A DNA stretch of 64,000 bases from Candidatus Bathyarchaeia archaeon (GTDB lineage Archaea; Thermoproteota; Bathyarchaeia; Bathyarchaeales; Bathycorpusculaceae): assembly GCA_050012755.1 (NCBI GenBank), contig JBEKGO010000003.1, positions 1-64,000 on the forward strand. The letters run 5' to 3'. Below are positions 1 to 64,000 of the stretch, piece after piece. Made by a program: the position numbers and the translations under genes. Under the pieces are notes generated by a model. The model was not told the origin of the DNA and searched no databases. It saw only the letters and a program-made list of their open reading frames with translations. Positions within the stretch are counted from its first letter, which is position 1, and every line of letters starts with the position of its first letter.

Positions 1-548
1 ACGCCACTTGGCGAAACGAGAGGTCTGTTGAAATTCCGATAGTTTTGAACATTGCAAAGAGTTGTGAAGGCAGCATTCTTGAAGTTGGGAATGTTCTTTC
101 ACACTATTTCCTCTTCAATCACGACATCGTCGACAAATACGAAAAAGCAGAGGGCGTTGTTAACGAAGACGTAACTAAGATTACCTTCTCAAAGAAATAC
201 GATTTAATTATCAGCATTTCAACTCTTGAACACGTAGGCTGGGATGAAGACCCAAAAAAGCAAATCATGTTAAATGAAAACCAAAAAATCCGCCAAGCAA
301 TCGACAAACTTAGGACACTACTTAATCCAGGAGGGCGGATTGTAGTAACTGTTCCTGTTGGATATAACCCCAATTTAGATTTCTTACTCAAAAGTGAGAA
401 AACGATATTTGACAAGCTTTTCTGCTTGAAACGGATATCTAATGATAACAAGTGGGTTGAGACCACATGGAAAGAAATAGAGAACTCAAAGTTCAATAAA
501 CCTTTCCCGTTTGCCAACGGGCTAGTCATAGGAATCATCGAAACTTGA
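1..548 (+). CDS. class I SAM-dependent methyltransferase-like protein (5' partial)
   Basis: The frame is open to the window edge (ATWRNERSVEIPI...). Motifs ILEVGN, YDLIISISTLEHVG and LLNPGGRIVVTVP are typical of a methyltransferase fold. Confidence 0.7.
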   Translation, partial: ATWRNERSVEIPIVLNIAKSCEGSILEVGNVLSHYFLFNHDIVDKYEKAEGVVNEDVTKITFSKKYDLIISISTLEHVGWDEDPKKQIMLNENQKIRQAIDKLRTLLNPGGRIVVTVPVGYNPNLDFLLKSEKTIFDKLFCLKRISNDNKWVETTWKEIENSKFNKPFPFANGLVIGIIET

Positions 549-1254
549 AAACATGAAGAATGACTTAGATTCTGTTTTAAGCTTCAACCGTGCCGATAAG
601 TCTTAAGTCCGAAAGCTCATAACGAACATAAAAGTGAAGTGGTATGACAAGAAAAGATCAATCAGCCAATTCAAAGATTAGAGAAAGAACAATCTTTTTA
701 TAAATACTTGATAGATTGAACAACTAGAAAAAAATCTATTTAGAAAATAGCATCATCCAACAGTTTAATTTTAGAATTGGCCGTTGGGCTCGAAAGTAGT
801 TTTTTCGAGGTTTTAAGCGAATTTCTTCAGAAAATCTGTAATTCTCAATCAAACGCAGGAATAGAAGGCCTAAAATTTTCAGCTTCAGGTGCACGTCTCA
901 GGGAAGGCTTTAATGAATTTGATTCCGTCTTGGTGAATAATTTCGTTTGCTTGAATGCAAAACCTATAGTATGGGCTGCATTTTGCTCTTATTCAGTTGG
1001 TTACGTCTGAAAGAACGCTATGTCGTTTTTAACGCGGCCACTATTGCCGGAACACCTTGATTTTCTTGTTTAAGTTTGCCATCTTTTGGGCGATCTCGAA
1101 AGTGCAGATTTATAAAGATTTCAAAAACCAATGCTTAACAAAACTTTAATGATTTTTAGTAATATATCCTTAAAGCTTAAAATGGTGATACAATATGATG
1201 ATTCTTTAATCCAACTAAGAGCTTGAATAAGAAAAGGGCAAAACTGATACAAAC

Positions 1255-2739
1255 ATGATGAGACTAAGATTGGATGTAGATTATGCTTATCCTTCGAGGC
1301 CACAGAGTTTTCTTTTTACAGCCCTTAATATTAAAACTAGCAAGAATTATTTGAAAAACTCAAAGATTGTTGCGAGAATGATTAACGAATCGCAAAAAGA
1401 TGTTAAAGCTTACTGGTTCTTCACGCCCCTAACATTACCCGACCGAGAACTCCTAGCATTATTGGACCCACAAAAGCACGAAGTTGGACTCCACGTTGTT
1501 AACGATCCTTTCGGTGAACTGGAACGCCTAGAAAAGGTTACTGGAAGGGTGGTGAAGTATTATTCTATTCATGGAACTGCCCGTTTGTTTGCGCGAATTA
1601 TGTGGAGAAGAAAACTCGGTGAGGCTCAAGCCAAAATCCCTAGTGGGTTCCCGTTGAAATCCTTCCATGATTTTCCTACCACTTGTTTGGACACTGTTTG
1701 CTATGCCAATCCTTGCGCCAGGGCTATGGAAATCGCTGAAAAAAGCCTTAGTGAGGGGAAAGTCTTGGAAATTCACCCTGAATGGCTTTTCCAGAGAGGG
1801 ACAATAAATCACAGAGGACCTTACTACGAGGCTCTGAAGAAAATACTTGATGTCGACAAAGATATTGAAAAGCTTGCAATCGGGAAAAAAGCTTTCGTGA
1901 AAATAGCCACTGATCCAAAAGAGTACGAAAGAAGTGTCATTCCTAATTCCCAGCTCCTTGAAAAGCTATCCGAGAAAGGAGTGGATATCTTCAACTTCGT
2001 CGAAAGAGGCTGGGTCTCAAAAATCCCCAACCCACCAAGTAGCTGGGTAAAAACCGAAGACAACGTCGCGCTTCTTAACGTATCCACATTCGGAAATTGG
2101 TGGGAAGACGTTGGGAAAAAAACGCGCAATATGGTTCGCAAAGCAGAAAAAGCTGGAATAGAAACCAAAGTGACAGAGCCCGACGGGAATTTTGCTGAGG
2201 GTGTGTGGAAAATTTATAATGAAACTCCAATAAGACAGGCGCGAGCTTTTCCGTATTATGGAATAACGAAACAAACCACAGAAGACGTTCTCAAGTTAAC
2301 TCCAGGAGCAACATTCATAGCAGCGTTTTTCCAAGACGAAGTTGTTGGATTTCTCCAACTTATTCATGGTGACAACATCAATATTGTTGGTCAAATTCTC
2401 TCAATGCAAAAGCTCTGGGACAAAGCAATAAACAACGCGCTTTTGGCTAAAGCTGTAGAAGTCACTGCTGAAATGAAAGGAAATTGGCTGATGTATGGAA
2501 GAATTGGAAACCACCCCTCATTGGACGATTTCAAACAAAGCAATGGATTCACAAAGTTTCCGTTGACCAGATTCTACATACCAATAACCGCAAAAGGAAG
2601 GTTGGCGACCAAACTTGGGTTGCACCGAAAAATTAAGGATTCCCTACCCATAACACTCAGATATAGACTCATTCCACTTTTCAATTGGGTAAGTAGAACC
2701 AAAATAAAGGCAAGAATGAACTTTCACAAAGAAAACTGA
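1255..2739 (+). CDS. fusion of a polysaccharide-deacetylase-like N-domain and a GNAT/FemAB-like C-domain
   Basis: N-terminal LRLDVD...HEVGLH...SIHG; C-terminal KKTRNMVRKAEKAG...LDDFKQSNGF as in FemAB/GNAT_6 proteins. Confidence 0.6.
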   Translation: MMRLRLDVDYAYPSRPQSFLFTALNIKTSKNYLKNSKIVARMINESQKDVKAYWFFTPLTLPDRELLALLDPQKHEVGLHVVNDPFGELERLEKVTGRVVKYYSIHGTARLFARIMWRRKLGEAQAKIPSGFPLKSFHDFPTTCLDTVCYANPCARAMEIAEKSLSEGKVLEIHPEWLFQRGTINHRGPYYEALKKILDVDKDIEKLAIGKKAFVKIATDPKEYERSVIPNSQLLEKLSEKGVDIFNFVERGWVSKIPNPPSSWVKTEDNVALLNVSTFGNWWEDVGKKTRNMVRKAEKAGIETKVTEPDGNFAEGVWKIYNETPIRQARAFPYYGITKQTTEDVLKLTPGATFIAAFFQDEVVGFLQLIHGDNINIVGQILSMQKLWDKAINNALLAKAVEVTAEMKGNWLMYGRIGNHPSLDDFKQSNGFTKFPLTRFYIPITAKGRLATKLGLHRKIKDSLPITLRYRLIPLFNWVSRTKIKARMNFHKEN

Positions 2740-2834
2740 TAGTTGTTTCAAAATTTGACTTTAACTCAAATCGTAATTCAAAGCCAGAGTATTACGTTTG
2801 AGAATTCAGATCGAAAAAAATAGATTTGGCACTA

Positions 2835-3104
2835 TTACAATAAGAGAGCAGCCAAAATTTCGTGTAGCTCTTCCTTATTTTTCACGCTTCTGAAAATGAT
2901 TTTTCCGCTTGAATACAAACGAAACGAGAAATTCCTAAATGCTAATTCAAAAACTATTCCAGCGATAGAATTCTTAAGTTCAGCTCTTTTCAGAATATTC
3001 GCCATCGCCTCATCTTTCTTTTCGTATTTCAAGAAGACTATGACGTCCCTTTCTGCACCACATGTCCCCTCAATTCGCGCAACATAGTCTTCAACGGATG
3101 TCAT
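2835..3104 (-). CDS. small hypothetical protein coupled to sufS
   Basis: 89-aa ORF whose start overlaps the sufS stop codon. Confidence 0.65.
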   Translation of the reverse strand: MTSVEDYVARIEGTCGAERDVIVFLKYEKKDEAMANILKRAELKNSIAGIVFELAFRNFSFRLYSSGKIIFRSVKNKEELHEILAALLL

Positions 3105-4336
3105 TAGAGCTGATCGATCTCCTTTAGAACTTCAATGAAGCGGTCAATTTCTTCTTTTGTGTTGTAAATGTAGAAGCTTGCTCGGTCAGACGATTGCAGT
3201 TTGAGCACTTGCTGATGCAGCGGCTGGGCACAATGGTAGCCGCTTCGAATCATTATTCCGTAGTTGTCGCAGATTAGCGCAACATCATGAGAAGATAAAC
3301 CTTTAACGCTGAAGGGTATGATGCCGCATTTTTTAGAAAGGTCACTGGAGCCGTAAACTGTTACTTTGCTGCATTCTTGTATACGTTCAACAGCGTACTT
3401 AGTTAAATCTTTCTCGTGGTTCAGTACTTGATTCATGCCTATTGCTTCAAGATACTTAACAGCTTCACCTAAGGCAATTGCTCCGCAAATGTCAGGTGTT
3501 CCTGCTTCAAACTTCCAGGGCAAATCATTCCACGTTATGCTGCAGCCAGCTCCGGGAGTGAAAGCAACTTCTTTTATCATTTCTCCTCCGCCTTGGAACG
3601 GCTGCATCTTTTGAAGAACATCCTTTTTGCCGTAAAGCACACCAATGCCTGTTGGCCCAAGCATTTTATGACCTGAAAAAGCAAGAAAATCTGCATCTAA
3701 ATCTTGAGCATCAACCGACATATGGGGCACAGACTGCGCTCCATCAACAAGCATTAAAGCGCCATTATCATGTGCAGCCTTGGTGATTCGTTTAACATCA
3801 TTAATTACGCCCGTGACATTTGAGACATGGCTTAAGCAGGCGATTTTTGTTTTGTTGGAAAATTGTTTTTCAAAATCTTCGTAGTCTAGTGTGCCGTCAG
3901 CGTTCACTTTGGCATATTTAACTGTGAAACCCTTTATTTTAGAGGTGATTTCCCAAGGTACAATGTTGCTATGATGCTCCATCAGTGACACAAGAACCTC
4001 GTCACCCTTGCACAAGTTGTTTAAACCCCAAGAATATGCTACCAGATTGATGGCTTCTGTAGTGCCCCTGACAAAAACCACTTCTTGCCAATCTTTTGCG
4101 TTGATGAATTTTGCAATCTTTATGCGTGAGTTCTCATAAAGGTCAGTTGCTTCCAATGATAGAGTATGGATTGCTCTGTGGACGTTGGCGTTATTGTTTT
4201 CATAAAAATTGGTGATAGCGTCAATTACTTGTTGAGGCTTTTGGGTGGTTGCGGCGTTGTCAAAGTAAATTAGGGGATTGTCGTTTACTTTACGTTTTAA
4301 TATTGGAAAATCTTTGCGAAGCGCTTGAATATCCAC
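3104..4336 (-). CDS. sufS: cysteine desulfurase, SufS family
   Basis: YFDNAATTQKP, MEHHSNIVPW, FSGHKMLGPTG and RSGYHCAQP motifs. Confidence 0.95.
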   Translation of the reverse strand: MDIQALRKDFPILKRKVNDNPLIYFDNAATTQKPQQVIDAITNFYENNNANVHRAIHTLSLEATDLYENSRIKIAKFINAKDWQEVVFVRGTTEAINLVAYSWGLNNLCKGDEVLVSLMEHHSNIVPWEITSKIKGFTVKYAKVNADGTLDYEDFEKQFSNKTKIACLSHVSNVTGVINDVKRITKAAHDNGALMLVDGAQSVPHMSVDAQDLDADFLAFSGHKMLGPTGIGVLYGKKDVLQKMQPFQGGGEMIKEVAFTPGAGCSITWNDLPWKFEAGTPDICGAIALGEAVKYLEAIGMNQVLNHEKDLTKYAVERIQECSKVTVYGSSDLSKKCGIIPFSVKGLSSHDVALICDNYGIMIRSGYHCAQPLHQQVLKLQSSDRASFYIYNTKEEIDRFIEVLKEIDQL

Positions 4337-4338
4337 GA

Positions 4339-4857
4339 TTACTTCTCTGCCTTTTTGTCTGCCTCTACCTTCATCCTCTTAGACAGGGTCTTTGCCAGCT
4401 CTTCTTCTTCTAACGCTTGCTTTTCTTCAAAAGTGTGTTCTGCCGGCATCCAACTGGGTGCTGCTGCACCTTTTTCTTTGAAGTATTGTCTTATTGCTCG
4501 TTTCAGTGCTCCTACAGCTAGGACTCCGCAATGAAATTTGACGCTTGGCAAACCCCCGATTTCATCTGTCACCCGTTTCCAAGTTATGTCTTTCCATGCT
4601 TGCTCAAGGCTTAAGCCCTTAATCATTTCAGTAACTATACTGGATGTGGCAATGTTGGCAGCGCAACCATAACTTTCGAAACTTGCCTTCTCAATAATGT
4701 CTTTATCACTTATTTTTAAGTAGAATGTTATCATGTCTCCGCAAGCTGGGTTTCCAGCAACTGCTACGACTGAGGCATCGTCCATTTTTCCCAGGTTCTT
4801 GGGGTTTCTAAACAAATCCATGACTTTTGGGTTGTACGGTAAAGGTATACGTGACAT
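4339..4857 (-). CDS. iscU: Fe-S cluster scaffold, IscU/NifU-N family
   Basis: GNPACGD, GCAANIA and KFHC motifs. ATG at 4857 is preferred over the longer ORF start. Confidence 0.9.
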   Translation of the reverse strand: MSRIPLPYNPKVMDLFRNPKNLGKMDDASVVAVAGNPACGDMITFYLKISDKDIIEKASFESYGCAANIATSSIVTEMIKGLSLEQAWKDITWKRVTDEIGGLPSVKFHCGVLAVGALKRAIRQYFKEKGAAAPSWMPAEHTFEEKQALEEEELAKTLSKRMKVEADKKAEK

Positions 4858-4858
4858 A

Positions 4859-6082
4859 TTAATGAACTCCTGTTGAGCCAACTATCCCTCTTATACGGTT
4901 AACAGCTATTGGTAAGACTTTGAGAACGTAAGCTATATCCTCTTCTGTCAAGTAACGCGTCGTCTTCATGAGAATACTACCATGTGCCTCCTCAAATATG
5001 CGTCCAATGGCAATAAGAACATGGCTTGGCTGGAGTAGCCTTCGGCTGCATGCGCTTCCGCTGGAAATGTAGACTCCATTAAGGCTTAACTCGATGGTTA
5101 ATGCTTCCCCTTCAGCCCGCAGAATGCTGACGTTTGCGTTGTCTGGAGAGCGTTTGTCACCTTTTGGACCGTTAAAACGCAAGCCATCAAGCTCAGCAAA
5201 TATTCCGTCAACAAGTTTATCGCGCAGCATTCGCATTTTTGTGGTGTTGGCTTCGAAATTTTGAAAGGCAAGCTCAGATGCTTTTGTAAAACCAACAATT
5301 AAGGGTGTGTTTTCGACTCCTGGCCAAAGCTTCTGTGTTCCAATTTGGCCTTCAAGGATGCGTTCCATGTTTATGCCGTCTCGCATGTACATGGCTCCCA
5401 TGCCGCGTGGACCTTGAATTTTGTAGCTGCTGATTGTGGCTAAGTCAACATTTAGGCTTTGAACGTTGAATGGGATCCTGCCATAAGCGTCTGAAGCATC
5501 TGTGTGAAAAAGTGTTTGAGGGTTTTTGGCTTTAACAATATCCACCGCTTCTTTAATTGGCTGTACTGTGCCAATCTCGTTGTTTACGGCTGAAACGCTC
5601 ACAAGTACGGTTTCGTTGTCGACGACTTCTTTGAGTTTTTCAAGATTGATGAACCCTTCTTTGTTTACTGGGATCTTGGTGGTTGAGAAGCCGAATTTCT
5701 GCATCATTTCAGCAACTTGCAAGACGTTGATTGGTTCGATTTCTGATATGATGATTTTTTTGCCTCTGCTTTTTTGGGCAAAGCATGTGCCCATTATGGC
5801 TAAGTTGTTGGCTTCTGTTTCGCCTGGAGTGAAAGTTATTTCTTCGAGGATTTTTGCGCCAATGGTCCTGCTGATTTTTTGGAAGCAATTCATTATGACT
5901 TCGAAAGCTTCCCAGCCTGGCTTGTGGGTAAGTGTCGGGTTTCCGTAGGCTTTCTTATTAAAATATGGAAGCATTTCGTCAACTACTTCTTGTGGGACAA
6001 TGCTGGAGTTTTCGTTATCTAAGTAAACTTCGTGTGTTATGCCTTCATGAAGTTTGAGAAGTTCTTTTACGTTTTCAACCAT
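4859..6082 (-). CDS. IscS/NifS-like cysteine desulfurase (divergent)
   Basis: YGNP, VNNEIGTVQP, SSYKIQGP and SSGSACS motifs; several PLP-site residues are substituted. Confidence 0.8.
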   Translation of the reverse strand: MVENVKELLKLHEGITHEVYLDNENSSIVPQEVVDEMLPYFNKKAYGNPTLTHKPGWEAFEVIMNCFQKISRTIGAKILEEITFTPGETEANNLAIMGTCFAQKSRGKKIIISEIEPINVLQVAEMMQKFGFSTTKIPVNKEGFINLEKLKEVVDNETVLVSVSAVNNEIGTVQPIKEAVDIVKAKNPQTLFHTDASDAYGRIPFNVQSLNVDLATISSYKIQGPRGMGAMYMRDGINMERILEGQIGTQKLWPGVENTPLIVGFTKASELAFQNFEANTTKMRMLRDKLVDGIFAELDGLRFNGPKGDKRSPDNANVSILRAEGEALTIELSLNGVYISSGSACSRRLLQPSHVLIAIGRIFEEAHGSILMKTTRYLTEEDIAYVLKVLPIAVNRIRGIVGSTGVH

Positions 6083-6248
6083 ACAGTATCCTACCTATGT
6101 AAAGGGATGAGATAACTCGTTACTCTGCATATATCACTTCAAATAGAAAAATGTAGCTGAAAACATGGCTGAAAAAAACACTTTCGTTACGGCTAATTCT
6201 ATTAGTTAGCTTGTTCAATGATGAATTAACATTTAATGGCGATTTAGT

Positions 6249-8480
6249 TTGAAGATTTCAGAGTTGCCCGTTCCAGAAAGCGTAAAAGAAGTGCTGCTTA
6301 ACTTGGGGATTACGGAATTGTTTCCTCCTCAAGAAGACACCATACGGGTAGGAGTGCTAGAAGGCCAAAACATCGTACTTGCCAGCCCGACAGCATCGGG
6401 AAAAACCCTTATTGCGGAACTCTGCGGTCTCAAACACGTACTTGAAAAAAATGGCAAAGTGCTATATCTTGCCCCTCTTCGAGCTTTAGCTAGCGAAAAA
6501 TTTGAGGATTTTAGAAAATATAATTCAATTCGTAAGCAGGATGGCCGAAAAGTTTCAGTCGGCATCAGCACAGGTGATTTTGACACTGCCGACAATTGGC
6601 TTGAACGCTACGACATAATAATCACTACTAACGAGAAGGCAGATTCCCTTTTGCGGCACCGCGCCAAATGGATGGATGAAATCTCGCTGGTAGTTGCCGA
6701 CGAGATTCATCTTCTAAATGATGCTGGGCGTGGTCCAACTTTGGAAGTGGTGTTGGCTAGGCTTTTGCAGGTTAATCCTCACATTCAAGTTTTAGCTTTA
6801 AGCGCCACTATAGGTAACGTCGACGAGATTGCGGGATGGATAAACGCCAAATACATTGTAACAGAGTGGCGTCCAGTAACGCTTAAAGAAGGCATTGTTC
6901 TAAACGATGAAATCCAATACAAAGATGGCGGCGCAAAAAGAATAGAAAAGAAAACACATATTGCCACGGTCAACTTGGTTTTGAATACGATTAAAGGCGG
7001 GGGACAAGCACTTGTTTTTGCATCCACAAGGAAAAACTCGGTTTCAGCCGCCAAAACCCTTGCCCAACACACAAGCGAAGTCTTATCTAAACCCATGAAA
7101 AGAACTTTGGAGTCTGAATCAGCAAAAATTTTGTCAGCGGGAGAGCATACTCAAATCAGCGAATCCTTAGCCGAGTTTGTCCGATGCGGCGTAGCATTTC
7201 ACCATGCAGGCTTAGCAGGAGTCCACCGCAAGCTGATCGAAGATGCCTTCAAAGAAGGAAAAATCAAAGTCTTAACCGCCACCCCCACATTAGCTTTCGG
7301 CGTTAACCTTCCAGCACGAACAGTTATCATTCAGGATTACAGGCGATATGAGCCAGGCTACGGCAACTATCCAATCAGCGTACTTGAGTACAAGCAGATG
7401 GCTGGTAGGGCAGGGCGACCAAAATACGACAAAGTCGGCGAATCAATCCTTATCGCAAAAACCTCAGACGAAGCCGACTATTTAATGGAAGGCTACATCC
7501 TAGCTAAGCCAGAGCGTATCTGGTCAAGGCTGGGTGTTGAAAAAGTAATCCGTAGCCACGTCTTAGCAACTGTGGCTTCAGAGTTCGCCCACTCAGAAAA
7601 TGGCATCGATGAGTTCTTCAGCAAAACCTTCTACGCCTACCAATACGACGTCAAAGCCATCAAAGGCATAATCGCTAAAATCCTGAAATGGCTCTACGAA
7701 GAAGAAATGATCGACGTCGACGGCGACAACATCTATGCAACACAGTTTGGAAAACGCGTAAGTGAACTCTACATAGATCCGCTCTCAGGAGTGGTAATCC
7801 GAGATGCCCTAAGAAATAAGCCTGCTGATTTAACTGATTTTGGGTTGCTGCATCTGATTTCTCACACACCCGACATGGGACCAATCATGAGACCCTTCGC
7901 TCGTGAATGCGATGTTTTGGCGGTTCAGATGGAGCAGCACAGGAGCGAGTTATTCGTCGACGCTCCCAACGAGTGGGATGACCACTTAACCTATGAGCAG
8001 TTTCTAGGTGAAATCAAGACAGCATGGGTTATGAAAAACTGGATTGAGGAAGTCAGCGAAGAAAAACTAATTGAACAGTTTAACGTGCAGCCGGGCGACT
8101 TGTACCGAACAATTGAAAATGCCAAGTGGCTGCTTCACGCCACAGACGAGTTAGCTCCTCTTTTCAAAGCAAAAGAAATCATGCCCCTAACCAACGAGTT
8201 GGTTGAGCGAGTATCTAAAGGCATAAAGAAAGAACTCTTACCAATCGTCCATCTTGAAGGGGTTGGCAGAGTCCGCGGACGCATAATCTTCAACGCAGGA
8301 TACCACACAATTGAAGAAATAAAACACGCCTCAATTGAACAGCTAACCAATTTGCCAACCATCGGCCCAAGATTAGCCAAGAAAATAAAGGAGCAAGTCG
8401 GCGGCTTCGTAAAAAAGGAAGAATGGGAAAAACTCGAAACCGAACAAGAGTTTAAGCAGAAAGCTCTCGGCGATTTCTAG
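6249..8480 (+). CDS. hel308: Ski2-like DNA helicase Hel308/Hjm
   Basis: PTASGKT, DEIH, TPTLAFGVNLPA, QMAGRAGRP and a C-terminal HhH. Confidence 0.93.
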   Translation: MKISELPVPESVKEVLLNLGITELFPPQEDTIRVGVLEGQNIVLASPTASGKTLIAELCGLKHVLEKNGKVLYLAPLRALASEKFEDFRKYNSIRKQDGRKVSVGISTGDFDTADNWLERYDIIITTNEKADSLLRHRAKWMDEISLVVADEIHLLNDAGRGPTLEVVLARLLQVNPHIQVLALSATIGNVDEIAGWINAKYIVTEWRPVTLKEGIVLNDEIQYKDGGAKRIEKKTHIATVNLVLNTIKGGGQALVFASTRKNSVSAAKTLAQHTSEVLSKPMKRTLESESAKILSAGEHTQISESLAEFVRCGVAFHHAGLAGVHRKLIEDAFKEGKIKVLTATPTLAFGVNLPARTVIIQDYRRYEPGYGNYPISVLEYKQMAGRAGRPKYDKVGESILIAKTSDEADYLMEGYILAKPERIWSRLGVEKVIRSHVLATVASEFAHSENGIDEFFSKTFYAYQYDVKAIKGIIAKILKWLYEEEMIDVDGDNIYATQFGKRVSELYIDPLSGVVIRDALRNKPADLTDFGLLHLISHTPDMGPIMRPFARECDVLAVQMEQHRSELFVDAPNEWDDHLTYEQFLGEIKTAWVMKNWIEEVSEEKLIEQFNVQPGDLYRTIENAKWLLHATDELAPLFKAKEIMPLTNELVERVSKGIKKELLPIVHLEGVGRVRGRIIFNAGYHTIEEIKHASIEQLTNLPTIGPRLAKKIKEQVGGFVKKEEWEKLETEQEFKQKALGDF

Positions 8481-9811
8481 CTCTTTGCGAACTTTTCAGC
8501 TTGCTTAACTGCCGTGCCCAAATAGTTTTTCGGATTCAATGCTTGATCAATTTCTTTCTCGGTTAGTTTGCTGCTTACGAGTTTGTCTTGAAGCAGAACT
8601 TGCTTAAAATCCTGCTTTTCCACCGCACTTTGAATGGTTAATTTCCTTAGTAATTCGTGAGCATCTTGCCTGTTCACGCCTTTCTTCGCCAACGCCATCA
8701 TAACTGACTCTGACATCGCCCGCCCTTGAGTTAAGCTAAGGTTTTGAATCATCCTTTCTTTGTCTACGCGCAGGTTAGCCACAATGTTGCACATCAGATT
8801 AAGGATGTAGTCGAGCAGAATGTTTGATTCCGGCAAGATGAACCGTTCAGCTGAAGACTGAGTTAAGTCTCTCTCATGCCAAGTAATCATATCTTCAAAT
8901 GCAGGAGTACTCAGGCTTCGCACGATCCGGGCTAAACCGCAAACTCGCTCGCACGTTTCAGGATTCTGCTTATGCGGCATAGTAGAGCTTCCAACCTGCT
9001 TTGATGCTTCAAACGCCTCAAAAACTTCAGCGATTTCGGGTCTCTGAAGCTCCCGTATTTCAGTGGCAAAGTTTTCAAGTGAAGAAGCAACCATCGCGTA
9101 GATGCATATGAGCTCAGCATAGCGGTCTCTTTGAACAATCTGCGTTGAAATCTCAGCTGCGTTGAGCCCTAGTCGTTTCATAACAAGCTCTTGAATTTCT
9201 GCTGCATGTTCGCCTAAGCCTGCCTGCGTGCCTACGGCGCCGCTTATTTTTCCAACTAAAACCCGTTTTTTGCATTCGTTCAAACGTTCAATATGCCTTT
9301 CTATTTCGTATCCCCAAACTGCAAATTTAAAGCCCAAAGTAATTGGCAAAGCATGTTGCCCGTGAGTTCTACCAATCATAATTGTTTCTTTGTGCTTAGC
9401 CGCTTGTTTCTGCAAAATACCCTTTAACTCTACAAGTTTTTTCTCAATTAGCGCTGAAGCATCTTTCAGCTGCAACGCATTAGCAGTATCGACGATGTCG
9501 TAGCTTGTTGCACCCAAATGTACGTAGGCACCGCTCGACCCGCTAACCTCAGAAAGCACACGAACCAGGGAAGCAATGTCATGCTTTATTTCTTTTTCAA
9601 TAGCCTTTACTCTTTCAACTTTAACGTATTTGGTGTTAGCCATAGCAGCGATTTTTTCTGCATCTTTGGCTGGGATGTTTCCTACTTCAGCATGCGCTAA
9701 AGCTAAGGCAGCTTCAACATCAAGCAGCTTCTGAAGACGTGCTTCTTCTTCAAAGATTTTTAGCATTTCTGGGGTTCCATAACGCCCAGTGTCAATAGGT
9801 AGGATAGGCAA
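8477..9811 (-). CDS. purB: adenylosuccinate lyase
   Basis: GSSTMPHKQNP signature, GRTHGQHA, HERDLTQSSAER. Confidence 0.95.
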   Translation of the reverse strand: MPILPIDTGRYGTPEMLKIFEEEARLQKLLDVEAALALAHAEVGNIPAKDAEKIAAMANTKYVKVERVKAIEKEIKHDIASLVRVLSEVSGSSGAYVHLGATSYDIVDTANALQLKDASALIEKKLVELKGILQKQAAKHKETIMIGRTHGQHALPITLGFKFAVWGYEIERHIERLNECKKRVLVGKISGAVGTQAGLGEHAAEIQELVMKRLGLNAAEISTQIVQRDRYAELICIYAMVASSLENFATEIRELQRPEIAEVFEAFEASKQVGSSTMPHKQNPETCERVCGLARIVRSLSTPAFEDMITWHERDLTQSSAERFILPESNILLDYILNLMCNIVANLRVDKERMIQNLSLTQGRAMSESVMMALAKKGVNRQDAHELLRKLTIQSAVEKQDFKQVLLQDKLVSSKLTEKEIDQALNPKNYLGTAVKQAEKFAKS

Positions 9812-9905
9812 GTTAGTCTTTCCTCAAGCTGAAGGTTATACAGATTAAAGATTAATGTCTTACCAATACTATTTCATTTTATACTTTGTATTGAGGGTTT
9901 AAGAA

Positions 9906-11351
9906 ATGAAAACGACTGTTGCTGTACTAGATAAAGAGGGCGATAATGTTGTTGAGCGAGTTCTTGATATTCTCAACACGCTCAGTGGCAGGCAGCCTTC
10001 ACATTTTGGGTTGGTCTCCCCAAAGAAAATTGTTATCGAGAAAAGCCCAGGCATTCTTAGCAGGCAAGGCATAGAGTCTTCAACAGCCGTCGGCTATGTT
10101 TCTTCAAAGCCTGCAGTATCAAGTGGTTATGAATTTTTACAGTTAGAAGATGCGGCACTTGTTTTTGAAGGCAGAGTCTACTCCCCAATACCAAAAACGG
10201 CAGTTATGGAAACGCTAGCCATGGAACCGCTCCACTGCGAAGCCCTCCTGCAAACATTAATGACGAATTCAGATGGAGATTACTCTTTTCTAATGGCTAA
10301 AGACGGCTTAATTGGAGCCGGAAGGGACCCTGTAGGAGTTCAACCGTTATATTACGGCGAAAATAAAAGCATCGCCGCATTAGCGACAAACCGTAAAGCT
10401 TTATGGCTGCTAGGCTTAGAAAACCCAGTATCTTTTCCACCTGGAAACATCGGCTTTTTGAACCGCGAAGGTTTCAAGTTTAAACCAGTTAAGACCCTGA
10501 TTTTTACAGAGCCTGAATCGATAACGATGGATGACGCGGCAAAGAGGCTTCAAGCTCTTCTTGAAGAATCAATCAAACGACGCACAAGAGGGCTCAAAGA
10601 TGTTGCCGTAGCCTTTTCAGGAGGATTAGACAGCAGCATAGTCGCCTACCTGGCAAACAAACTTGGATTGAAAGTTAACTTGTTTCACGTAAGTATGGAA
10701 AATCAGCCTGAAACCGAAGAAGCAATTGAAGCATCGGAAAAACTAGATTTGCCCCTTCAAGTCGATTTATTCAAAGATTCTGATCTCGAAAACACCTTAC
10801 CCCAAGTCGTAGCCCTCATTGAGGAGCCTGATCCGATTAAAGCCAGCATCGGTTTGCCGTTTTATTGGTTAGCTGAAAAAGTCTCTGAAGCTCGTTTCCA
10901 CGTAATGTTAGCTGGGCAAGGAGCAGATGAATTGTTCGGAGGATACCAACGTTACGTCAAAGAATACTGTAAAGATGGCGTTGAAAAAGTAAGAAAAACA
11001 ATGTTCGACGATGTGGCCAATATTTTCGAGAGCAACCTTGAACGAGACCTCAAAATTACAGGTTACTTTGATGTTGAGCTCCGTTTGCCTTTCGCATCTT
11101 TTGATGTTGCAGAGTTCGCTTTAACTTTGCCCATTGAATGCAAAATGGAGCCCAAAGAAGACACATTGAGAAAGCTGGTGTTGCGGAAGATAGCTTTGAA
11201 CGTTGGATTGCCACGACTGCTGGTGGATAAACCAAAGAAAGCGGTTCAGTACTCCACAGGAATTAACGATGCCATAAAGCGCGTAGCAAAAAAACAAGAC
11301 AAAACAGTCAACCAATACATAAGCGAGTTACTGGAAAAATCCAAACGCTAA
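9906..11351 (+). CDS. asparagine synthetase B-like protein
   Basis: RDPVGVQPLYY, AFSGGLDSS, GQGADELFGGY and KKAVQYSTG; no N-terminal Cys. Confidence 0.85.
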   Translation: MKTTVAVLDKEGDNVVERVLDILNTLSGRQPSHFGLVSPKKIVIEKSPGILSRQGIESSTAVGYVSSKPAVSSGYEFLQLEDAALVFEGRVYSPIPKTAVMETLAMEPLHCEALLQTLMTNSDGDYSFLMAKDGLIGAGRDPVGVQPLYYGENKSIAALATNRKALWLLGLENPVSFPPGNIGFLNREGFKFKPVKTLIFTEPESITMDDAAKRLQALLEESIKRRTRGLKDVAVAFSGGLDSSIVAYLANKLGLKVNLFHVSMENQPETEEAIEASEKLDLPLQVDLFKDSDLENTLPQVVALIEEPDPIKASIGLPFYWLAEKVSEARFHVMLAGQGADELFGGYQRYVKEYCKDGVEKVRKTMFDDVANIFESNLERDLKITGYFDVELRLPFASFDVAEFALTLPIECKMEPKEDTLRKLVLRKIALNVGLPRLLVDKPKKAVQYSTGINDAIKRVAKKQDKTVNQYISELLEKSKR

Positions 11352-11442
11352 ATCATTACCAATTAATGCTATCTTCAATTCTTTTCGATCTCGTCTAGTT
11401 GAATGAAATCGCAAAATTTGCTACTTGACCAACAGTTAGTAG

Positions 11443-11577
11443 CGGGCGGGAAGGGATTTGACCCTCGACCCCCAACTTAAGAGACTGGTGCTCTATCCAG
11501 ACCGAGCCGCTTAGAACTAAGTACCAGCCACTTAGCCAACTCTAAGGACTCAGTTATCCGTACTGAGCTACTCGCCC
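11443..11577 (-). tRNA. degenerate tRNA with a roughly 60-nt D-loop intron; anticodon reads CTT, possibly a decayed tRNA-Arg; probable att site
   Basis: Minus strand reads GGGCGAG TA GCTC AGTACGGATA [insert] GAGC A CCAGT CTCTTAA GTTGG GGGTC GAGGG TCAAAT CCCTT CCCGCCC G. The T-loop lacks one T, there is one acceptor mismatch, and the insert is a stem-loop closed by a BHB-like motif. Confidence 0.7.
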
Positions 11578-12530
11578 AACAGGAAATAAACACAACACTA
11601 AGAATAGAAAAACTTTTGCTACATTTAGAGGGGAAAGGCAAAAGCGAAAACACATTATCGGCAGTAAGAAAGAACCTGACAATCCTAGCAAAAAAGGCAG
11701 ACTTAGACAATCCACAAGAAATCGAATTAGCAATAGCCCGATATAAAAAAGTAAACGGGCAACCAGCAAGCAACGCATACAAAGCAAAATTATGCGATTG
11801 CTACCAACACTATTGCAAATTCAATAAAGCAATCTGGGAAAAACCAATCTATCATCCAGAAGAGAAAGCAATCCAGCCACCAACAGATGAACAATGCCAA
11901 ATACTAATCGCATAATTCAAAGGCGAATTATCACTTAAAATCCAAGTCAGCATTGAAACAGGATTAAGACCTTGCGAGATAATGGGCAAAAAAGGATTAA
12001 AAGCGAAAGATATACACACAGAACAACATACCATTACACCAGTAAGCGCAAAAGGATGCAACGCAAGACCAGCACCAAAGATAAGCGAAGAACTAACTTT
12101 TAGACTATCTAAATGGATGGCTCAAAAAGGAATCAAATCAGAAGAACTGATTTTTACAGGGCACGAAAGACGATATGGCGAACATTACCGCAGAGCACGA
12201 AATCGATTAGCAGACAAACTAAGTAGACCAGAGCTTAGAGCCATAAGACTTTATGACTTAAGACACTATTACGTAACCAAAATTCTACGCAAAATACAAA
12301 ACGCTGAAATCGTACGTCAAACAGTCGGACACAAACGACTAAACACAACTCAAAGATACATGCACTTATTAGCCAACTCCAATTCGGGTGAATGGGTTGT
12401 TGAATCAACACAAGACCAAAAACTCGCCCGATCCCCGGCACCGGCGCCCGTTTCATCCAACATTAAACAAATTCGACCATCTCTTTTGGAACTACAAGCA
12501 GAGAAAAACAAAGGATCACGCAACTTCTAA
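11481..12530 (+). pseudogene. tyrosine recombinase/integrase, disrupted by an in-frame TAA (11913-11915) and apparently C-terminally truncated
   Basis: ORFs 11616-11915 and 11982-12530 share a frame. Read-through gives ETGLRPCEI...SAKG...LYDLRHYY...VGHKRLNTTQRY. The frame stays open upstream to 11481 across the antisense of the tRNA. Confidence 0.88.
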
Positions 12531-12694
12531 GCTCCTTTCTCGTTCATACTTGGCTTTTTCTCATTTTTGCGCTCCACAGGATTATCATAATAACTCAGTT
12601 GTTGCCATTGCGTTAGTTGCTTGGCAACCAAACTGTTTCCGCCTCCAGGTGTAGTCGCTGGTTTTATTTCATTAACTTGTTTAAACAAGTTTGG

Positions 12695-14044
12695 TCATTT
12701 GTAACTAAAGACATTCAGGTCGCCTGCAACAAAAACCTGTTTGTCGCCTGCAACGGGGGCAAGGACATAATGGTCAAAATGCTGATTTTCTTCAACAAAA
12801 CCCGATGATTGATTAATGATCATGAGGTCACTGCCTGAAGTTAAGAAGACTTTGTTGTTGAGTAACGTCAATCCAAGTTCAGTAGTCGGAACATTTCCGC
12901 TGCCCGAAATTGAAACGTTTTGTGAGATAGCCGTTTTCCATAAGACGTGACCAGATGTTAAATCCAAACTGCACACAATTCCCTTGTATATGTCTGTTCC
13001 ACCCCAGCCGTTCTGGGAAAAGGTGAAAGCCCAAAACGCACTTTTACTTTGTTCGTCAATTTGAACCAGTGAAACTGAGGGTGTCAAGGGATAGTGTACA
13101 TCTTGGCCGGGGAGGTTTTCTTGGCCGTTTTGATCGGTAACATGGGTTTTCCAAGCTATGCTGCCGTCAGAGAGATGCAACGCGTAAAAGTTTCCATCAT
13201 AAGCCCCAAAGAGAACAAGTCCATTGTACAATGTTGGCTGATACATTTTTGATTGAACATCAAAATGCCAAATGTTTTCTCCATTTGATGCGTTAACGCA
13301 AAGCATAACTTGTCCCTCTTCTGCGCTGCCATTTGCATTGTAATTCCATAGGATTACTTTGTCTTGAACTATAACTGCGGGGTCACTGGCATCGCCGTTA
13401 ACTTGCCAAATAATACTTCCGTTATTTGGGTTGAATCGAATTGTTCGTTGAATAAAAACCGGGTTAATGTCTGTTGATGAGTAACTTGTGTTGCCAACTG
13501 TCAAGCCTAATTCTCCAGATTTCCAAAACAAGTCTCCATTGCTTACGTTAAAGACACCCCAGCCGTTCTGAGAAACAAATATTCGTCCCTCGGAAACAAA
13601 GAATTGTTGCGGCGCTTGTTTCTGGCCCCAGGAGGTAGTGGCTGGTGCAGTAAAACTTAGGGGCAACAATTTGCCTGAAGTTTCGCTTAACGTGTCGACC
13701 GCGCCGCCACCTGCTCCGACATATACTATGCCTTTAGATACGGTGATTAGGTGGGCGTTTGACGTCCAGTCTCCTACATTTGTAGTCCAAATAACATTAC
13801 CAGTGGGTGCATCTAGGCATTTCACGTTGCCTGGATTGTCTGTAACAAATACTTTTCCATCGTCAAATGCTAATGCAGTGGCAAAATTGTCGAGATTGTT
13901 TTTCCAATTATTGCTTTGAGATTTTAGTGGAAATGTATTGTCTAATAAGACAAACGAAGTAATCACTAATAAGGCGACTATAGCTCCGAAAATGGAAATG
14001 GCAAGTTTCTTTCTCATATGAACATCTATGTTGGAATCAAGCAA
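12695..14044 (-). CDS. PQQ-like/BamB-type beta-propeller protein with N-terminal membrane anchor
   Basis: Repeated 'LDAPTGNVIW', 'VNASNGENIW' and 'LSDGSIAW' motifs; hydrophobic N-terminus. Confidence 0.85.
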   Translation of the reverse strand: MLDSNIDVHMRKKLAISIFGAIVALLVITSFVLLDNTFPLKSQSNNWKNNLDNFATALAFDDGKVFVTDNPGNVKCLDAPTGNVIWTTNVGDWTSNAHLITVSKGIVYVGAGGGAVDTLSETSGKLLPLSFTAPATTSWGQKQAPQQFFVSEGRIFVSQNGWGVFNVSNGDLFWKSGELGLTVGNTSYSSTDINPVFIQRTIRFNPNNGSIIWQVNGDASDPAVIVQDKVILWNYNANGSAEEGQVMLCVNASNGENIWHFDVQSKMYQPTLYNGLVLFGAYDGNFYALHLSDGSIAWKTHVTDQNGQENLPGQDVHYPLTPSVSLVQIDEQSKSAFWAFTFSQNGWGGTDIYKGIVCSLDLTSGHVLWKTAISQNVSISGSGNVPTTELGLTLLNNKVFLTSGSDLMIINQSSGFVEENQHFDHYVLAPVAGDKQVFVAGDLNVFSYK

Positions 14045-14246
14045 GATGTTTACAATAAAAGGTTTCTCGTAAAGGTCTCTTGACTGAATTTAGTCAAGGT
14101 TTCTTGACGGGACTGTGGCTTTTTGGTTTAGGTTTCTTGAATGGCTTTTCGCTTTTTTCGTTACTGCAATTTGGCTGGGAATCTATTTGTCTTCTATTTC
14201 ATTAAGCCCCACCAAACTGTGAAGCAGGTGTTGGCACAAATTTTAT

Positions 14247-14448
14247 TCGTTCAAAACACGCAAGTACACGTCAAGTATGCGCAAATTCACGTCAAAACAC
14301 TGCAGAAACACGTCAGATTTCTTCACAACTTCAAAAACAAAACGCCGCCCTCTCCAAGCTTTCGCTAATCAGAGCCTATTCCAAGCTTCTCTCAAAATGG
14401 CGCAGCGCAAAATTGAAGAAAAAGCTTCAAATCAAAATTTTAATTTTC
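14247..14448 (+). repeat. dispersed repeat of about 200 bp, copy 1 (inverted copy at about 42.33-42.53 kb)
   Basis: High visible identity to the reverse complement of 42330-42526; contains three CACGTCA at 21-bp spacing. Confidence 0.9.
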
Positions 14449-14491
14449 CAATAAGGAATGCAGATTTCAAAACCTATACGCTGAACTCGAT

Positions 14492-15811
14492 CTAAGGGGT
14501 CAGCCTTGCTCGATCTCGCGGGTACAGGGTTACTTCTCGGATGTTCTTTTTTCCAGTTAGAATCATGGTTAATCGTTCAAGCCCGATAGCCCAACCAGCG
14601 TGAGGTGGCATTCCATAGTCGAAGGCTTGTAGATGATATTTGAAGGATTCAGGGTTAAGTCCTTTCTCTTGCATTCTCTGCATTAACTGATCTTTTTGGT
14701 TAATTCTTGTGCCGCCCGACACCAGCTCTATGTAGCGCCACATTAAATCGAAGCCTTCGCAGACTTCTGGTTTGTCATCGCAGGGTTTAATGTAAAAAGC
14801 CTTTGCATGGGTCGGCCAGTCGGTTATGAAGTAGAAGAATGGGTAGAGTTTGGCGAGTTCTCGTTTTGCCTCTGTTGGAATGTCTTCGCCCCATGGAATC
14901 GCTACGCCTTGCCCTTTGAGGTCTTCTAGCACCTGAGTGTATGTTAAACGTTTGAAGGGGACCTCAGGCACTTCGAACTTGTATTTTAACGCAGAAAGCT
15001 CAGTTACGCATTTTTCTCTTACTGTTACGCAGGCATGGTGAATGACTTGTTCCAGAAGTGCCATGACATCTTGAGCGTTAGCAAAAGCCTGTTCAATATC
15101 TACAGATGTGAACTCGCTAAGGTGTCTGCGAGTATGCGATTCTTCAGCCCTAAAAAATGGACCTACCTCAAACACTTTCTCAAAACTCAACGTTAGTTCT
15201 TCTTTGTAGAGCTGTGGGCTTTGGGCAAGGTAGGCTTTTTGATCAAAATATTTAACGGAGAAAAGTTCCGCGCCGCCTTCAGTTGCTGATGCTATAATGC
15301 GTGGCGTGTGAACTTCCAAAAATCCCTTCTCAAACAAATAGTCTCTAATTGCGTTGAGTGCGGTATGCTGAATTTTGAAAGCTGCTAACACTTTATTCTG
15401 CGTCAGATCTAAGGCTCTTGCATCTAAACGAACCTCAATATTAGCAGGAGTTTTACCTGTAATGTCAATTGGCAAAGCTTCAATGGCGGTGCTTAAGATT
15501 TTGATAGAGCTGGGGATTACTTCTATTCCTCTTGGCGTCATGTTAGTTTTTTTAACTGAGCCTTTTACAGCTAAGCTGAATCTTTTCTGCAGTAAATCTG
15601 ATTTAGCTAAAACTTCTGCCGCTATTCTTTTTTTAGGAATGGTTATTTGGATGGTTCCTTCGCGGTCTTGCAATATGATAAAGCGGATGCCGCCTAAATC
15701 GCGGATTTCTTGAACCCAACCGAAAAGAGTGACTTCTTGACCGTCAATTTCAGGCGTTACGTTGCTTGAATAGTGAGTTCTAGTCCATTCACCAAGAGGG
15801 TCCACGTTCAT
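14492..15811 (-). CDS. aspS: aspartyl-tRNA synthetase (archaeal type, probably non-discriminating)
   Basis: GWVQEIRDLG, YLAQSPQLYK, FRAEESHTRRH and GMPPHAGWAIGLER motifs. Confidence 0.93.
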   Translation of the reverse strand: MNVDPLGEWTRTHYSSNVTPEIDGQEVTLFGWVQEIRDLGGIRFIILQDREGTIQITIPKKRIAAEVLAKSDLLQKRFSLAVKGSVKKTNMTPRGIEVIPSSIKILSTAIEALPIDITGKTPANIEVRLDARALDLTQNKVLAAFKIQHTALNAIRDYLFEKGFLEVHTPRIIASATEGGAELFSVKYFDQKAYLAQSPQLYKEELTLSFEKVFEVGPFFRAEESHTRRHLSEFTSVDIEQAFANAQDVMALLEQVIHHACVTVREKCVTELSALKYKFEVPEVPFKRLTYTQVLEDLKGQGVAIPWGEDIPTEAKRELAKLYPFFYFITDWPTHAKAFYIKPCDDKPEVCEGFDLMWRYIELVSGGTRINQKDQLMQRMQEKGLNPESFKYHLQAFDYGMPPHAGWAIGLERLTMILTGKKNIREVTLYPRDRARLTP

Positions 15812-15827
15812 TGTTTCTCGCCAATCC

Positions 15828-16358
15828 CTAATCTGCAATTTCAACGCGTAAAGACATTTTACGTACTTTGCTAGCTATTTCCTTTAAAGCCTTAACGTCA
15901 AAAGGCAACTGTGCGCCGCGTTTCCGTTTAAGGATAACTCGGGTTTCAGTAGTTCCGTCTGGAAGCCAAATAGTGTTTATTGTTAGTATACTGAAGGGTA
16001 TGAACAAGTCTTCTAGGAATTTGCGGTCGTCAACACCATATTCCAAAACTTTAATGTTCTTGCCTGTTTCATCGCCTATCGTCTTGATGATTTTGCCGCT
16101 ATAACCTAAAAGTTTCGGTACATCCCCATGTCCAACTATAATGGCTAAGGTTTTTTCTACATCAACTGCCTTGTAAAAGTAGACGTTTTGCAGGGAAGGA
16201 TACTTTTCTTCCAGCGAAAGTAGTAAACGAGCTATTTTTAAATCTACGTTGCTGATTTCGCCAGACTTTACTTTAGATGAACACTTTTGGCATAGTATGC
16301 CGCTTTTTAAGCAGAAACTGCATAGTTCCGTTTTCATTGTTTTGTCGTTATCCTGCAA
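15828..16358 (-). CDS. archaeal NusA-like KH protein with N-terminal Zn finger
   Basis: CSFCLKSGILCQKC, a KH-like segment and INTIWLPDG; adjacent to aspS and alba. Confidence 0.75.
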   Translation of the reverse strand: MQDNDKTMKTELCSFCLKSGILCQKCSSKVKSGEISNVDLKIARLLLSLEEKYPSLQNVYFYKAVDVEKTLAIIVGHGDVPKLLGYSGKIIKTIGDETGKNIKVLEYGVDDRKFLEDLFIPFSILTINTIWLPDGTTETRVILKRKRGAQLPFDVKALKEIASKVRKMSLRVEIAD

Positions 16359-16382
16359 AGTGAGGAGCTAGCGGTTTTGTAA

Positions 16383-16673
16383 TTATCTAACCAATGTTAT
16401 TTCTATTGTGCTTACGTTAGTTGCAGAGGCGCCTTCTTCTTCTGATTCAAATTGGTCTGTCCCAATTCCAATGCTTTTGATTTTTACGTCCGGCAGAAAT
16501 CTGTGTCTGACAACTTCAGCAACATCTATTGCTCGACTGATTGACCTGCCCCGGGCTTTTATGCTGACTTCTTTTGCCCCGCCATGAAAGAAAGTGATGC
16601 ATGCGAGTACATAGTTCATTATTGGTTTTTTGCCGATTAAGACTGTGCTGCTTTCTGTCACGCCTCGCTTCAC
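16383..16673 (-). CDS. albA: DNA/RNA-binding protein Alba
   Basis: [14 protein letters not shown] and [16 protein letters not shown] motifs. Confidence 0.95.
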
Positions 16674-16909
16674 TCCTAGTTTACTTTTTAAGTGGCTTCA
16701 GTAAAGATTTTTCTGAAAATAAATACATTGTGGTACATGCTTTACGTTCTAGCTGAACATTTGCACAATCCTTACTGTTGTACCGATGTGGTTTTGACTG
16801 TCGGGTCCCGCGCCTTATTGTAGATGTACCGTTCTAACAATCGTTTCGGCATTAAATTCTTAAGCAACCTCACTATTGTAAAGGTTTAACTTAACAAACT
16901 GACACAAAA

Positions 16910-17374
16910 GTGACCAATTTGGAACCATTAACTAAACGTTCAATTCAACTCCTAAAAACACTCTATGAGAAAGGAAAATCCACAAATACCTACACGTTAA
17001 GGATTAAACAAGACGAGTTATCAAACCAATTAGGCGTCAGTAGGCAAGCATTAAACGTACACCTACGTAAACTCAAAAACCGCGGGTACATTCGAACCGG
17101 AAGAGGATTCATTGATGTTACCGATAAAGGTTTAAATGCTCTTGGCGTATCCACAACCCCAGCCTTTATTCTCTTAAAAGTTGCGCCAATTAAACGAATT
17201 CACGTTTACGACCAAATTCGCGAGCTTGCTGTTTCTAGAGCGTTCCGCATCGCAGGCGAAGTGGATGCCTTAATTATTGTTGAACGGGATAATCTTGATG
17301 AAATATTAAAGAAACTCTACAATATCGACGGAATAGAAGACACACGCTCCTATGTCACCATAGAAGAAATTTAA
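16910..17374 (+). CDS. Lrp/AsnC-family transcription regulator
   Basis: N-terminal wHTH (QDELSNQLGVSRQALNVHLRKL) plus a C-terminal AsnC ligand-binding-like domain. Confidence 0.8.
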   Translation: MTNLEPLTKRSIQLLKTLYEKGKSTNTYTLRIKQDELSNQLGVSRQALNVHLRKLKNRGYIRTGRGFIDVTDKGLNALGVSTTPAFILLKVAPIKRIHVYDQIRELAVSRAFRIAGEVDALIIVERDNLDEILKKLYNIDGIEDTRSYVTIEEI

Positions 17375-17560
17375 TAATTTCTCAATTATACGCCTATCAA
17401 CGAAGCACTGAGCATCAGAAGTTTAGCAAACATCATCAACACCTTACTCGCTGGTTTAGGCGCTTAATTTTTAGTTTTTTGTAAATTGTAAAGTTCAGAC
17501 AAAAGGTATATTTGATACTTAACCATCAAAGACTTAGCCAAAATAGAAGGTTAACAATAA

Positions 17561-17722
17561 ATGCCAATATTAGATCCAGTAAAAAAAGCCATTGCGCAAC
17601 AGCACAGGTTGTACATGAAAATCTGCAGAGACTGCGGTTCACGCAACGCTTCAACCGCAATAAAATGCAGAAAGTGCAAGGGTAAAAACCTACGCTGGAA
17701 GAAGCGAGAAATAGTAAAGTAA
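17561..17722 (+). CDS. rpl40e: 50S ribosomal protein L40e (absent from the ORF track)
   Basis: Manual translation MPILDPVKKAIAQQHRLYMKICRDCGSRNASTAIKCRKCKGKNLRWKKREIVK. Confidence 0.92.
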   Translation: MPILDPVKKAIAQQHRLYMKICRDCGSRNASTAIKCRKCKGKNLRWKKREIVK

Positions 17723-18158
17723 CGGGGTTCTTTTCTTTTATTTTGTTTCTTAGTAAAACAACTGGTTTCCAAAAATTCTAACAAGCCACTCTACAGTGTT
17801 TAGGTTTTTCAAGAATTAAATGGGGACTTTAGGTAATTCCCATTGCTTGTCTCAATTTTACCAGCAACTCTTGCCCATTTGGGCTATGCATCGATCATTG
17901 ACATCAATCTAGCTAAACCGCAAATTCTGGAGGTGGAAAAGTCTTAGTTTTGGACAATGGGCTTCCGGATTACCTGCCTTTTTCTTTGCAGAAATGTGAA
18001 TGTAGTCCTGATTCTGGATATTTTTCTTCCTCCGTAATATTTTTTGGTTTTTTGAGTTTGCTTTTGGTGGCAAATTACATCAGAGGTTACATTGAGCTCG
18101 TTAAAATTACGAGCTTTGCTTGATCTCGCTTTCTTTACGAGTGACTCGTCGATGATGA

Positions 18159-18773
18159 CTATAGAGCGTTTGCGAGTGTTTCCACGTTGAAAACGGTGTT
18201 TGCACAGCCATTCTTAATCAACGGTATCGCTTGAGCTGGAAGACCAATAGTGTTCAAAAACGGTCCAAACATTTTGATTTCTTCTCCACAAGCAACACCT
18301 ACTACGCCTTCATAATTGGTGTTTTTCAAAATTTTAGGAATACATGAGCCGCCTGGTACTACGTAAACGTCATAACCTTTTTTCGCAGCCAATTTGCTGG
18401 ACTGATTTACTAAGCAATCTTCCGAACAGTGCCCACATGTATATGACGGTATATCTGCGTTGAAAGCAGCTTTGCACCGGCTGTCCAAGTACTTTCTTGA
18501 GCAGTGAGGCAGGAAAAGAGCTCTGTTCTTGGTCTGCAAGAATTTACTGCGTTCAATCATATTGACCGCTTGAACATCGATGAAATCCTGAAGAAGAACT
18601 ATTGCGTCATTAATATTAAGTCCGGTAGCTTCCTCAATTCTAAATTTAATGATGAGGTTTTGTAGCTTATCAAGCAGGCTTTTATGCATGCCCTTCTGAT
18701 AGCTTACCGTGGCAATTTCTGTGAAGAAAAAACGTGGAACCTTTGAAAGGTCGAAGGTAAACCTGTAGGGCAT
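18159..18773 (-). CDS. DUF116-family Cys-rich protein
   Basis: LFLPHC...CGHC...VVPGGS...GVVGVAC pattern. Confidence 0.8.
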   Translation of the reverse strand: MPYRFTFDLSKVPRFFFTEIATVSYQKGMHKSLLDKLQNLIIKFRIEEATGLNINDAIVLLQDFIDVQAVNMIERSKFLQTKNRALFLPHCSRKYLDSRCKAAFNADIPSYTCGHCSEDCLVNQSSKLAAKKGYDVYVVPGGSCIPKILKNTNYEGVVGVACGEEIKMFGPFLNTIGLPAQAIPLIKNGCANTVFNVETLANAL

Positions 18774-18816
18774 GCCTTAGGATAGATATTCCGTGCTTAA
18801 AAGAATAACTGTGTCT

Positions 18817-19110
18817 CTAATGGAAATCAGCGGGGGTTTTTTCAGTATTTAACCCTAAAAGCTTTCTTATGGCCGTAATTTGCTCACGCAGCTGCTTAAC
18901 CTCAGCTTCCAAGCTGCTAGCTCGCGATTCAGCGTTCTTCTTGAAGCTTTCTAAACTCCCGCTTTGAAACTCAGGTTTTGCATATAAGTTTTCTATTTTT
19001 TGATGTAAGTCCAATAAACTCTGTTTAAGTCCCGACTGTATCTGCCTAAGCTCAACAACTAACTCTTCTATTTTTGGCGAATCCAGTTTTGCCTTGTCTG
19101 ACTTAGCCAT
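18817..19110 (-). CDS. hypothetical coiled-coil protein
   Basis: 97-aa heptad-rich ORF downstream of tfb. Confidence 0.6.
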   Translation of the reverse strand: MAKSDKAKLDSPKIEELVVELRQIQSGLKQSLLDLHQKIENLYAKPEFQSGSLESFKKNAESRASSLEAEVKQLREQITAIRKLLGLNTEKTPADFH

Positions 19111-19145
19111 TGGCTGAACCTGACTTAAACAAGAGAAAAAAGGAA

Positions 19146-20105
19146 TTAGATGCTTATTTGGAACATTAAACGCTCAACAAGTTCCTTGTACCTGTTCCGA
19201 ATAGTAACTTCAGTAACCTGGGCAATTTCGGCGATTTCCCTCTGAGTTTTCCTCTCCCCAGTAAGTACTGAGGCTACGTAGCTTGCTGCTGCGGCGATTC
19301 CTGTTGGTCCTCTTCCTGAGGTGAGTTTCAGCTCTTTTGCCGCCGCCAAGATTTTGTGGGCGATTTCTTCGACTTTTCCCTGCATCGTCAGTTGGTTAGA
19401 AAACTTTGTTATGTATTGGCTCGGCCTAAGCGGTGGAATTGAATAGTTTAGTTCTCTGATGAGGAAACGATAGCTTCTACCAACTTCCTTTTTGTTCACT
19501 GTTGAAGATTGAGCTATTTCATCTAAAGTTCGCGGTAACCCACATTGTCTACACGCCAAGTAAATCGCTGCTGACGTGACACCTTGAATTGATCTGCCTC
19601 GGATTAAACGTTCTTTCACCGCCTTTCGGTAAATCACGGAGGCTGTTTCAAGAATGTTTTTTGGCAAATTCAAGTTGTTAGAAATCTTTGTAATTTCAGA
19701 CAATGCAAACGCCAAATTCCGCTCTGTAGCATCTGAAACTCTGATGCGTCTCTGCCATTTTCTAAGACGGTAAACTTGCGCTTTCTGCCCTGGCGAGAGG
19801 CTTTTACCGTAAATGTCGCGGTCATGCCAATCGATAGTTGTTGACAAACCTTTATCGTGGATCGTATAGGTTAAGGGTGCCCCAACTCTGGTGCGCTTTG
19901 ATCTTTGCTCGTCATCAAAAGCTCTCCATTCAGGTCCCCGATCAGTTATTTTGGCTGCTATTACGAAACCGCAGTCCATACATACTATTTCGGCGCATTC
20001 ATAATCACGCATAAGCCGGGTGCTGCCACATTCAGGGCACGATTGAATCTTTGTTGGTTCTGTTTTTGGTGTTTGGTCTGTTTCTAACTTGCTGTCTCTG
20101 CTCAT
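19146..20105 (-). CDS. tfb: transcription initiation factor IIB
   Basis: Zn ribbon CPECG...CMDCG, GPEWRAF and cyclin repeats. Confidence 0.97.
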
Positions 20106-20354
20106 TTATTTTTTGCTCCGTTTCGTTTTCGAGAGAAGCAAGTACACCGGTTTATTCAATAGTTTAGCGGTTTCCCTAATTGTTGGTTTAACAACTGCGT
20201 AAGGAGCGGATACTGGACCTATAATGTCAGAAACTTTACCTACAGCATTTAAGTTCTCATCAACAACTTCTGAGCCAATTCTAGGAGCTTGTTCGCTTTT
20301 AACAATCATGTTTTTGGATGGAGTTAACGCCCGCACTTTGCCCAATTTCTGCAA
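20106..20354 (-). CDS. gar1: H/ACA RNP protein Gar1
   Basis: VGKVSDIIGPVSAPY motif; gar1-tfb synteny. Confidence 0.88.
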   Translation of the reverse strand: MQKLGKVRALTPSKNMIVKSEQAPRIGSEVVDENLNAVGKVSDIIGPVSAPYAVVKPTIRETAKLLNKPVYLLLSKTKRSKK

Positions 20355-20515
20355 ACGCCCATTCCCCTCTCGAAAAACATGTAGGAGACCGTAGAAGCTT
20401 ATTTAAAGCTTTCTAAGAGCTTTAAAAGCGGAAAGTTTGGACTGACGTTTTAGAGCAGAAAGCTTCTTAAATAAGAAGTGTGGATAAGACTGTGCCTTAA
20501 AAGGGTGAGGCTAAT

Positions 20516-20896
20516 ATGTCTAAACCATTCTATGTAAAGTATGAAGTACCGAAAGAAATCGTAGATGCAGCCTATGAAGCCCTAACAATTGCTTCTAAAT
20601 CAGGAGTAGTTAGGAAAGGAACAAATGAAGCAACAAAAGCTGTTGAGCGATCCATAGCAAAACTTGTTATAATAGCTGAAGACGTTGATCCACCGGAAGT
20701 CGTGGCTCATTTACCGCTTCTCTGTGAAGAAAGAAAAATACCATACGTATTCGTTCCAAGCAAAGAAAAACTGGGCGCCGCAATTGGCATAGACGTTCAA
20801 TGTGCAGCAGCATGCATTCTCAAAGAAGGCGAAGCCGCAGGATTAATCAAAGAAATAGTAACACGAATTGACCAGGTTAAACGAGGAACTCAGTAA
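20516..20896 (+). CDS. rpl7ae: 50S ribosomal protein L7Ae
   Basis: [13 protein letters not shown] and [15 protein letters not shown]. Confidence 0.97.
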
Positions 20897-21114
20897 TGAG
20901 TAAAGAAGCAGCTGAAGAGCCGATTCCGTCAGAAGTTATCCAAGTCATAGGTCGAACAGGCGTTACTGGCGAAATCTCACAGGTTCGAGTGCGCATAATG
21001 GAAGGCAAAGACAAAGGCAGAATCATCACACGCAACGTTAAAGGACCAGTGCGAGTTCAAGATATTCTGATGCTGCGAGAAACAGAAAGAGAAGCAAAGA
21101 AAATCACAAGATAG
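20896..21114 (+). CDS. rps28e: 30S ribosomal protein S28e
   Basis: IGRTGVTGE and RNVKGPVR...LRETEREA. Confidence 0.97.
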
Positions 21115-21135
21115 ACGCATAGGAGAAAAATTGTC

Positions 21136-21333
21136 ATGCCAAAAAACCGTAAATGTTCGTTCTGTGGTGCTGATTTCCCAGCAGGCACAGGCATGATGTT
21201 CGTTAAAAACGATGGATCAATTCTCTGGTTCGATTCTGGCAAATGCAAGAAAAGTTCGCTGCAATTCAAACGAGATGCACGCAAACTAAAGTGGACTAAA
21301 TATTTCGGTAAAGAAGAGAAAGGAAAAGGTTGA
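21136..21333 (+). CDS. rpl24e: 50S ribosomal protein L24e
   Basis: CSFCG...GTGMMFVKNDG...RKLKWT. Confidence 0.96.
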   Translation: MPKNRKCSFCGADFPAGTGMMFVKNDGSILWFDSGKCKKSSLQFKRDARKLKWTKYFGKEEKGKG

Positions 21334-21488
21334 GACCGGGTTCTTTCCAAATTTCAACCCATTTTTTCATAATATTTTATTTGCTATTCGACTTTCTACA
21401 GAAGACTTATCTTTTAACTATTTGCCTTGCACTTTAAGGTGCTAATCTGCCAGTTTTTCGTACCAAAAAAGAAGCCTTCTGCTGGTTA

Positions 21489-21755
21489 ATGTCCGGCAAA
21501 AAAACAATCGATGTCCGAAAAGGCAATCCATTTCGCGGAGAATTCGCTGTTTACTTTTCAGGTCGAAATGTTCTGAGAATGAAAATTACGAAGAGGGAAG
21601 CTGGAAGGTTGGAGGAGGTTGTTAGGTGGGGCAATTACCGTTTGGTTATTCCGTCTGCTTTGATTCTTGATGATGCTCTAGCTTATTTACGTGGGCTTTA
21701 TCCTGGGTACGATGGCGTTTTCAGTGCTTATTATGTTGCGCTTTTGGAAAGTTAA
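21489..21755 (+). CDS. hypothetical protein
   Basis: 88-aa ATG ORF in an intergenic gap; no recognised motif. Confidence 0.35.
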   Translation: MSGKKTIDVRKGNPFRGEFAVYFSGRNVLRMKITKREAGRLEEVVRWGNYRLVIPSALILDDALAYLRGLYPGYDGVFSAYYVALLES

Positions 21756-21910
21756 TAATATTTTTTCTGGTTTACTAAAAGAGTCAAAATTTTACTTGAA
21801 TTTACTTATTACTATGAAATGAAGTCCGTTTTTAGTAAAAATAATCATAAAAACGTAATGCTTAAATAGAAAGCTAAACACTCTTTCTAATCTAAAATGA
21901 GGAATAAAAA

Positions 21911-22948
21911 ATGATGACATTTAGCGGTTGTTACACAGCACTAATAACCCCTCTAACCAGTAATCGCCAAGTCGATTACGAAGGCTTACGTCAACTGGTA
22001 GATTTCCAAATACAACAAGGCGTAAAGGGCATTCTTGCCGTTGGAACAACTGGCGAAAGCCCCACCTTAGACTGGCATGAACACAACCAGGTAATTGAAA
22101 AAACCCATAACTTCGCAGGCACACAATGCCTAACCATAGCTGGGACAGGAAGCAACTCAACCCAGGAAGCAATCGAAGGCACCGAGCATGCCCAGAATCT
22201 AGGCATAAAATGTGTTCTTCTTGTAGATCCATATTATAATGGACCAAGCTCTATGGAAATTCGCAGAGAGTACATTGAACCAATCGCGCGGCAGTTTCCC
22301 GAAATCCAGGTAATTCCATATATTATTCCAGGTAGGACGGGAACTCAGCTTTATCCTCAAGATCTCGCAGTTCTCCATCAGCAATATTCAAACGTTAGAT
22401 GCGTGAAGGAAGCCACTGGTGATTTGAAAAACATGGAGTTAACCCGTCAATTTTGCGGAGAAGACTTTGACATCCTCTCAGGCGACGATGACAAAACCTA
22501 CACAATGATGATTTCGCCCGACATTGGCGCAAGCGGTGTCATTTCAGTCGTGTCCAATGTAGTTCCGAGCGCAGTTGTGGACATGGTGTACTACCTTCTG
22601 GATGGCAACGAAGAAGCCGCTAGTGTAATCGCCCAAGCTTTACAGCCGCTCTTCAGTTTAGTCACAGTGAAGACTCAAGAGCAAACGCCCTATGGACCAG
22701 TAACCTGCAAAGCAAGAAATCCGTTGGCGTACAAGACTCTGATGAGCGTGCTCGGCATGCCCTCTGGCCCATGCAGACAACCTTTGGGGAAAATGACACG
22801 CGCTGGTTTAGAAGTAGTCCTAACGACCGTGCGAAAAGTCTACGAAACCAATCCACAGATTCTACAGCCAGTTGCAGACTACTTTAACGTTGACCTAACG
22901 GACCGACTTTACAATGCGAAGTACTTAGAGGGTCTCTATTATGCTTAA
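21911..22948 (+). CDS. dapA: 4-hydroxy-tetrahydrodipicolinate synthase
   Basis: GTTGESPTL, GTGSNST, VKEATGD and SGDD motifs. Confidence 0.93.
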   Translation: MMTFSGCYTALITPLTSNRQVDYEGLRQLVDFQIQQGVKGILAVGTTGESPTLDWHEHNQVIEKTHNFAGTQCLTIAGTGSNSTQEAIEGTEHAQNLGIKCVLLVDPYYNGPSSMEIRREYIEPIARQFPEIQVIPYIIPGRTGTQLYPQDLAVLHQQYSNVRCVKEATGDLKNMELTRQFCGEDFDILSGDDDKTYTMMISPDIGASGVISVVSNVVPSAVVDMVYYLLDGNEEAASVIAQALQPLFSLVTVKTQEQTPYGPVTCKARNPLAYKTLMSVLGMPSGPCRQPLGKMTRAGLEVVLTTVRKVYETNPQILQPVADYFNVDLTDRLYNAKYLEGLYYA

Positions 22949-23735
22949 GCTGTGTGTAGCAGGTGCCGCGGGCAGAATGGGCAACGCCATTATGGCTGAA
23001 GCATCATCGAAGGGGCATCAAATCGTGGGTGCAATAGAAGCTCCCAATAATCCAAACATCGGCAGACCTCTTCGGGAACTTGGCATAACCAATTCCGAAA
23101 CGCAAATTCTCAGTTCTGACTACTTAGGCGAAGCCTTGCATGGCGCAGATACTTACGTTAGCTTCACAGTGCCTGCCGCCGAGCTAATTAACATACCAAC
23201 AGTTGTTAATCTTGGAAAACGAATAATCTTAGGTACAACAGGATTCACAGCAGAGCAAAACCGTCAAGTTGTATCTGCAATGATGGGTAAAGTTCCGGCA
23301 GTGTTCTCACCAAACTATTCCGTAGGCGTTAACATAATGTTCAAGCTAACAGAATCTTTGAAGGCTTTTCCATCGGGGTATGACTTTAGCATAAACGAAA
23401 TCCATCATACGGGCAAAAAGGATGCGCCAAGTGGCACCGCCAAGAAGCTTGGCGAAATCGTAGCTAATATCCGCGGCTACAGTAAAGTTGTTTCTGGACG
23501 AGAAGGCATAAGCCCCCGTCGAGCTGAAGAACTTGAAATCACAGCGTTACGCGCAGGAGGCGTACCTGGTATACATGATTTAATCGTTGCGGGACAATAT
23601 GAAATGCTAAGAATAGAGCACACTGCGTTCTCACGTAACGTGTTTGCACAAGGCGCAGTTTACGCGGCTGAATGGCTAAGCAAGCAAGATGAACCTAAGG
23701 TATTCAGCATGGCTGACGTTTTAGGGCTATCTTAA
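22941..23735 (+). CDS. dapB: 4-hydroxy-tetrahydrodipicolinate reductase
   Basis: GAAGRMG, GTTG and EIHHTGKKDAPSGTA. Confidence 0.95.
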   Translation: MLKLCVAGAAGRMGNAIMAEASSKGHQIVGAIEAPNNPNIGRPLRELGITNSETQILSSDYLGEALHGADTYVSFTVPAAELINIPTVVNLGKRIILGTTGFTAEQNRQVVSAMMGKVPAVFSPNYSVGVNIMFKLTESLKAFPSGYDFSINEIHHTGKKDAPSGTAKKLGEIVANIRGYSKVVSGREGISPRRAEELEITALRAGGVPGIHDLIVAGQYEMLRIEHTAFSRNVFAQGAVYAAEWLSKQDEPKVFSMADVLGLS

Positions 23736-23801
23736 GCGAAAATCAACCATTAACTTTTTTATCGTCGATAACTAAGTCAAAAGGGCAGGAAGAAACAAAA
23801 A

Positions 23802-24860
23802 ATGACGATGAAGCGTAAGGTTGCAATATTAGGAGCAACAGGAGCTGTTGGTCAACGGTACATCCAACTCTTGCAGGGGCACCCGTGGTTCCAAATTGAG
23901 GTGCTTGCTGCTTCAGAGCGGTCAGCAGGCAAAAAATATGGAGATGCTTGCAACTGGGTAATGGAGTCAAATTTGCCTAAAGAAATTGCTGAAATGCCGG
24001 TGGCAAACGCTGATGTTGAGTCAGTTGAGAAAGCAGGCGACGTTGACTTAGTGTTTTCTTCGTTGCCTGGTGATTTGGCAGGTCCGGTTGAATCCGAATT
24101 CGCAGCTCTTTTTCCAGTCTTTAGCAAGGCAAGCGCTCATCGGATGGAAAAAGATGTTCCCTTAATTATTCCTGAAATAAACGCGGATCATGCTGAGCTG
24201 ATAAAGATTCAGCAGAATCTACGAGGCTGGAAAGGTTTCATAACGACCGACCCCAACTGCAGCACTATCCAGCTTGCGATTTCGCTTAAGCCTTTGATGC
24301 AGTTTGGCTTAAAAGAAATTATTGTTTCAACCATGCAGGCGCTTAGTGGAGCAGGATATCCAGGTGTTCCTTCGCTTGACATAATTGATAATGTAGTTCC
24401 CTTCATCTCTGGTGAAGAAGAGAAAATGGAAGCTGAAGCCCTAAAGATTCTTGGCAACTTCAACGGCAAAGGTGTGCAGAACGCCGATTTCAAGCTTAGT
24501 GCAAGCTGCAACAGAGTTCAAGTGAAAGACGGCCATTTAGAATCAGTTTTCATAAAACTCGCAGAAGACCCTTCTTTAAAGGAAATCGAAACTGCCTTTG
24601 CTAACTTTAGGGGCGAACCGCAAAAACTCAAGTTGCCTTCTGCTCCGGCAAACCCAATTGTGGTTCGGCATGAGAGGAATAGGCCTCAGCCTCGCTTTGA
24701 CCGCGATGCCGGTTGCGGAATGAGCGTTGTGGTGGGCAGAATCCGTAAGGATCCAATAATGACTTTCAAATATATGTGCCTTGGACATAATACTATTCGC
24801 GGCGGTGCTGGCGCAGGCGTTTTGAGCGCTGAGCTCTTTGTGGCTAAAGGGTTAGCCTAG
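23802..24860 (+). CDS. asd: aspartate-semialdehyde dehydrogenase
   Basis: LGATGAVGQ, PNCST, QALSGAG and HNTIRGGAG. Confidence 0.95.
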   Translation: MTMKRKVAILGATGAVGQRYIQLLQGHPWFQIEVLAASERSAGKKYGDACNWVMESNLPKEIAEMPVANADVESVEKAGDVDLVFSSLPGDLAGPVESEFAALFPVFSKASAHRMEKDVPLIIPEINADHAELIKIQQNLRGWKGFITTDPNCSTIQLAISLKPLMQFGLKEIIVSTMQALSGAGYPGVPSLDIIDNVVPFISGEEEKMEAEALKILGNFNGKGVQNADFKLSASCNRVQVKDGHLESVFIKLAEDPSLKEIETAFANFRGEPQKLKLPSAPANPIVVRHERNRPQPRFDRDAGCGMSVVVGRIRKDPIMTFKYMCLGHNTIRGGAGAGVLSAELFVAKGLA

Positions 24861-24886
24861 AACTCTCCGAATTTGCGATAATCCGG

Positions 24887-26182
24887 GTGCAAAAAGTGGT
24901 TAAAACTAGAAAGCTTCGTGAACCCTTAGAGGACCGAAAAGGCTGCTTATTCTTTGATGGTGCTTCGGTTAAGGAATTAGCTCAAAAATATGATACGCCA
25001 TTATATGTTGTAAGTGAAAAACGACTCAGGGACAACTACAATCGGATTCATGACGCTTTAATCCGCCATTACAAATACGTGAGGATATATTATGCTGCGA
25101 AAGCCAACTCTAACCTGACAGTTCTAAAAATTCTGCAGTCCCAAGGCGCATATTTAGATACTGTTAGCCCAGGCGAAGTGTACATGGGGCTAATCAGTGG
25201 GTACACTCCTGATCGATTAATGTTCACTGGGACCAGTGTTCGAAATGATGAATTAAAATTTCTTGCAGACGCAAACATCACGGTGAATGTCGACTCGCAG
25301 TCAGAGTTGGATCGGCTCCTAAAAATTACGGTACCACCCGTTTTGTCAGTGCGCGTTAACCCAGAAATCGGAGCAGGTCACCATAGCCACTGCATCACCG
25401 CCGGTTCCGACTCAAAATTTGGGCTTTGGGAAGAAGAAACGATTCAGGCTTATGCGATTGCTAAGAGAGCAAGAGTGGAACGTTTCGGTATTCATATGCA
25501 CATTGGCTCTGGCATCCTTGAAGTAGAACCCTACGTGTTAGCAGTTGAGAAGCTACTTAGTATCGCCAAGAGAGTTCACGAGGAAGTAGGCATAGATTTC
25601 GAATTCATCGATATTGGAGGCGGCTTTGGAGTTCCTTACAAGCCAGAGGATAAAGAATTTGATTTGGCAGAATTTGGTTCGAAAGTGGTTGCACCGTTTA
25701 AAGCCAAGGTTGCTGAATATGGTCTTGGCAAACCATTTTTGTACATTGAACCAGGCAGATACTTAGTCTGTGACGCAAGCATTTTGTTAACGTCAGTTAA
25801 CACCGTAAAGGTGACGCCTTCAAAAAAATTCGTAGGTGTCGATGCAGGCTTCAACACGCTGGTTAGACCAACAATGTATGGCTCCTACCATCCAGTGCTT
25901 GTTGCTAATAAGCTTGGAGCGACTGATAGGAAAATTTATGATGTTGTGGGTCCTATCTGCGAGTCTGGTGACGCCTTAGCTAAAGATCGAGAGTTGCCAG
26001 TTGTTGAGGAAGGCGATTTACTTGCGATTTTGAATGCTGGAGCATACGGTTTCAGCATGAGTTCACACTACAATGCGAGACCACGAGCAGCAGAAGTCCT
26101 AATCAGGCAAGGCAAACCTTTTCTTATTAGGGAACGGGAACAGCTCGATAATTTAACGGCAAATCAAAAAATGGCAGAGTGA
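24887..26182 (+). CDS. lysA: diaminopimelate decarboxylase
   Basis: YAAKAN, HMHIGS, EPGRY, GPICESGD and GAYG. Confidence 0.95.
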   Translation: MQKVVKTRKLREPLEDRKGCLFFDGASVKELAQKYDTPLYVVSEKRLRDNYNRIHDALIRHYKYVRIYYAAKANSNLTVLKILQSQGAYLDTVSPGEVYMGLISGYTPDRLMFTGTSVRNDELKFLADANITVNVDSQSELDRLLKITVPPVLSVRVNPEIGAGHHSHCITAGSDSKFGLWEEETIQAYAIAKRARVERFGIHMHIGSGILEVEPYVLAVEKLLSIAKRVHEEVGIDFEFIDIGGGFGVPYKPEDKEFDLAEFGSKVVAPFKAKVAEYGLGKPFLYIEPGRYLVCDASILLTSVNTVKVTPSKKFVGVDAGFNTLVRPTMYGSYHPVLVANKLGATDRKIYDVVGPICESGDALAKDRELPVVEEGDLLAILNAGAYGFSMSSHYNARPRAAEVLIRQGKPFLIREREQLDNLTANQKMAE

Positions 26183-26186
26183 CCAT

Positions 26187-27020
26187 ATGCGCTTCTGGAA
26201 AATGCATGGTTTAGGCAATGACTACATAGTAATCGACAACCGAGACGAAAGAATAAGCAGTAAGCAGGCTGCAGATTTGGCCAAAAGGCTCTGTGAACGC
26301 CGTTTTTCGGTTGGTGCAGATGGGCTGCTTCTTGTTTCTAACTCGAAAATTGCTGAAGCTAAGATGAGAATTTTCAACGCTGACGGTAGCGAAGCAGAAA
26401 TGTGCGGCAACGGAATCCGTTGCTTTGCTAAGTACTGCTACGAAAATGGCATTGTTCCCAAGCCAGATTTCACTGTTGAGACGCTGTCGGGCTTAAAGCA
26501 TGTATGGTTGACCGTAAGTGGCATAAATGTTGCGGCTGTCAAAGTGGATATGGGCGCGCCTAGCTGGGCAAGAAGTTTCCTTCCTATGGCTGGCCAAGGC
26601 ACTTGCATCGACGAAAACCTAAACGTTAACGGCGAAAGCTTCAGGGTTACTTGCCTTTCAATGGGCAACCCACACTGCATAGTATTCGTTGACAACGCAG
26701 ACAATTTTCCGGTAGACCAAATAGGCCCAAAAATCGAGAATCATAAGGCTTTTCCGAAAAGAACCAACGTTGGCTTTGTTCAAGCCATAAGTCAAAATGA
26801 GTTGAAGGTTCGCGTTTGGGAGAGGGGCTGCGGAGAAACTCTAGCTTGCGGTACAGGAACGTGTGCGGCTGTGGCTGCGGCAAACAAGCTTGGAAAGGTG
26901 AGAAACAAAGTTACTGTTCATGTGCTGGGCGGTGACTTGCAAGTGGAAGTGGCTGAAAGTTTGCTTTTGAGCGGAACTGCCGAGAAAGTTTTCGAAGGAA
27001 CACTGTTTGGAGAAGAATAG
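26187..27020 (+). CDS. dapF: diaminopimelate epimerase
   Basis: KMHGLGND, AEMCGNGIRC and ERGCGETLACGTG. Confidence 0.96.
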   Translation: MRFWKMHGLGNDYIVIDNRDERISSKQAADLAKRLCERRFSVGADGLLLVSNSKIAEAKMRIFNADGSEAEMCGNGIRCFAKYCYENGIVPKPDFTVETLSGLKHVWLTVSGINVAAVKVDMGAPSWARSFLPMAGQGTCIDENLNVNGESFRVTCLSMGNPHCIVFVDNADNFPVDQIGPKIENHKAFPKRTNVGFVQAISQNELKVRVWERGCGETLACGTGTCAAVAAANKLGKVRNKVTVHVLGGDLQVEVAESLLLSGTAEKVFEGTLFGEE

Positions 27021-27022
27021 AT

Positions 27023-28183
27023 TTGGCGTTTGATTATGCTGAGCGGTTAAAGCGTTTGCCGCCTTACTTGTTTGCTGAAATTGAGAAAATTATTAAGGAA
27101 AAGAAGGCGCAAGGCATCGATTTGATTTCGCTGAGCATCGGTGATCCTGACCTTCCGCCGCCGGAATTTATCTTAGACGCATTCAGAGAAGAAGTAGCTG
27201 ACATAAAAAACCACAATTACTCTTTCAGCCAAGGCGAACCAGACTTCCGAGAAGCCGTTGCAGGCTGGTACAAGAAACGCTTCAACGTTGATTTGCAACA
27301 TGACCAAGTGGTTGCGCTGCTAGGCTCAAAAGAGGGCATAGCAAACATTGCCCGAGCCTTCATAAACCCAGGTGACCGCGTACTCGTACCCGACCCAGCC
27401 TACCCAGTTTACGCTAACGGTAGCACAATCCTCTGCGATGGCACAACAGTCCCAATGCCGTTGCTTGAAGAAAACGGCTTCAAACCCGATTTTGAGGCGA
27501 TAAATCCGAAAGGGGCCAAAATGATGTTTCTCAACTACCCCAACAATCCAACGGCAGCTACAGTTGACAAAGCGTTCCTTAAAGAGGCGGTTGAGTTCGC
27601 AAAAGACAACCGCATTATGCTTTGCTACGACAATGCATACTCGGAAGTCACCTATGACAGCTACTGCTCACCAAGCATTTTGGAGATTAATGGCGCCATT
27701 GACGTAGCTGTAGAGTTCCATTCGCTTTCAAAAACCTTCAACATGACAGGTGACCGCATAGGGTTTGCCGTAGGCAACAAGCAGCTTGTCGCCGGCCTAG
27801 CCAAAATCAAGTCACAAATTGACTCCGGACCGCCCGTCTACACGCAGAAAGTAGCCGTCAAAGCATTAGCCGCATATACGAGCAACAAACTACCCGTTTT
27901 CCTAAAGAAGAACAACCGAATCCTCCAAGAGCGTCGCGACATTCTAGTTGAAACCCTCTGCAAAATCGGCTACAAATGTGACAAACCCAAAGCAACCTTC
28001 TATGTTTGGGTTAACTGCAAAGGCGACTCAATGCAATTCGCAACCAAACTGCTTGACGTTGGCGTGGCAGTGACTCCAGGCGTTGGCTTTGGCAAATACG
28101 GCGAAGGTTTTGCGAGAATAACGTTTACTCAGCCTAAAGAACGAATAATTGAAGCCTGCAGCAGAATGGCCCGCGCCCTTTAA
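27023..28183 (+). CDS. dapL: LL-diaminopimelate aminotransferase
   Basis: LPPYLFAEI, GSKEG, NYPNNPT, FHSLSKTFNMTG; position in the dap operon. Confidence 0.88.
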   Translation: MAFDYAERLKRLPPYLFAEIEKIIKEKKAQGIDLISLSIGDPDLPPPEFILDAFREEVADIKNHNYSFSQGEPDFREAVAGWYKKRFNVDLQHDQVVALLGSKEGIANIARAFINPGDRVLVPDPAYPVYANGSTILCDGTTVPMPLLEENGFKPDFEAINPKGAKMMFLNYPNNPTAATVDKAFLKEAVEFAKDNRIMLCYDNAYSEVTYDSYCSPSILEINGAIDVAVEFHSLSKTFNMTGDRIGFAVGNKQLVAGLAKIKSQIDSGPPVYTQKVAVKALAAYTSNKLPVFLKKNNRILQERRDILVETLCKIGYKCDKPKATFYVWVNCKGDSMQFATKLLDVGVAVTPGVGFGKYGEGFARITFTQPKERIIEACSRMARAL

Positions 28184-28473
28184 GATTTATTTTATATCTG
28201 CCCTTGTAATTGCCGCTACAAATAATGAAATCTGAAGCCTTGACACCCTGACCGTTTTCCAATCTTTTTTCCCAAAGTTTTTACTGAATTCAACTCCAAT
28301 TATTTGTTCATTGAGTTAATCTTCTGAAAATGCGTTTTGGTTAGCTTTTTTATGCCTCGATTGGTCTCAGAGTGTTTTTCAGTTAGTCTCTTAAACAGAT
28401 TAATATTGTTTATATTTGCATTTGCAGTGTTTATATCAACTAATCTGAGTATATACTTTGGCTGTGAGGATAT

Positions 28474-29490
28474 ATGGAACGAAGAGTTATGTTGCTTGGC
28501 AGATCTTCTTTAGTTATTTCTCTTCCACAAAATTGGATGCAACTAAACGAATTAAAGAAAGGAGATGTCGTCTCATTTGCTATACAACGCGATCGCTCCC
28601 TAGTAGTTTACCCCAGTCCGAAAAAAAAGATAGAAACCAAAGAAACCACGATCCACATAGGTCCAAACGAAGACGAATTAATGATCACAATGAAGATAAT
28701 TGGCAGCTATCTAAGCGGAAACAGCGGAATAACTCTCGTCTCAGGAAGAGTTTTTTCCATTCCACAGATAAAGGCAATACGCAAGATCGCAGGAATGCTA
28801 TACATGCGAATTATGGAAGCTACCTCAAGTAGTGTCTTTATTCAAACTTTAATGGATGAAACTCAAGCAGATCTGGGGCAAACTGTGCAAAGGATGCACA
28901 TGATTTCTAAGTCAATCGGTGAAGATGCAACTAAATCCATGAAAAACAAAGATGTAACATTAGCAAAAGCCGTTTTTTCTCTTGACGAAGATGTGAATCA
29001 TTTTGCTTATTTTCTCCTTCGAGTTCTCCGAAATGCTGCCCACGATTCTGTTTTGGCTAATCAACTTCGAATTGATCCTTTGGAGTGCATGGATTATCAG
29101 ACTTTAGTTTTCATGATGCGTGAAGTCGCGGATAATTCCGCAGATCTGGCGCGACATGTGATAATGCTAGATGGATCCAAACTGAAAATTCCAGATAATG
29201 TGCTTGATCTAATGTTTATTGCAGGAAACGAAGCTGTAAATCTATACGTAAAGTCGGTGGAAACCTTCTTTTCTAAAGATCTTTTGAAGGCAGTTGAAAT
29301 TCTTAGGCAAAGACAAGGAATTGACAGGTTGGATCAAGAAATAGCAGCTAGAGCGTTTACAGAAAAACAAAAAAAGGAACAATTGGTTTGTGGAATTTGT
29401 TCTATCAGAGAGAATATAAAAAGAATTGCGGACTGTGCCGCAAACATTGCCGAGATCTCGATAAATCGAGCTTTTACTGTCCCTGTTTAG
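28474..29490 (+). CDS. AbrB-PhoU phosphate-uptake-regulator-family protein
   Basis: N-terminal AbrB (RRVMLLGRSSLVISLP) followed by two PhoU-like helical repeats. Confidence 0.85.
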   Translation: MERRVMLLGRSSLVISLPQNWMQLNELKKGDVVSFAIQRDRSLVVYPSPKKKIETKETTIHIGPNEDELMITMKIIGSYLSGNSGITLVSGRVFSIPQIKAIRKIAGMLYMRIMEATSSSVFIQTLMDETQADLGQTVQRMHMISKSIGEDATKSMKNKDVTLAKAVFSLDEDVNHFAYFLLRVLRNAAHDSVLANQLRIDPLECMDYQTLVFMMREVADNSADLARHVIMLDGSKLKIPDNVLDLMFIAGNEAVNLYVKSVETFFSKDLLKAVEILRQRQGIDRLDQEIAARAFTEKQKKEQLVCGICSIRENIKRIADCAANIAEISINRAFTVPV

Positions 29491-31213
29491 GATTTTTTGA
29501 TGGTGGATAGCTTAGAGTCAACGTCAACTTGGTTGGAAATAGCTCTTTCTCTTTCTGGAGCAGTGTTCGTGCAAGTGGGAAGTCACTGTTGTAATTGTAT
29601 ACTTCTTTTCCGTTAGATTTTGCGTCGCGCAATATTTCTTTTTCAAGTTTGTGTTTTAGGTCTCCGACTGTAAGAGCTCCAATTGTGAAGATTCCAGGTA
29701 GCATTTCTCTCATGTCGTCTTTTAATTCGATACCTTCGACACCAAAGGGTGGTACTGCGTTTATGTCAAGTAGGACTTTCATGGTTTTGACGTCATTGAG
29801 CATTTCTTTGTCTATAATGCGGACACCTCTTACTCCAGCGCACATTACTACGTCAGCTTTCTTAATGATTTCAATTTTTGAAGCCGGAGTTGGTGCGAAA
29901 ATTCCTTCAACTTGGACGCCGTGATCTTTTGCCAGAAGTTTAGATATGCCGTCAGCATGTTCTTTTCCGTCAACGCGTTTTGGATTAAGGCTGGCAATCA
30001 TTACGTTGCATCCCATTTTGGCCAAGAGAACCGCAGCTATCTGTCCAACAGCGCCTGTGCCGAGAATAGCGACAGTCTTGGTTTTCAATTCGCCGAGTTT
30101 GCTTGTTGCAAGTGCGTTTTCAGCTTTTGCTACCATTGCAGCGGCAGTTGTGTATGCGCCTGCAGGATCGACGATTATGCTGGTTTTGAATGGTGGAAAC
30201 ATCGAGTTTTTTGCTGCTTCAAACACTTGTTCAGCTCTCTCAGCGTTTTTCCCGCCGATTAAGAAGCATGTGTGTTTAACGGCTTTTGGTCCTCTTGAAA
30301 GTAAAGCATCTAGCACTATGGTTTTTGCATCTTCAGGAATGATGTTTTCGTAAGGAATTACAGCGTCGTATCCAGCATCATAAGCCATGCAGATATCAAA
30401 CGGGCTTGCTTTAACATCAGTGTCAAGATAGAATAACAGGTAAGGTGCATTTTCGTTTTTTGAAATAACGGGCTTAACTTGGATTTGCATCGATGTTAGC
30501 CAGTTTTCCATTTCTTGGGAAGATGGGCTTTCAACTTGTGAGGAGATTACTTTTTTTGAGAGTTTTGCGATTTCCACTTTGACATTGAGTGTTTCTAAAA
30601 GTTGCTTTATTCCGGCTACGTGTTCGGGGCTGCAGATATGTAGACAGGTTATTTCGTTTTTGTTTTGAACCTCTCTAGCATGCTCCATTATACCCATGGC
30701 TATCCAGCTTTCTCTAACGGAGAAATTGACTTCACGTTCTTGTTCTTCTATTTCGGATTGTACACTCTGTCCGTATGCGACAAGGTAGTCTCTTTCTGTT
30801 GAATCGCTGAGTTTTTGTTTGTTTAGGTTTTCTATGTTCTTGATTATGCTGTCTCTTAGTGATACTTTCTTGTCAACAGCTGTTAAAAGGTAAGTTTTGG
30901 CTTCGCTGTCAATATCAACTGGGAAGAACGGGATTCTGCTTTTTTGGAAAACGTCAGCTAAAATGTTGTCTTCAAAGAATTCTTTTTGATTTCGGCTGCC
31001 TAATTCTTCTGTCACGAAGTCTACGTTTACTTTGGCTACGACATTTTCGACGAATTTGTAAAAGCCGATGGACGGTCTCAATAGAACTTGGAGAACGTTT
31101 GGTTTTGGTGATGAAAATTTTTCGAAAAGCTGAAAGGGTTCGTTGTATTCTTTTTCTTGAATCATTACAGTTAAGTTCTTTTTTTCAAGCGGTTTTAATT
31201 CAAGTACTTTCAT
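29474..31213 (-). CDS. NAD(P)-dependent methylene-H4MPT dehydrogenase (MtdA/MtdB-like) with an extra N-terminal domain of about 250 aa
   Basis: SPFDICMAYDAG, SRGPK, DPAGAYTTAAA, GTGAVG, DINAVPPFG and GALTVGDLK motifs. Confidence 0.85.
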   Translation of the reverse strand: MKVLELKPLEKKNLTVMIQEKEYNEPFQLFEKFSSPKPNVLQVLLRPSIGFYKFVENVVAKVNVDFVTEELGSRNQKEFFEDNILADVFQKSRIPFFPVDIDSEAKTYLLTAVDKKVSLRDSIIKNIENLNKQKLSDSTERDYLVAYGQSVQSEIEEQEREVNFSVRESWIAMGIMEHAREVQNKNEITCLHICSPEHVAGIKQLLETLNVKVEIAKLSKKVISSQVESPSSQEMENWLTSMQIQVKPVISKNENAPYLLFYLDTDVKASPFDICMAYDAGYDAVIPYENIIPEDAKTIVLDALLSRGPKAVKHTCFLIGGKNAERAEQVFEAAKNSMFPPFKTSIIVDPAGAYTTAAAMVAKAENALATSKLGELKTKTVAILGTGAVGQIAAVLLAKMGCNVMIASLNPKRVDGKEHADGISKLLAKDHGVQVEGIFAPTPASKIEIIKKADVVMCAGVRGVRIIDKEMLNDVKTMKVLLDINAVPPFGVEGIELKDDMREMLPGIFTIGALTVGDLKHKLEKEILRDAKSNGKEVYNYNSDFPLARTLLQKEKELFPTKLTLTLSYPPSKNPKQGQ

Positions 31214-31271
31214 GTTTTTTCTTCCTTTTTGGAAAAAAGGAATGGTGGTGGAAAATATATACCTAGCCGAA

Positions 31272-31299
31272 ATACCATATATCCAAATATATATGGTAT
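31272..31299. promoter_or_regulatory. perfect 11-bp inverted repeat, candidate operator
   Basis: ATACCATATAT-N6-ATATATGGTAT between the two mtd genes. Confidence 0.5.
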
Positions 31300-31323
31300 A
31301 TACAATAACCGCTGGTAATTATT

Positions 31324-32232
31324 TTATAACGGTTCTTCGGAAAAAGTGGGGGCTAGCATCAGTCTGGTCTTGAACTTTTCTTTGCCATCTTTAGCATGTG
31401 GCTTTCTCAGCAAAGTGTCATTGTATTTTTCGATTTCACGAGCATCTTCCGCAAGTCTAGCAGCCGCTTGCGCCACTTCATGTGCGGAGGCTACAAGCGG
31501 AATGTATTTCTCGCTTTCTTTCTCCATAAAGCATGCTTGAGTATTAATTTCGGCTACTTTTTCGGCCATTGCATATGCAGCGATTGCTTTTGCTTTTGCA
31601 TAGGGATTATTAAAGAAAGTTTGATCGCGTATAGTTGAGATGTCGATGACTAATTTTGGCAGACTGGGCGGTTGTTCGGCTTCGATGGCGTAAATTACTT
31701 TGTCTATTTCTTGGTAAACTAGGCGGTAAACTCCCGTTATAGCAAGAATTTTGTTTATATTGGAGTTGAAAACTGCCATTTCAATAGGATCCAAAAATTC
31801 TTTTCGCGCTCCAATAAGCGGGTCTCCAGTTATTATTAAATAGCCTAAACCTTGCTTCTCAATATCTGCTTTGATGCGTTTGCCTGGAGCATCTGTAATG
31901 ACTATTCCTGGCAATTTCCTGCCTGCAACAGCCTCCCTAGCTTTTGAGGGACCAGGCAATGCTGTATTAGGAGAAATTATTATCATTAAGTCAGGGTTAA
32001 ACTCAAATATCTTGGGCAAAGCTTCCTCAACGTCTTCTGGGTTCATTTTTGAACCTGATGTTACGGTTCTTACTTTGATATCTTTTCGATCAGCTAATTC
32101 ATCGAGTAGGAGTTCGAGACATGGTGATGTTCCAATGTTTCCACATTTGAAAATTCCAATTTTTTTAGGTATTATTTCTACTTTAGGTTGCTGTTCCGCC
32201 AATTTGAAATTACTCCTTAGTATTAGGACCAC
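31324..32232 (-). CDS. mtd: F420-dependent methylene-H4MPT dehydrogenase
   Basis: KCGNIGTS, LLDELADR, SGSKM, SPN, IGARKEFLDP and YAKAKA motifs. Confidence 0.93.
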   Translation of the reverse strand: MVLILRSNFKLAEQQPKVEIIPKKIGIFKCGNIGTSPCLELLLDELADRKDIKVRTVTSGSKMNPEDVEEALPKIFEFNPDLMIIISPNTALPGPSKAREAVAGRKLPGIVITDAPGKRIKADIEKQGLGYLIITGDPLIGARKEFLDPIEMAVFNSNINKILAITGVYRLVYQEIDKVIYAIEAEQPPSLPKLVIDISTIRDQTFFNNPYAKAKAIAAYAMAEKVAEINTQACFMEKESEKYIPLVASAHEVAQAAARLAEDAREIEKYNDTLLRKPHAKDGKEKFKTRLMLAPTFSEEPL

Positions 32233-32385
32233 CTGTTATCCTTTTAAAATTTGTCATAATATGCAGTTGATGATTAATTGCCTTAATTTCTAAGAAGAAG
32301 CGCACGGAGTTTATTTTGAACCGCAATTGTTTTATAAGTTTGTTCTCAGAATTCTATCCATAAAAACTTAGAAGGCGCTTCAACT

Positions 32386-33429
32386 TTGTCTATAAATGAG
32401 AATTTAGCTAAACTCTCAAACGCCTGCGGAGTAACAGGCAGAGAAAATGAAGTTAGAGAATTAATGATTCGACTTATGACGCCCTACGCGGACGAAATAG
32501 TTGTCGATAGACTTGAAAACGTCATAGCAATAAAAAAAGGAAAAGAAAAATCACCCAAAATCATGCTAGCTGCCCACATGGACGAAGTCGGCTTGATGGT
32601 GAAAACTATTACTAAAGAAGGGTTTCTGCAATTCGCTAAAATGGGCGGAATAGACGACCGCATATTACCTGCTCAAAAAGTTACAGTTTTCTCAAGAAAA
32701 GGTACGTTTCCTGGCATAATCGGGTCTAAACCGCCGCACATTCAAAAAGAAGAAGAGAGAAAAAAAATTATAACATCCGATGAGCTCTTCATTGACGTGG
32801 GAGCAGAGAGCAAAGACGACGCATTAGCAATGGGCGTCTCAGTCGGCGACCCAATAAGTTTTGACATTCAATACGTTCATTTAGGCAAAGACGTCGTTAT
32901 GGGCAAAGCTTTTGATAATCGAGCAGGCTGCGTTACCATGATTGAAGCCCTTAAACTAATGGAAAAAACTGACTTCACAATCTATGCTGTCGGCACTATT
33001 CAGGAAGAGGTAGGATTGCGTGGAGCAGGCCCAGCAGCCTTCAGCATCGACCCTGACGTGGCAATAGCCCTTGACGTAACCATTGCAGGTGACACCCCGG
33101 GGGTAAAAGAGTTTGATACCACAGTAAAGATGGGGAAAGGACCAGCGCTGACAATCACAGATTCAGGACTAATCACTTCAGGAAAGATTTTGCGATGGCT
33201 TTTGGACTCGGCTGAAGAGGAAAAAATACCCTTCCAGATTGAAACGGGCTTAATGGGCTCAACTGACGCAGCAAGAATTTCTCTTACACGACAAGGCATT
33301 CCATGCGGCAACATATCGATGCCCGTACGTTACATTCACAGTCCAGTAGGCATGCTTTCCCTCAAAGACATAGAAAACTCAGCTAAACTAACAGTTGCAG
33401 CGATACAAAGAACTAAAAAATATTTCTAA
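32386..33429 (+). CDS. M42-family (TET) aminopeptidase
   Basis: AAHMDEVG, KAFDNRAG, QEEVGLRGA and RYIHSP. Confidence 0.93.
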   Translation: MSINENLAKLSNACGVTGRENEVRELMIRLMTPYADEIVVDRLENVIAIKKGKEKSPKIMLAAHMDEVGLMVKTITKEGFLQFAKMGGIDDRILPAQKVTVFSRKGTFPGIIGSKPPHIQKEEERKKIITSDELFIDVGAESKDDALAMGVSVGDPISFDIQYVHLGKDVVMGKAFDNRAGCVTMIEALKLMEKTDFTIYAVGTIQEEVGLRGAGPAAFSIDPDVAIALDVTIAGDTPGVKEFDTTVKMGKGPALTITDSGLITSGKILRWLLDSAEEEKIPFQIETGLMGSTDAARISLTRQGIPCGNISMPVRYIHSPVGMLSLKDIENSAKLTVAAIQRTKKYF

Positions 33430-33560
33430 GCAGGCGAAGTACAATGACGCGTGACCAAATTCTGTTTGTGTAGGCTGTTGAAATTGTGCAAGTTTTGGCG
33501 CAAAATTTTTTCTTTGTGTTCCAGTTTGCTTCTTTGGTTCAGGGTCTGCCTCATTTGCAG

Positions 33561-33640
33561 GTTGCGTCTAGATTCGTCCCAATTCGTCTTGATTCGTCCC
33601 AAAACGTCCCGATTCGTCCCAAAAAGTCCTGAAAAGTCTT
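33561..33640. repeat. eight degenerate 10-bp tandem units (consensus GATTCGTCCC)
   Basis: gttgcgtcta gattcgtccc aattcgtctt gattcgtccc aaaacgtccc gattcgtccc aaaaagtcct gaaaagtctt. Confidence 0.85.
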
Positions 33641-33746
33641 GGATAAAACCTGTGCCAAACTAATCAAAGCTGCAATTAAAAATTTTCTAGAACTAGAACG
33701 GCAATGACAAATCAGCAAAAGCATTTTAGACAATGGCACTCAATAC

Positions 33747-34217
33747 TTGTTGTGGCTTAAAATGGACAAGAACACAGCAGAGAAATTTTCTGGAAAATTT
33801 GAGTTTCTAGAACATACTGCAGATGTTTTCATTCGAGCTCATGGTAATACAATGGAAGAAGCCTACGAAAACGCTGCGCTTGCAATGTTCGAGACTATGA
33901 CTGATTCCGAGAAAATCGCTCAAACACAAGAACAAACCTTAGAGGTTGAAGCCGAAGACCAATATGCGTTGCTTTATAATTGGCTTGAAGCTTTGCTTGT
34001 AAAGTTTGAAACAGAAAATATGTTGTATTCCAAATTTCAAATCACAAATTGGCAAGAAACACCTGAAATCTTCAAATTTAAAGCAAAAATCTGGGGCGAA
34101 AAATTTGATTCCCAAAAGCATCCGCAAAAAGTCGCTGTTAAGGCAGTGACCTATCATAGAATGGTTATAATAAGGGAAAAAGACCGAGTGGTCTTAGAGT
34201 TTATTTTAGATATCTAA
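33747..34217 (+). CDS. archease
   Basis: FEFLEHTADV, VKAVTYH and ILDI C-terminus. Confidence 0.93.
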   Translation: MLWLKMDKNTAEKFSGKFEFLEHTADVFIRAHGNTMEEAYENAALAMFETMTDSEKIAQTQEQTLEVEAEDQYALLYNWLEALLVKFETENMLYSKFQITNWQETPEIFKFKAKIWGEKFDSQKHPQKVAVKAVTYHRMVIIREKDRVVLEFILDI

Positions 34218-34879
34218 GCAAGCTTGAGTTTCTTTAAGTCAGTTATTATCTGCTCTACGATTGGTTCTGGCGGTTGATCAAGGTTTTTGGTGCCCGAGAT
34301 TACGAAGGGAATCTTTTTCTGTTTGAAGAATTCTATCAGCGGCTTCGTTTGTTCTTTGTATACTTGGAGTCTTTTCTTTATAACTTCAGGGTTATCATCC
34401 GATCGCTGATAAAGTGGTCCCCCGCATTTGTCGCAAACGTCTTCTATTTTTGGCTTTAAGAATCGTACATTATAGACGGTTCCGCAGTTGCGGCATATTC
34501 TGCGAGTTGATAAGCGCTCAATAATTATGGAATCTGACACATCGAGCATGAGAATAACATCAATTTTTGTGAAAGTATCTAGCATTTTTGCTTGTTCCGT
34601 TGTACGGGGGAACCCATCCAAGATGAAGCCTTTGCCTTTGGGAATTTTGCTTATACGCTGCTTTAAAACCTCAATGACAACTTCATCTGGAACAAGCAGC
34701 CCCTTCTCCACATAACCCTTAACTTTCTTGCCAAGTTCAGAATTCTCTTTGATTAATTCGCGGAAAATATCGCCTGTGGCGATGACTTCCACACCAAGTT
34801 TTGCTTGAAGCCTCGAAGCATAGGTTCCTTTTCCAGCGCCTGGCGCTCCCAACATTATTGCTTTCAATTCAGTTGCCAA
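34214..34879 (-). CDS. adk: adenylate kinase (bacterial-type, Zn LID)
   Basis: GAPGAGKGT, LDGFPRT, CRNCG...CDKCG and QRSDD. Confidence 0.95.
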   Translation of the reverse strand: MATELKAIMLGAPGAGKGTYASRLQAKLGVEVIATGDIFRELIKENSELGKKVKGYVEKGLLVPDEVVIEVLKQRISKIPKGKGFILDGFPRTTEQAKMLDTFTKIDVILMLDVSDSIIIERLSTRRICRNCGTVYNVRFLKPKIEDVCDKCGGPLYQRSDDNPEVIKKRLQVYKEQTKPLIEFFKQKKIPFVISGTKNLDQPPEPIVEQIITDLKKLKLA

Positions 34880-35109
34880 CCTTTAGTTTCAACAAAGACG
34901 CGGTATCTGTAATTAAATTTTGCGTGTCCATTTTTTCAATCGGTGAGGTGGATAGGCTAATCTACAATTTCTGTTTTGCTCAGCTGCCTGCGGGTAAGTC
35001 AATGTTTATGCAATTTGTTGATGCATTTTGTAGATACAAGTTCTGCTTGTGAAATTTTTACGGAAACGTTTATGGCATAACAGCCCTCAAGCCTAACTAA
35101 GGTGAAGCT

Positions 35110-36027
35110 TTGCATTCAAGAGAGATCGGGAAAAACCTCTTTCAAGTCGAGTTGGAGACGGGCGGATTCAAAAATCTCATTTGCAGTTACATAATAAAAG
35201 CACCTAAAATTACTCTTGTGGAGTCGGGTCCAACTTCTTCAGTTCCCAACCTTGTTACTGGCTTAAAAGAACTTCACATACCCCTTGAGGATGTTGAATA
35301 CCTAGCCATTACACATGTTCACTTAGACCACGGCGGCGGCGCTGGCACCTTGCTAAAGCTTCTGCCAAACGCCAAAGTCCTTGTTCACGCAAGAGGCATG
35401 CTTCACCTTATCAATCCTGACCGTCTTTGGCAATCAGCCCAAACAGTTCTTGGGTTTGTTAGCGAAATCTTCGGCAAGCCTGAACCTGTGCCAAAAGAAC
35501 GGATAATCCCTGTAACAGAGGGCGCCTTTGATTTAGGCGACGGCGCCAAATTGAAGGTTATCGAAACGCTGGGTCATGCTTCACACAATCTTAGCTACCA
35601 AGAAACATTCAACGGCGGTGTTTTTCCGGGTGATGCTGCTGGCACCTATTTTCCAGAGTTTGATGTTGTAATTCCAACTTCGCCGCCGCCGTTCCGTTTG
35701 GACGCAGCATTATCTTCTTTGGATAAATTAATCAATTTACGACCAACCGCTCTCTATTACAGCCATTTTGGAAAAGCAACTGATGCAATTTCACGCCTTA
35801 GAGACTACAAAGTCCAACTGGAATTATGGGCAAGAATTGCAGAAGAAGGAGTGAAGCAAAACTGGAGTCTTGAACAAATTCGTGATAGAATTGTTGATGA
35901 AGACAAAGTGATGAGTCAGGTTGAAATTGCCTCTTTCATTAAGTCTCATCGTATTTACTCAAAAACGGTTCTGGAAAACAGCGTAAAAGGTTTTATCGAT
36001 TATGCAAAGCAGAAACAGGCTTCGTAA
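35110..36027 (+). CDS. MBL-fold metallo-hydrolase
   Basis: THVHLDHGGG, GHASH and GDAAG. Confidence 0.9.
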   Translation: MHSREIGKNLFQVELETGGFKNLICSYIIKAPKITLVESGPTSSVPNLVTGLKELHIPLEDVEYLAITHVHLDHGGGAGTLLKLLPNAKVLVHARGMLHLINPDRLWQSAQTVLGFVSEIFGKPEPVPKERIIPVTEGAFDLGDGAKLKVIETLGHASHNLSYQETFNGGVFPGDAAGTYFPEFDVVIPTSPPPFRLDAALSSLDKLINLRPTALYYSHFGKATDAISRLRDYKVQLELWARIAEEGVKQNWSLEQIRDRIVDEDKVMSQVEIASFIKSHRIYSKTVLENSVKGFIDYAKQKQAS

Positions 36028-36072
36028 ACGTTTATAATCTCATTTCTCTTTTGTTTGAAAAGGTGAAGAATT

Positions 36073-37551
36073 TTGGGCGAAAGTGAAAGCAGAGCTGTTC
36101 CTGAGAGAGTTCCTTTGGAAAAAGTTAATGATTACATGTGGCGTATTCCCAATTACAAGCCTGCAATGCGTGTTCCAGGAATGGTTTTTGCTAATGAAAT
36201 GCTTCTGGATAAAATGAAGACTGATCGTACTCTTTGGCAATGCTCAAATGTGGCACAGTTGCCTGGAATTTACAAGTATGCTGTAACATTGCCAGATGGA
36301 CATGAAGGATATGGCTTTCCCATTGGCGGTGTGGCAGCAACAGACTATGACAACGGCGTAATCAGCCCGGGTGGAGTAGGCTATGACATTAATTGTGGTG
36401 TTCGCTTGCTAGCCACCACGCTCACAGAACAAGAGATCAGACCTAAACTTGCACCTTTAGCCGATGCCATTTTCCGTAATGTTCCTTCTGGGCTTGGAAG
36501 TCGACGAAAAGATCTCTCAATTTCCTCTTCTGACTTGGACCATTTAGCGGTTGAGGGAGTACCGTGGCTAGTCAAACGCGGGTTCGGATGGCCAGAGGAC
36601 GCAGAACACTGCGAAGAAAAAGGTGCCATGCCCAATGCAAACCCAGAAAAAGTTTCATCAACAGCTAAAAGCAGAGGAATAACCCAGATTGGCACATTAG
36701 GTTCAGGAAACCACTTCTTGGAAATACAAAAAGTGGACAAAATTTATAATCCCAAAACAGCCAAGGCTTTTGGAATCACGCAGGAAGGCCAAGTAACCGT
36801 AATGATCCATTGCGGTTCGCGAGGCTATGGTCACCAAGTCTGTTCTGACTACTTAAGAGTCATGGAGCACGCAGTAATAAAATACAAAATAACTCTTCCC
36901 GACCGCGAATTAGCTTGTGCCCCTGGTAATAGCAATGAAGCCCGTGATTATTTCCAAGCTATGGCTTGCGCTGTTAACTACGCATTTTGTAATCGCCATG
37001 CAATTATGCATTGGGTTAGACAAAGCTTTCAACAAGTCTTCCAGCAGCCACCTGAAAACTTTGGTTTAAAACTTGTTTATGACGTAACCCATAACATTGC
37101 CAAAGTAGAAACCCACAGGATAGATGGAAGAGAAAAGAAGGTTTGGGTTCACCGCAAAGGAGCAACACGCGCTTTCCCGCCTGGTCACTCAGATATTCCA
37201 GCAGATTACCGTAGCGAAGGACAACCTGTGCTAATTCCTGGCAGCATGGGTACTAGTTCATGGGTTCTAGCAGGTGCCGAAAAGGCTATGGACTTGACTT
37301 TTGGTTCGACCGCGCATGGAGCAGGCAGAATGATGAGCCGTTCTGCGGCTAAACGGCAATATTGGGGCGGAGAAATAAAAGCGTCTTTAGAGAAGAGAGG
37401 CATTGTTGTTCGTGCAGCCAGTGCTTCGGTTTTGGCTGAAGAAGCTGACCCAGCTTACAAAAACGTGGACGTTGTAGCGGACGTTAGTGATAAGGTTGGG
37501 ATTGCCACTAAGGTTGCCAGGCTTGTTCCATTAGCCGTTGTAAAAGGATAA
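36073..37551 (+). CDS. rtcB: tRNA-splicing ligase RtcB
   Basis: PDGHEGYGFPIG, DINCG, GSGNHF, HRKGAT and STAHGAGR. Confidence 0.97.
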   Translation: MGESESRAVPERVPLEKVNDYMWRIPNYKPAMRVPGMVFANEMLLDKMKTDRTLWQCSNVAQLPGIYKYAVTLPDGHEGYGFPIGGVAATDYDNGVISPGGVGYDINCGVRLLATTLTEQEIRPKLAPLADAIFRNVPSGLGSRRKDLSISSSDLDHLAVEGVPWLVKRGFGWPEDAEHCEEKGAMPNANPEKVSSTAKSRGITQIGTLGSGNHFLEIQKVDKIYNPKTAKAFGITQEGQVTVMIHCGSRGYGHQVCSDYLRVMEHAVIKYKITLPDRELACAPGNSNEARDYFQAMACAVNYAFCNRHAIMHWVRQSFQQVFQQPPENFGLKLVYDVTHNIAKVETHRIDGREKKVWVHRKGATRAFPPGHSDIPADYRSEGQPVLIPGSMGTSSWVLAGAEKAMDLTFGSTAHGAGRMMSRSAAKRQYWGGEIKASLEKRGIVVRAASASVLAEEADPAYKNVDVVADVSDKVGIATKVARLVPLAVVKG

Positions 37552-37677
37552 CACTGTGCAACCTTTTTCTATCAAACCTTCTTTTTGTAATTCTTTTGGC
37601 ATTTGTTTGGGAAATTGTATATCAAGAAGATAGCAATCCAATAATTACTGACCGCCCAAAAAGTAGGAAAGCGTAAC

Positions 37678-39204
37678 TTGAACAAAAATCGCATAAGAGT
37701 TCAGTACAGTGGATTTATTGTTTTTTCGTCTCAGCTACTGAGTGTAGTTACTGGACTCATCTTTACGCTTTTGCTTACCAGAACTATGTCCACAGAACAG
37801 TTTGGCATCTGGACAAACATGTTTGATTATCCTGTATACTTTTTGATTTTCAGTGGAATTCTACCTTTTTGGGCAACAAGATTTGTCGCAAGGGGCAAAG
37901 AGGGAACCGTTAAAACTGGCACTTCAGTGCAATTATTGATAGCTCTTGTTTCAACTCTGGTTTATCTGCCCGTTATAGTTTTAATTTCAAAAGGAATCGG
38001 CACCCAAGCTTACTTACTAATTTACTTGATATCAGCACTTTACATTTTCAATACTTACATGATTACGGTTTTTGAAAGCATGTTACGTTCCATAAGGCCT
38101 CAAGTAATTGGATACGGCTTATTGATTGAAGAGACAGTGAAAGTCGCAGTTGCCTTAGTTGTGATAGTTGATTTAAAGCAGGTGTTTCTTGGTGCAATTT
38201 TAGCTCTTGTTATTTCTGCTTTCGTTCAAATATTATACTACACACGACTTGTGGCCAGTGAACTTAAGAAAAAAGTAAACTGGAGCTACATTAAAGAATG
38301 GCTCAAGGGCTCACCAGCAATTGTTTTTAACGCATTCGGCGGAGTATTGCTTTCGTTTGTCTTTATCTTGCTTTTCATCTATGGTGGGTCGGAAGCCCGA
38401 GCTTATTACCAGGCGGCTTTTACCTTTACGAGCGTAATTTCTTATTCTTCTTCCTTGGCATTCGCATTATATCCTGTATTGTTAGCAAAGACTTGCCCAG
38501 AAGAACAAGTTGGAGAATCATTTAAGACGGTGTTGATGTTGGCGATTCCATTAGCTACATTAACCATGGTTATGTCCACTTCATTCTTGACTATCCTAAA
38601 GTCTTCTTTCAATGTTGCTTGGCCAGTCCTTATCGCATTAACGATTGATACGTTGGTAGTTTTGATCTTCAACTTCTATACTTCTTGTCTAATGGGAGCA
38701 GAAGCTTTTGATGAGGAAGGAAGAATTTCGTTACGTAAACTTGTTAAAAGCAAAATCTTTCTTGTTTTTGGCGTTACATACATTCAAGGCGCAATTGCCT
38801 TGCCCTTGATTTACTACATTCTGACACATACAGCGGTAGCTGGACCAGTACTAGCAACAGTGTACACAATATCTGTACTCATTGGCGTTCACATTTCATC
38901 ATTTATTGGACTATACTCGTTTAGACGTGGCTCATTTAGGATACCTGTTGCTTGGAAAAGCATAGGTAAGTACATAGCTGCTTCACTCTTAATGGGAACT
39001 GTGCTTTTCCTGTTACCAAATACGACAACCTTAACTTACACATTAGGAAAAGCCATAGCTGGCTTTCTACTTTACGTGGGTTTGTTAGTTGCCATTGATG
39101 TGAAAGCGCGCCAACTAATCAAGTTAATTTTTGCAGAAATAAAAGGGTCCTGGCAGCAGCTCACAGCGAAAAACGGAAGTATTGAGCCTGAAAACGTTTC
39201 TTAG
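37678..39204 (+). CDS. polysaccharide flippase-like multi-TM protein
   Basis: Many hydrophobic segments in a Wzx/MOP-like layout. Confidence 0.7.
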   Translation: MNKNRIRVQYSGFIVFSSQLLSVVTGLIFTLLLTRTMSTEQFGIWTNMFDYPVYFLIFSGILPFWATRFVARGKEGTVKTGTSVQLLIALVSTLVYLPVIVLISKGIGTQAYLLIYLISALYIFNTYMITVFESMLRSIRPQVIGYGLLIEETVKVAVALVVIVDLKQVFLGAILALVISAFVQILYYTRLVASELKKKVNWSYIKEWLKGSPAIVFNAFGGVLLSFVFILLFIYGGSEARAYYQAAFTFTSVISYSSSLAFALYPVLLAKTCPEEQVGESFKTVLMLAIPLATLTMVMSTSFLTILKSSFNVAWPVLIALTIDTLVVLIFNFYTSCLMGAEAFDEEGRISLRKLVKSKIFLVFGVTYIQGAIALPLIYYILTHTAVAGPVLATVYTISVLIGVHISSFIGLYSFRRGSFRIPVAWKSIGKYIAASLLMGTVLFLLPNTTTLTYTLGKAIAGFLLYVGLLVAIDVKARQLIKLIFAEIKGSWQQLTAKNGSIEPENVS

Positions 39205-39281
39205 CAAGTGAAAATTAATATCTTTAAAAGAAGATTCTTACTCGAAGCGATTTTTCAGCTCGCTTAAAGGTTGACCTATCA

Positions 39282-39902
39282 TTGAAGGATGAATGCGGCA
39301 TCTGCGGTAGAGTTCTAAGGGTAGCTTACATGCGTAAATGCGAACGCTGCAGGAAACTGTTCTGCCGTGATTGCATGGTGCCTGATGTTGCTACTGGCGA
39401 CCCTAATGCAATGCTATGTTTGCATTGTGCTAGACGGGTGGTTTCGCCGCGAGCAATAGGCAAGTATGATGGACTTGAGAGCCACTTAAAGTTTAGAGCT
39501 GCCTTTACAAACATGGTGAAGCTTTCTTTTGCTAGAATAGATGGTTTAATCGGCAGCAGTCTTCCAATGGATGCTTTTAGAGACACAGCTTGGTGGAACA
39601 ACTCGTCACGTAATACTCACACAAAGGCTTGGTTGAATGCAGGCTGGGAAGTGCAGGAAGCAAACCTCAAAGAAGGTTATGTTCTCTTCAAGAAAGTGCG
39701 TAACGTTTCACCTAAAAAAGGCGGGCGGCGTAAACTTGAGATCAACAAGCCATTTACACCTGTACCTGTTCATAGGCCTCGGTCTAAAGTGCCATCAAAA
39801 ACTAAAGTGTCAAAACTCTATGCAAGGATTAAAAATATGGAACGAAACCGTGCTGCGGAGCAGCGGCATATTAGAGGATTTAAGGCAAGGCCACGTCATT
39901 AG
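39282..39902 (+). CDS. Zn-finger conserved hypothetical protein
   Basis: Four CxxC pairs, then a KYDGL...LSFARID...WWNN...AWLNAGW domain. Confidence 0.7.
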   Translation: MKDECGICGRVLRVAYMRKCERCRKLFCRDCMVPDVATGDPNAMLCLHCARRVVSPRAIGKYDGLESHLKFRAAFTNMVKLSFARIDGLIGSSLPMDAFRDTAWWNNSSRNTHTKAWLNAGWEVQEANLKEGYVLFKKVRNVSPKKGGRRKLEINKPFTPVPVHRPRSKVPSKTKVSKLYARIKNMERNRAAEQRHIRGFKARPRH

Positions 39903-39945
39903 AAGAAGCTTTTTAGGTACATAGTATTATTAAGCCTTAATCTAA

Positions 39946-40482
39946 TTGGTGCCATGGTTGCTTGAACGAACCGTCAGCTTAGAAATTGATAAAGCATATG
40001 TTTTCATCAAAACTGCTTTTTCTGATAAAGGCTGTAAAATAATATCTGAAGAATCTCCGAACAAGATTTTGCTTAAGCAGGGATCACTTTGGGGTATATC
40101 GCCCAATTCTGCGAAGAAAAAAATACAGGTTAATCTCGAAGCGGTTGATTCTGTAACAAAAGTGACTTGCTCTTCTCGTTTGAGTTCAGACTGGAAAAAC
40201 ATAACTTTAATCGGCTGCGTCTTAGCTGCCGCGTTAACAGGTTTATGTCTGTGGATGGCTTTTGATTTAAGTACATTTATTGTTACTCACAAACCTAGTA
40301 TCTGGAGTTGGTTGGTGACAGTTAACGGCAATATTGATTTTCAAGTGGGGCAAGCGTTTGTAAATTTAACTAAGACTCTTGCTGTTTTCCTCTTAGTCAT
40401 TATTTTTATAGAAATCGCGATCACTGTCTACGTGCATGTTAGAATAAATAGGTTTGCAGAACAAACTCTCAATTCAATTTGA
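39946..40482 (+). CDS. membrane protein
   Basis: Soluble N-domain plus two TM helices. Confidence 0.65.
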   Translation: MVPWLLERTVSLEIDKAYVFIKTAFSDKGCKIISEESPNKILLKQGSLWGISPNSAKKKIQVNLEAVDSVTKVTCSSRLSSDWKNITLIGCVLAAALTGLCLWMAFDLSTFIVTHKPSIWSWLVTVNGNIDFQVGQAFVNLTKTLAVFLLVIIFIEIAITVYVHVRINRFAEQTLNSI

Positions 40483-40496
40483 GAATAGGATCATCT

Positions 40497-41675
40497 TTAA
40501 GCTATTTTTTTACCGCATTTCTCACAGTATAATGCAAACGATTTGTTGCTTGAGCCGCAGTAAATGCAGAACTTTGTTGCATCGTTTTTGGGTTCTGTGT
40601 TATCGACTAGCTTACCTTCTGAAATATTTTGGTTTTCAGTTGGGGAAATGCTTGGTTCAGAAGAGGCTATTTGTTTGGATTTTGGCTGTTTGTTTGTTGC
40701 CGTTTTAACTGTTATAACGATTGAAAAAACTATTGCCGTAACGATAACAATGAACAGTACAGGATAATCTGAAATTAAGTTAAGAGATATTGGTTGAACA
40801 GGTTGAACAATTGGTTGGGTAATGTCAGGCGAGCCCGTGGGAGCTGTTCCGCTATTTTGTGTTGGTGCAGATGTTGGCGTACTAGACGTGTACGGCGAAA
40901 TGCTTGGATTAGGAGCGATTGTGTAACCTGTTTGTGAATTTACAACGAATTGCTTGTTCTCATCTATTGGATAAATAAAAGCGCTTTTTCCTTTGAACTC
41001 ATCTGGTAGATCGCCCAGTTTGAAGCCTACTCCCGTAGTTTCTGCATAATAGTATGTTTGATTTTGATATGTCCAAAAGGTTCCTTGAAGGTTATCCCCA
41101 AGTACGCCCACCGCTAAGTGGTCTGGTGGGTTAATGAAAACTGCACCGTAGCCCAATCCAAGAGTTAAGGTTACAAAAAGATCGGATTTGCAGTCGCAGT
41201 CTCCAGTTTGATCTACTAATACTTCTATTGGAAATCTAGGATATTCCTCGTAACCGGTGCTATTCAAATCAGTGGAATATGGAATGCTTTGCACGAAAGC
41301 TAAAACAAAATTTATCTTATCAACTGGGCCATATCCAAGCTGGTTTGCGGTTTCATTGAGCTTTTCAGTTAGGGTTTGCATATAACTATCTTTAGTTGTG
41401 ACCATCAAGTCATAACCGGCGGGTCCATTTTGTGTTCTAACGGAGTCAGGTACTGCTTTGTAAGCATTATAGAGAGCTACTGGAATGCTGAGGTTCCAGA
41501 TCCAGTGGTTTCCGCCATAATCCCATGAGAATTCTCTTGTATAATTCTGACTTTGATCAGGGCTCTGAGCTAAAGCCACTTCAAAAGGGCGTACAATAGG
41601 CACAAAAACGAAGAGAACTAACGCTAAGATAATCATTAATTTTACTGATTTACTGCTCAAAGGTGAGTTACTCAT
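40497..41675 (-). CDS. membrane-anchored transglutaminase-like protein with C-terminal zinc ribbon
   Basis: FVQSIPY, GDCDCKS, HLAVG and YAETT; TM segment; CIYCG...CEKCG. Confidence 0.8.
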   Translation of the reverse strand: MSNSPLSSKSVKLMIILALVLFVFVPIVRPFEVALAQSPDQSQNYTREFSWDYGGNHWIWNLSIPVALYNAYKAVPDSVRTQNGPAGYDLMVTTKDSYMQTLTEKLNETANQLGYGPVDKINFVLAFVQSIPYSTDLNSTGYEEYPRFPIEVLVDQTGDCDCKSDLFVTLTLGLGYGAVFINPPDHLAVGVLGDNLQGTFWTYQNQTYYYAETTGVGFKLGDLPDEFKGKSAFIYPIDENKQFVVNSQTGYTIAPNPSISPYTSSTPTSAPTQNSGTAPTGSPDITQPIVQPVQPISLNLISDYPVLFIVIVTAIVFSIVITVKTATNKQPKSKQIASSEPSISPTENQNISEGKLVDNTEPKNDATKFCIYCGSSNKSFALYCEKCGKKIA

Positions 41676-41855
41676 TCAGGCAACTTCAATAGCGGTAACA
41701 TTTAACGTACTTTCGTTTAAAACTTGTCCCAAATCATCAATTACCGCTAACTGTTGAACAGTTGCTATCAGCAAAATTTGATATGGCAAAATACAAACTA
41801 TCTCCTACAATTGACAAAACGTAAAAGATTTCAGAAACAGAAGTCAATATAGCGA

Positions 41856-42137
41856 TTATTTTTGTTTGATTATGCCATAACTCTGCTTTTTCCAAGCATC
41901 CCTAAACTTATTGTAGTAATCAATCGGCTGGAAAACAGGTGCATACGTTAACTGCCACTCAAGACCACACTTGCAGACAGCATAAACTTCTTTTTTATGC
42001 ACATTCGCCAAAATCTGCAACAGTTCTTTCCTGCATTTTGGACAGTAATATGGTCCATTAACCATTTGCTTTGCATCTTTGGTTAAAATTTTAATTCTAC
42101 TGCCAGGAACTCTATGCGCGTCTTTACCCAAACCCAT
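41856..42137 (-). CDS. Elf1-like zinc-ribbon protein
   Basis: YYCPKC...CKCGL...PIDYYNKFRD. Confidence 0.6.
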   Translation of the reverse strand: MGLGKDAHRVPGSRIKILTKDAKQMVNGPYYCPKCRKELLQILANVHKKEVYAVCKCGLEWQLTYAPVFQPIDYYNKFRDAWKKQSYGIIKQK

Positions 42138-42329
42138 CTTCTGACACTTACTTTAAATCTTAATTCGATGCTTCCCTCAAGATATACCATTCCATTATTG
42201 ACGATTAATTTTCACATGAGAAATTCGAATTTGTCTTGAAATTATGGCTCGGAAACAGTTTCAGGTATTTTGAACTTTAATAGCTTAGAACTTGGTAGTA
42301 ATCCTGTTTATGCAGCACCTTTCCGCAAA

Positions 42330-42526
42330 CTAAAATTTTGAATTTGAAGCTTTTTCTTCAATTTTGTGCTTTTTCGTTTTGGGAGAGGCTTGGAATAGGC
42401 TTAGATTAGCGAAAGCTTGGAGAAGGCGGCGTTTTGTTTTTGAAGTTGTGAAGAAATCTGACGTGTTTCTGCGCTGTTTTGACGTGATCTTGCGCATATT
42501 TGACGTGTATTTGCGTATTTTGAACG
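42330..42526 (-). repeat. dispersed repeat of about 200 bp, copy 2
   Basis: Reverse complement of about 14247-14448; TGACGTG at 42459, 42480 and 42501. Confidence 0.9.
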
Positions 42527-42728
42527 TATAGACAATTTTGAAAACTGAATCTGCAGAATCGCCGGGTCTCCCAGAAATTCCCGCTTACAAACAGCCTGTT
42601 CCACAAAGCAAACTTTGCATAGTATGCCAAAACTCAAAAAACAACTTTTAGCCTTCCCAACCGACAGTGAACAAATGCAATAAACCTTAAATCAAACACA
42701 GATATTGGAAATACAAGCAACACAAAAC

Positions 42729-42807
42729 GCGGTTGTCGTCTAGTCTGGTTTAGGACTTTAGCCTTCCAAGCTAATGATCCCGGGTTCAAATCCCGGCGAC
42801 CGCACCA
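42729..42807 (+). tRNA. tRNA-Gly(TCC) with encoded CCA
   Basis: GCGGTTG/CGACCGC acceptor stem, TTAGC-CTTCCAA-GCTAA anticodon arm, GGTTCAAATCC T-arm and ACCA end. Confidence 0.96.
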
Positions 42808-43048
42808 CCTCTTCCCCAAAAGCAACTTGATTTAAGTCCTGTTGATTTTGCTGACCGTTACAGAATTCCGTAACGCCGTTACATTTTTCCGTAACGCCGA
42901 AGCAGCATTTTTGGAGAAGCGCCATTTCTTCTCGAAGTCCTTGAACTTTCAAGTTTACACGATGACGAAGAACACGTCGGTAATCTACATCAAAGTTTTC
43001 GGGCGATTTTAGGAATTCAAGCTCAATCTTGCTTAGCAAGTTTTTCAC
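42758..43048 (-). mobile_element. probable N-terminal fragment (intN) of a split SSV-type integrase overlapping tRNA-Gly
   Basis: The ORF runs into the antisense of the tRNA 3' half (VVRSPGFEPG...), as in archaeal integrase partitioning. No intC seen in the window. Confidence 0.55.
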
Positions 43049-43331
43049 CTTAAGAATCTTGTTTGCATTGCCATATTTAACCTATTGATTTATGTTTAAA
43101 GTGAGACTTCAGTTTTTCGCAACAATCTGCCTGTTCTATGAAAAATTGGGTAAATCAAGTATAATATAGTAATTGGTCACCTTGTTTTCTATAGGACAGC
43201 AGTCGCTGCAAATTCAAAGCGAGGGTGTGATTTGAAACTTGGAAGCGACAAAGATGTCACCTGCAAAACTCTTTTTTTTCTCCTGAACATTTGGGTAATT
43301 GGTTGAAGAGGATAAAATTAACATGATAACG

Positions 43332-43403
43332 ATTGAAGAACGGTTTAGTTGTATTTTCCATTCTTTTCTCCTTTAGTCAGTTCCATTGCCTCAGCAAACC
43401 CAT
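43332..43403 (+). repeat. partial (3' arm) copy of the BHB-ended repeat unit
   Basis: TTTTCTCCTTTAGTCAGTTCCATTGCCT-CAGC-AAA-CCCAT matches the 3' arms at 48.0, 48.7 and 48.8 kb; no 5' arm is recognisable. Confidence 0.7.
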
Positions 43404-43472
43404 CTTGTTACTCAAAACTAACATTTACTCTTAACAGGCTTCAAAAATGTAGTCAAGTACTGCCTTATCCAA

Positions 43473-43715
43473 TTAGACTTCTCTAATGATGTCACAGCCT
43501 TCTTTCTTGGCGTCTTCCTCAGAAATTTCACCCAGGTTCTCCTGGCGCCTCCTAACAATTCTAATCGCGCCAATATACTTCGTGTAACCGGCACGAATAC
43601 CAATTACTTGACCAACGGAAAAAACCTGAACTCCAGGCTTGCGCCTAATATCCCTGCGCGTCTGAGTCTTCTCACCTGTAAGAACCTTTTCCAGGAGAGC
43701 TTTCTTAAACATCAT
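43473..43715 (-). CDS. ASCH-domain protein (possibly truncated)
   Basis: GEKTQTRR and ISEEDAKKEG motifs; ends early for the family. Confidence 0.7.
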   Translation of the reverse strand: MMFKKALLEKVLTGEKTQTRRDIRRKPGVQVFSVGQVIGIRAGYTKYIGAIRIVRRRQENLGEISEEDAKKEGCDIIREV

Positions 43716-44080
43716 GTTTCCTAATCTAATATTACCCCTTATAACAATTTTTTTGAGGTTGAGAGGATTTCTCCCACAACCCTCTCCGTTTTAGTATTGT
43801 AAGCAATTGTACAGCGGCAGTAAGTATTTTTCTTCTAATTTTACTGTAGCCAATAGCCGCCCTATTTTTCTGCCCATGTACGTTTGCTTTTTCACGTTTT
43901 GTTTTCTGCGTAGGTGTTGATAAGGCTTAATAGTTTCTTGCATTGAGCCTATTTTCAGCCTGCCTGGTTTTTTATTTCACCTAAGTGATCCGAGTGCTAT
44001 TTTCCCACATCATATCATACCAATGTTGAATTGCTTGGACTGCACTGAGCTTGTTTGGCTACAAGCAAAGTTGCGCCAAC

Positions 44081-44860
44081 TCATTTTATTTGGGCGCTAC
44101 TCCACAGGTTTTCAAAGTAGGCGTTCGCTAATTCGGCAACATGAGGACTATTTGTCCACAAGCTGGGTAACGGTTTTTCTGATACCATTACAGTCACTTC
44201 TTGTTTATCAAATATGTGCATTCCAAATAGAATATGTGCCTCGGGTAAATATCTGAGTTCAAAGAGGCGATTCTTCAATAATGGTTTTGGATTCTTGGCA
44301 AATGTTTCTTCATTTACTTTTGGTATAATGGCTCGAATTTTTACGCCTCTACTCATCGCCCTCTTGAGCCAGGAGCATTCATGAAAGAATCTCTTCTCGC
44401 TGCTTTTCAGTGGTACAAAAAAATCAATACTTTTTTTGGCCGCATTAGCCATCTTTTCATGCATTTTTAAAAGTAGCGCTAATTGAGAAATAACTGTAAA
44501 TTGTACGTTTTCCTGCTCCATGTTTTGGTTTTTATTCTCGTTGAAATTATTGAATATTTTTTTCCCTTGTTTTTCTTTTTCAACATACTTTTGCTTCTCG
44601 TTTTCAAGTAGAATATCAATGCCTTCATTAATTTGGGTGGCTTTATACCTTATTGGTTTGGCTATTACTTTTTCAACTAGCCCCTTTTCTTGGAGTTCAG
44701 TGAGTAATCGATAAACGTCTTGGGATGCTACTTTTGACACCTTAGCCACTATTCTTCCTGTTGAGGTACCTGATATGACGAGGGCTAAGTAGACTTTTGC
44801 CTGCATTACTGTAAGTCCTAAATTAACTAATGTTTGTATATATTCATCTGGTGACCGCAA
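44081..44860 (-). CDS. TrmB-family transcription regulator
   Basis: LGLTVMQAKVYLAL, VYRLLTELQEKGLV and a C-terminal FENLW; divergent from the surface-protein gene. Confidence 0.88.
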   Translation of the reverse strand: MRSPDEYIQTLVNLGLTVMQAKVYLALVISGTSTGRIVAKVSKVASQDVYRLLTELQEKGLVEKVIAKPIRYKATQINEGIDILLENEKQKYVEKEKQGKKIFNNFNENKNQNMEQENVQFTVISQLALLLKMHEKMANAAKKSIDFFVPLKSSEKRFFHECSWLKRAMSRGVKIRAIIPKVNEETFAKNPKPLLKNRLFELRYLPEAHILFGMHIFDKQEVTVMVSEKPLPSLWTNSPHVAELANAYFENLWSSAQIK

Positions 44861-45096
44861 ACTCTCTCCTCCCTAAGCATTCGAGTTGCGAACAAATTGT
44901 TATTAAACTTTTCTAACAAACAGGCTACTCTCAAAAAATACTCGTAATGATCGAATATTTTAGGCGATAAAATAGAAAAAATAGTCAGATTTCCATTAAC
45001 GTATTTCCAAGTATCCTAACTTTAAAGTGCCCAAATCAGCTTGTGCCAACCAATCGATAAGACAGAACTTTAGCTTTCGTTTTTTCAGTATGTAAA

Positions 45097-47850
45097 TTGG
45101 TAGTCGAACTGACTTACAGCGATGTTTTAAAAACAATTTTCGTTGATGTTGAGGGCACAGAAAAAATGGAGAAAAAATACGTGAAAATAATAAAAAATAA
45201 AATAATAACTATTGCGATTGCTATTTTCTTGATGCTTTCGATGTCAGCTTCAATGATGCTAGTACCAACTGCTACTGCGCATACACCAGCTTGGCAAATC
45301 CCCACATATGCCTACATTAATGTTGCACCTAACCCAATTGGTGTCGGTCAGCCAGCTTCCGTGTATCTGTTTCTTACAAACTATTACTACGGTGCACAAT
45401 ATGGAAACGACCTCAAATTCCACAACTACAAGCTTACCATTACAGCGCCTAATGGAGCGGTAACAACGCAGAATTTTGCTACAGTCGTAGACTCAACATC
45501 AGATCAACATACTTCATTTATTCCTGATCAAGTCGGCACGTACAATTTGACCTTCACTTATCCAGGAGAAACCTACACATCAACCGAGCTAATATCAGGA
45601 AGTGTATTTGTTCCTCCAGGACCTAACGATTACACAAACGATACTTTTCTACCCAGCAGTGCATCAACAACTCTTACAGTTCAGCAAACAGCAATACCTG
45701 CGGCCATAGCCAGCTACCCGCTTCCAACCGCTTACTGGACACGACCAATCTACGGTGAAAACTCCTACTGGTACACGATTACATCAAACTGGCTAGGTAC
45801 GGGCGCACCAGGCTACGGTGGCTGGTCCAATTTGGGCTACGATGCCATGGGATTCGGAGGCGGTCAGGCGATGTTTCCAGGAGACGCCGTAGGATCTCAA
45901 ACTAGCCATGTGATGTGGACTAAGTCGCTGCAATCCGGTGGAGTTGTAGGAGGAAACGATGTTGGTACTGCACAGACTTACTTCGACGGATCTGCATACC
46001 TGATTAGATTCGACAATCCGATAATACTTGCTGGAATGCTCTACTACACAGAACCATTAAGCTTCTCGGGAAGTGATTCTGGACCTACTGACTGCGTTAA
46101 CCTACAAACAGGACAACTTATTTGGTCTCGCACTGATGTACCAACGCTAACAATGGGACTTGTCTTTGACGTCCAAACCCAAAACGAGCACGGAGTTACT
46201 CCACCAATCTTAGTAGCAGCTAGCGGTTCGACTTGGATGGGCTATGATGGAGACACAGGAAACTGGCTGTTCAACATGACTAACGTTCCTGCTTTAGGTG
46301 CTGGAAAGGTAATGGGGCCAAGCGGTGAATACTTAAACTATGTCATGGCAAACGCGGGCACTGACTCGAAGCCAGATTGGCGTTTAGGTGAGTGGAACTC
46401 TACTAAAGTGTTTATGCCAGACGGTTCAGCTGCACCAACACTGACTGGTACATTGGATGGAAGCGTTTCGACTGGGTCGAACACCTGTTATGACTGGAAC
46501 GTTTCGATACCATGGTTAAACACTATGACGTCGACACCTACTGTTGTGAGCGCTAACTATAATGATGGGATACTTTGCTACAATGGTACTCTGCCTTCAA
46601 ACGGTGAAAACATGCTTTTCTCTGCAGTAAGCACAACTCCCTACACTTACTTCTTTGTCAACCTCAATGCTTCTCGTGGTGCAATCGGTTCGGTATCGTG
46701 GTGGAATACACTTCAGCCGCCAGCAAACAACTACACTGTCGTTCAAGCCGGAGTTGATTGGAACACTCGCATCTTCCTTCAATCATATAAGGAAGCTACA
46801 CAATGGGTCGGATTCAGCCTAGATTCAGGTAAGCAAATATGGATAGCCCAACCGCAAACGGCTTTTGATTACTATGGCAGTCCAAGCGCAGGCATTTTAT
46901 CCGGTCAGATTGCTTATGGTAGGCTTTACAGTTGTGCAATGGGAGGAATACTCTACTGTTATGACGATACTACTGGAAAGCTATTGTGGACTTATGGTAA
47001 TGGCGGTGAAGGCAACAGCACTAACTCTGGCTTTAACTGGCCTTACGGCAATATCCCAACGTTTGTGAATGCTATTGGCAACGGAATAGTATACTTGATT
47101 ACCAGTGAGCATACTTGGGTGTCGCCACTTTACAAAGGCGGATTGGCGCGTGCTGTTAACGCAACTGACGGAACAGAAATCTGGACTATTTCATCGGCTA
47201 CTATTGAGTTCGGTTCGACAAGCTATGCTATGGCTGATGGCTATAATACATGGTTTAATAGTTATTCCAACCAAATTTACACTGTAGGCAGAGGACCTAG
47301 CGCTACTACCGTTTCAGCACCAAACACCGCTGTAGAATCTGGATCGCCAGTAGTGATACGAGGTACAGTCACCGACATTTCTGCTGGCACAAAGCAAGAC
47401 CAGCAAGCAGCTGATTTTCCGAATGGTGTTCCAGTTGCATCTGATGCTAGCATGAGTTCTTGGATGGGCTATGTTTATCAACAGAAACCGCTTCCAACCA
47501 ACTTTACTGGTGTTCCTGTAACGATAAGCGTCGTTGACTCTAACAACAATTTCAGAACCATTGGCACTGCAACAACTGACGCAACCGGCATGTATACCTT
47601 AACATGGACTCCGGACATATCTGGCAACTTCACTGTTTACGCTAACTTCGCTGGCACTAACGGTTACTGGCCATCATATGCAGAAACCTCTTTTGTCGCA
47701 AATTCAGCACATGCAACAACTGCTCCAACTGCAACTGCTGCTGCATCTGTCGCTGATACATACTTTGTTCCCGCAATCGCCGGACTATTTGTTCTAATCA
47801 TTATAGTCCTCGCTCTAGTAGCTCTGCAAATGTTTAGGAAGCGACCGTAA
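45097..47850 (+). CDS. large secreted/membrane-anchored PQQ-like beta-propeller surface protein
   Basis: Signal peptide, APNPIGVGQ motif, propeller repeats (TGKLLWTY, DGTEIW) and a C-terminal TM. The true start is probably about 45166-45181. Confidence 0.85.
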   Translation: MVVELTYSDVLKTIFVDVEGTEKMEKKYVKIIKNKIITIAIAIFLMLSMSASMMLVPTATAHTPAWQIPTYAYINVAPNPIGVGQPASVYLFLTNYYYGAQYGNDLKFHNYKLTITAPNGAVTTQNFATVVDSTSDQHTSFIPDQVGTYNLTFTYPGETYTSTELISGSVFVPPGPNDYTNDTFLPSSASTTLTVQQTAIPAAIASYPLPTAYWTRPIYGENSYWYTITSNWLGTGAPGYGGWSNLGYDAMGFGGGQAMFPGDAVGSQTSHVMWTKSLQSGGVVGGNDVGTAQTYFDGSAYLIRFDNPIILAGMLYYTEPLSFSGSDSGPTDCVNLQTGQLIWSRTDVPTLTMGLVFDVQTQNEHGVTPPILVAASGSTWMGYDGDTGNWLFNMTNVPALGAGKVMGPSGEYLNYVMANAGTDSKPDWRLGEWNSTKVFMPDGSAAPTLTGTLDGSVSTGSNTCYDWNVSIPWLNTMTSTPTVVSANYNDGILCYNGTLPSNGENMLFSAVSTTPYTYFFVNLNASRGAIGSVSWWNTLQPPANNYTVVQAGVDWNTRIFLQSYKEATQWVGFSLDSGKQIWIAQPQTAFDYYGSPSAGILSGQIAYGRLYSCAMGGILYCYDDTTGKLLWTYGNGGEGNSTNSGFNWPYGNIPTFVNAIGNGIVYLITSEHTWVSPLYKGGLARAVNATDGTEIWTISSATIEFGSTSYAMADGYNTWFNSYSNQIYTVGRGPSATTVSAPNTAVESGSPVVIRGTVTDISAGTKQDQQAADFPNGVPVASDASMSSWMGYVYQQKPLPTNFTGVPVTISVVDSNNNFRTIGTATTDATGMYTLTWTPDISGNFTVYANFAGTNGYWPSYAETSFVANSAHATTAPTATAAASVADTYFVPAIAGLFVLIIIVLALVALQMFRKRP

Positions 47851-47888
47851 AAATGCGAAACAAAAAATTCCTTTTCCCTTTTTTTTAG

Positions 47889-47896
47889 TTTAAAAA
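47889..47896 (+). promoter_or_regulatory. TATA-box-like element of repeat unit 1
   Basis: TTTAAAAA begins 25 nt before the GGGG of the unit; identical spacing at 48708. Confidence 0.55.
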
Positions 47897-47911
47897 TTAT
47901 TTGTGAATGAT

Positions 47912-48024
47912 ATGGGGCTGAGTGGGCTCTGGTTGAATCTTGATTTCCTTAGGTTTGTTGTGATAACGCATTTTCATTTGCGTTTTTCTTCCTTTGTTCT
48001 GTTCCAGAACCTCAGCAAACCCAT
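47912..48024 (+). ncRNA. candidate small RNA with terminal bulge-helix-bulge motif, unit 1
   Basis: ATGGG-GCTG-AGT-GGGCTCTGG ... CCAGAACCT-CAGC-AAA-CCCAT. Confidence 0.55.
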
Positions 48025-48066
48025 TCCAAAGGAATAGAAAAAAGTGTTGCGGGATGATAAGAAACG

Positions 48067-48468
48067 ATGCTGATTGAGAACGAAAAAAAGGAATATGTTA
48101 AACAAGCCAACAATCGCGGGCGAACTAGACAATCAGAGGTCATTACGAAAACAATAGATAACTCGAATGAGAAACACCGAAACTGTCAACGTGAATGGAT
48201 TAGAAAGCATCCAGATTACATGAAAGAATGGAAGAGTAGGAATAAGGAGAAACAGAGGCATTATAGGGAAACTTGGAATAAGAAGCACCCGAACTACTAC
48301 CGTGAATGGATTAAGAAGCACCCAAATTACATGAGAGATTGCTTGAAAGAACGGAAGGGTAATGCGAAGGGGTTAAACGCTGGAGTCACTCTAAAAACTG
48401 AAGTTGTCGATTTGACTGCGATTTCTGAGTCAGACAAAAGTATTGCGGCGAAAATATTGAAACAATGA
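48067..48468 (+). CDS. basic hypothetical protein with W-x-x-K-H-P-x-Y repeats
   Basis: REWIRKHPDY, ETWNKKHPNY and REWIKKHPNY. Confidence 0.65.
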   Translation: MLIENEKKEYVKQANNRGRTRQSEVITKTIDNSNEKHRNCQREWIRKHPDYMKEWKSRNKEKQRHYRETWNKKHPNYYREWIKKHPNYMRDCLKERKGNAKGLNAGVTLKTEVVDLTAISESDKSIAAKILKQ

Positions 48469-48600
48469 GAAGGAAATTTGTCGGCAAACAAATTGGATTG
48501 TAGAACAGTCTAACTGGTGCAAAGGAAGCGACCGTAAAAATGCCAAAACAAATTTTCATTTCCCTTCTTTTGGATACTGAAAGAATGTGTGAAAAAGAAT

Positions 48601-48707
48601 GGGGATTGAGTAGGCTTTGGATAATATTCACATAGTTGCAGTTGAGAATGGTTTAATCATTTCTCATTCTTTTCTCCTTAGTCTGTTCCAGAGCTCCAGC
48701 AAACCCC
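48601..48707 (+). ncRNA. candidate BHB-ended small RNA, unit 2 (degenerate)
   Basis: GGGG-ATTG-AGT-AGGCTTTGGA ... TCCAGAGCTC-CAGC-AAA-CCCC. Confidence 0.45.
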
Positions 48708-48732
48708 TTTAAAAATTATTGCTGGATGATAT

Positions 48733-48814
48733 GGGGCTGAATAGGCTCTAGTTTGAATCTCTCTTATCCTTAATTTTTTTTCTTCCTTAGTTTGTCCAGA
48801 GCCTCAGCAAACCC
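48733..48814 (+). ncRNA. candidate BHB-ended small RNA, unit 3
   Basis: GGG-GCTG-AAT-AGGCTCT ... AGAGCCT-CAGC-AAA-CCC (canonical BHB geometry); TTTAAAAA at 48708. Confidence 0.55.
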
Positions 48815-49035
48815 TTCGCAATAAATAGAAAAAAATGTAATAGTTAGGAAGAAAGATGCTGACTGAGATAGAGTTATCTTCTAAGAGAGGCAACCAAGTG
48901 GATATATGACGCAAGAAGCGCAGTGCGATTGCTAGGCAACATAAAAATGGTTCTTCCGGTTTGTCTGCATTAATTGGAAGCGAAAAGGTGAAAAGCCACC
49001 GCGTATAATAATCCAAAACGACGAGGACTCTGACA

Positions 49036-49236
49036 ATGAGTGATCAACCAAATATAGCAACTATCCAGTTAAACGGCGATAAACAAAACTTCATTATTGA
49101 AAAGAAAGATTTCAAAACAGGCAGCAGAGGATACTATGGGACAGGCAAGATGGTGGCCGCGGGCAAAAAGTACCAGATAAGCATACAAGTTGTGGAAATC
49201 GGCTCAAAGCCCAAAGAAGAAAAGAAAGAAAAGTAA
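49036..49236 (+). CDS. small hypothetical protein
   Basis: 66-aa ATG ORF with GAGG upstream; FKTGSRGYYGTGK...IGSKP motif. Confidence 0.7.
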   Translation: MSDQPNIATIQLNGDKQNFIIEKKDFKTGSRGYYGTGKMVAAGKKYQISIQVVEIGSKPKEEKKEK

Positions 49237-49265
49237 TCAACCATTTCTTAAATTCTTATTTTTGT

Positions 49266-49748
49266 TTAAGGCACAATTGATACACTAATTATTGTAACAT
49301 TTCTAAGCGGTTTGTCTTTTGAGTTCGTCCTTACTTTAGCGATTGCATCGACCACTTCCATTCCAGAGATGACTTTGCCGAAAGCTGGGTGTTTGCTGTC
49401 TAAGAAATTATTGTCTGCTTGATTGATGAAAAATTGGCTGCTTCCGGTGTTTGGACCTGCGTTTGCCATTGATATTGTGCCTCTGTCGTTGCGATTGGTT
49501 CTAGTAAATTCGTTTTTAATGTCGGGTATTGATGGGTCACCATACCCGGTACCTGTGGGGTCGCCACCTTGAATCATAAAGCCAGATATTACCCTGTGGA
49601 AGATTGTGCCGTTAAAGGTTCCCTTCTGGACTAAATTCTTAAAGTTGCCTGTGGTTATTGGCATGTCGTTACGTAGTTGGATAGTTATGTCACCCATGTT
49701 GGTTTGGAGCAAAATTTTTACTCCGTTGGTATATTCGTTTGAAGCCAT
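49266..49748 (-). CDS. cyclophilin-type peptidyl-prolyl isomerase
   Basis: FHRVISGFMIQGGD and SMANAGPNTGSSQFFIN. Confidence 0.95.
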   Translation of the reverse strand: MASNEYTNGVKILLQTNMGDITIQLRNDMPITTGNFKNLVQKGTFNGTIFHRVISGFMIQGGDPTGTGYGDPSIPDIKNEFTRTNRNDRGTISMANAGPNTGSSQFFINQADNNFLDSKHPAFGKVISGMEVVDAIAKVRTNSKDKPLRNVTIISVSIVP

Positions 49749-49877
49749 AATTTATTCCCAATTATCAATTAGAATAATTTCTATTATGCCTATTGCAGGC
49801 AGAGCGTTCGTGAGGAGTTGCCTCCGCTAAAATCTTTGCTGAAAAGAGAGAAAACTAAAAAAACTTTTATTGTATGC

Positions 49878-50591
49878 TTAAGTCACGATTGATGCTTTTA
49901 TGATTGTGACTGGATTTACTGGTTGACTATTTTCTCCCGTAGCACTCGTAGTAACTGGCGCATTAGCTATTGCATCAACAACGCTTTGACCTGAGATTAC
50001 TGTTCCAAATACTGTGTAGGTGCCATCAAAGGTCGAGCCGTCGGAGTAGGTTATTCCGCTGTTGTCTGCTACATTTATGAAGAATTCGCTTGTTGCCGAG
50101 TTAGGACTGCTGGTTTTTGCCATTGCTATTGTGTACTTTGTATTGTGGTTGTTTGTGCCTATCTCGTCTTTTATAGTCGGGGTGTTTTCAGTTATGCTTC
50201 CGCCTTGAATCATGAAGCCAGCTATGACACGATGGAATGTTGTGCCGTTGTACCATCCTTTTTGAACGATGTTTATGAAATTGGCGGTTGTTATGGGTTT
50301 GTCCGTCCGAAGTTGAATTGTTATATCGCCTGCACTTGTTTGCAATAGAACTTTTGTTCCTGTGACGGTTGTTGGAGTTGCTGTAGAGGTTGCCGTTGGA
50401 GTTGTGGTTGGAGTTGCAGATGGAGTTGAAGCAGTTGGGGATGAAGTTGGATTAGTTGACTGACTTGCGGTTTGACTGCCTGGCGCTCGTATTACAGCAT
50501 ATGCACCTATAACAATTATAACCAAAACTATTATGCCAATTACATAAGACTGTATATTGGACTTTTTCTTAGGCGTTTTTTTGTTTGCCAT
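49878..50591 (-). CDS. membrane-anchored cyclophilin
   Basis: N-terminal TM, Thr/Ser linker and FHRVIAGFMIQGG. Confidence 0.92.
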   Translation of the reverse strand: MANKKTPKKKSNIQSYVIGIIVLVIIVIGAYAVIRAPGSQTASQSTNPTSSPTASTPSATPTTTPTATSTATPTTVTGTKVLLQTSAGDITIQLRTDKPITTANFINIVQKGWYNGTTFHRVIAGFMIQGGSITENTPTIKDEIGTNNHNTKYTIAMAKTSSPNSATSEFFINVADNSGITYSDGSTFDGTYTVFGTVISGQSVVDAIANAPVTTSATGENSQPVNPVTIIKASIVT

Positions 50592-50884
50592 ATCCCAGAC
50601 ATTTAACTGCTTATCATATAAAATTTTCTAATTTTTGCCAACGAGTTGACAGTTTTGTGTTTCTATCAGTGATATGTCGGCGAAATGCCCAGGTTATTTA
50701 CTAGACTGACGTAATGAAATGGTTAGCTCCAACCGATGGGAAATTAATAATTTGTCTGCTGCGTCAACTTCATTTAGTTTTTCAATATTGATTTTAGTCT
50801 TGCTTTCAACCGCCTTTCCGATAGCGAAACGGCAAATTAGAAATAAATGTGCCTTCTGATATTGTTTGAATAAGGCGAAGTGTT

Positions 50885-52432
50885 ATGACGGATGTAGTGT
50901 TTGTCTTTGAAGTTCACCAGCCACATCGGCTGAGACGGAACCTGTTTTGGGAAGGGAAAGTTTTCAGGCGCTTGAAGAAAGAAGAATTATTTAATTATTA
51001 TTTTGACAATGAGGTTGACAGAGAAATTTTTAAGAGGGCTGCACGTAAATGCTATTTTCCTTCAAACCAGATACTTCTTGATACAATAGACAAGTACAAG
51101 CATCTCCAAAAACAAGCCAAATTCTCATTCAGTGTTTCAGGAGTCTTCCTTGAACAATGTGAAATGTTTGATCCTGACCTCCTCGAAACTTTCAAGCAGC
51201 TAGCCGAATCTGGCAAAATAGAATTTCTAAACCAAACCTACTATCACTCAATCGCAAGCCTTTACCCAGACAAAGAAGAATTCATTGAACAAACAAAAAT
51301 GCACAAAGAAACAGTAAAAGACCTGCTCGGCTGTATACCTACAGTTTTTGAGAACACAGAACTACTCTATAACAACACAATCGCCAAAACAGTTGAAGCC
51401 TTGGGTTACAAGGGAATCTACACTGAAGGCATTGAGAAAATTCTTGGCGAAAAATCTCCAAACTACCTCTATACCCCTAAAGGCGCCAAAAAAATTCGTG
51501 TTCTCCTTCGCAATTACAAATTAACTGATGATATTGGGTTTAGGTTTTCCGCAAGATGGTGGCCTGAATGGCCCTTGACTGCAGATAAATATGCAGGCTG
51601 GTTAGCGGGTACTCCTGGTGAATGCATTAGTATTTTTCCTGACTACGAAACTTTCGGTGAGCATCACTGGCCCGAAACTGGAATTCACAGTTTCCTGCAG
51701 CATCTTCCCGACGAGATATTGAAGTTTGAACATTTGCAGATGGCTACCCCCTCTGAGGTGATAGCTAAACATGCATCTGCAGGAGAAATTGACGTTCCCG
51801 AATCCGAAGGCACCGTTTCTTGGGCAGACGTCCAAAGGGACCAAACTGGGTGGCTTGGTAACGTTATGCAGTGGGCGTATTACACTGCATTGAGGCGGTT
51901 GGAGCCATTCATTAAAGAAGCAGACGAACCTGAATTTCTTAAATTGTGGCGTGACTTCCAAACAAGCGACCATTTATACTACATGTTTACTGCAGGCGGT
52001 GGACCTGGAGAAGTCCACTCTTACTTCAGTCCATTCGAATCCCCTATGGATGCTTTCGTCGTAGCGCAAACACTGCTAAATGAATTTGAAGCTAGACTCA
52101 GACTGGCGATTTTAACTGCAAATGAGCCTTTCTTGTTCTACACAGGCGTTGGAAAAGAATATTGCACAGGAATTATGGCTTGGAGCATGAAAGGATTTCT
52201 TAAAGCGATAAAGGAAGTTAACGCTAAAGCCATAGAGTTCCATGTTAGCAACGGAGATTTTGAAAGCTGGGCCCAGAGTTCACTTAAAGATCAAGAATTG
52301 GCATTGCATTTTAAGGAAATTAAAGATTCAAAAGAAAGAGGAGAAAAACTTCGGGAAACAATAATTGATTTTACAAGTAAACGCTTTGCAGTCTTAAACA
52401 AGCAAACGCAGGATGCAACCAAACTCTTCTAA
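50885..52432 (+). CDS. glycoside hydrolase family 57 (alpha-amylase-like) with C-terminal extension
   Basis: FEVHQP, TYYHS, NTELLY, DYETFGEH and QTSDHLYYM. Confidence 0.92.
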   Translation: MTDVVFVFEVHQPHRLRRNLFWEGKVFRRLKKEELFNYYFDNEVDREIFKRAARKCYFPSNQILLDTIDKYKHLQKQAKFSFSVSGVFLEQCEMFDPDLLETFKQLAESGKIEFLNQTYYHSIASLYPDKEEFIEQTKMHKETVKDLLGCIPTVFENTELLYNNTIAKTVEALGYKGIYTEGIEKILGEKSPNYLYTPKGAKKIRVLLRNYKLTDDIGFRFSARWWPEWPLTADKYAGWLAGTPGECISIFPDYETFGEHHWPETGIHSFLQHLPDEILKFEHLQMATPSEVIAKHASAGEIDVPESEGTVSWADVQRDQTGWLGNVMQWAYYTALRRLEPFIKEADEPEFLKLWRDFQTSDHLYYMFTAGGGPGEVHSYFSPFESPMDAFVVAQTLLNEFEARLRLAILTANEPFLFYTGVGKEYCTGIMAWSMKGFLKAIKEVNAKAIEFHVSNGDFESWAQSSLKDQELALHFKEIKDSKERGEKLRETIIDFTSKRFAVLNKQTQDATKLF

Positions 52433-52493
52433 AACCCTCTTACGCGTATGCGTTTATAAGAGAAGTTGCCCTAAATAATGACGGTGCGCTAAA

Positions 52494-52745
52494 ATGAGAG
52501 AAGAACTTCCTTTTCCCGATAAGGTTTTACAAACACTACATAACCTATGCGCCACAGCAGCTGATTTGGCAAGAAGAGGCGAAGAAGTTGCCCGGCTTAT
52601 GCAGAAAGATCCAAATGAAATTGAAAGCATTTTGGATAGGTACAAGGCTGAAGGATTCGCTGAAAGCTTTGTGGATAATGAAGGAAAAAAACGCTACTAT
52701 CTTAACGCAAGAGGAATAATCAAGGTCTGCTCGCTTTTCACGTAG
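52494..52745 (+). CDS. small wHTH-like protein
   Basis: 83-aa ORF within the glycogen cluster. Confidence 0.6.
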   Translation: MREELPFPDKVLQTLHNLCATAADLARRGEEVARLMQKDPNEIESILDRYKAEGFAESFVDNEGKKRYYLNARGIIKVCSLFT

Positions 52746-52752
52746 TGGAATC

Positions 52753-53376
52753 ATGCGTGTAATAGTTTTATCATGGGAGTATCCGCCAAGAGTAGTAGGT
52801 AAACTCTCTGAATATGTTAAAGCCCTCTCAACGCAACTATCTACTAAAAAAGTAGAAGTTAACGTTGTAACATACGACGATATTTTAACAGGGCTATACC
52901 GAGAACCAAGCGGGGTCAGAACAGTTCGGGTGTCAAACCCTGTTCGAACTCACATTGGCGTTTTAACATGGGCTTTGACATTAAATCAGGAAGTAGAAAG
53001 AGCGGCAGCAAACATTTACTATCAAGACAACAAGCAAATTGACCTTGTCGACGTATTTGACTGGCATTTCATACCTGCAGCAGTCACATTAAAAAGTGGA
53101 CTTGAAATACCGTTTGTTTATTCCGTTGAAAGCTTAGAAGATCATCGTTCTCAAGCTTTAAACACGTCTAACACTTTGGCAATTAAAAGTATTGAATGGT
53201 TGGGGTTCTTCGAGGCTGAGAAAATCAGCGTTAAATCAGAGTGGATGCGTGACGAAGTCATCCGAATTTATAAGGTACCTAAAGAAAAAATAGTTGTTAT
53301 TTCAACCGATTCCGATTCCTGGATTACAGACGTCCTTAAACTATACAAAAGTGTGGGTGGATTGAAAATCAAGTGA
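52753..53376 (+). CDS. GT4 glycosyltransferase N-terminal-domain-only protein
   Basis: LSWEYPPRVVG motif; paralogous to the N-half of the next gene. Confidence 0.75.
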   Translation: MRVIVLSWEYPPRVVGKLSEYVKALSTQLSTKKVEVNVVTYDDILTGLYREPSGVRTVRVSNPVRTHIGVLTWALTLNQEVERAAANIYYQDNKQIDLVDVFDWHFIPAAVTLKSGLEIPFVYSVESLEDHRSQALNTSNTLAIKSIEWLGFFEAEKISVKSEWMRDEVIRIYKVPKEKIVVISTDSDSWITDVLKLYKSVGGLKIK

Positions 53377-54578
53377 AAGACGACTTAACCGTTATGATGC
53401 TAAGCTGGGAGTTTCCACCAAGAGTAATCGGAGGCATATCTCCGCACATTTATTTTCTATCAAAAAACCTGGTAAAACAAGGCGTAAAAGTTTACGTGGT
53501 TACCTGCGATTTCCCAGATACACCCGCTCATGAAGTAATTGACGGTGTTGAAGTTTACAGAATTGACTCTTACAAGAACCCAGCGCCTGATTTCGCCACT
53601 TGGGTTTACTTGATGAACCTGAATATGCAAAAAGAAACAGCTGCCATAACGAGAAGAATTGGAAACACAATTGATGTTTTTCACGCTCACGATTGGCTTG
53701 TGGCAAATGCAGGTATTGGACTTAAACATGTTTTTCGAAAGCCGCTTTTGGTGACTATGCATTCAACTGAAATCGGAAGAAGAGACGGATTGCATACTGA
53801 CACTGAAAAAATGATTCATGAAACTGAGGCTTGGTTAACGTATGAAGCTTGGCGTGTTGTTTGCTGCAGCGAATACATGGTTTCACATGTTAAATGGGCT
53901 TTTGGGCTTCCAAATGATAAGTTAGTTATGATCCCCAACGGTGTAAACACCCAATCTTATCGCGAAGTACCTGATGATTTGAAAGAGTTCCGTAGCAAGT
54001 TTGCTTTGCCAGAAGAAAAAATAGTGCTTTTCGTAGGACGACTGGTATATGAAAAAGGCATTCATGTGCTAATTAATGCTGTTCCAAAAATCTTGCAAAA
54101 AGTCAACGCTAAATTCATCATTGTCGGCAGCGGCTACATGAAAGAGCAACTGTTAAACATTGTGCGCAGCATGGGACTTGAACATAAAGTTCTCTTCGAA
54201 GGTTTCCTAGATGAAGAAAGCTTGATTAAACTTCAGAAATGTGCTGATGTGTCTGTTGTGCCGTCACTTTTTGAACCGTTCGGAATTGTTGCGTTGGAAG
54301 CTATGGCTGCGAAAAGCCCAGTTGTTGCATCTGATACGGGCGGTTTATCGGAAATCATTGAGCATGATGTAACAGGGGTTAAAGTTTACCCGAATAATCC
54401 TGATTCATTAGCTTGGGGAATCACAAAGGTTTTGGTTGATAATTACTACCGAAACACTATCAGCGAAAATGCCTATAGAAGAGTTCTAGAAAAGTATGAT
54501 TGGGCAAAAATTGCGCAGCAAACCAAGGGTGTTTATGAGAGCGTTATAGGCGAGTATTCAAAGAGTTTCTGGGCATAA
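53373..54578 (+). CDS. GT4 glycosyltransferase (glycogen synthase-like)
   Basis: SWEFPP, HAHDW, GRLVYEKG and EPFGIVALEAMA. Confidence 0.9.
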   Translation: MKDDLTVMMLSWEFPPRVIGGISPHIYFLSKNLVKQGVKVYVVTCDFPDTPAHEVIDGVEVYRIDSYKNPAPDFATWVYLMNLNMQKETAAITRRIGNTIDVFHAHDWLVANAGIGLKHVFRKPLLVTMHSTEIGRRDGLHTDTEKMIHETEAWLTYEAWRVVCCSEYMVSHVKWAFGLPNDKLVMIPNGVNTQSYREVPDDLKEFRSKFALPEEKIVLFVGRLVYEKGIHVLINAVPKILQKVNAKFIIVGSGYMKEQLLNIVRSMGLEHKVLFEGFLDEESLIKLQKCADVSVVPSLFEPFGIVALEAMAAKSPVVASDTGGLSEIIEHDVTGVKVYPNNPDSLAWGITKVLVDNYYRNTISENAYRRVLEKYDWAKIAQQTKGVYESVIGEYSKSFWA

Positions 54579-54584
54579 CAGATT

Positions 54585-55925
54585 TTATTTTCCAATCACT
54601 CGTACATTTTCAACTTGAATCCAAGGCGAAATCAACTGACCCATCTGCCGCTCATTACTGCTGACTAAACTTACGTTTTTCAGCACTTCAAATATGTTGC
54701 CTGCCAGCATAACGCCTCGGCTACAGTGATCTATTTCTCCGTTCTTTATTTTCCAGGCTGGAGTTGCAACAACCGAGAATTCGCCGCTTACAGGGTTACT
54801 GCTGTGAGCACCCTGCAGGTAATAGATTATTAGACCGTCATCTACTTCGCTTAGCATTTCATCGGATGTTTTGTTTCCAGGCATAATGTGAAAGTTTGTG
54901 GTGTCGATGCTGGGAGTTGAGAGGTATCCTGCTCTGGAAGCGTTTCCAGTACTTTCTTTCCCATCTTTTTTGGCGGAGTAGTTGTCGTACAGAAAATTTT
55001 TCAGAATTCCTTTCTCTATCACTGTGGTCTTCTGATGTGGTACTCCTTCGCCGTCAAAAGCCCAAGTACGTAATCCTCCTTGGAATAGGCCATCATCATG
55101 GATTGTTAGGTTATCTGACGCGACTTTTTCCCCAAGTTTGCCTTTAAACGGAGACTGATTTCTTTGTACGTTGTCGGCTCTTATAGCGTTCACCAACGTA
55201 TAAGCGAGAAGGTCCTGCAAAGCAAACTGCGTCAAAATAAGAGTAGTGGACTTTGTCTCTACTGCCTTAGTTTTTAAGGCTGAAAGAGCCATTTTCGCCG
55301 CTTCTTTTCCAACCCATTCAGGGTTAACATTGTAGTTTCTTGAAGCATTAAATTCGAAGCAAACTGGAGTAACAGTGTTTCCTTCTTTAGCCAGCGTCGC
55401 AATGCTGCATTCAATCACTGTTCCTTTATCGAAACCTGAGATCCCGTTGGAGTTGGAGACGGCGTTAGAAATATAGGCGTTGCCTACCCCTCCTTCAATT
55501 GGAGCCACACGTTTGTCAACTTGGCTGGCGGAATCAAGCATGGTTGCAGCTACATTAACTAGTTCGCCTGAGCTAATCGCAATAACTTTGTCGTCAAAAG
55601 TCTGCTTAGGCGAAGGGTAAGGTTTGCTTTGCGGAAGCCCATTCCAATCTAAGTCCGGTTTGCTCGCTTTTGCTGCACTCAAAGCACTGGCAATTGCGTT
55701 TTCAACCGCGTTTTGATCGTCAATGACGTTTGTGTAAGCGAAACCTATTGCTTTGTTTGCAGCCACCCTAATGCCTATGCCTCGGTCAATTATTCTATTA
55801 GTTTTACTGATTTGCCCCAGTTCAATACCGATGTTTGTCGCTTGCCCCTCGTAAACATAAGCTTCAGCTTCAGAGGCTCCTTTTTGCATAGCAATTTTAA
55901 CTGCGTTTTCAGCTAAACTTAACAT
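54585..55925 (-). CDS. PmbA/TldE-family protein
   Basis: FDGEGVP, STGNA and NPVSGEFS; no HExxGH motif. Confidence 0.9.
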
Positions 55926-55935
55926 TGTTTCTTTT

Positions 55936-57321
55936 TTAAGAGCTGCCACCGACAACCATCTCCTTAACTCTAATGTGCGGACCACCATCACAAATGAACG
56001 CCGTTTGCCCTTTCCCGCATCTTCCTGGATCTAACATGAAATCTTTTCCCACAGCGTCAACATGATGTAAAGTTTCAAGAGTGTTTCCGCTCATTGATGC
56101 ATCACGAACTGGAGCGCCTATTTCTCCATTAATTATTTCGTACCCTTCTTGGATGCCGACTTGGAAAGTACCGTCAAGGTTAGCTTGTCCACCCCTGAAA
56201 CTCTTAAAGTAATAACCCTGTTTGATGTCTTCTACCAGCTCTTCGAAAGATTGATCTCTGGGAGCCATGTAGGTGCATCGCATGCGAATTATTGGTTCTA
56301 CACGGAAATCTTCAGCCCTAGCATTACCCGTGGGCTGGACGTTGAATTTTTGAGCCGTCTCACGATTATGCATCAATCCAGCAACGACTCCGTCCTCTAT
56401 AAGTAATGTTTTCTGAGTTTGAACCCCTTCATCATCATATTTGAAAGCGCCAAAAGAACCATCAATTGTGCCATCATCACAGAAAGTTACTAAATTTGAA
56501 CCAATTTTCTTTCCAATGTTGCCTGCTAAAACACCGCCTGAAAGAGCCAAATCAGCTTCAGCCAGGTGCCCGAATGCTTCATGAACAAAAACTCCTACCA
56601 CGTTTGGTCCCAAAACCACTGGGAACGTTCCCCCTTTTGGCGATTTAGCACTTAACTGTTCAATCGCGCGTTTTGCAACTTTTTCACCCAAAGCTTCAGG
56701 GGTTTGTTCATCGAATAATTCGTATCCTGCCGTTGAGCCAATTTCTTCCCGACTAAATGTGTAGACTCCCTCGCTGAGGGCTGAGGCAGTTATTCTTGCC
56801 CAAACATACAGTTTATCCTGCTCTATACTCGTGCCCTCACTGTTTACAAAATAACTTGTCCCAGTCAAATCTAGGTAATCCATGTTACAACTTTTAATTC
56901 GCTTGTCAAACCTCAAGCTTGCCTTGTTCACCGCCAAAGCAGTTTTAACTTTATCCTCCATCAAAATATCAGACGGGTTCTTCTTGGGCTTTGACACAAC
57001 TCGGTCAGTAACGATTTTGGCTTCAGCAAGCTTAATCGGCGTTTTCAACCGTGAACTAGCCATCTTAGCCATCCTGCAAGCATCAGAAACTGCGCTCTCC
57101 AAAATATCTGGATCCAATGAGCCAACCGATGCAAAACCCCAAGCACCGTTTACTAGCACACGCAAAGCAACGCCGTTCTCAATGCCCTGTTTGGCTGCTT
57201 CTACTCGCTCTTCCTTTACGTTGAGCATTGTTTTGTGGAGTTTTTGGGCTCGGGCTTCAGCGTATTGAGCGGCGAATTTTTGGGTGGCTATGCTGTTAAT
57301 TTTTGTTAGAAGGTCTTTCAA
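55936..57321 (-). CDS. tldD: TldD-family metalloprotease
   Basis: HEAFGH, YDDEG and CGKGQ. Confidence 0.92.
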
Positions 57322-57415
57322 GTGGTATCTGTCCTTAGTAAGTTGGATTGTTTAACTAGACTTCTTTAGTGGAATTAAATCATTCCGTTGCCTGATTGCA
57401 TAGAAAATTGTTGAT

Positions 57416-58720
57416 TTATTTTCCGAAAAAATCAGACATATTCATCTGCTTAACCGTTTCACGGGGACGCTTAGGTTTAGGTTCGATTGTCGGGGCTTCG
57501 CTGTCTAAAACTAGCTGTCCATAAACGCCGTCGTATCCTGGAGTGACTTTGGCTGTGCCGTTTCTGACTTTTAGGATAGCGTGAGCAATTGGTGCATCAA
57601 CAATATTGGCTAACGCTTGCAAGGGCGCGTCAATTAGTACAGTGTACTCATCACCGAAGTTTTCAACCAACGAGGTATAATTCTTCCAGACTGCCTGTGT
57701 CGAAGGCGAATCAGTGCCCAACACCGCCGCAATTATTTCCGATAGCGGCAACAAACGCAAAAACCCCGGAGCACCTTCACGTTTGAAATTTACAGGTCGG
57801 TCAGCGAGCTCCTCAACGCGTTGTTCTACGCCTTTAGTTAGTTTTCTGCGGCAAACTGGGCAGATATTATTGAATTTTATTGCTTCCTGAGGCGAGAGGG
57901 ACATTTTGCAGTTTCGATGTCCCGTCCAATGATACTTGCCATAAGCAGGGTCAACTTCAATGGTATACTTGAAGTGTGAGGCATCATTGCTTTTTATGGC
58001 ATCAATTACTTGCCCGTAGCTGAATTTTTCTATTTCAAAAACGTTGGCTTCCCTGCCAATACGCCATGGCCAAAAACTGTGGCAGTCGCTATTTGAAACA
58101 AGTGCAAATTTGTCCAATTTGCTGAGGCGCCAATTCATGGGAGGGTCAGAGGAGAGCCCCGTTTCCAAGGCGTGGATATGTTTGGTCATGTCTTGGTAGC
58201 AGTCTTCTACGGTGTCGAAGCCGCTGAATGCTCCAAAAATGCTGTACCATGGAGTCCACGCGTGGGCTGGGAAAACCATGTTTTCGATGGACACAGCCAT
58301 CACCTGCTCAACAAGCTGTGCCGCCGTCATGTCTAAAATTGGTCTGCCATCGGAAGATAAATCGCCAAAACTTTTCAGTCGTTCATTAATTTGAATAACA
58401 ATCTCCATGCTTGGCGCCAAAATGACGTGGTGAATTTTTTTGGATTCGCCCTTGTAATCGAAGATGGTGCAGGCTTCGGTTGTAAGCATAAATCGGACTG
58501 GTGAATCAGCGTTGGCTTTTAGCTTGAAAAGTCCTGTGTTTTGTTCAGGCGTTAAGGTTTCGTTGATTTCTTTGAGCCATTGCGGATGGGTAAAGTCGCC
58601 TGTACCTACAAGGTTTAGGCCTTTGATTTTTGAGTAACGGGCGATTTCGAGAATGTTCATTTGTTCGCTTGCCGCTCGACTGTAACGTCCATGAATGTGC
58701 AGGTCAGCTATGGCTCTCAT
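57416..58720 (-). CDS. endonuclease Q-family PHP protein
   Basis: DLHIHGRYS, GTGDFTHP, PAHAWTPW, ETGLSSD, NSDCHS, GKYH and PGYDGVYG. Confidence 0.88.
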   Translation of the reverse strand: MRAIADLHIHGRYSRAASEQMNILEIARYSKIKGLNLVGTGDFTHPQWLKEINETLTPEQNTGLFKLKANADSPVRFMLTTEACTIFDYKGESKKIHHVILAPSMEIVIQINERLKSFGDLSSDGRPILDMTAAQLVEQVMAVSIENMVFPAHAWTPWYSIFGAFSGFDTVEDCYQDMTKHIHALETGLSSDPPMNWRLSKLDKFALVSNSDCHSFWPWRIGREANVFEIEKFSYGQVIDAIKSNDASHFKYTIEVDPAYGKYHWTGHRNCKMSLSPQEAIKFNNICPVCRRKLTKGVEQRVEELADRPVNFKREGAPGFLRLLPLSEIIAAVLGTDSPSTQAVWKNYTSLVENFGDEYTVLIDAPLQALANIVDAPIAHAILKVRNGTAKVTPGYDGVYGQLVLDSEAPTIEPKPKRPRETVKQMNMSDFFGK

Positions 58721-58804
58721 GCTTAACGCCTCATTGCTAACGTAGGCTCTATCCGTTTTAAGGCTTCGCAAATTCGCGCTAAAATTGAGGAACGGTTAAT
58801 CGAT

Positions 58805-59371
58805 TCATTGCGGCTTACGTTTCAACGTGTTAGTCCATGTCACGAGCGCTTCAATAAGCTGCCGAATAAGCACTTTTGTTTGCTCATTAGTTAACCTGCC
58901 ATTGGCATCTACATTCTCAGCCGCAGAGGCTAACATAACTTCAGGCTGATTAAATGCATGTATATTTGTCATGATAAACGTCTGTCGAAGGTGATACTGT
59001 GCCCTTGCTCCACCAAACCTTCCCGTTGACGCGCTCATAATGGCGACTGGTTTGCCTTTAAGAGCATTTTCCTGAAATGGTCTTGAAGCCCAATCAAGCG
59101 CGTTTTTTAGAACTCCAGGAATAGAGTAGTTGTATTCTGGTGTGGCAATTAGAAGGGCGTCTGCATTTCTGATTTTTTCTTTGAATTCTTTTACTCTTTG
59201 GGTTGGAGTGTTTTCAAGGTCTTGGTTGAAGGGTGGGATGCCTTCTAAATCGAAAACTTCAATTGACACATTTTCAGGGGCCAGTTCCACTGCTGCGCGG
59301 ACTAAGGCTTTGTTATAGGAGGCTTTTCTTAAGCTGCCAGCGAAGGCAAGAATGTTGAATTTTTTTTCCAA
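58805..59371 (-). CDS. NAD(P)H-dependent FMN reductase (ChrR-like)
   Basis: GSLRKASYN and TPEYNYSIPGVLKNALDW. Confidence 0.93.
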   Translation of the reverse strand: MEKKFNILAFAGSLRKASYNKALVRAAVELAPENVSIEVFDLEGIPPFNQDLENTPTQRVKEFKEKIRNADALLIATPEYNYSIPGVLKNALDWASRPFQENALKGKPVAIMSASTGRFGGARAQYHLRQTFIMTNIHAFNQPEVMLASAAENVDANGRLTNEQTKVLIRQLIEALVTWTNTLKRKPQ

Positions 59372-59519
59372 AAGAAATCACCGCTAAAGGCATTCGAAAA
59401 TAAGCAGTCGAGGGGATTTAAAGTTAGCCATTGATTGCTGCGTCACTTTGTGTTTTTCGGTTTTGAAATCTTGGTTTGATGCAATATTCTTTTAAAGACG
59501 CGTCAAGCATGGTTACTTT

Positions 59520-59918
59520 ATGCATGAATGGGCTTTAGCTGAAGCTATTCTTACATCGGCGAAGCAGATTGCAGAGCAGGAAAAACTCAAAGAAGTAACA
59601 GAGGTCACCATTAGGGTTGGTGAGCTCCAGCAGGTTGAACCCCCAATTCTGCGTTTCGCTCTTTCACAAATGAAAACTGAGACATTTAAAAACGCTAAAT
59701 TTCATATTTTGAAAGCTAAGTCAACGCTTAAATGCAGAGTTTGCGGGACCACATGGCAATTTAACATTAAAAAACTTGATAAAACCACTGCTGAAGCTAT
59801 CCATTTTGTTCCGGAAGTAGCGCACACATACATTAGGTGCCCTAAATGTGGCAGTTCTGACTTTGAAATCGTCAGTGGACGTGGAGTTTGGCTTGAGAAT
59901 ATAAAAGGAGCTAAATAA
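59520..59918 (+). CDS. hypA: hydrogenase nickel incorporation protein HypA
   Basis: MHEWALA, CRVCG, CPKCGS and GRGV. Confidence 0.93.
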   Translation: MHEWALAEAILTSAKQIAEQEKLKEVTEVTIRVGELQQVEPPILRFALSQMKTETFKNAKFHILKAKSTLKCRVCGTTWQFNIKKLDKTTAEAIHFVPEVAHTYIRCPKCGSSDFEIVSGRGVWLENIKGAK

Positions 59919-59920
59919 GC

Positions 59921-60667
59921 ATGGCTGATCCGCGAACAAGCATAATTAACGAGCGTTTGGCGCGGATAGGCAGAATTATTGCCGTTTCAAGTGGAAAAGG
60001 CGGCGTCGGCAAAAGCATGGTTGCAACCACGCTCGCGTTAACCTTGGGACAGAACGGCTGCAAAGTAGGCTTGTTTGACCTAGACTTCACCAGCCCATCA
60101 ACACACTTAATTCTTGGCGCCCATAAGATGCATCCGCAAGAAGAAAAAGGCTTAGTTCCGCCAAAAGTTCATGGCTTAGAATATATGTCCCTTGTCTACT
60201 TCGTCGGCGAAAAACCGGCACCCTTGCGTGGGGCGGATGTTTCAAACGCACTTATCGAACTCTTGGCAGTTACACAGTGGGGTACGCTTGATTTCCTGAT
60301 CATTGATATGCCTCCAGGAATCGGTGATGCAATTCTCGATTTGGTACGCCTGGTTAAGCATATAGAATTTTTAATAGTAACAACGCCTTCGCTTTTGGCT
60401 TTTGAAACAGTCAAAAAACAAGTAGCGTTGCTGTGCGAGTTGAAAATGCCAATTATCGGCGTCGTTGAAAATATGAAAATGGATGTGTCTGAAGGTGTAG
60501 GAGTGGAAACGGGAAAGCTGGGGCTAAAATATCTCGGCGAAATCCCATATGACCCACAGGTGGAAGGCGCCATTGGCAACGAAAAAGAATTGCTCAACAC
60601 GGCCATTGCCAAAAAACTAAGAAAAGTAGCCAAAAGCATAATGCTGATGGAAAAGAGAGAACCCTGA
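59921..60667 (+). CDS. Mrp/NBP35-family ATPase
   Basis: SGKGGVGKS, IDMPPG and GVVENM. Confidence 0.92.
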   Translation: MADPRTSIINERLARIGRIIAVSSGKGGVGKSMVATTLALTLGQNGCKVGLFDLDFTSPSTHLILGAHKMHPQEEKGLVPPKVHGLEYMSLVYFVGEKPAPLRGADVSNALIELLAVTQWGTLDFLIIDMPPGIGDAILDLVRLVKHIEFLIVTTPSLLAFETVKKQVALLCELKMPIIGVVENMKMDVSEGVGVETGKLGLKYLGEIPYDPQVEGAIGNEKELLNTAIAKKLRKVAKSIMLMEKREP

Positions 60668-61419
60668 TGGCGTGCATTAAAGCAATGATATTCGACTACA
60701 TTGGCACACTAGTAAACTGCAAAGGCTACACTATGGACGCTTCAAAACAAAATCTGCACTTAGCATTGGCTGCTGAAGGCTTCGATGTTTCCAAAAGCAA
60801 TTTTCTACGAGCCTACGATTTAGCCCATGAAAAATACCGTGTTATACGCTTTGAACAGTTAAGAGAAGTAACCAACGCTGTGTGGGTGGCAGAGGCGCTC
60901 AGCAATTTGGGCTTTGAGGTGACAGCGGATGATTACCGAATTAAATGTGCCCTAAATGTTTTCTTCAAGGCCTACGTGGATACGTTTGAGTTGAGAGACG
61001 GGGCAAAGAAACTGCTCAAACAAGCAGGAGGGCAATGCAAAGTTGGCTTAATCTCAAACTTCACTCATGCACCAGTTATCTACTCAAGCCTAAGAGTGCT
61101 AGGCATAAACACGTTCTTCGATGTGGTTGTGGTTTCAGAGGAAGTTGGGTGGCGAAAACCAAGCCCAAAGATTTTCGAAGACGCCCTAAACAGGCTCGGG
61201 ATTGAGGCTAAAGAAGCGGTTTACATTGGCGACAGCCCAATCGAAGACATCAAAGGCGCAAAAGAAGCGGGACTAAAAACCATATTTGTGCCATCACAAT
61301 TCAACACATTAAAAGACCTATTTCAAAGTCGACAAAAACCAGATTTCATCACAAGAGATTTGGAGTCAATTCTTAGCCCCTTGGCTGAAATTACAGGTTT
61401 AACAAACTTTAAATCATAA
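60667..61419 (+). CDS. HAD-family hydrolase
   Basis: FDYIGTL, RKP and IGDSPIEDIKGA. Confidence 0.9.
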   Translation: MACIKAMIFDYIGTLVNCKGYTMDASKQNLHLALAAEGFDVSKSNFLRAYDLAHEKYRVIRFEQLREVTNAVWVAEALSNLGFEVTADDYRIKCALNVFFKAYVDTFELRDGAKKLLKQAGGQCKVGLISNFTHAPVIYSSLRVLGINTFFDVVVVSEEVGWRKPSPKIFEDALNRLGIEAKEAVYIGDSPIEDIKGAKEAGLKTIFVPSQFNTLKDLFQSRQKPDFITRDLESILSPLAEITGLTNFKS

Positions 61420-61430
61420 AAAAGAAGAAT

Positions 61431-62672
61431 TTAGATTTTCTTCTTTGTAACGGCATTTTCCAGTGCTACTACGCCTGGGAGTTTTTTGCCCATAAGGAAC
61501 TCAATTAACGCGCCGCCTGCTGTGCTTATGTAACTGATTTTTTTGTTTAAGCCGTATTCTTGTATGGCTGCGATGGTGTTTCCTCCGCCTGCGAGGCTGA
61601 ATGCTTTGCTGTTTGCAATGGCTTCAAAAACTTTTTTGGTGCCATAGTTGAATTCTTTGTTTTCATAAACGCCCATTGGTCCGCTTACAACTATGGATTT
61701 AGCGCTTAAGATAATTTTTGAATAGTTCTCGACGGTTTTTGCACCTATGTCAAAGATTGAGTATTCAGTTGGCAACTTGTTTACGGGGATTTCTTTGCGT
61801 TTTCCATTCATGTCTAAGGCAACATCAACGGGCACAACAACCTTGCCGCCATACTGCTCCATTAGCGCTTTTATGCCTGGAATTAAGCCTGTTAATTCTT
61901 TCTTTGCTAGAAAATCCATGTTCTTCTTGCCTAAATCGACGCCCTTAGCTGCAAGGAACAACTGTGAAGTGACACCGCCAAGAAGCACGTAATCCGCTAT
62001 GCCGTTGCCGAGAACATACTTGCTGATTTCAAGGCTATCGTCGGCTTTTGCTCCACCCATTAAGTACACCGAAGGTTTCTCAGGTTTTTCTAAAGCTTTG
62101 CTTAAGCTTTTTAGTTCTCGTTCCATTATTCGCCCAGCAGCGCTCGGCAGAACTGCAGTGAAGCCAACCATGGACACATGTCCGCGGTGAGCTGCAGCGA
62201 AAGCATCATTAACGAATAAATCTGCGAGCGGTGCAAGGTTTTGAACAAGTTCAGTTTTGCTATGCTGTTCAGGCGTGCCGCTTTTAGTCTCTCCATCCCA
62301 TGAACGTACGTTTTCAAGAACTAAAATTTCTCCACCCTTCAGGTTCTTGATGGCTGTCTTTGCTTTTTCACCAAAAACATCGTCAACGTATTTTACTGGG
62401 CATTTAAGGATTTTTTGAAGGATTGCTGCGTGTTCTTTTAGAGGCGTGTAATCTGGGTCTCCTTTTCGTCCTTGATGCGCCAAGACAACCGTTTTGGCGC
62501 CTTTTTCAGCGAGTTCCTTGAGTGTTGATTCAGCATGTGCTCTTATGCGTACATCGCTTGTGACTTTCTTGGTAGCTGGGTCGATTTCTGAGTTAAAATC
62601 TACTCTTACCAGAACAACTTTGTTCTTCACATCAAAATCGTCTAGGGTTTTATACTTAGCCATATTCTTCAC
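61431..62672 (-). CDS. pgk: phosphoglycerate kinase
   Basis: RVDFN, AHQGR, NDAFAAAHR, GGAK and ISTAGGA. Confidence 0.96.
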   Translation of the reverse strand: MKNMAKYKTLDDFDVKNKVVLVRVDFNSEIDPATKKVTSDVRIRAHAESTLKELAEKGAKTVVLAHQGRKGDPDYTPLKEHAAILQKILKCPVKYVDDVFGEKAKTAIKNLKGGEILVLENVRSWDGETKSGTPEQHSKTELVQNLAPLADLFVNDAFAAAHRGHVSMVGFTAVLPSAAGRIMERELKSLSKALEKPEKPSVYLMGGAKADDSLEISKYVLGNGIADYVLLGGVTSQLFLAAKGVDLGKKNMDFLAKKELTGLIPGIKALMEQYGGKVVVPVDVALDMNGKRKEIPVNKLPTEYSIFDIGAKTVENYSKIILSAKSIVVSGPMGVYENKEFNYGTKKVFEAIANSKAFSLAGGGNTIAAIQEYGLNKKISYISTAGGALIEFLMGKKLPGVVALENAVTKKKI

Positions 62673-62725
62673 TTCTATTAGTCAGAAAAGAAAAAGATAG
62701 GAAAGATTTAAGCTTGTTTGCTTGC

Positions 62726-63745
62726 TTAAAAGCCTGCTTTTTTGCCGATCATTTCGATGAATTCAACCATGCGGTTGCTAAAGCCCCATTCGTTATCGTA
62801 CCATGCGAAGACTTTAACGAAGTTGCTTTTATCGCCTAAGACCATTGTTAATTGAGCATCGAAGACTGCTGAGTAAGTGCTATGAAGGACGTCGGTTGAA
62901 ACGATTGGGTCTTCAGTGTACTCTAAAATTCCTTTAAGTGGGCCTGCTGCTGCTTTCTTCATGGCTGCGTTAATGTCATCTTTGGTTACGTCTTTGCCTA
63001 ATATAGCGGTTAAATCAACGATTGATACGTCTGGTGTAGGCACACGCAGTGAATAGCCATTCATTTTTCCGGCGCAACTTGGCAAAACTAATCCGATTGC
63101 TTTTGCTGCACCAGTGCTTGTTGGGATAATGTTGATTGCTGCTGCTCTTGCTCTTCGGGGGTCTTTGTGGACGAGATCCTGGACTTTTTGGTCGTTTGTG
63201 TAGCTGTGGCATGTTGTCATGAAGCCTTTTTCTAGGCCAAAGTTATCAGATAATACTTTGCTGATTGGTGCTAGACAGTTTGTTGTGCATGAAGCGTTGC
63301 TTAAGATATTGTGTTTTTCTGGGTCATACGATTTATCATTTACGCCTAATACAAAGGTTGCATCTGGGTTTTCTGCTGGCGCGCTGATTAGAACCTTCTT
63401 TGCTCCTGCTTGAAAGTGTTTACTAGCACCTTCACGGTTGGTAAACAAGCCAGTGGATTCTACTGCTAGGTAAACTCCAAGGTCTTTCCATGGGAGTGCC
63501 ACCGGGTCTTTTACGCTGAGACATTTAAGGGTCTTTCCGTTGACGACCATGTCGTTGCCGCTGACTTCGATTTTGCCGGGGAAGTGTCCGTGGATTGAGT
63601 CATATTTGAGCAGGTGCGCGTTTGTTTTGGCGTCTGCAAGATCGTTGATTGCTACGAAATCAATTTTTGCGTTGCGTTCGATTGCTGCGCGGTAAAGAAG
63701 TCTTCCAATTCTTCCGAATCCGTTAATTCCTACTTTGATTGCCAT
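62726..63745 (-). CDS. gap: type I (bacterial-like) glyceraldehyde-3-phosphate dehydrogenase
   Basis: [21 protein letters not shown] and WYDNEWG; ATG at 63745 preferred. Confidence 0.95.
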
Positions 63746-64000
63746 AATTTCACCATTTTCAGGGTTTGTACAAGAACCTTTGTCTTTATTAATTTTCCGA
63801 CGGAAGAGCGGCAATAGGTAGCAGGCTATAAGTTTAGTGGTTTAAAAAAGTAGCAAATTTGTGTGCTAGGATTTGGCATCAATTGAACACGAAATTATTT
63901 AGTAAATTCCGCCTTCCCTGAAATAGTAGTATTCTTCTTTTTTAGGACCAAAACTTCTAAGACCTTGATCCTTTAGTTGGCAGCGCAGTTCATCAGCATA

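Follow-up and report, generated by a model that had tools for sequence, protein, structure and literature searches.

A multi-copy family of bulge-helix-bulge-framed units behind PQQ-propeller genes of Bathyarchaeia, with interiors complementary to the translation-initiation regions of the same gene family

What is encoded by a short stand-alone unit whose ends fold as a substrate of the archaeal splicing endonuclease EndA, with almost no exon around it? Three such units lie in the window, which is the whole 64-kb stretch of bathyarchaeal DNA analysed here. They were originally predicted as non-coding units with bulge-helix-bulge (BHB) ends in 3-4-3 geometry, two of them with TTTAAAAA 25 nt upstream. 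On re-reading, these coordinates are right to the base, and the non-coding call is supported.

The units of the window and the genes in front of them

Unit 1 (47914-48022, + strand) is the best-kept copy of the window. Its outer helix pairs GGG (47914-16) with CCC (48020-22) and its central helix GCTG (47917-20) with CAGC (48013-16), followed by the bulges AGT (47921-23) and AAA (48017-19) and an inner helix (47924-32 / 48004-12) in which one pair is G.T and another C.A; the 5' half of the BHB is thus 47914-47932 and the 3' half 48004-48022, all on the + strand. Cuts by EndA are predicted after 47922 and after 48018, which would give a circle of 96 nt (47923-48018). Unit 2 (48601-48707, + strand) is a decaying copy without TATA-like box, in which the central helix (ATTG/CAGC) has one mismatch and one wobble and the inner helix is also mismatched. 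Unit 3 (48733-48814, + strand) has an intact BHB with bulges AAT and AAA and 7 perfect inner pairs; its shortened interior contains a T8 run and lacks an anti-start codon, and its predicted circle is 69 nt long (48742-48810, + strand). The circle sizes of the original prediction (96, 92 and 69 nt) are those of a predicted cut after the second bulge base. The TTTAAAAA boxes (47889-96 and 48708-15, + strand) each start 25 nt before the first G of unit 1 and unit 3, respectively.

A covariance model, R1, was trained on 7 full copies of this genome including unit 1, and the E values of the three units (6e-21, 7e-17 and 1e-16 for units 1, 2 and 3) are matches by construction. A decayed fourth copy, found as a repeat match, lies at 43297-43403 (+ strand; R1 E 4e-4), where the interior and the 3' half are recognisable and the 5' BHB half is lost.

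The gene in front of unit 1 (45166..47850, + strand; start at ATG 45166 or GTG 45181) belongs to a family of about 14 paralogs in the genome, whose products, secreted proteins about 890-917 aa long, combine a PQQ_2 beta-propeller and an Ig-like domain with a membrane anchor at the C terminus. In Pfam it matches PQQ_2 (8e-10) and Big_3_5 (1e-4, below its cut-off), and in the ESM Atlas the protein falls in Bathyarchaeota BamB/PQQ_2 clusters. Its 5' leader contains a purine-rich Shine-Dalgarno (SD) region, the antisense partner of the units described below. Generally, the units follow such genes: of the 111 copies for which 600 nt or more is available upstream, 104 lie about 63 nt (median) behind a PQQ-propeller family gene on the same strand, and arrays of gene-unit-gene-unit exist. 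A family gene is missing in front of the 7 remaining copies, and also in front of the C6 copy of this genome. The "tRNA-linked island" of the original prediction is not supported: the tRNA-Gly gene (42729-42807) is 5 kb away and the units accompany surface-protein paralogs at their 3' side. Even unit 2 keeps a trace of such a gene: 48523..48571 (+ strand) is 82% identical to 47836-47884, a remnant of a family-gene 3' end and its spacer, indicating that unit 2 formerly sat behind another paralog.

Downstream of unit 1, ORF133 (48067..48468, + strand) encodes a basic protein with KKHP(D/N)Y..EW repeats and without match in Pfam or NCBIfam. A single homologue exists in the genome, behind the C17 unit, and none was found at the unit loci of relatives. 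ORF133 is outside the family-wide module, and it may be co-transcribed with unit 1 in this genome.

The spacer between gene and unit 1 (47851..47913, + strand, 63 nt) is A-rich and continues with a pyrimidine stretch ending in T8 (47879-47886), followed by TTTAAAAA (47889-47896). Judged from its sequence, the T8 is likely the terminator of the family gene, and TTTAAAAA a putative TATA-like box 25 nt before unit 1. However, a different origin of the RNA is conceivable, in which the unit has no promoter and is made as a 3' extension of the family mRNA by read-through of the T-run, acting in cis as a feedback on its own ribosome-binding site (RBS) or being released from the 3' UTR by its BHB. The fixed distance behind the stop codon agrees with this origin, and so does the spacer itself: the A-rich region with TTTCCC...T-run is a property of the gene 3' end in 14/14 paralogs examined, unit present or not. 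In addition, TWAAAW at -40 to -12 is found in only 33 of the 128 distinct copies analysed (peak at -25 to -23), and independent transcription is therefore not established family-wide. On the other hand, T6 to T8 runs are generally known as strong terminators in archaea, and in the five well-kept copies of the genome, TTTAAAAA or TATAAAAAA begins 23-26 nt ahead of the first G, a box similar to the TATA boxes at the promoters of its tRNA genes and family genes. The copies without upstream family gene also speak against read-through, and we consider it an improbable source of the RNA. A T5 or longer run stands upstream of 114 of 128 copies. T-runs occur within units as well (T5 or longer in 51 of 128), and archaeal RNA polymerase could halt at these, the T8 of unit 3 being one of them, ahead of the 3' half.

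A covarying stem in a family of Bathyarchaeia

A covariance-model search had been suggested with the original prediction. With R1, 8 copies were found in this genome and further copies in relatives, the independent copies of other genomes having R1 scores down to E 9e-17. In the genus, 28 of 36 genomes contain copies, up to 24 per genome, and in a second genus, which belongs to a different family, both of 2 genomes are positive. The copies total roughly 280 or more. In a class-wide draw, positive genomes were 6 of 15 in family f1, 3 of 5 in f7 and 1 of 27 in f24, with 0 copies in the remaining families searched. A scan of public genomes matched at least 119 stretches; among the 80 matches listed, 76 are titled Bathyarchaeota, Bathyarchaeia, Bathyarchaeales or Bathyarchaeum, and the family seen so far is almost confined to Bathyarchaeia. 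Viral contigs searched for units gave 0 matches.

The original prediction that no described multi-copy family resembles the units agrees with our searches. Using Rfam 15 on the whole window, the tRNA-Gly alone reaches the gathering threshold, while the best matches over 47800-48900 score 20 bits vs at least 45 needed, and the literature searched describes no family matching the units. Hammerhead, K-turn and C/D box readings were rejected on visual comparison of the CUGA at the 5' end with their consensus sequences. MITE or IS ends, considered as a danger to the original prediction, do not fit either: identical flanks of at least 3 bp, as left by target-site duplication, were found in 0 of 128 copies, and in place of dispersed insertion there is one position behind one gene family.

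The ends of the units read GGGGCUGA... and ...CAGCAAACCC. Two 3-nt bulges stand on opposite strands with a 4-bp helix between them and helices on both flanks, which is the canonical hBHBh' arrangement. The combined geometry (central helix 4/4, inner helix at least 7/9, outer helix at least 2/3) is passed by 113 of 128 distinct copies. Standard pairs occupy the central helix in 125-127 of 128 units, and the position just behind each bulge is likewise a standard pair in 123. The 9-bp inner helix shows covariation. In the outer helix, the 3 bp are paired in 102, 114 and 127 of 128 without extension into the flanks, and the outermost pair covaries (GC 79, AU 10, UA 4, GU 9). At the 3' bulge, 124 of 128 copies have AAA; at the 5' bulge, 56 have AGA, 47 AGU, 17 AAA and 5 AAU. 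Across 29 copies from other genomes, 97.8% of the cells are paired, with double changes at 7 of 16 pairs; 0 of 500 shuffles match this pairing, and slid registers fall to 57% or less. Judging from these base changes, the covarying stem, kept with its bulges across two families of genomes, is under selection.

The plain geometry was also scanned (3+4+7 pairs, 3-nt bulges), with 827 matches in the genome vs 454 and 502 in two shuffled genomes; bare BHB geometry alone is no more than chance. Single-sequence folding is likewise unremarkable (+ strand z = -1.6, -1.6 and -0.03 for the three window units). The excess over chance lies in the family, with its conserved ends, its covarying pairs and its 128 distinct copies.

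The + strand is the folding strand, as originally predicted: G.U cells number 72 vs 37 A.C cells in the 128 copies, and promoter-like conservation, namely the T-run and A-rich flank, exists at the 5' side only. The minus strand would form a mirror-form BHB. The identical scan recovers the BHB of the 16S pre-rRNA (CUCC/GGAG, bulges AAA and CAA) in two other genomes of the genus, which were used for the native substrate since the 16S rRNA of this genome is unassembled. The units share its handedness, with each bulge 3' of the central helix on its own strand, and the EndA-substrate geometry claimed for them is borne out as canonical, conserved and covarying.

Conservation and pairing end exactly at the outer helix, which fits the notion of almost no exon; with a transcript beginning at the first G, some 9 nt would be left as 5' exon. 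The units do not look like an intron of a host RNA, since outside the outer helix there is no conserved sequence or pairing, and no conserved terminator was found downstream of the units. The genome encodes the required enzymes, as the original prediction implied: two tRNA_int_endo (EndA-family) genes (95 and 73 bits) for two EndA subunits, located at 17010-17243 of C31 and 121471-121725 of C1, and the ligase RtcB in the window (36238-37548, 592 bits).

These data can be set against the possibility that the antisense RNA described below stays linear and that the BHB-like stem is a closure of the fold, or the site of a sequence-specific protein, without EndA processing. The central GCUG/CAGC and the AAA bulge are unvarying in about 125 of 128 copies, and the structure-specific EndA needs no such sequence, considering that the native 16S BHB has other bases; recognition by EndA alone is therefore an insufficient explanation of this constancy. 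The outer helix of just 3 bp and the frequency of BHB-like geometry by chance also favour a linear RNA. Nevertheless, 113 of 128 copies retain the exact 3-4-3 spacing and the handedness, the end of conservation at the outer helix with no terminator behind it is what would be expected of cleavage-defined ends, and both EndA and RtcB are present. A linear RNA is a contender that we hold to be unlikely.

Interiors complementary to the initiation regions of the linked family

The interiors were called different in the original prediction. There is more to them than that: their 3' part is antisense to the translation-initiation region (TIR) of the PQQ-propeller family. Against 84 family 5' regions, the mean best score is 33.5 for reverse-complemented interiors, 22.6 for forward and 23.5 for shuffled ones. 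The peak of the antisense coverage, reached by about 100 of 128 units, spans -19 to +5. At the same loci, family initiation regions score 18.1 vs 13.3 for 80 non-family SD-led starts (Mann-Whitney p = 1e-17), although the copies are related, not independent, and p-values therefore overstate the case. This extended complementarity to both the SD and the start codon of the target is what characterises an RBS-masking antisense RNA.

For example, the antisense segment of unit 1 (47964..48003, + strand) consists of a hairpin with CAU in the loop and a following CU-rich tract, and it is complementary to the mRNA of the C10 paralog from -24 to +11 with -29.4 kcal/mol (RNAduplex). With the C6 paralog the value is -27.2 kcal/mol (RNAduplex), and no shuffled-TIR control, out of 420, goes below -22.7 kcal/mol. 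The best partner of unit 2 is the C5 paralog (-25.7 kcal/mol). In this genome the duplexes average -16.6 vs -11.8 kcal/mol for shuffled controls. When whole interiors were used for ranking in this genome, 6 family starts were not exceptional among 991 SD-led starts, a ranking whose SD filter missed the GGAAG-type family starts, the source of the best duplexes. Only in 35 of 76 units does the MFE fold leave all bases of the aligned anti-start codon free.

In the second genus, the family SD region (GAAGGAAUAAAAAAUG) and the antisense tract of the units both differ, in matching way. Within-clade scores are 22.8 and 18.1, vs cross-clade scores of 19.0 and 14.7, with only 4 units and 5 gene starts behind the matching differences. 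That a unit matches its own gene best was rejected, as 33 pairs give -15.0 kcal/mol with the own upstream gene and -14.9 kcal/mol with genes of other species. In this genome, the own gene is not the best target of the unit in 3 of 3 testable cases. Pairing between the purine-rich stretch upstream of a unit and its CU tract was also rejected (own -9.73 vs other copy's -9.67 kcal/mol); the longest exact complement is 6.2 nt in the upstream stretch vs 5.5 nt in the downstream flank.

On the minus strand, many copies read WWAGGAGAAAAG...ATG, like the SD, spacer and ATG of a possible small-protein gene. However, SD plus ATG are absent from 35 of 128 units, the open frames of the other 93 vary in length between 1 and 50 codons, no single frame prevails through the conserved stem (34, 34 and 24 units for the three frames), and there is no promoter-like conservation on that side. 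Frame use, lengths and missing starts refute a conserved small ORF, and we give practically no credence to a minus-strand gene.

The resemblance between the reverse-complemented interior and the family 5' leader, which reaches up to about 35 nt, could also mean that the unit acts, or once acted, as DNA: as an inverted duplicate of the family-gene 5' end, or as a single-strand recombination site like the integron attC, by which paralogs are shuffled. The gene-unit-gene-unit arrays would suit this, and covariation cannot tell RNA from single-stranded DNA. The units are like attC in their place 3' of genes, imperfect inverted repeats, conserved unpaired bases and variable middle, and in attC sites too structure is conserved more than sequence. 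However, the ends of the units are unlike the attC core, their bulges are on opposite strands while those of attC are all on one strand, and the linked genes form one family (104 of 111) and not diverse cassettes, with no integron integrase. The sole integrase near a copy, a tyrosine integrase adjoining the C34 half-copy, sits at a tRNA-Arg gene, and neither an integron attC nor a role of the unit as integration target was retained. A covarying stem whose bulges persist in two families of genomes marks an element under selection, and target-site duplications are missing. We regard a DNA-level element or relic as very improbable.

A possible circular antisense RNA and its relation to known systems

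From the above, our preferred reading, with a probability of roughly 0.4, is that the units encode BHB-framed antisense sRNAs, probably circularised, which mask the ribosome-binding sites of paralogous mRNAs. A unit would encode a structured RNA of + strand sense, about 100 nt long and starting at or near the first G, and would form a module with the PQQ-propeller paralog about 63 nt upstream. The closing stem (3 bp, 4-bp GCUG/CAGC, 3-nt bulges and 9-bp covarying helix) would be the hBHBh' substrate, in which a heteromeric EndA may cut both bulges, and RtcB may join the ends to a circle with a predicted median of 89 nt. Such cleavage would set both ends without terminator, and the circle would resist exonucleases. 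The hairpin and CU-rich tract in the 3' part of the interior would pair with the SD, spacer and start codon of the family and block ribosome loading, acting in trans across paralogs. A probe for back-splice junctions over metagenome contigs gave 3 matches, all of them unrelated hairpins on DNA contigs.

A more speculative extension is that Bathyarchaeia employ EndA/RtcB to mature stand-alone regulatory RNAs, and that every expressed paralog of the variable surface family gives rise to a circular antisense RNA silencing translation of the others, an RNA-based mutual exclusion for variation of the cell surface. The finding that the own gene is not the best target hints in this direction, and we would still call the extension a long shot.

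BHB substrates known beyond tRNA and rRNA are few, namely a haloarchaeal 5' UTR, the cbf5 mRNA and a permuted SRP RNA. The present family suggests a new kind of circular regulatory RNA; if true, the splicing endonuclease would serve archaea in producing small circular RNAs for their own sake, in hundreds of copies lineage-wide. Complementarity to the ribosome-binding sites of the neighbouring family offers specific predicted targets, which are rare among archaeal small RNAs, and the literature searched describes no small-RNA targets in uncultured Bathyarchaeia. The gene linkage of the units and the antisense relation of their interiors to the initiation regions of the linked family are new here. 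They explain a conserved intergenic element overlooked by gene callers, for which the covariance model can be used in annotation, and suggest that a large and growing family of secreted beta-propellers is controlled after transcription in Bathyarchaeia, which are among the most abundant archaeal groups of sediment and soil.

In structure, the units are closest to archaeal BHB introns and processing stems (tRNA, 16S/23S pre-rRNA), with which they share hBHBh' and two 3-nt bulges 3' of a 4-bp helix. The intron of tRNA-Trp carries a C/D box sRNA, making the excised part functional (PMC12558985), and the excised piece is likewise the predicted product of the units. In contrast to these introns, the units have no tRNA, rRNA or conserved host RNA, with nothing conserved outside the 3-bp outer helix, and they are multi-copy (up to 24 per genome) with an unvarying central helix sequence.

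The 5' UTR of HVO_1309 in Haloferax volcanii contains a BHB intron that gives a 46-nt circle and is cut in vitro by recombinant endonuclease, and the paper describing it names only this and the crenarchaeal cbf5 mRNA as BHBs outside tRNA and rRNA (PMC7714728). The units are also outside tRNA and rRNA, and by analogy unit 1, standing upstream of ORF133, could be a leader intron in the manner of HVO_1309. HVO_1309 and cbf5 are single loci with the spliced mRNA as presumed product, whereas in the units the excised piece is conserved, the family has hundreds of members, and mostly no ORF follows. The SRP RNA of Thermoproteus is reported to be circularised and permuted (PMC4731332). It is a functional ncRNA matured by BHB-type processing and circularisation, as proposed for the units, but a universal housekeeping RNA from one rearranged gene, whereas the units form a lineage-specific antisense family.

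With respect to function, the units compare with archaeal and bacterial sRNAs that act in trans by masking ribosome-binding sites, and with bacterial 3'-UTR-derived sRNAs. In archaea, sRNA162 of Methanosarcina mazei is reported to act in this manner (PMC3510493). A pyrimidine-rich tract against the SD and start codon of the target, and a gene at the 3' end of a related gene, are common to these sRNAs and the units. None of the named sRNAs is known to be BHB-framed or predicted to be circular, and in the present family every copy goes with a paralog of the genes that it would target.

Units of the window and their covarying structure

In the sequence between 47400 and 49400, all coordinates of the original prediction were borne out, with unit 1 at 47914-48022, unit 2 at 48601-48707 and unit 3 at 48733-48814, all on the + strand. 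Their 5' ends contain an outer helix, a 4-bp helix, a 3-nt bulge and an inner helix in this order, while their 3' ends run from inner helix through 4-bp helix and AAA bulge to outer helix. Unit 1 and unit 3 each have TTTAAAAA, which starts exactly 25 nt ahead of their first G, as had been noted. In unit 2 this box is absent and there are mismatches. Repeat finding in the window revealed a fourth, decayed copy (about 43297-43403), and the upstream gene, a member of the surface-protein family described below, has its final 15 nt repeated together with its spacer ahead of unit 2. An 82% copy of the family gene's final codons and of its 3' spacer lies there at 48523-48571 with no gene attached, the remnant of a lost paralog. 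The sole RNA match in the window by ARAGORN and Rfam was a tRNA-Gly (42729-42807), and a permissive Rfam scan of 47800-48900 gave no meaningful match.

Folding each unit, a check that had been proposed, gave + strand z-scores of -1.6, -1.6 and -0.03, so that single-unit folding was uninformative. A bare geometric search for the unit arrangement found 827 places in the window's own genome, and shuffled genomes gave 454 and 502. In view of these two results, the geometry at a single locus is not evidence, but the family is.

In an alignment of 29 copies from other genomes, fitted to the covariance model of the units, 97.8% of the cells pair and both sides change in 7 of the 16 pairs. None of 500 shuffles matched it on any measure, pairing fell to 57% or less when the register was slid, and the same stem was recovered by RNAalifold. 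Pairs were also counted free of alignment, at fixed offsets from both unit ends, in 128 distinct copies (135 rows without 6 duplicates and unit 2 of the window, whose 5' anchor is too degraded). Standard pairs occupy the central helix in 125-127 of the 128 copies and nine inner positions in 110-124, and double changes are frequent in the inner pairs; for example, the first is AU in 63 copies and GC in 49. Compensatory changes in the helices, which the original prediction proposed to look for, are present in both collections. At the outermost position 79 copies have GC, 10 AU, 9 GU and 4 UA, and pairing does not extend into the flanks of the 128 copies, where observed counts equal those expected. 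The combined geometry test was passed by 113 copies, with all 16 pairs standard in 66; 124 copies have AAA as their 3' bulge, and 125 have AGA, AGU, AAA or AAU as their 5' bulge. G.U cells outnumber A.C cells (72 vs 37), therefore the + strand, as had been proposed, is the folding strand, and flank conservation, found on the 5' side only, agrees with it. The unit structure is real, and it is on the + strand.

Distribution and genomic context

The window's own genome (2.41 Mb, 65 contigs; window on contig C3) contains 8 unit matches by motif searches and the covariance model, which was built from its 7 full copies. More copies had been expected in related genomes, and among 60 relatives searched the model matched 28 of the 36 from the genus of the window's genome (up to 24 matches per genome), both genomes of a genus from another family (15 each) and none of the remaining 22 genomes of the order. 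In an even class-wide draw of 150 genomes, matches were found in family f1 (6 of 15 genomes), f7 (3 of 5) and f24 (1 of 27, a single weak match), with none in the about 28 other families searched. An exact degenerate pattern, searched in one genome per prokaryotic species, hit at least 119 stretches; among the matches listed, 76 of 80 are titled Bathyarchaeota, Bathyarchaeia, Bathyarchaeales or Bathyarchaeum, and the other 4 are short or possibly mis-binned contigs. No unit match was found in viral contigs. The units are a large, lineage-restricted family.

Four full copies in the window's genome lie directly 3' of paralogs of a roughly 900-aa secreted protein, with a signal peptide, PQQ_2 beta-propeller, Ig-like domain and C-terminal anchor. 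In the relatives, a same-strand family homologue precedes 104 of the 111 copies with 600 nt or more of sequence before them (a count from 128 rows, duplicates left in), with a median of 63 nt from stop codon to unit. This linkage is kept even at 25-35% protein identity, and gene-unit-gene-unit arrays occur. The units had been placed in a tRNA-linked island; their context is instead this gene family. Only 4 of about 14 paralogs in the window's genome keep a unit and two bear 5' stumps (GGGAGCTGAGTAG... and AGGGCTGAGAA..., on C5 near 79400 and C62 near 3740), so the units are being lost in some places and retained in others. An A-rich and T-run 3' region is common to all of these paralogs. They also carry, about 55 nt upstream of the start codon, a strong promoter-like motif, GCAAAA then TTTTAAATA or TTATAAATA, which would therefore leave leaders of about 30 nt bearing a purine-rich Shine-Dalgarno (SD) region.

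If the units were ends of IS elements or MITEs, as the original prediction considered, target-site duplications might mark them, and none were found at the units. On contig C34, a half-copy has a tyrosine integrase gene nearby, which sits at a tRNA-Arg gene. This unit, truncated after the CU tract, adjoins tRNA-Arg(TCG), the integrase and a D5-like primase gene (locus C34:3533-3620 and 3790-5384); the unit as integration site was rejected, for the element is integrated at the tRNA gene.

Among neighbouring genes, ORF133 (48067-48468, +), 3' of unit 1, encodes a basic protein in which the repeat KKHP(D/N)Y..EW occurs three times; it matched nothing in Pfam or NCBIfam. Behind the unit on contig C17 there is a homologue of 190 aa (12854-13426, -), and behind unit 3 a shortened ORF133-like start (48856-48909). 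All three have a conserved leader, and the relatives' loci yielded no homologue. Two adjoining paralogs (49266-49748 and 49878-50591, both -) are cyclophilin-like by eye, and we take them to resemble cyclophilin-type peptidyl-prolyl isomerases (FHRVI.GFMIQGGD motif); the protein of 49878-50591 combines a signal/anchor with a linker rich in Thr and Pro. At 41856-42137 (-) lies the gene for a small Elf1-like zinc-ribbon protein (PF05129, 4.6e-8), and such transcription elongation factors are typical of TACK archaea.

Antisense character of the interiors

The 3' part of the interiors, read as reverse complement, resembles WWAGGAGAAAAG...AAATGCAAA, and this is the translation-initiation consensus of the family itself. 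For 128 interiors, the mean best local score against 84 family 5' regions is 33.5 for the reverse complement, 22.6 for the forward and 23.5 for shuffled sequences, and in about 100 units the alignments concentrate between -19 and +5. Family starts score 18.1 vs 13.3 for 80 non-family SD-led starts of the same loci (Mann-Whitney p = 1e-17, for related sequences and crudely chosen control start codons). Predicted duplexes reach -29.4 kcal/mol between unit 1 and the C10 paralog leader (-24 to +11), -27.2 for unit 1 with the C6 paralog and -25.7 for unit 2 with the C5 paralog; over the genome's 84 pairs the mean is -16.6 kcal/mol, against -11.8 for 420 shuffled controls (best -22.7). The second genus has a different family SD region (GAAGGAAUAAAAAAUG), and its units bear a matching antisense tract, with within-clade scores above cross-clade scores in both directions for only 4 units and 5 starts. 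Some results are neutral or speak against this reading: a unit matches its own upstream gene no better than other genes, a first ranking of family starts in the window's genome was unremarkable, and of the 76 units with an alignable anti-start codon only 35 leave it unpaired in their MFE fold. A conserved minus-strand ORF in the units was ruled out. The unit interior is, on these comparisons, antisense to the family's ribosome-binding site.

Possible processing and related systems

In tRNA BHB motifs, the central helix is followed on either strand, at its 3' side, by a bulge, and cleavage comes after the second bulge base. As a handedness test, the same geometric scan was run over the 16S rRNA gene flanks of two complete same-genus genomes; it recovered the pre-16S processing stem, CUCC/GGAG with bulges AAA and CAA, arranged as in the units. 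Its two halves lie 82-98 nt upstream and 34-37 nt downstream of the 16S gene. Judged by this native stem, the unit ends are canonical BHB.

The genome encodes RtcB and two splicing-endonuclease family proteins, the latter suggesting a heteromeric endonuclease. The gene for RtcB, the ligase expected to seal any circle arising from a BHB, is inside the window (36238-37548, +; 592 bits to PF01139), 10 kb before the units. Transcription would start at about the first G, EndA would cut both bulges and RtcB close a circle (predicted median length 89 nt); circle or linear RNA might then pair with family mRNAs and block initiation. A TATA-like box, resembling those of tRNA and family genes, starts 23-26 nt upstream of the genome's copies; family-wide, TWAAAW lies between -40 and -12 in only 33 of 128 units. 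Conservation ends at the outer helix and there is no conserved terminator, as expected if cleavage sets both ends. Problems for this mechanism are the outer helix of only 3 bp and interior T-runs of at least 5 in 51 of 128 units (T8 in unit 3). A junction probe for the predicted circles matched only unrelated hairpins in metagenome contigs. A further problem is that the GCUG/CAGC helix and AAA bulge are invariant, and EndA has no such requirement, the native pre-16S BHB being different; this invariance therefore points to a second reader. A tRNA-Trp (C1:34084-34254) has an 80-nt intron predicted by ARAGORN that holds GGGUUUGCUGA, the reverse complement of the unit 3' end; about one such 11-nt match is expected by chance in the genome.

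We found no description of the unit family in searches of the literature on Bathyarchaeota BHB and non-coding RNA or on archaeal BHB, circular RNA, sRNA and SD, and no Rfam family matched, in line with the claim that no such multi-copy family was described. The HVO_1309 5' UTR and cbf5 mRNA are given as the only BHB intron hosts known beyond tRNA and rRNA (PMC7714728), and circular RNAs of archaea have been described, among them omega RNAs without BHB (PMC12558985). Further systems for comparison are Thermoproteus SRP RNA, M. mazei sRNA162 and metazoan tricRNAs. The units differ from a BHB intron in not being an intron in a host RNA, but in their working they would resemble both such an intron and an RBS-masking small RNA.
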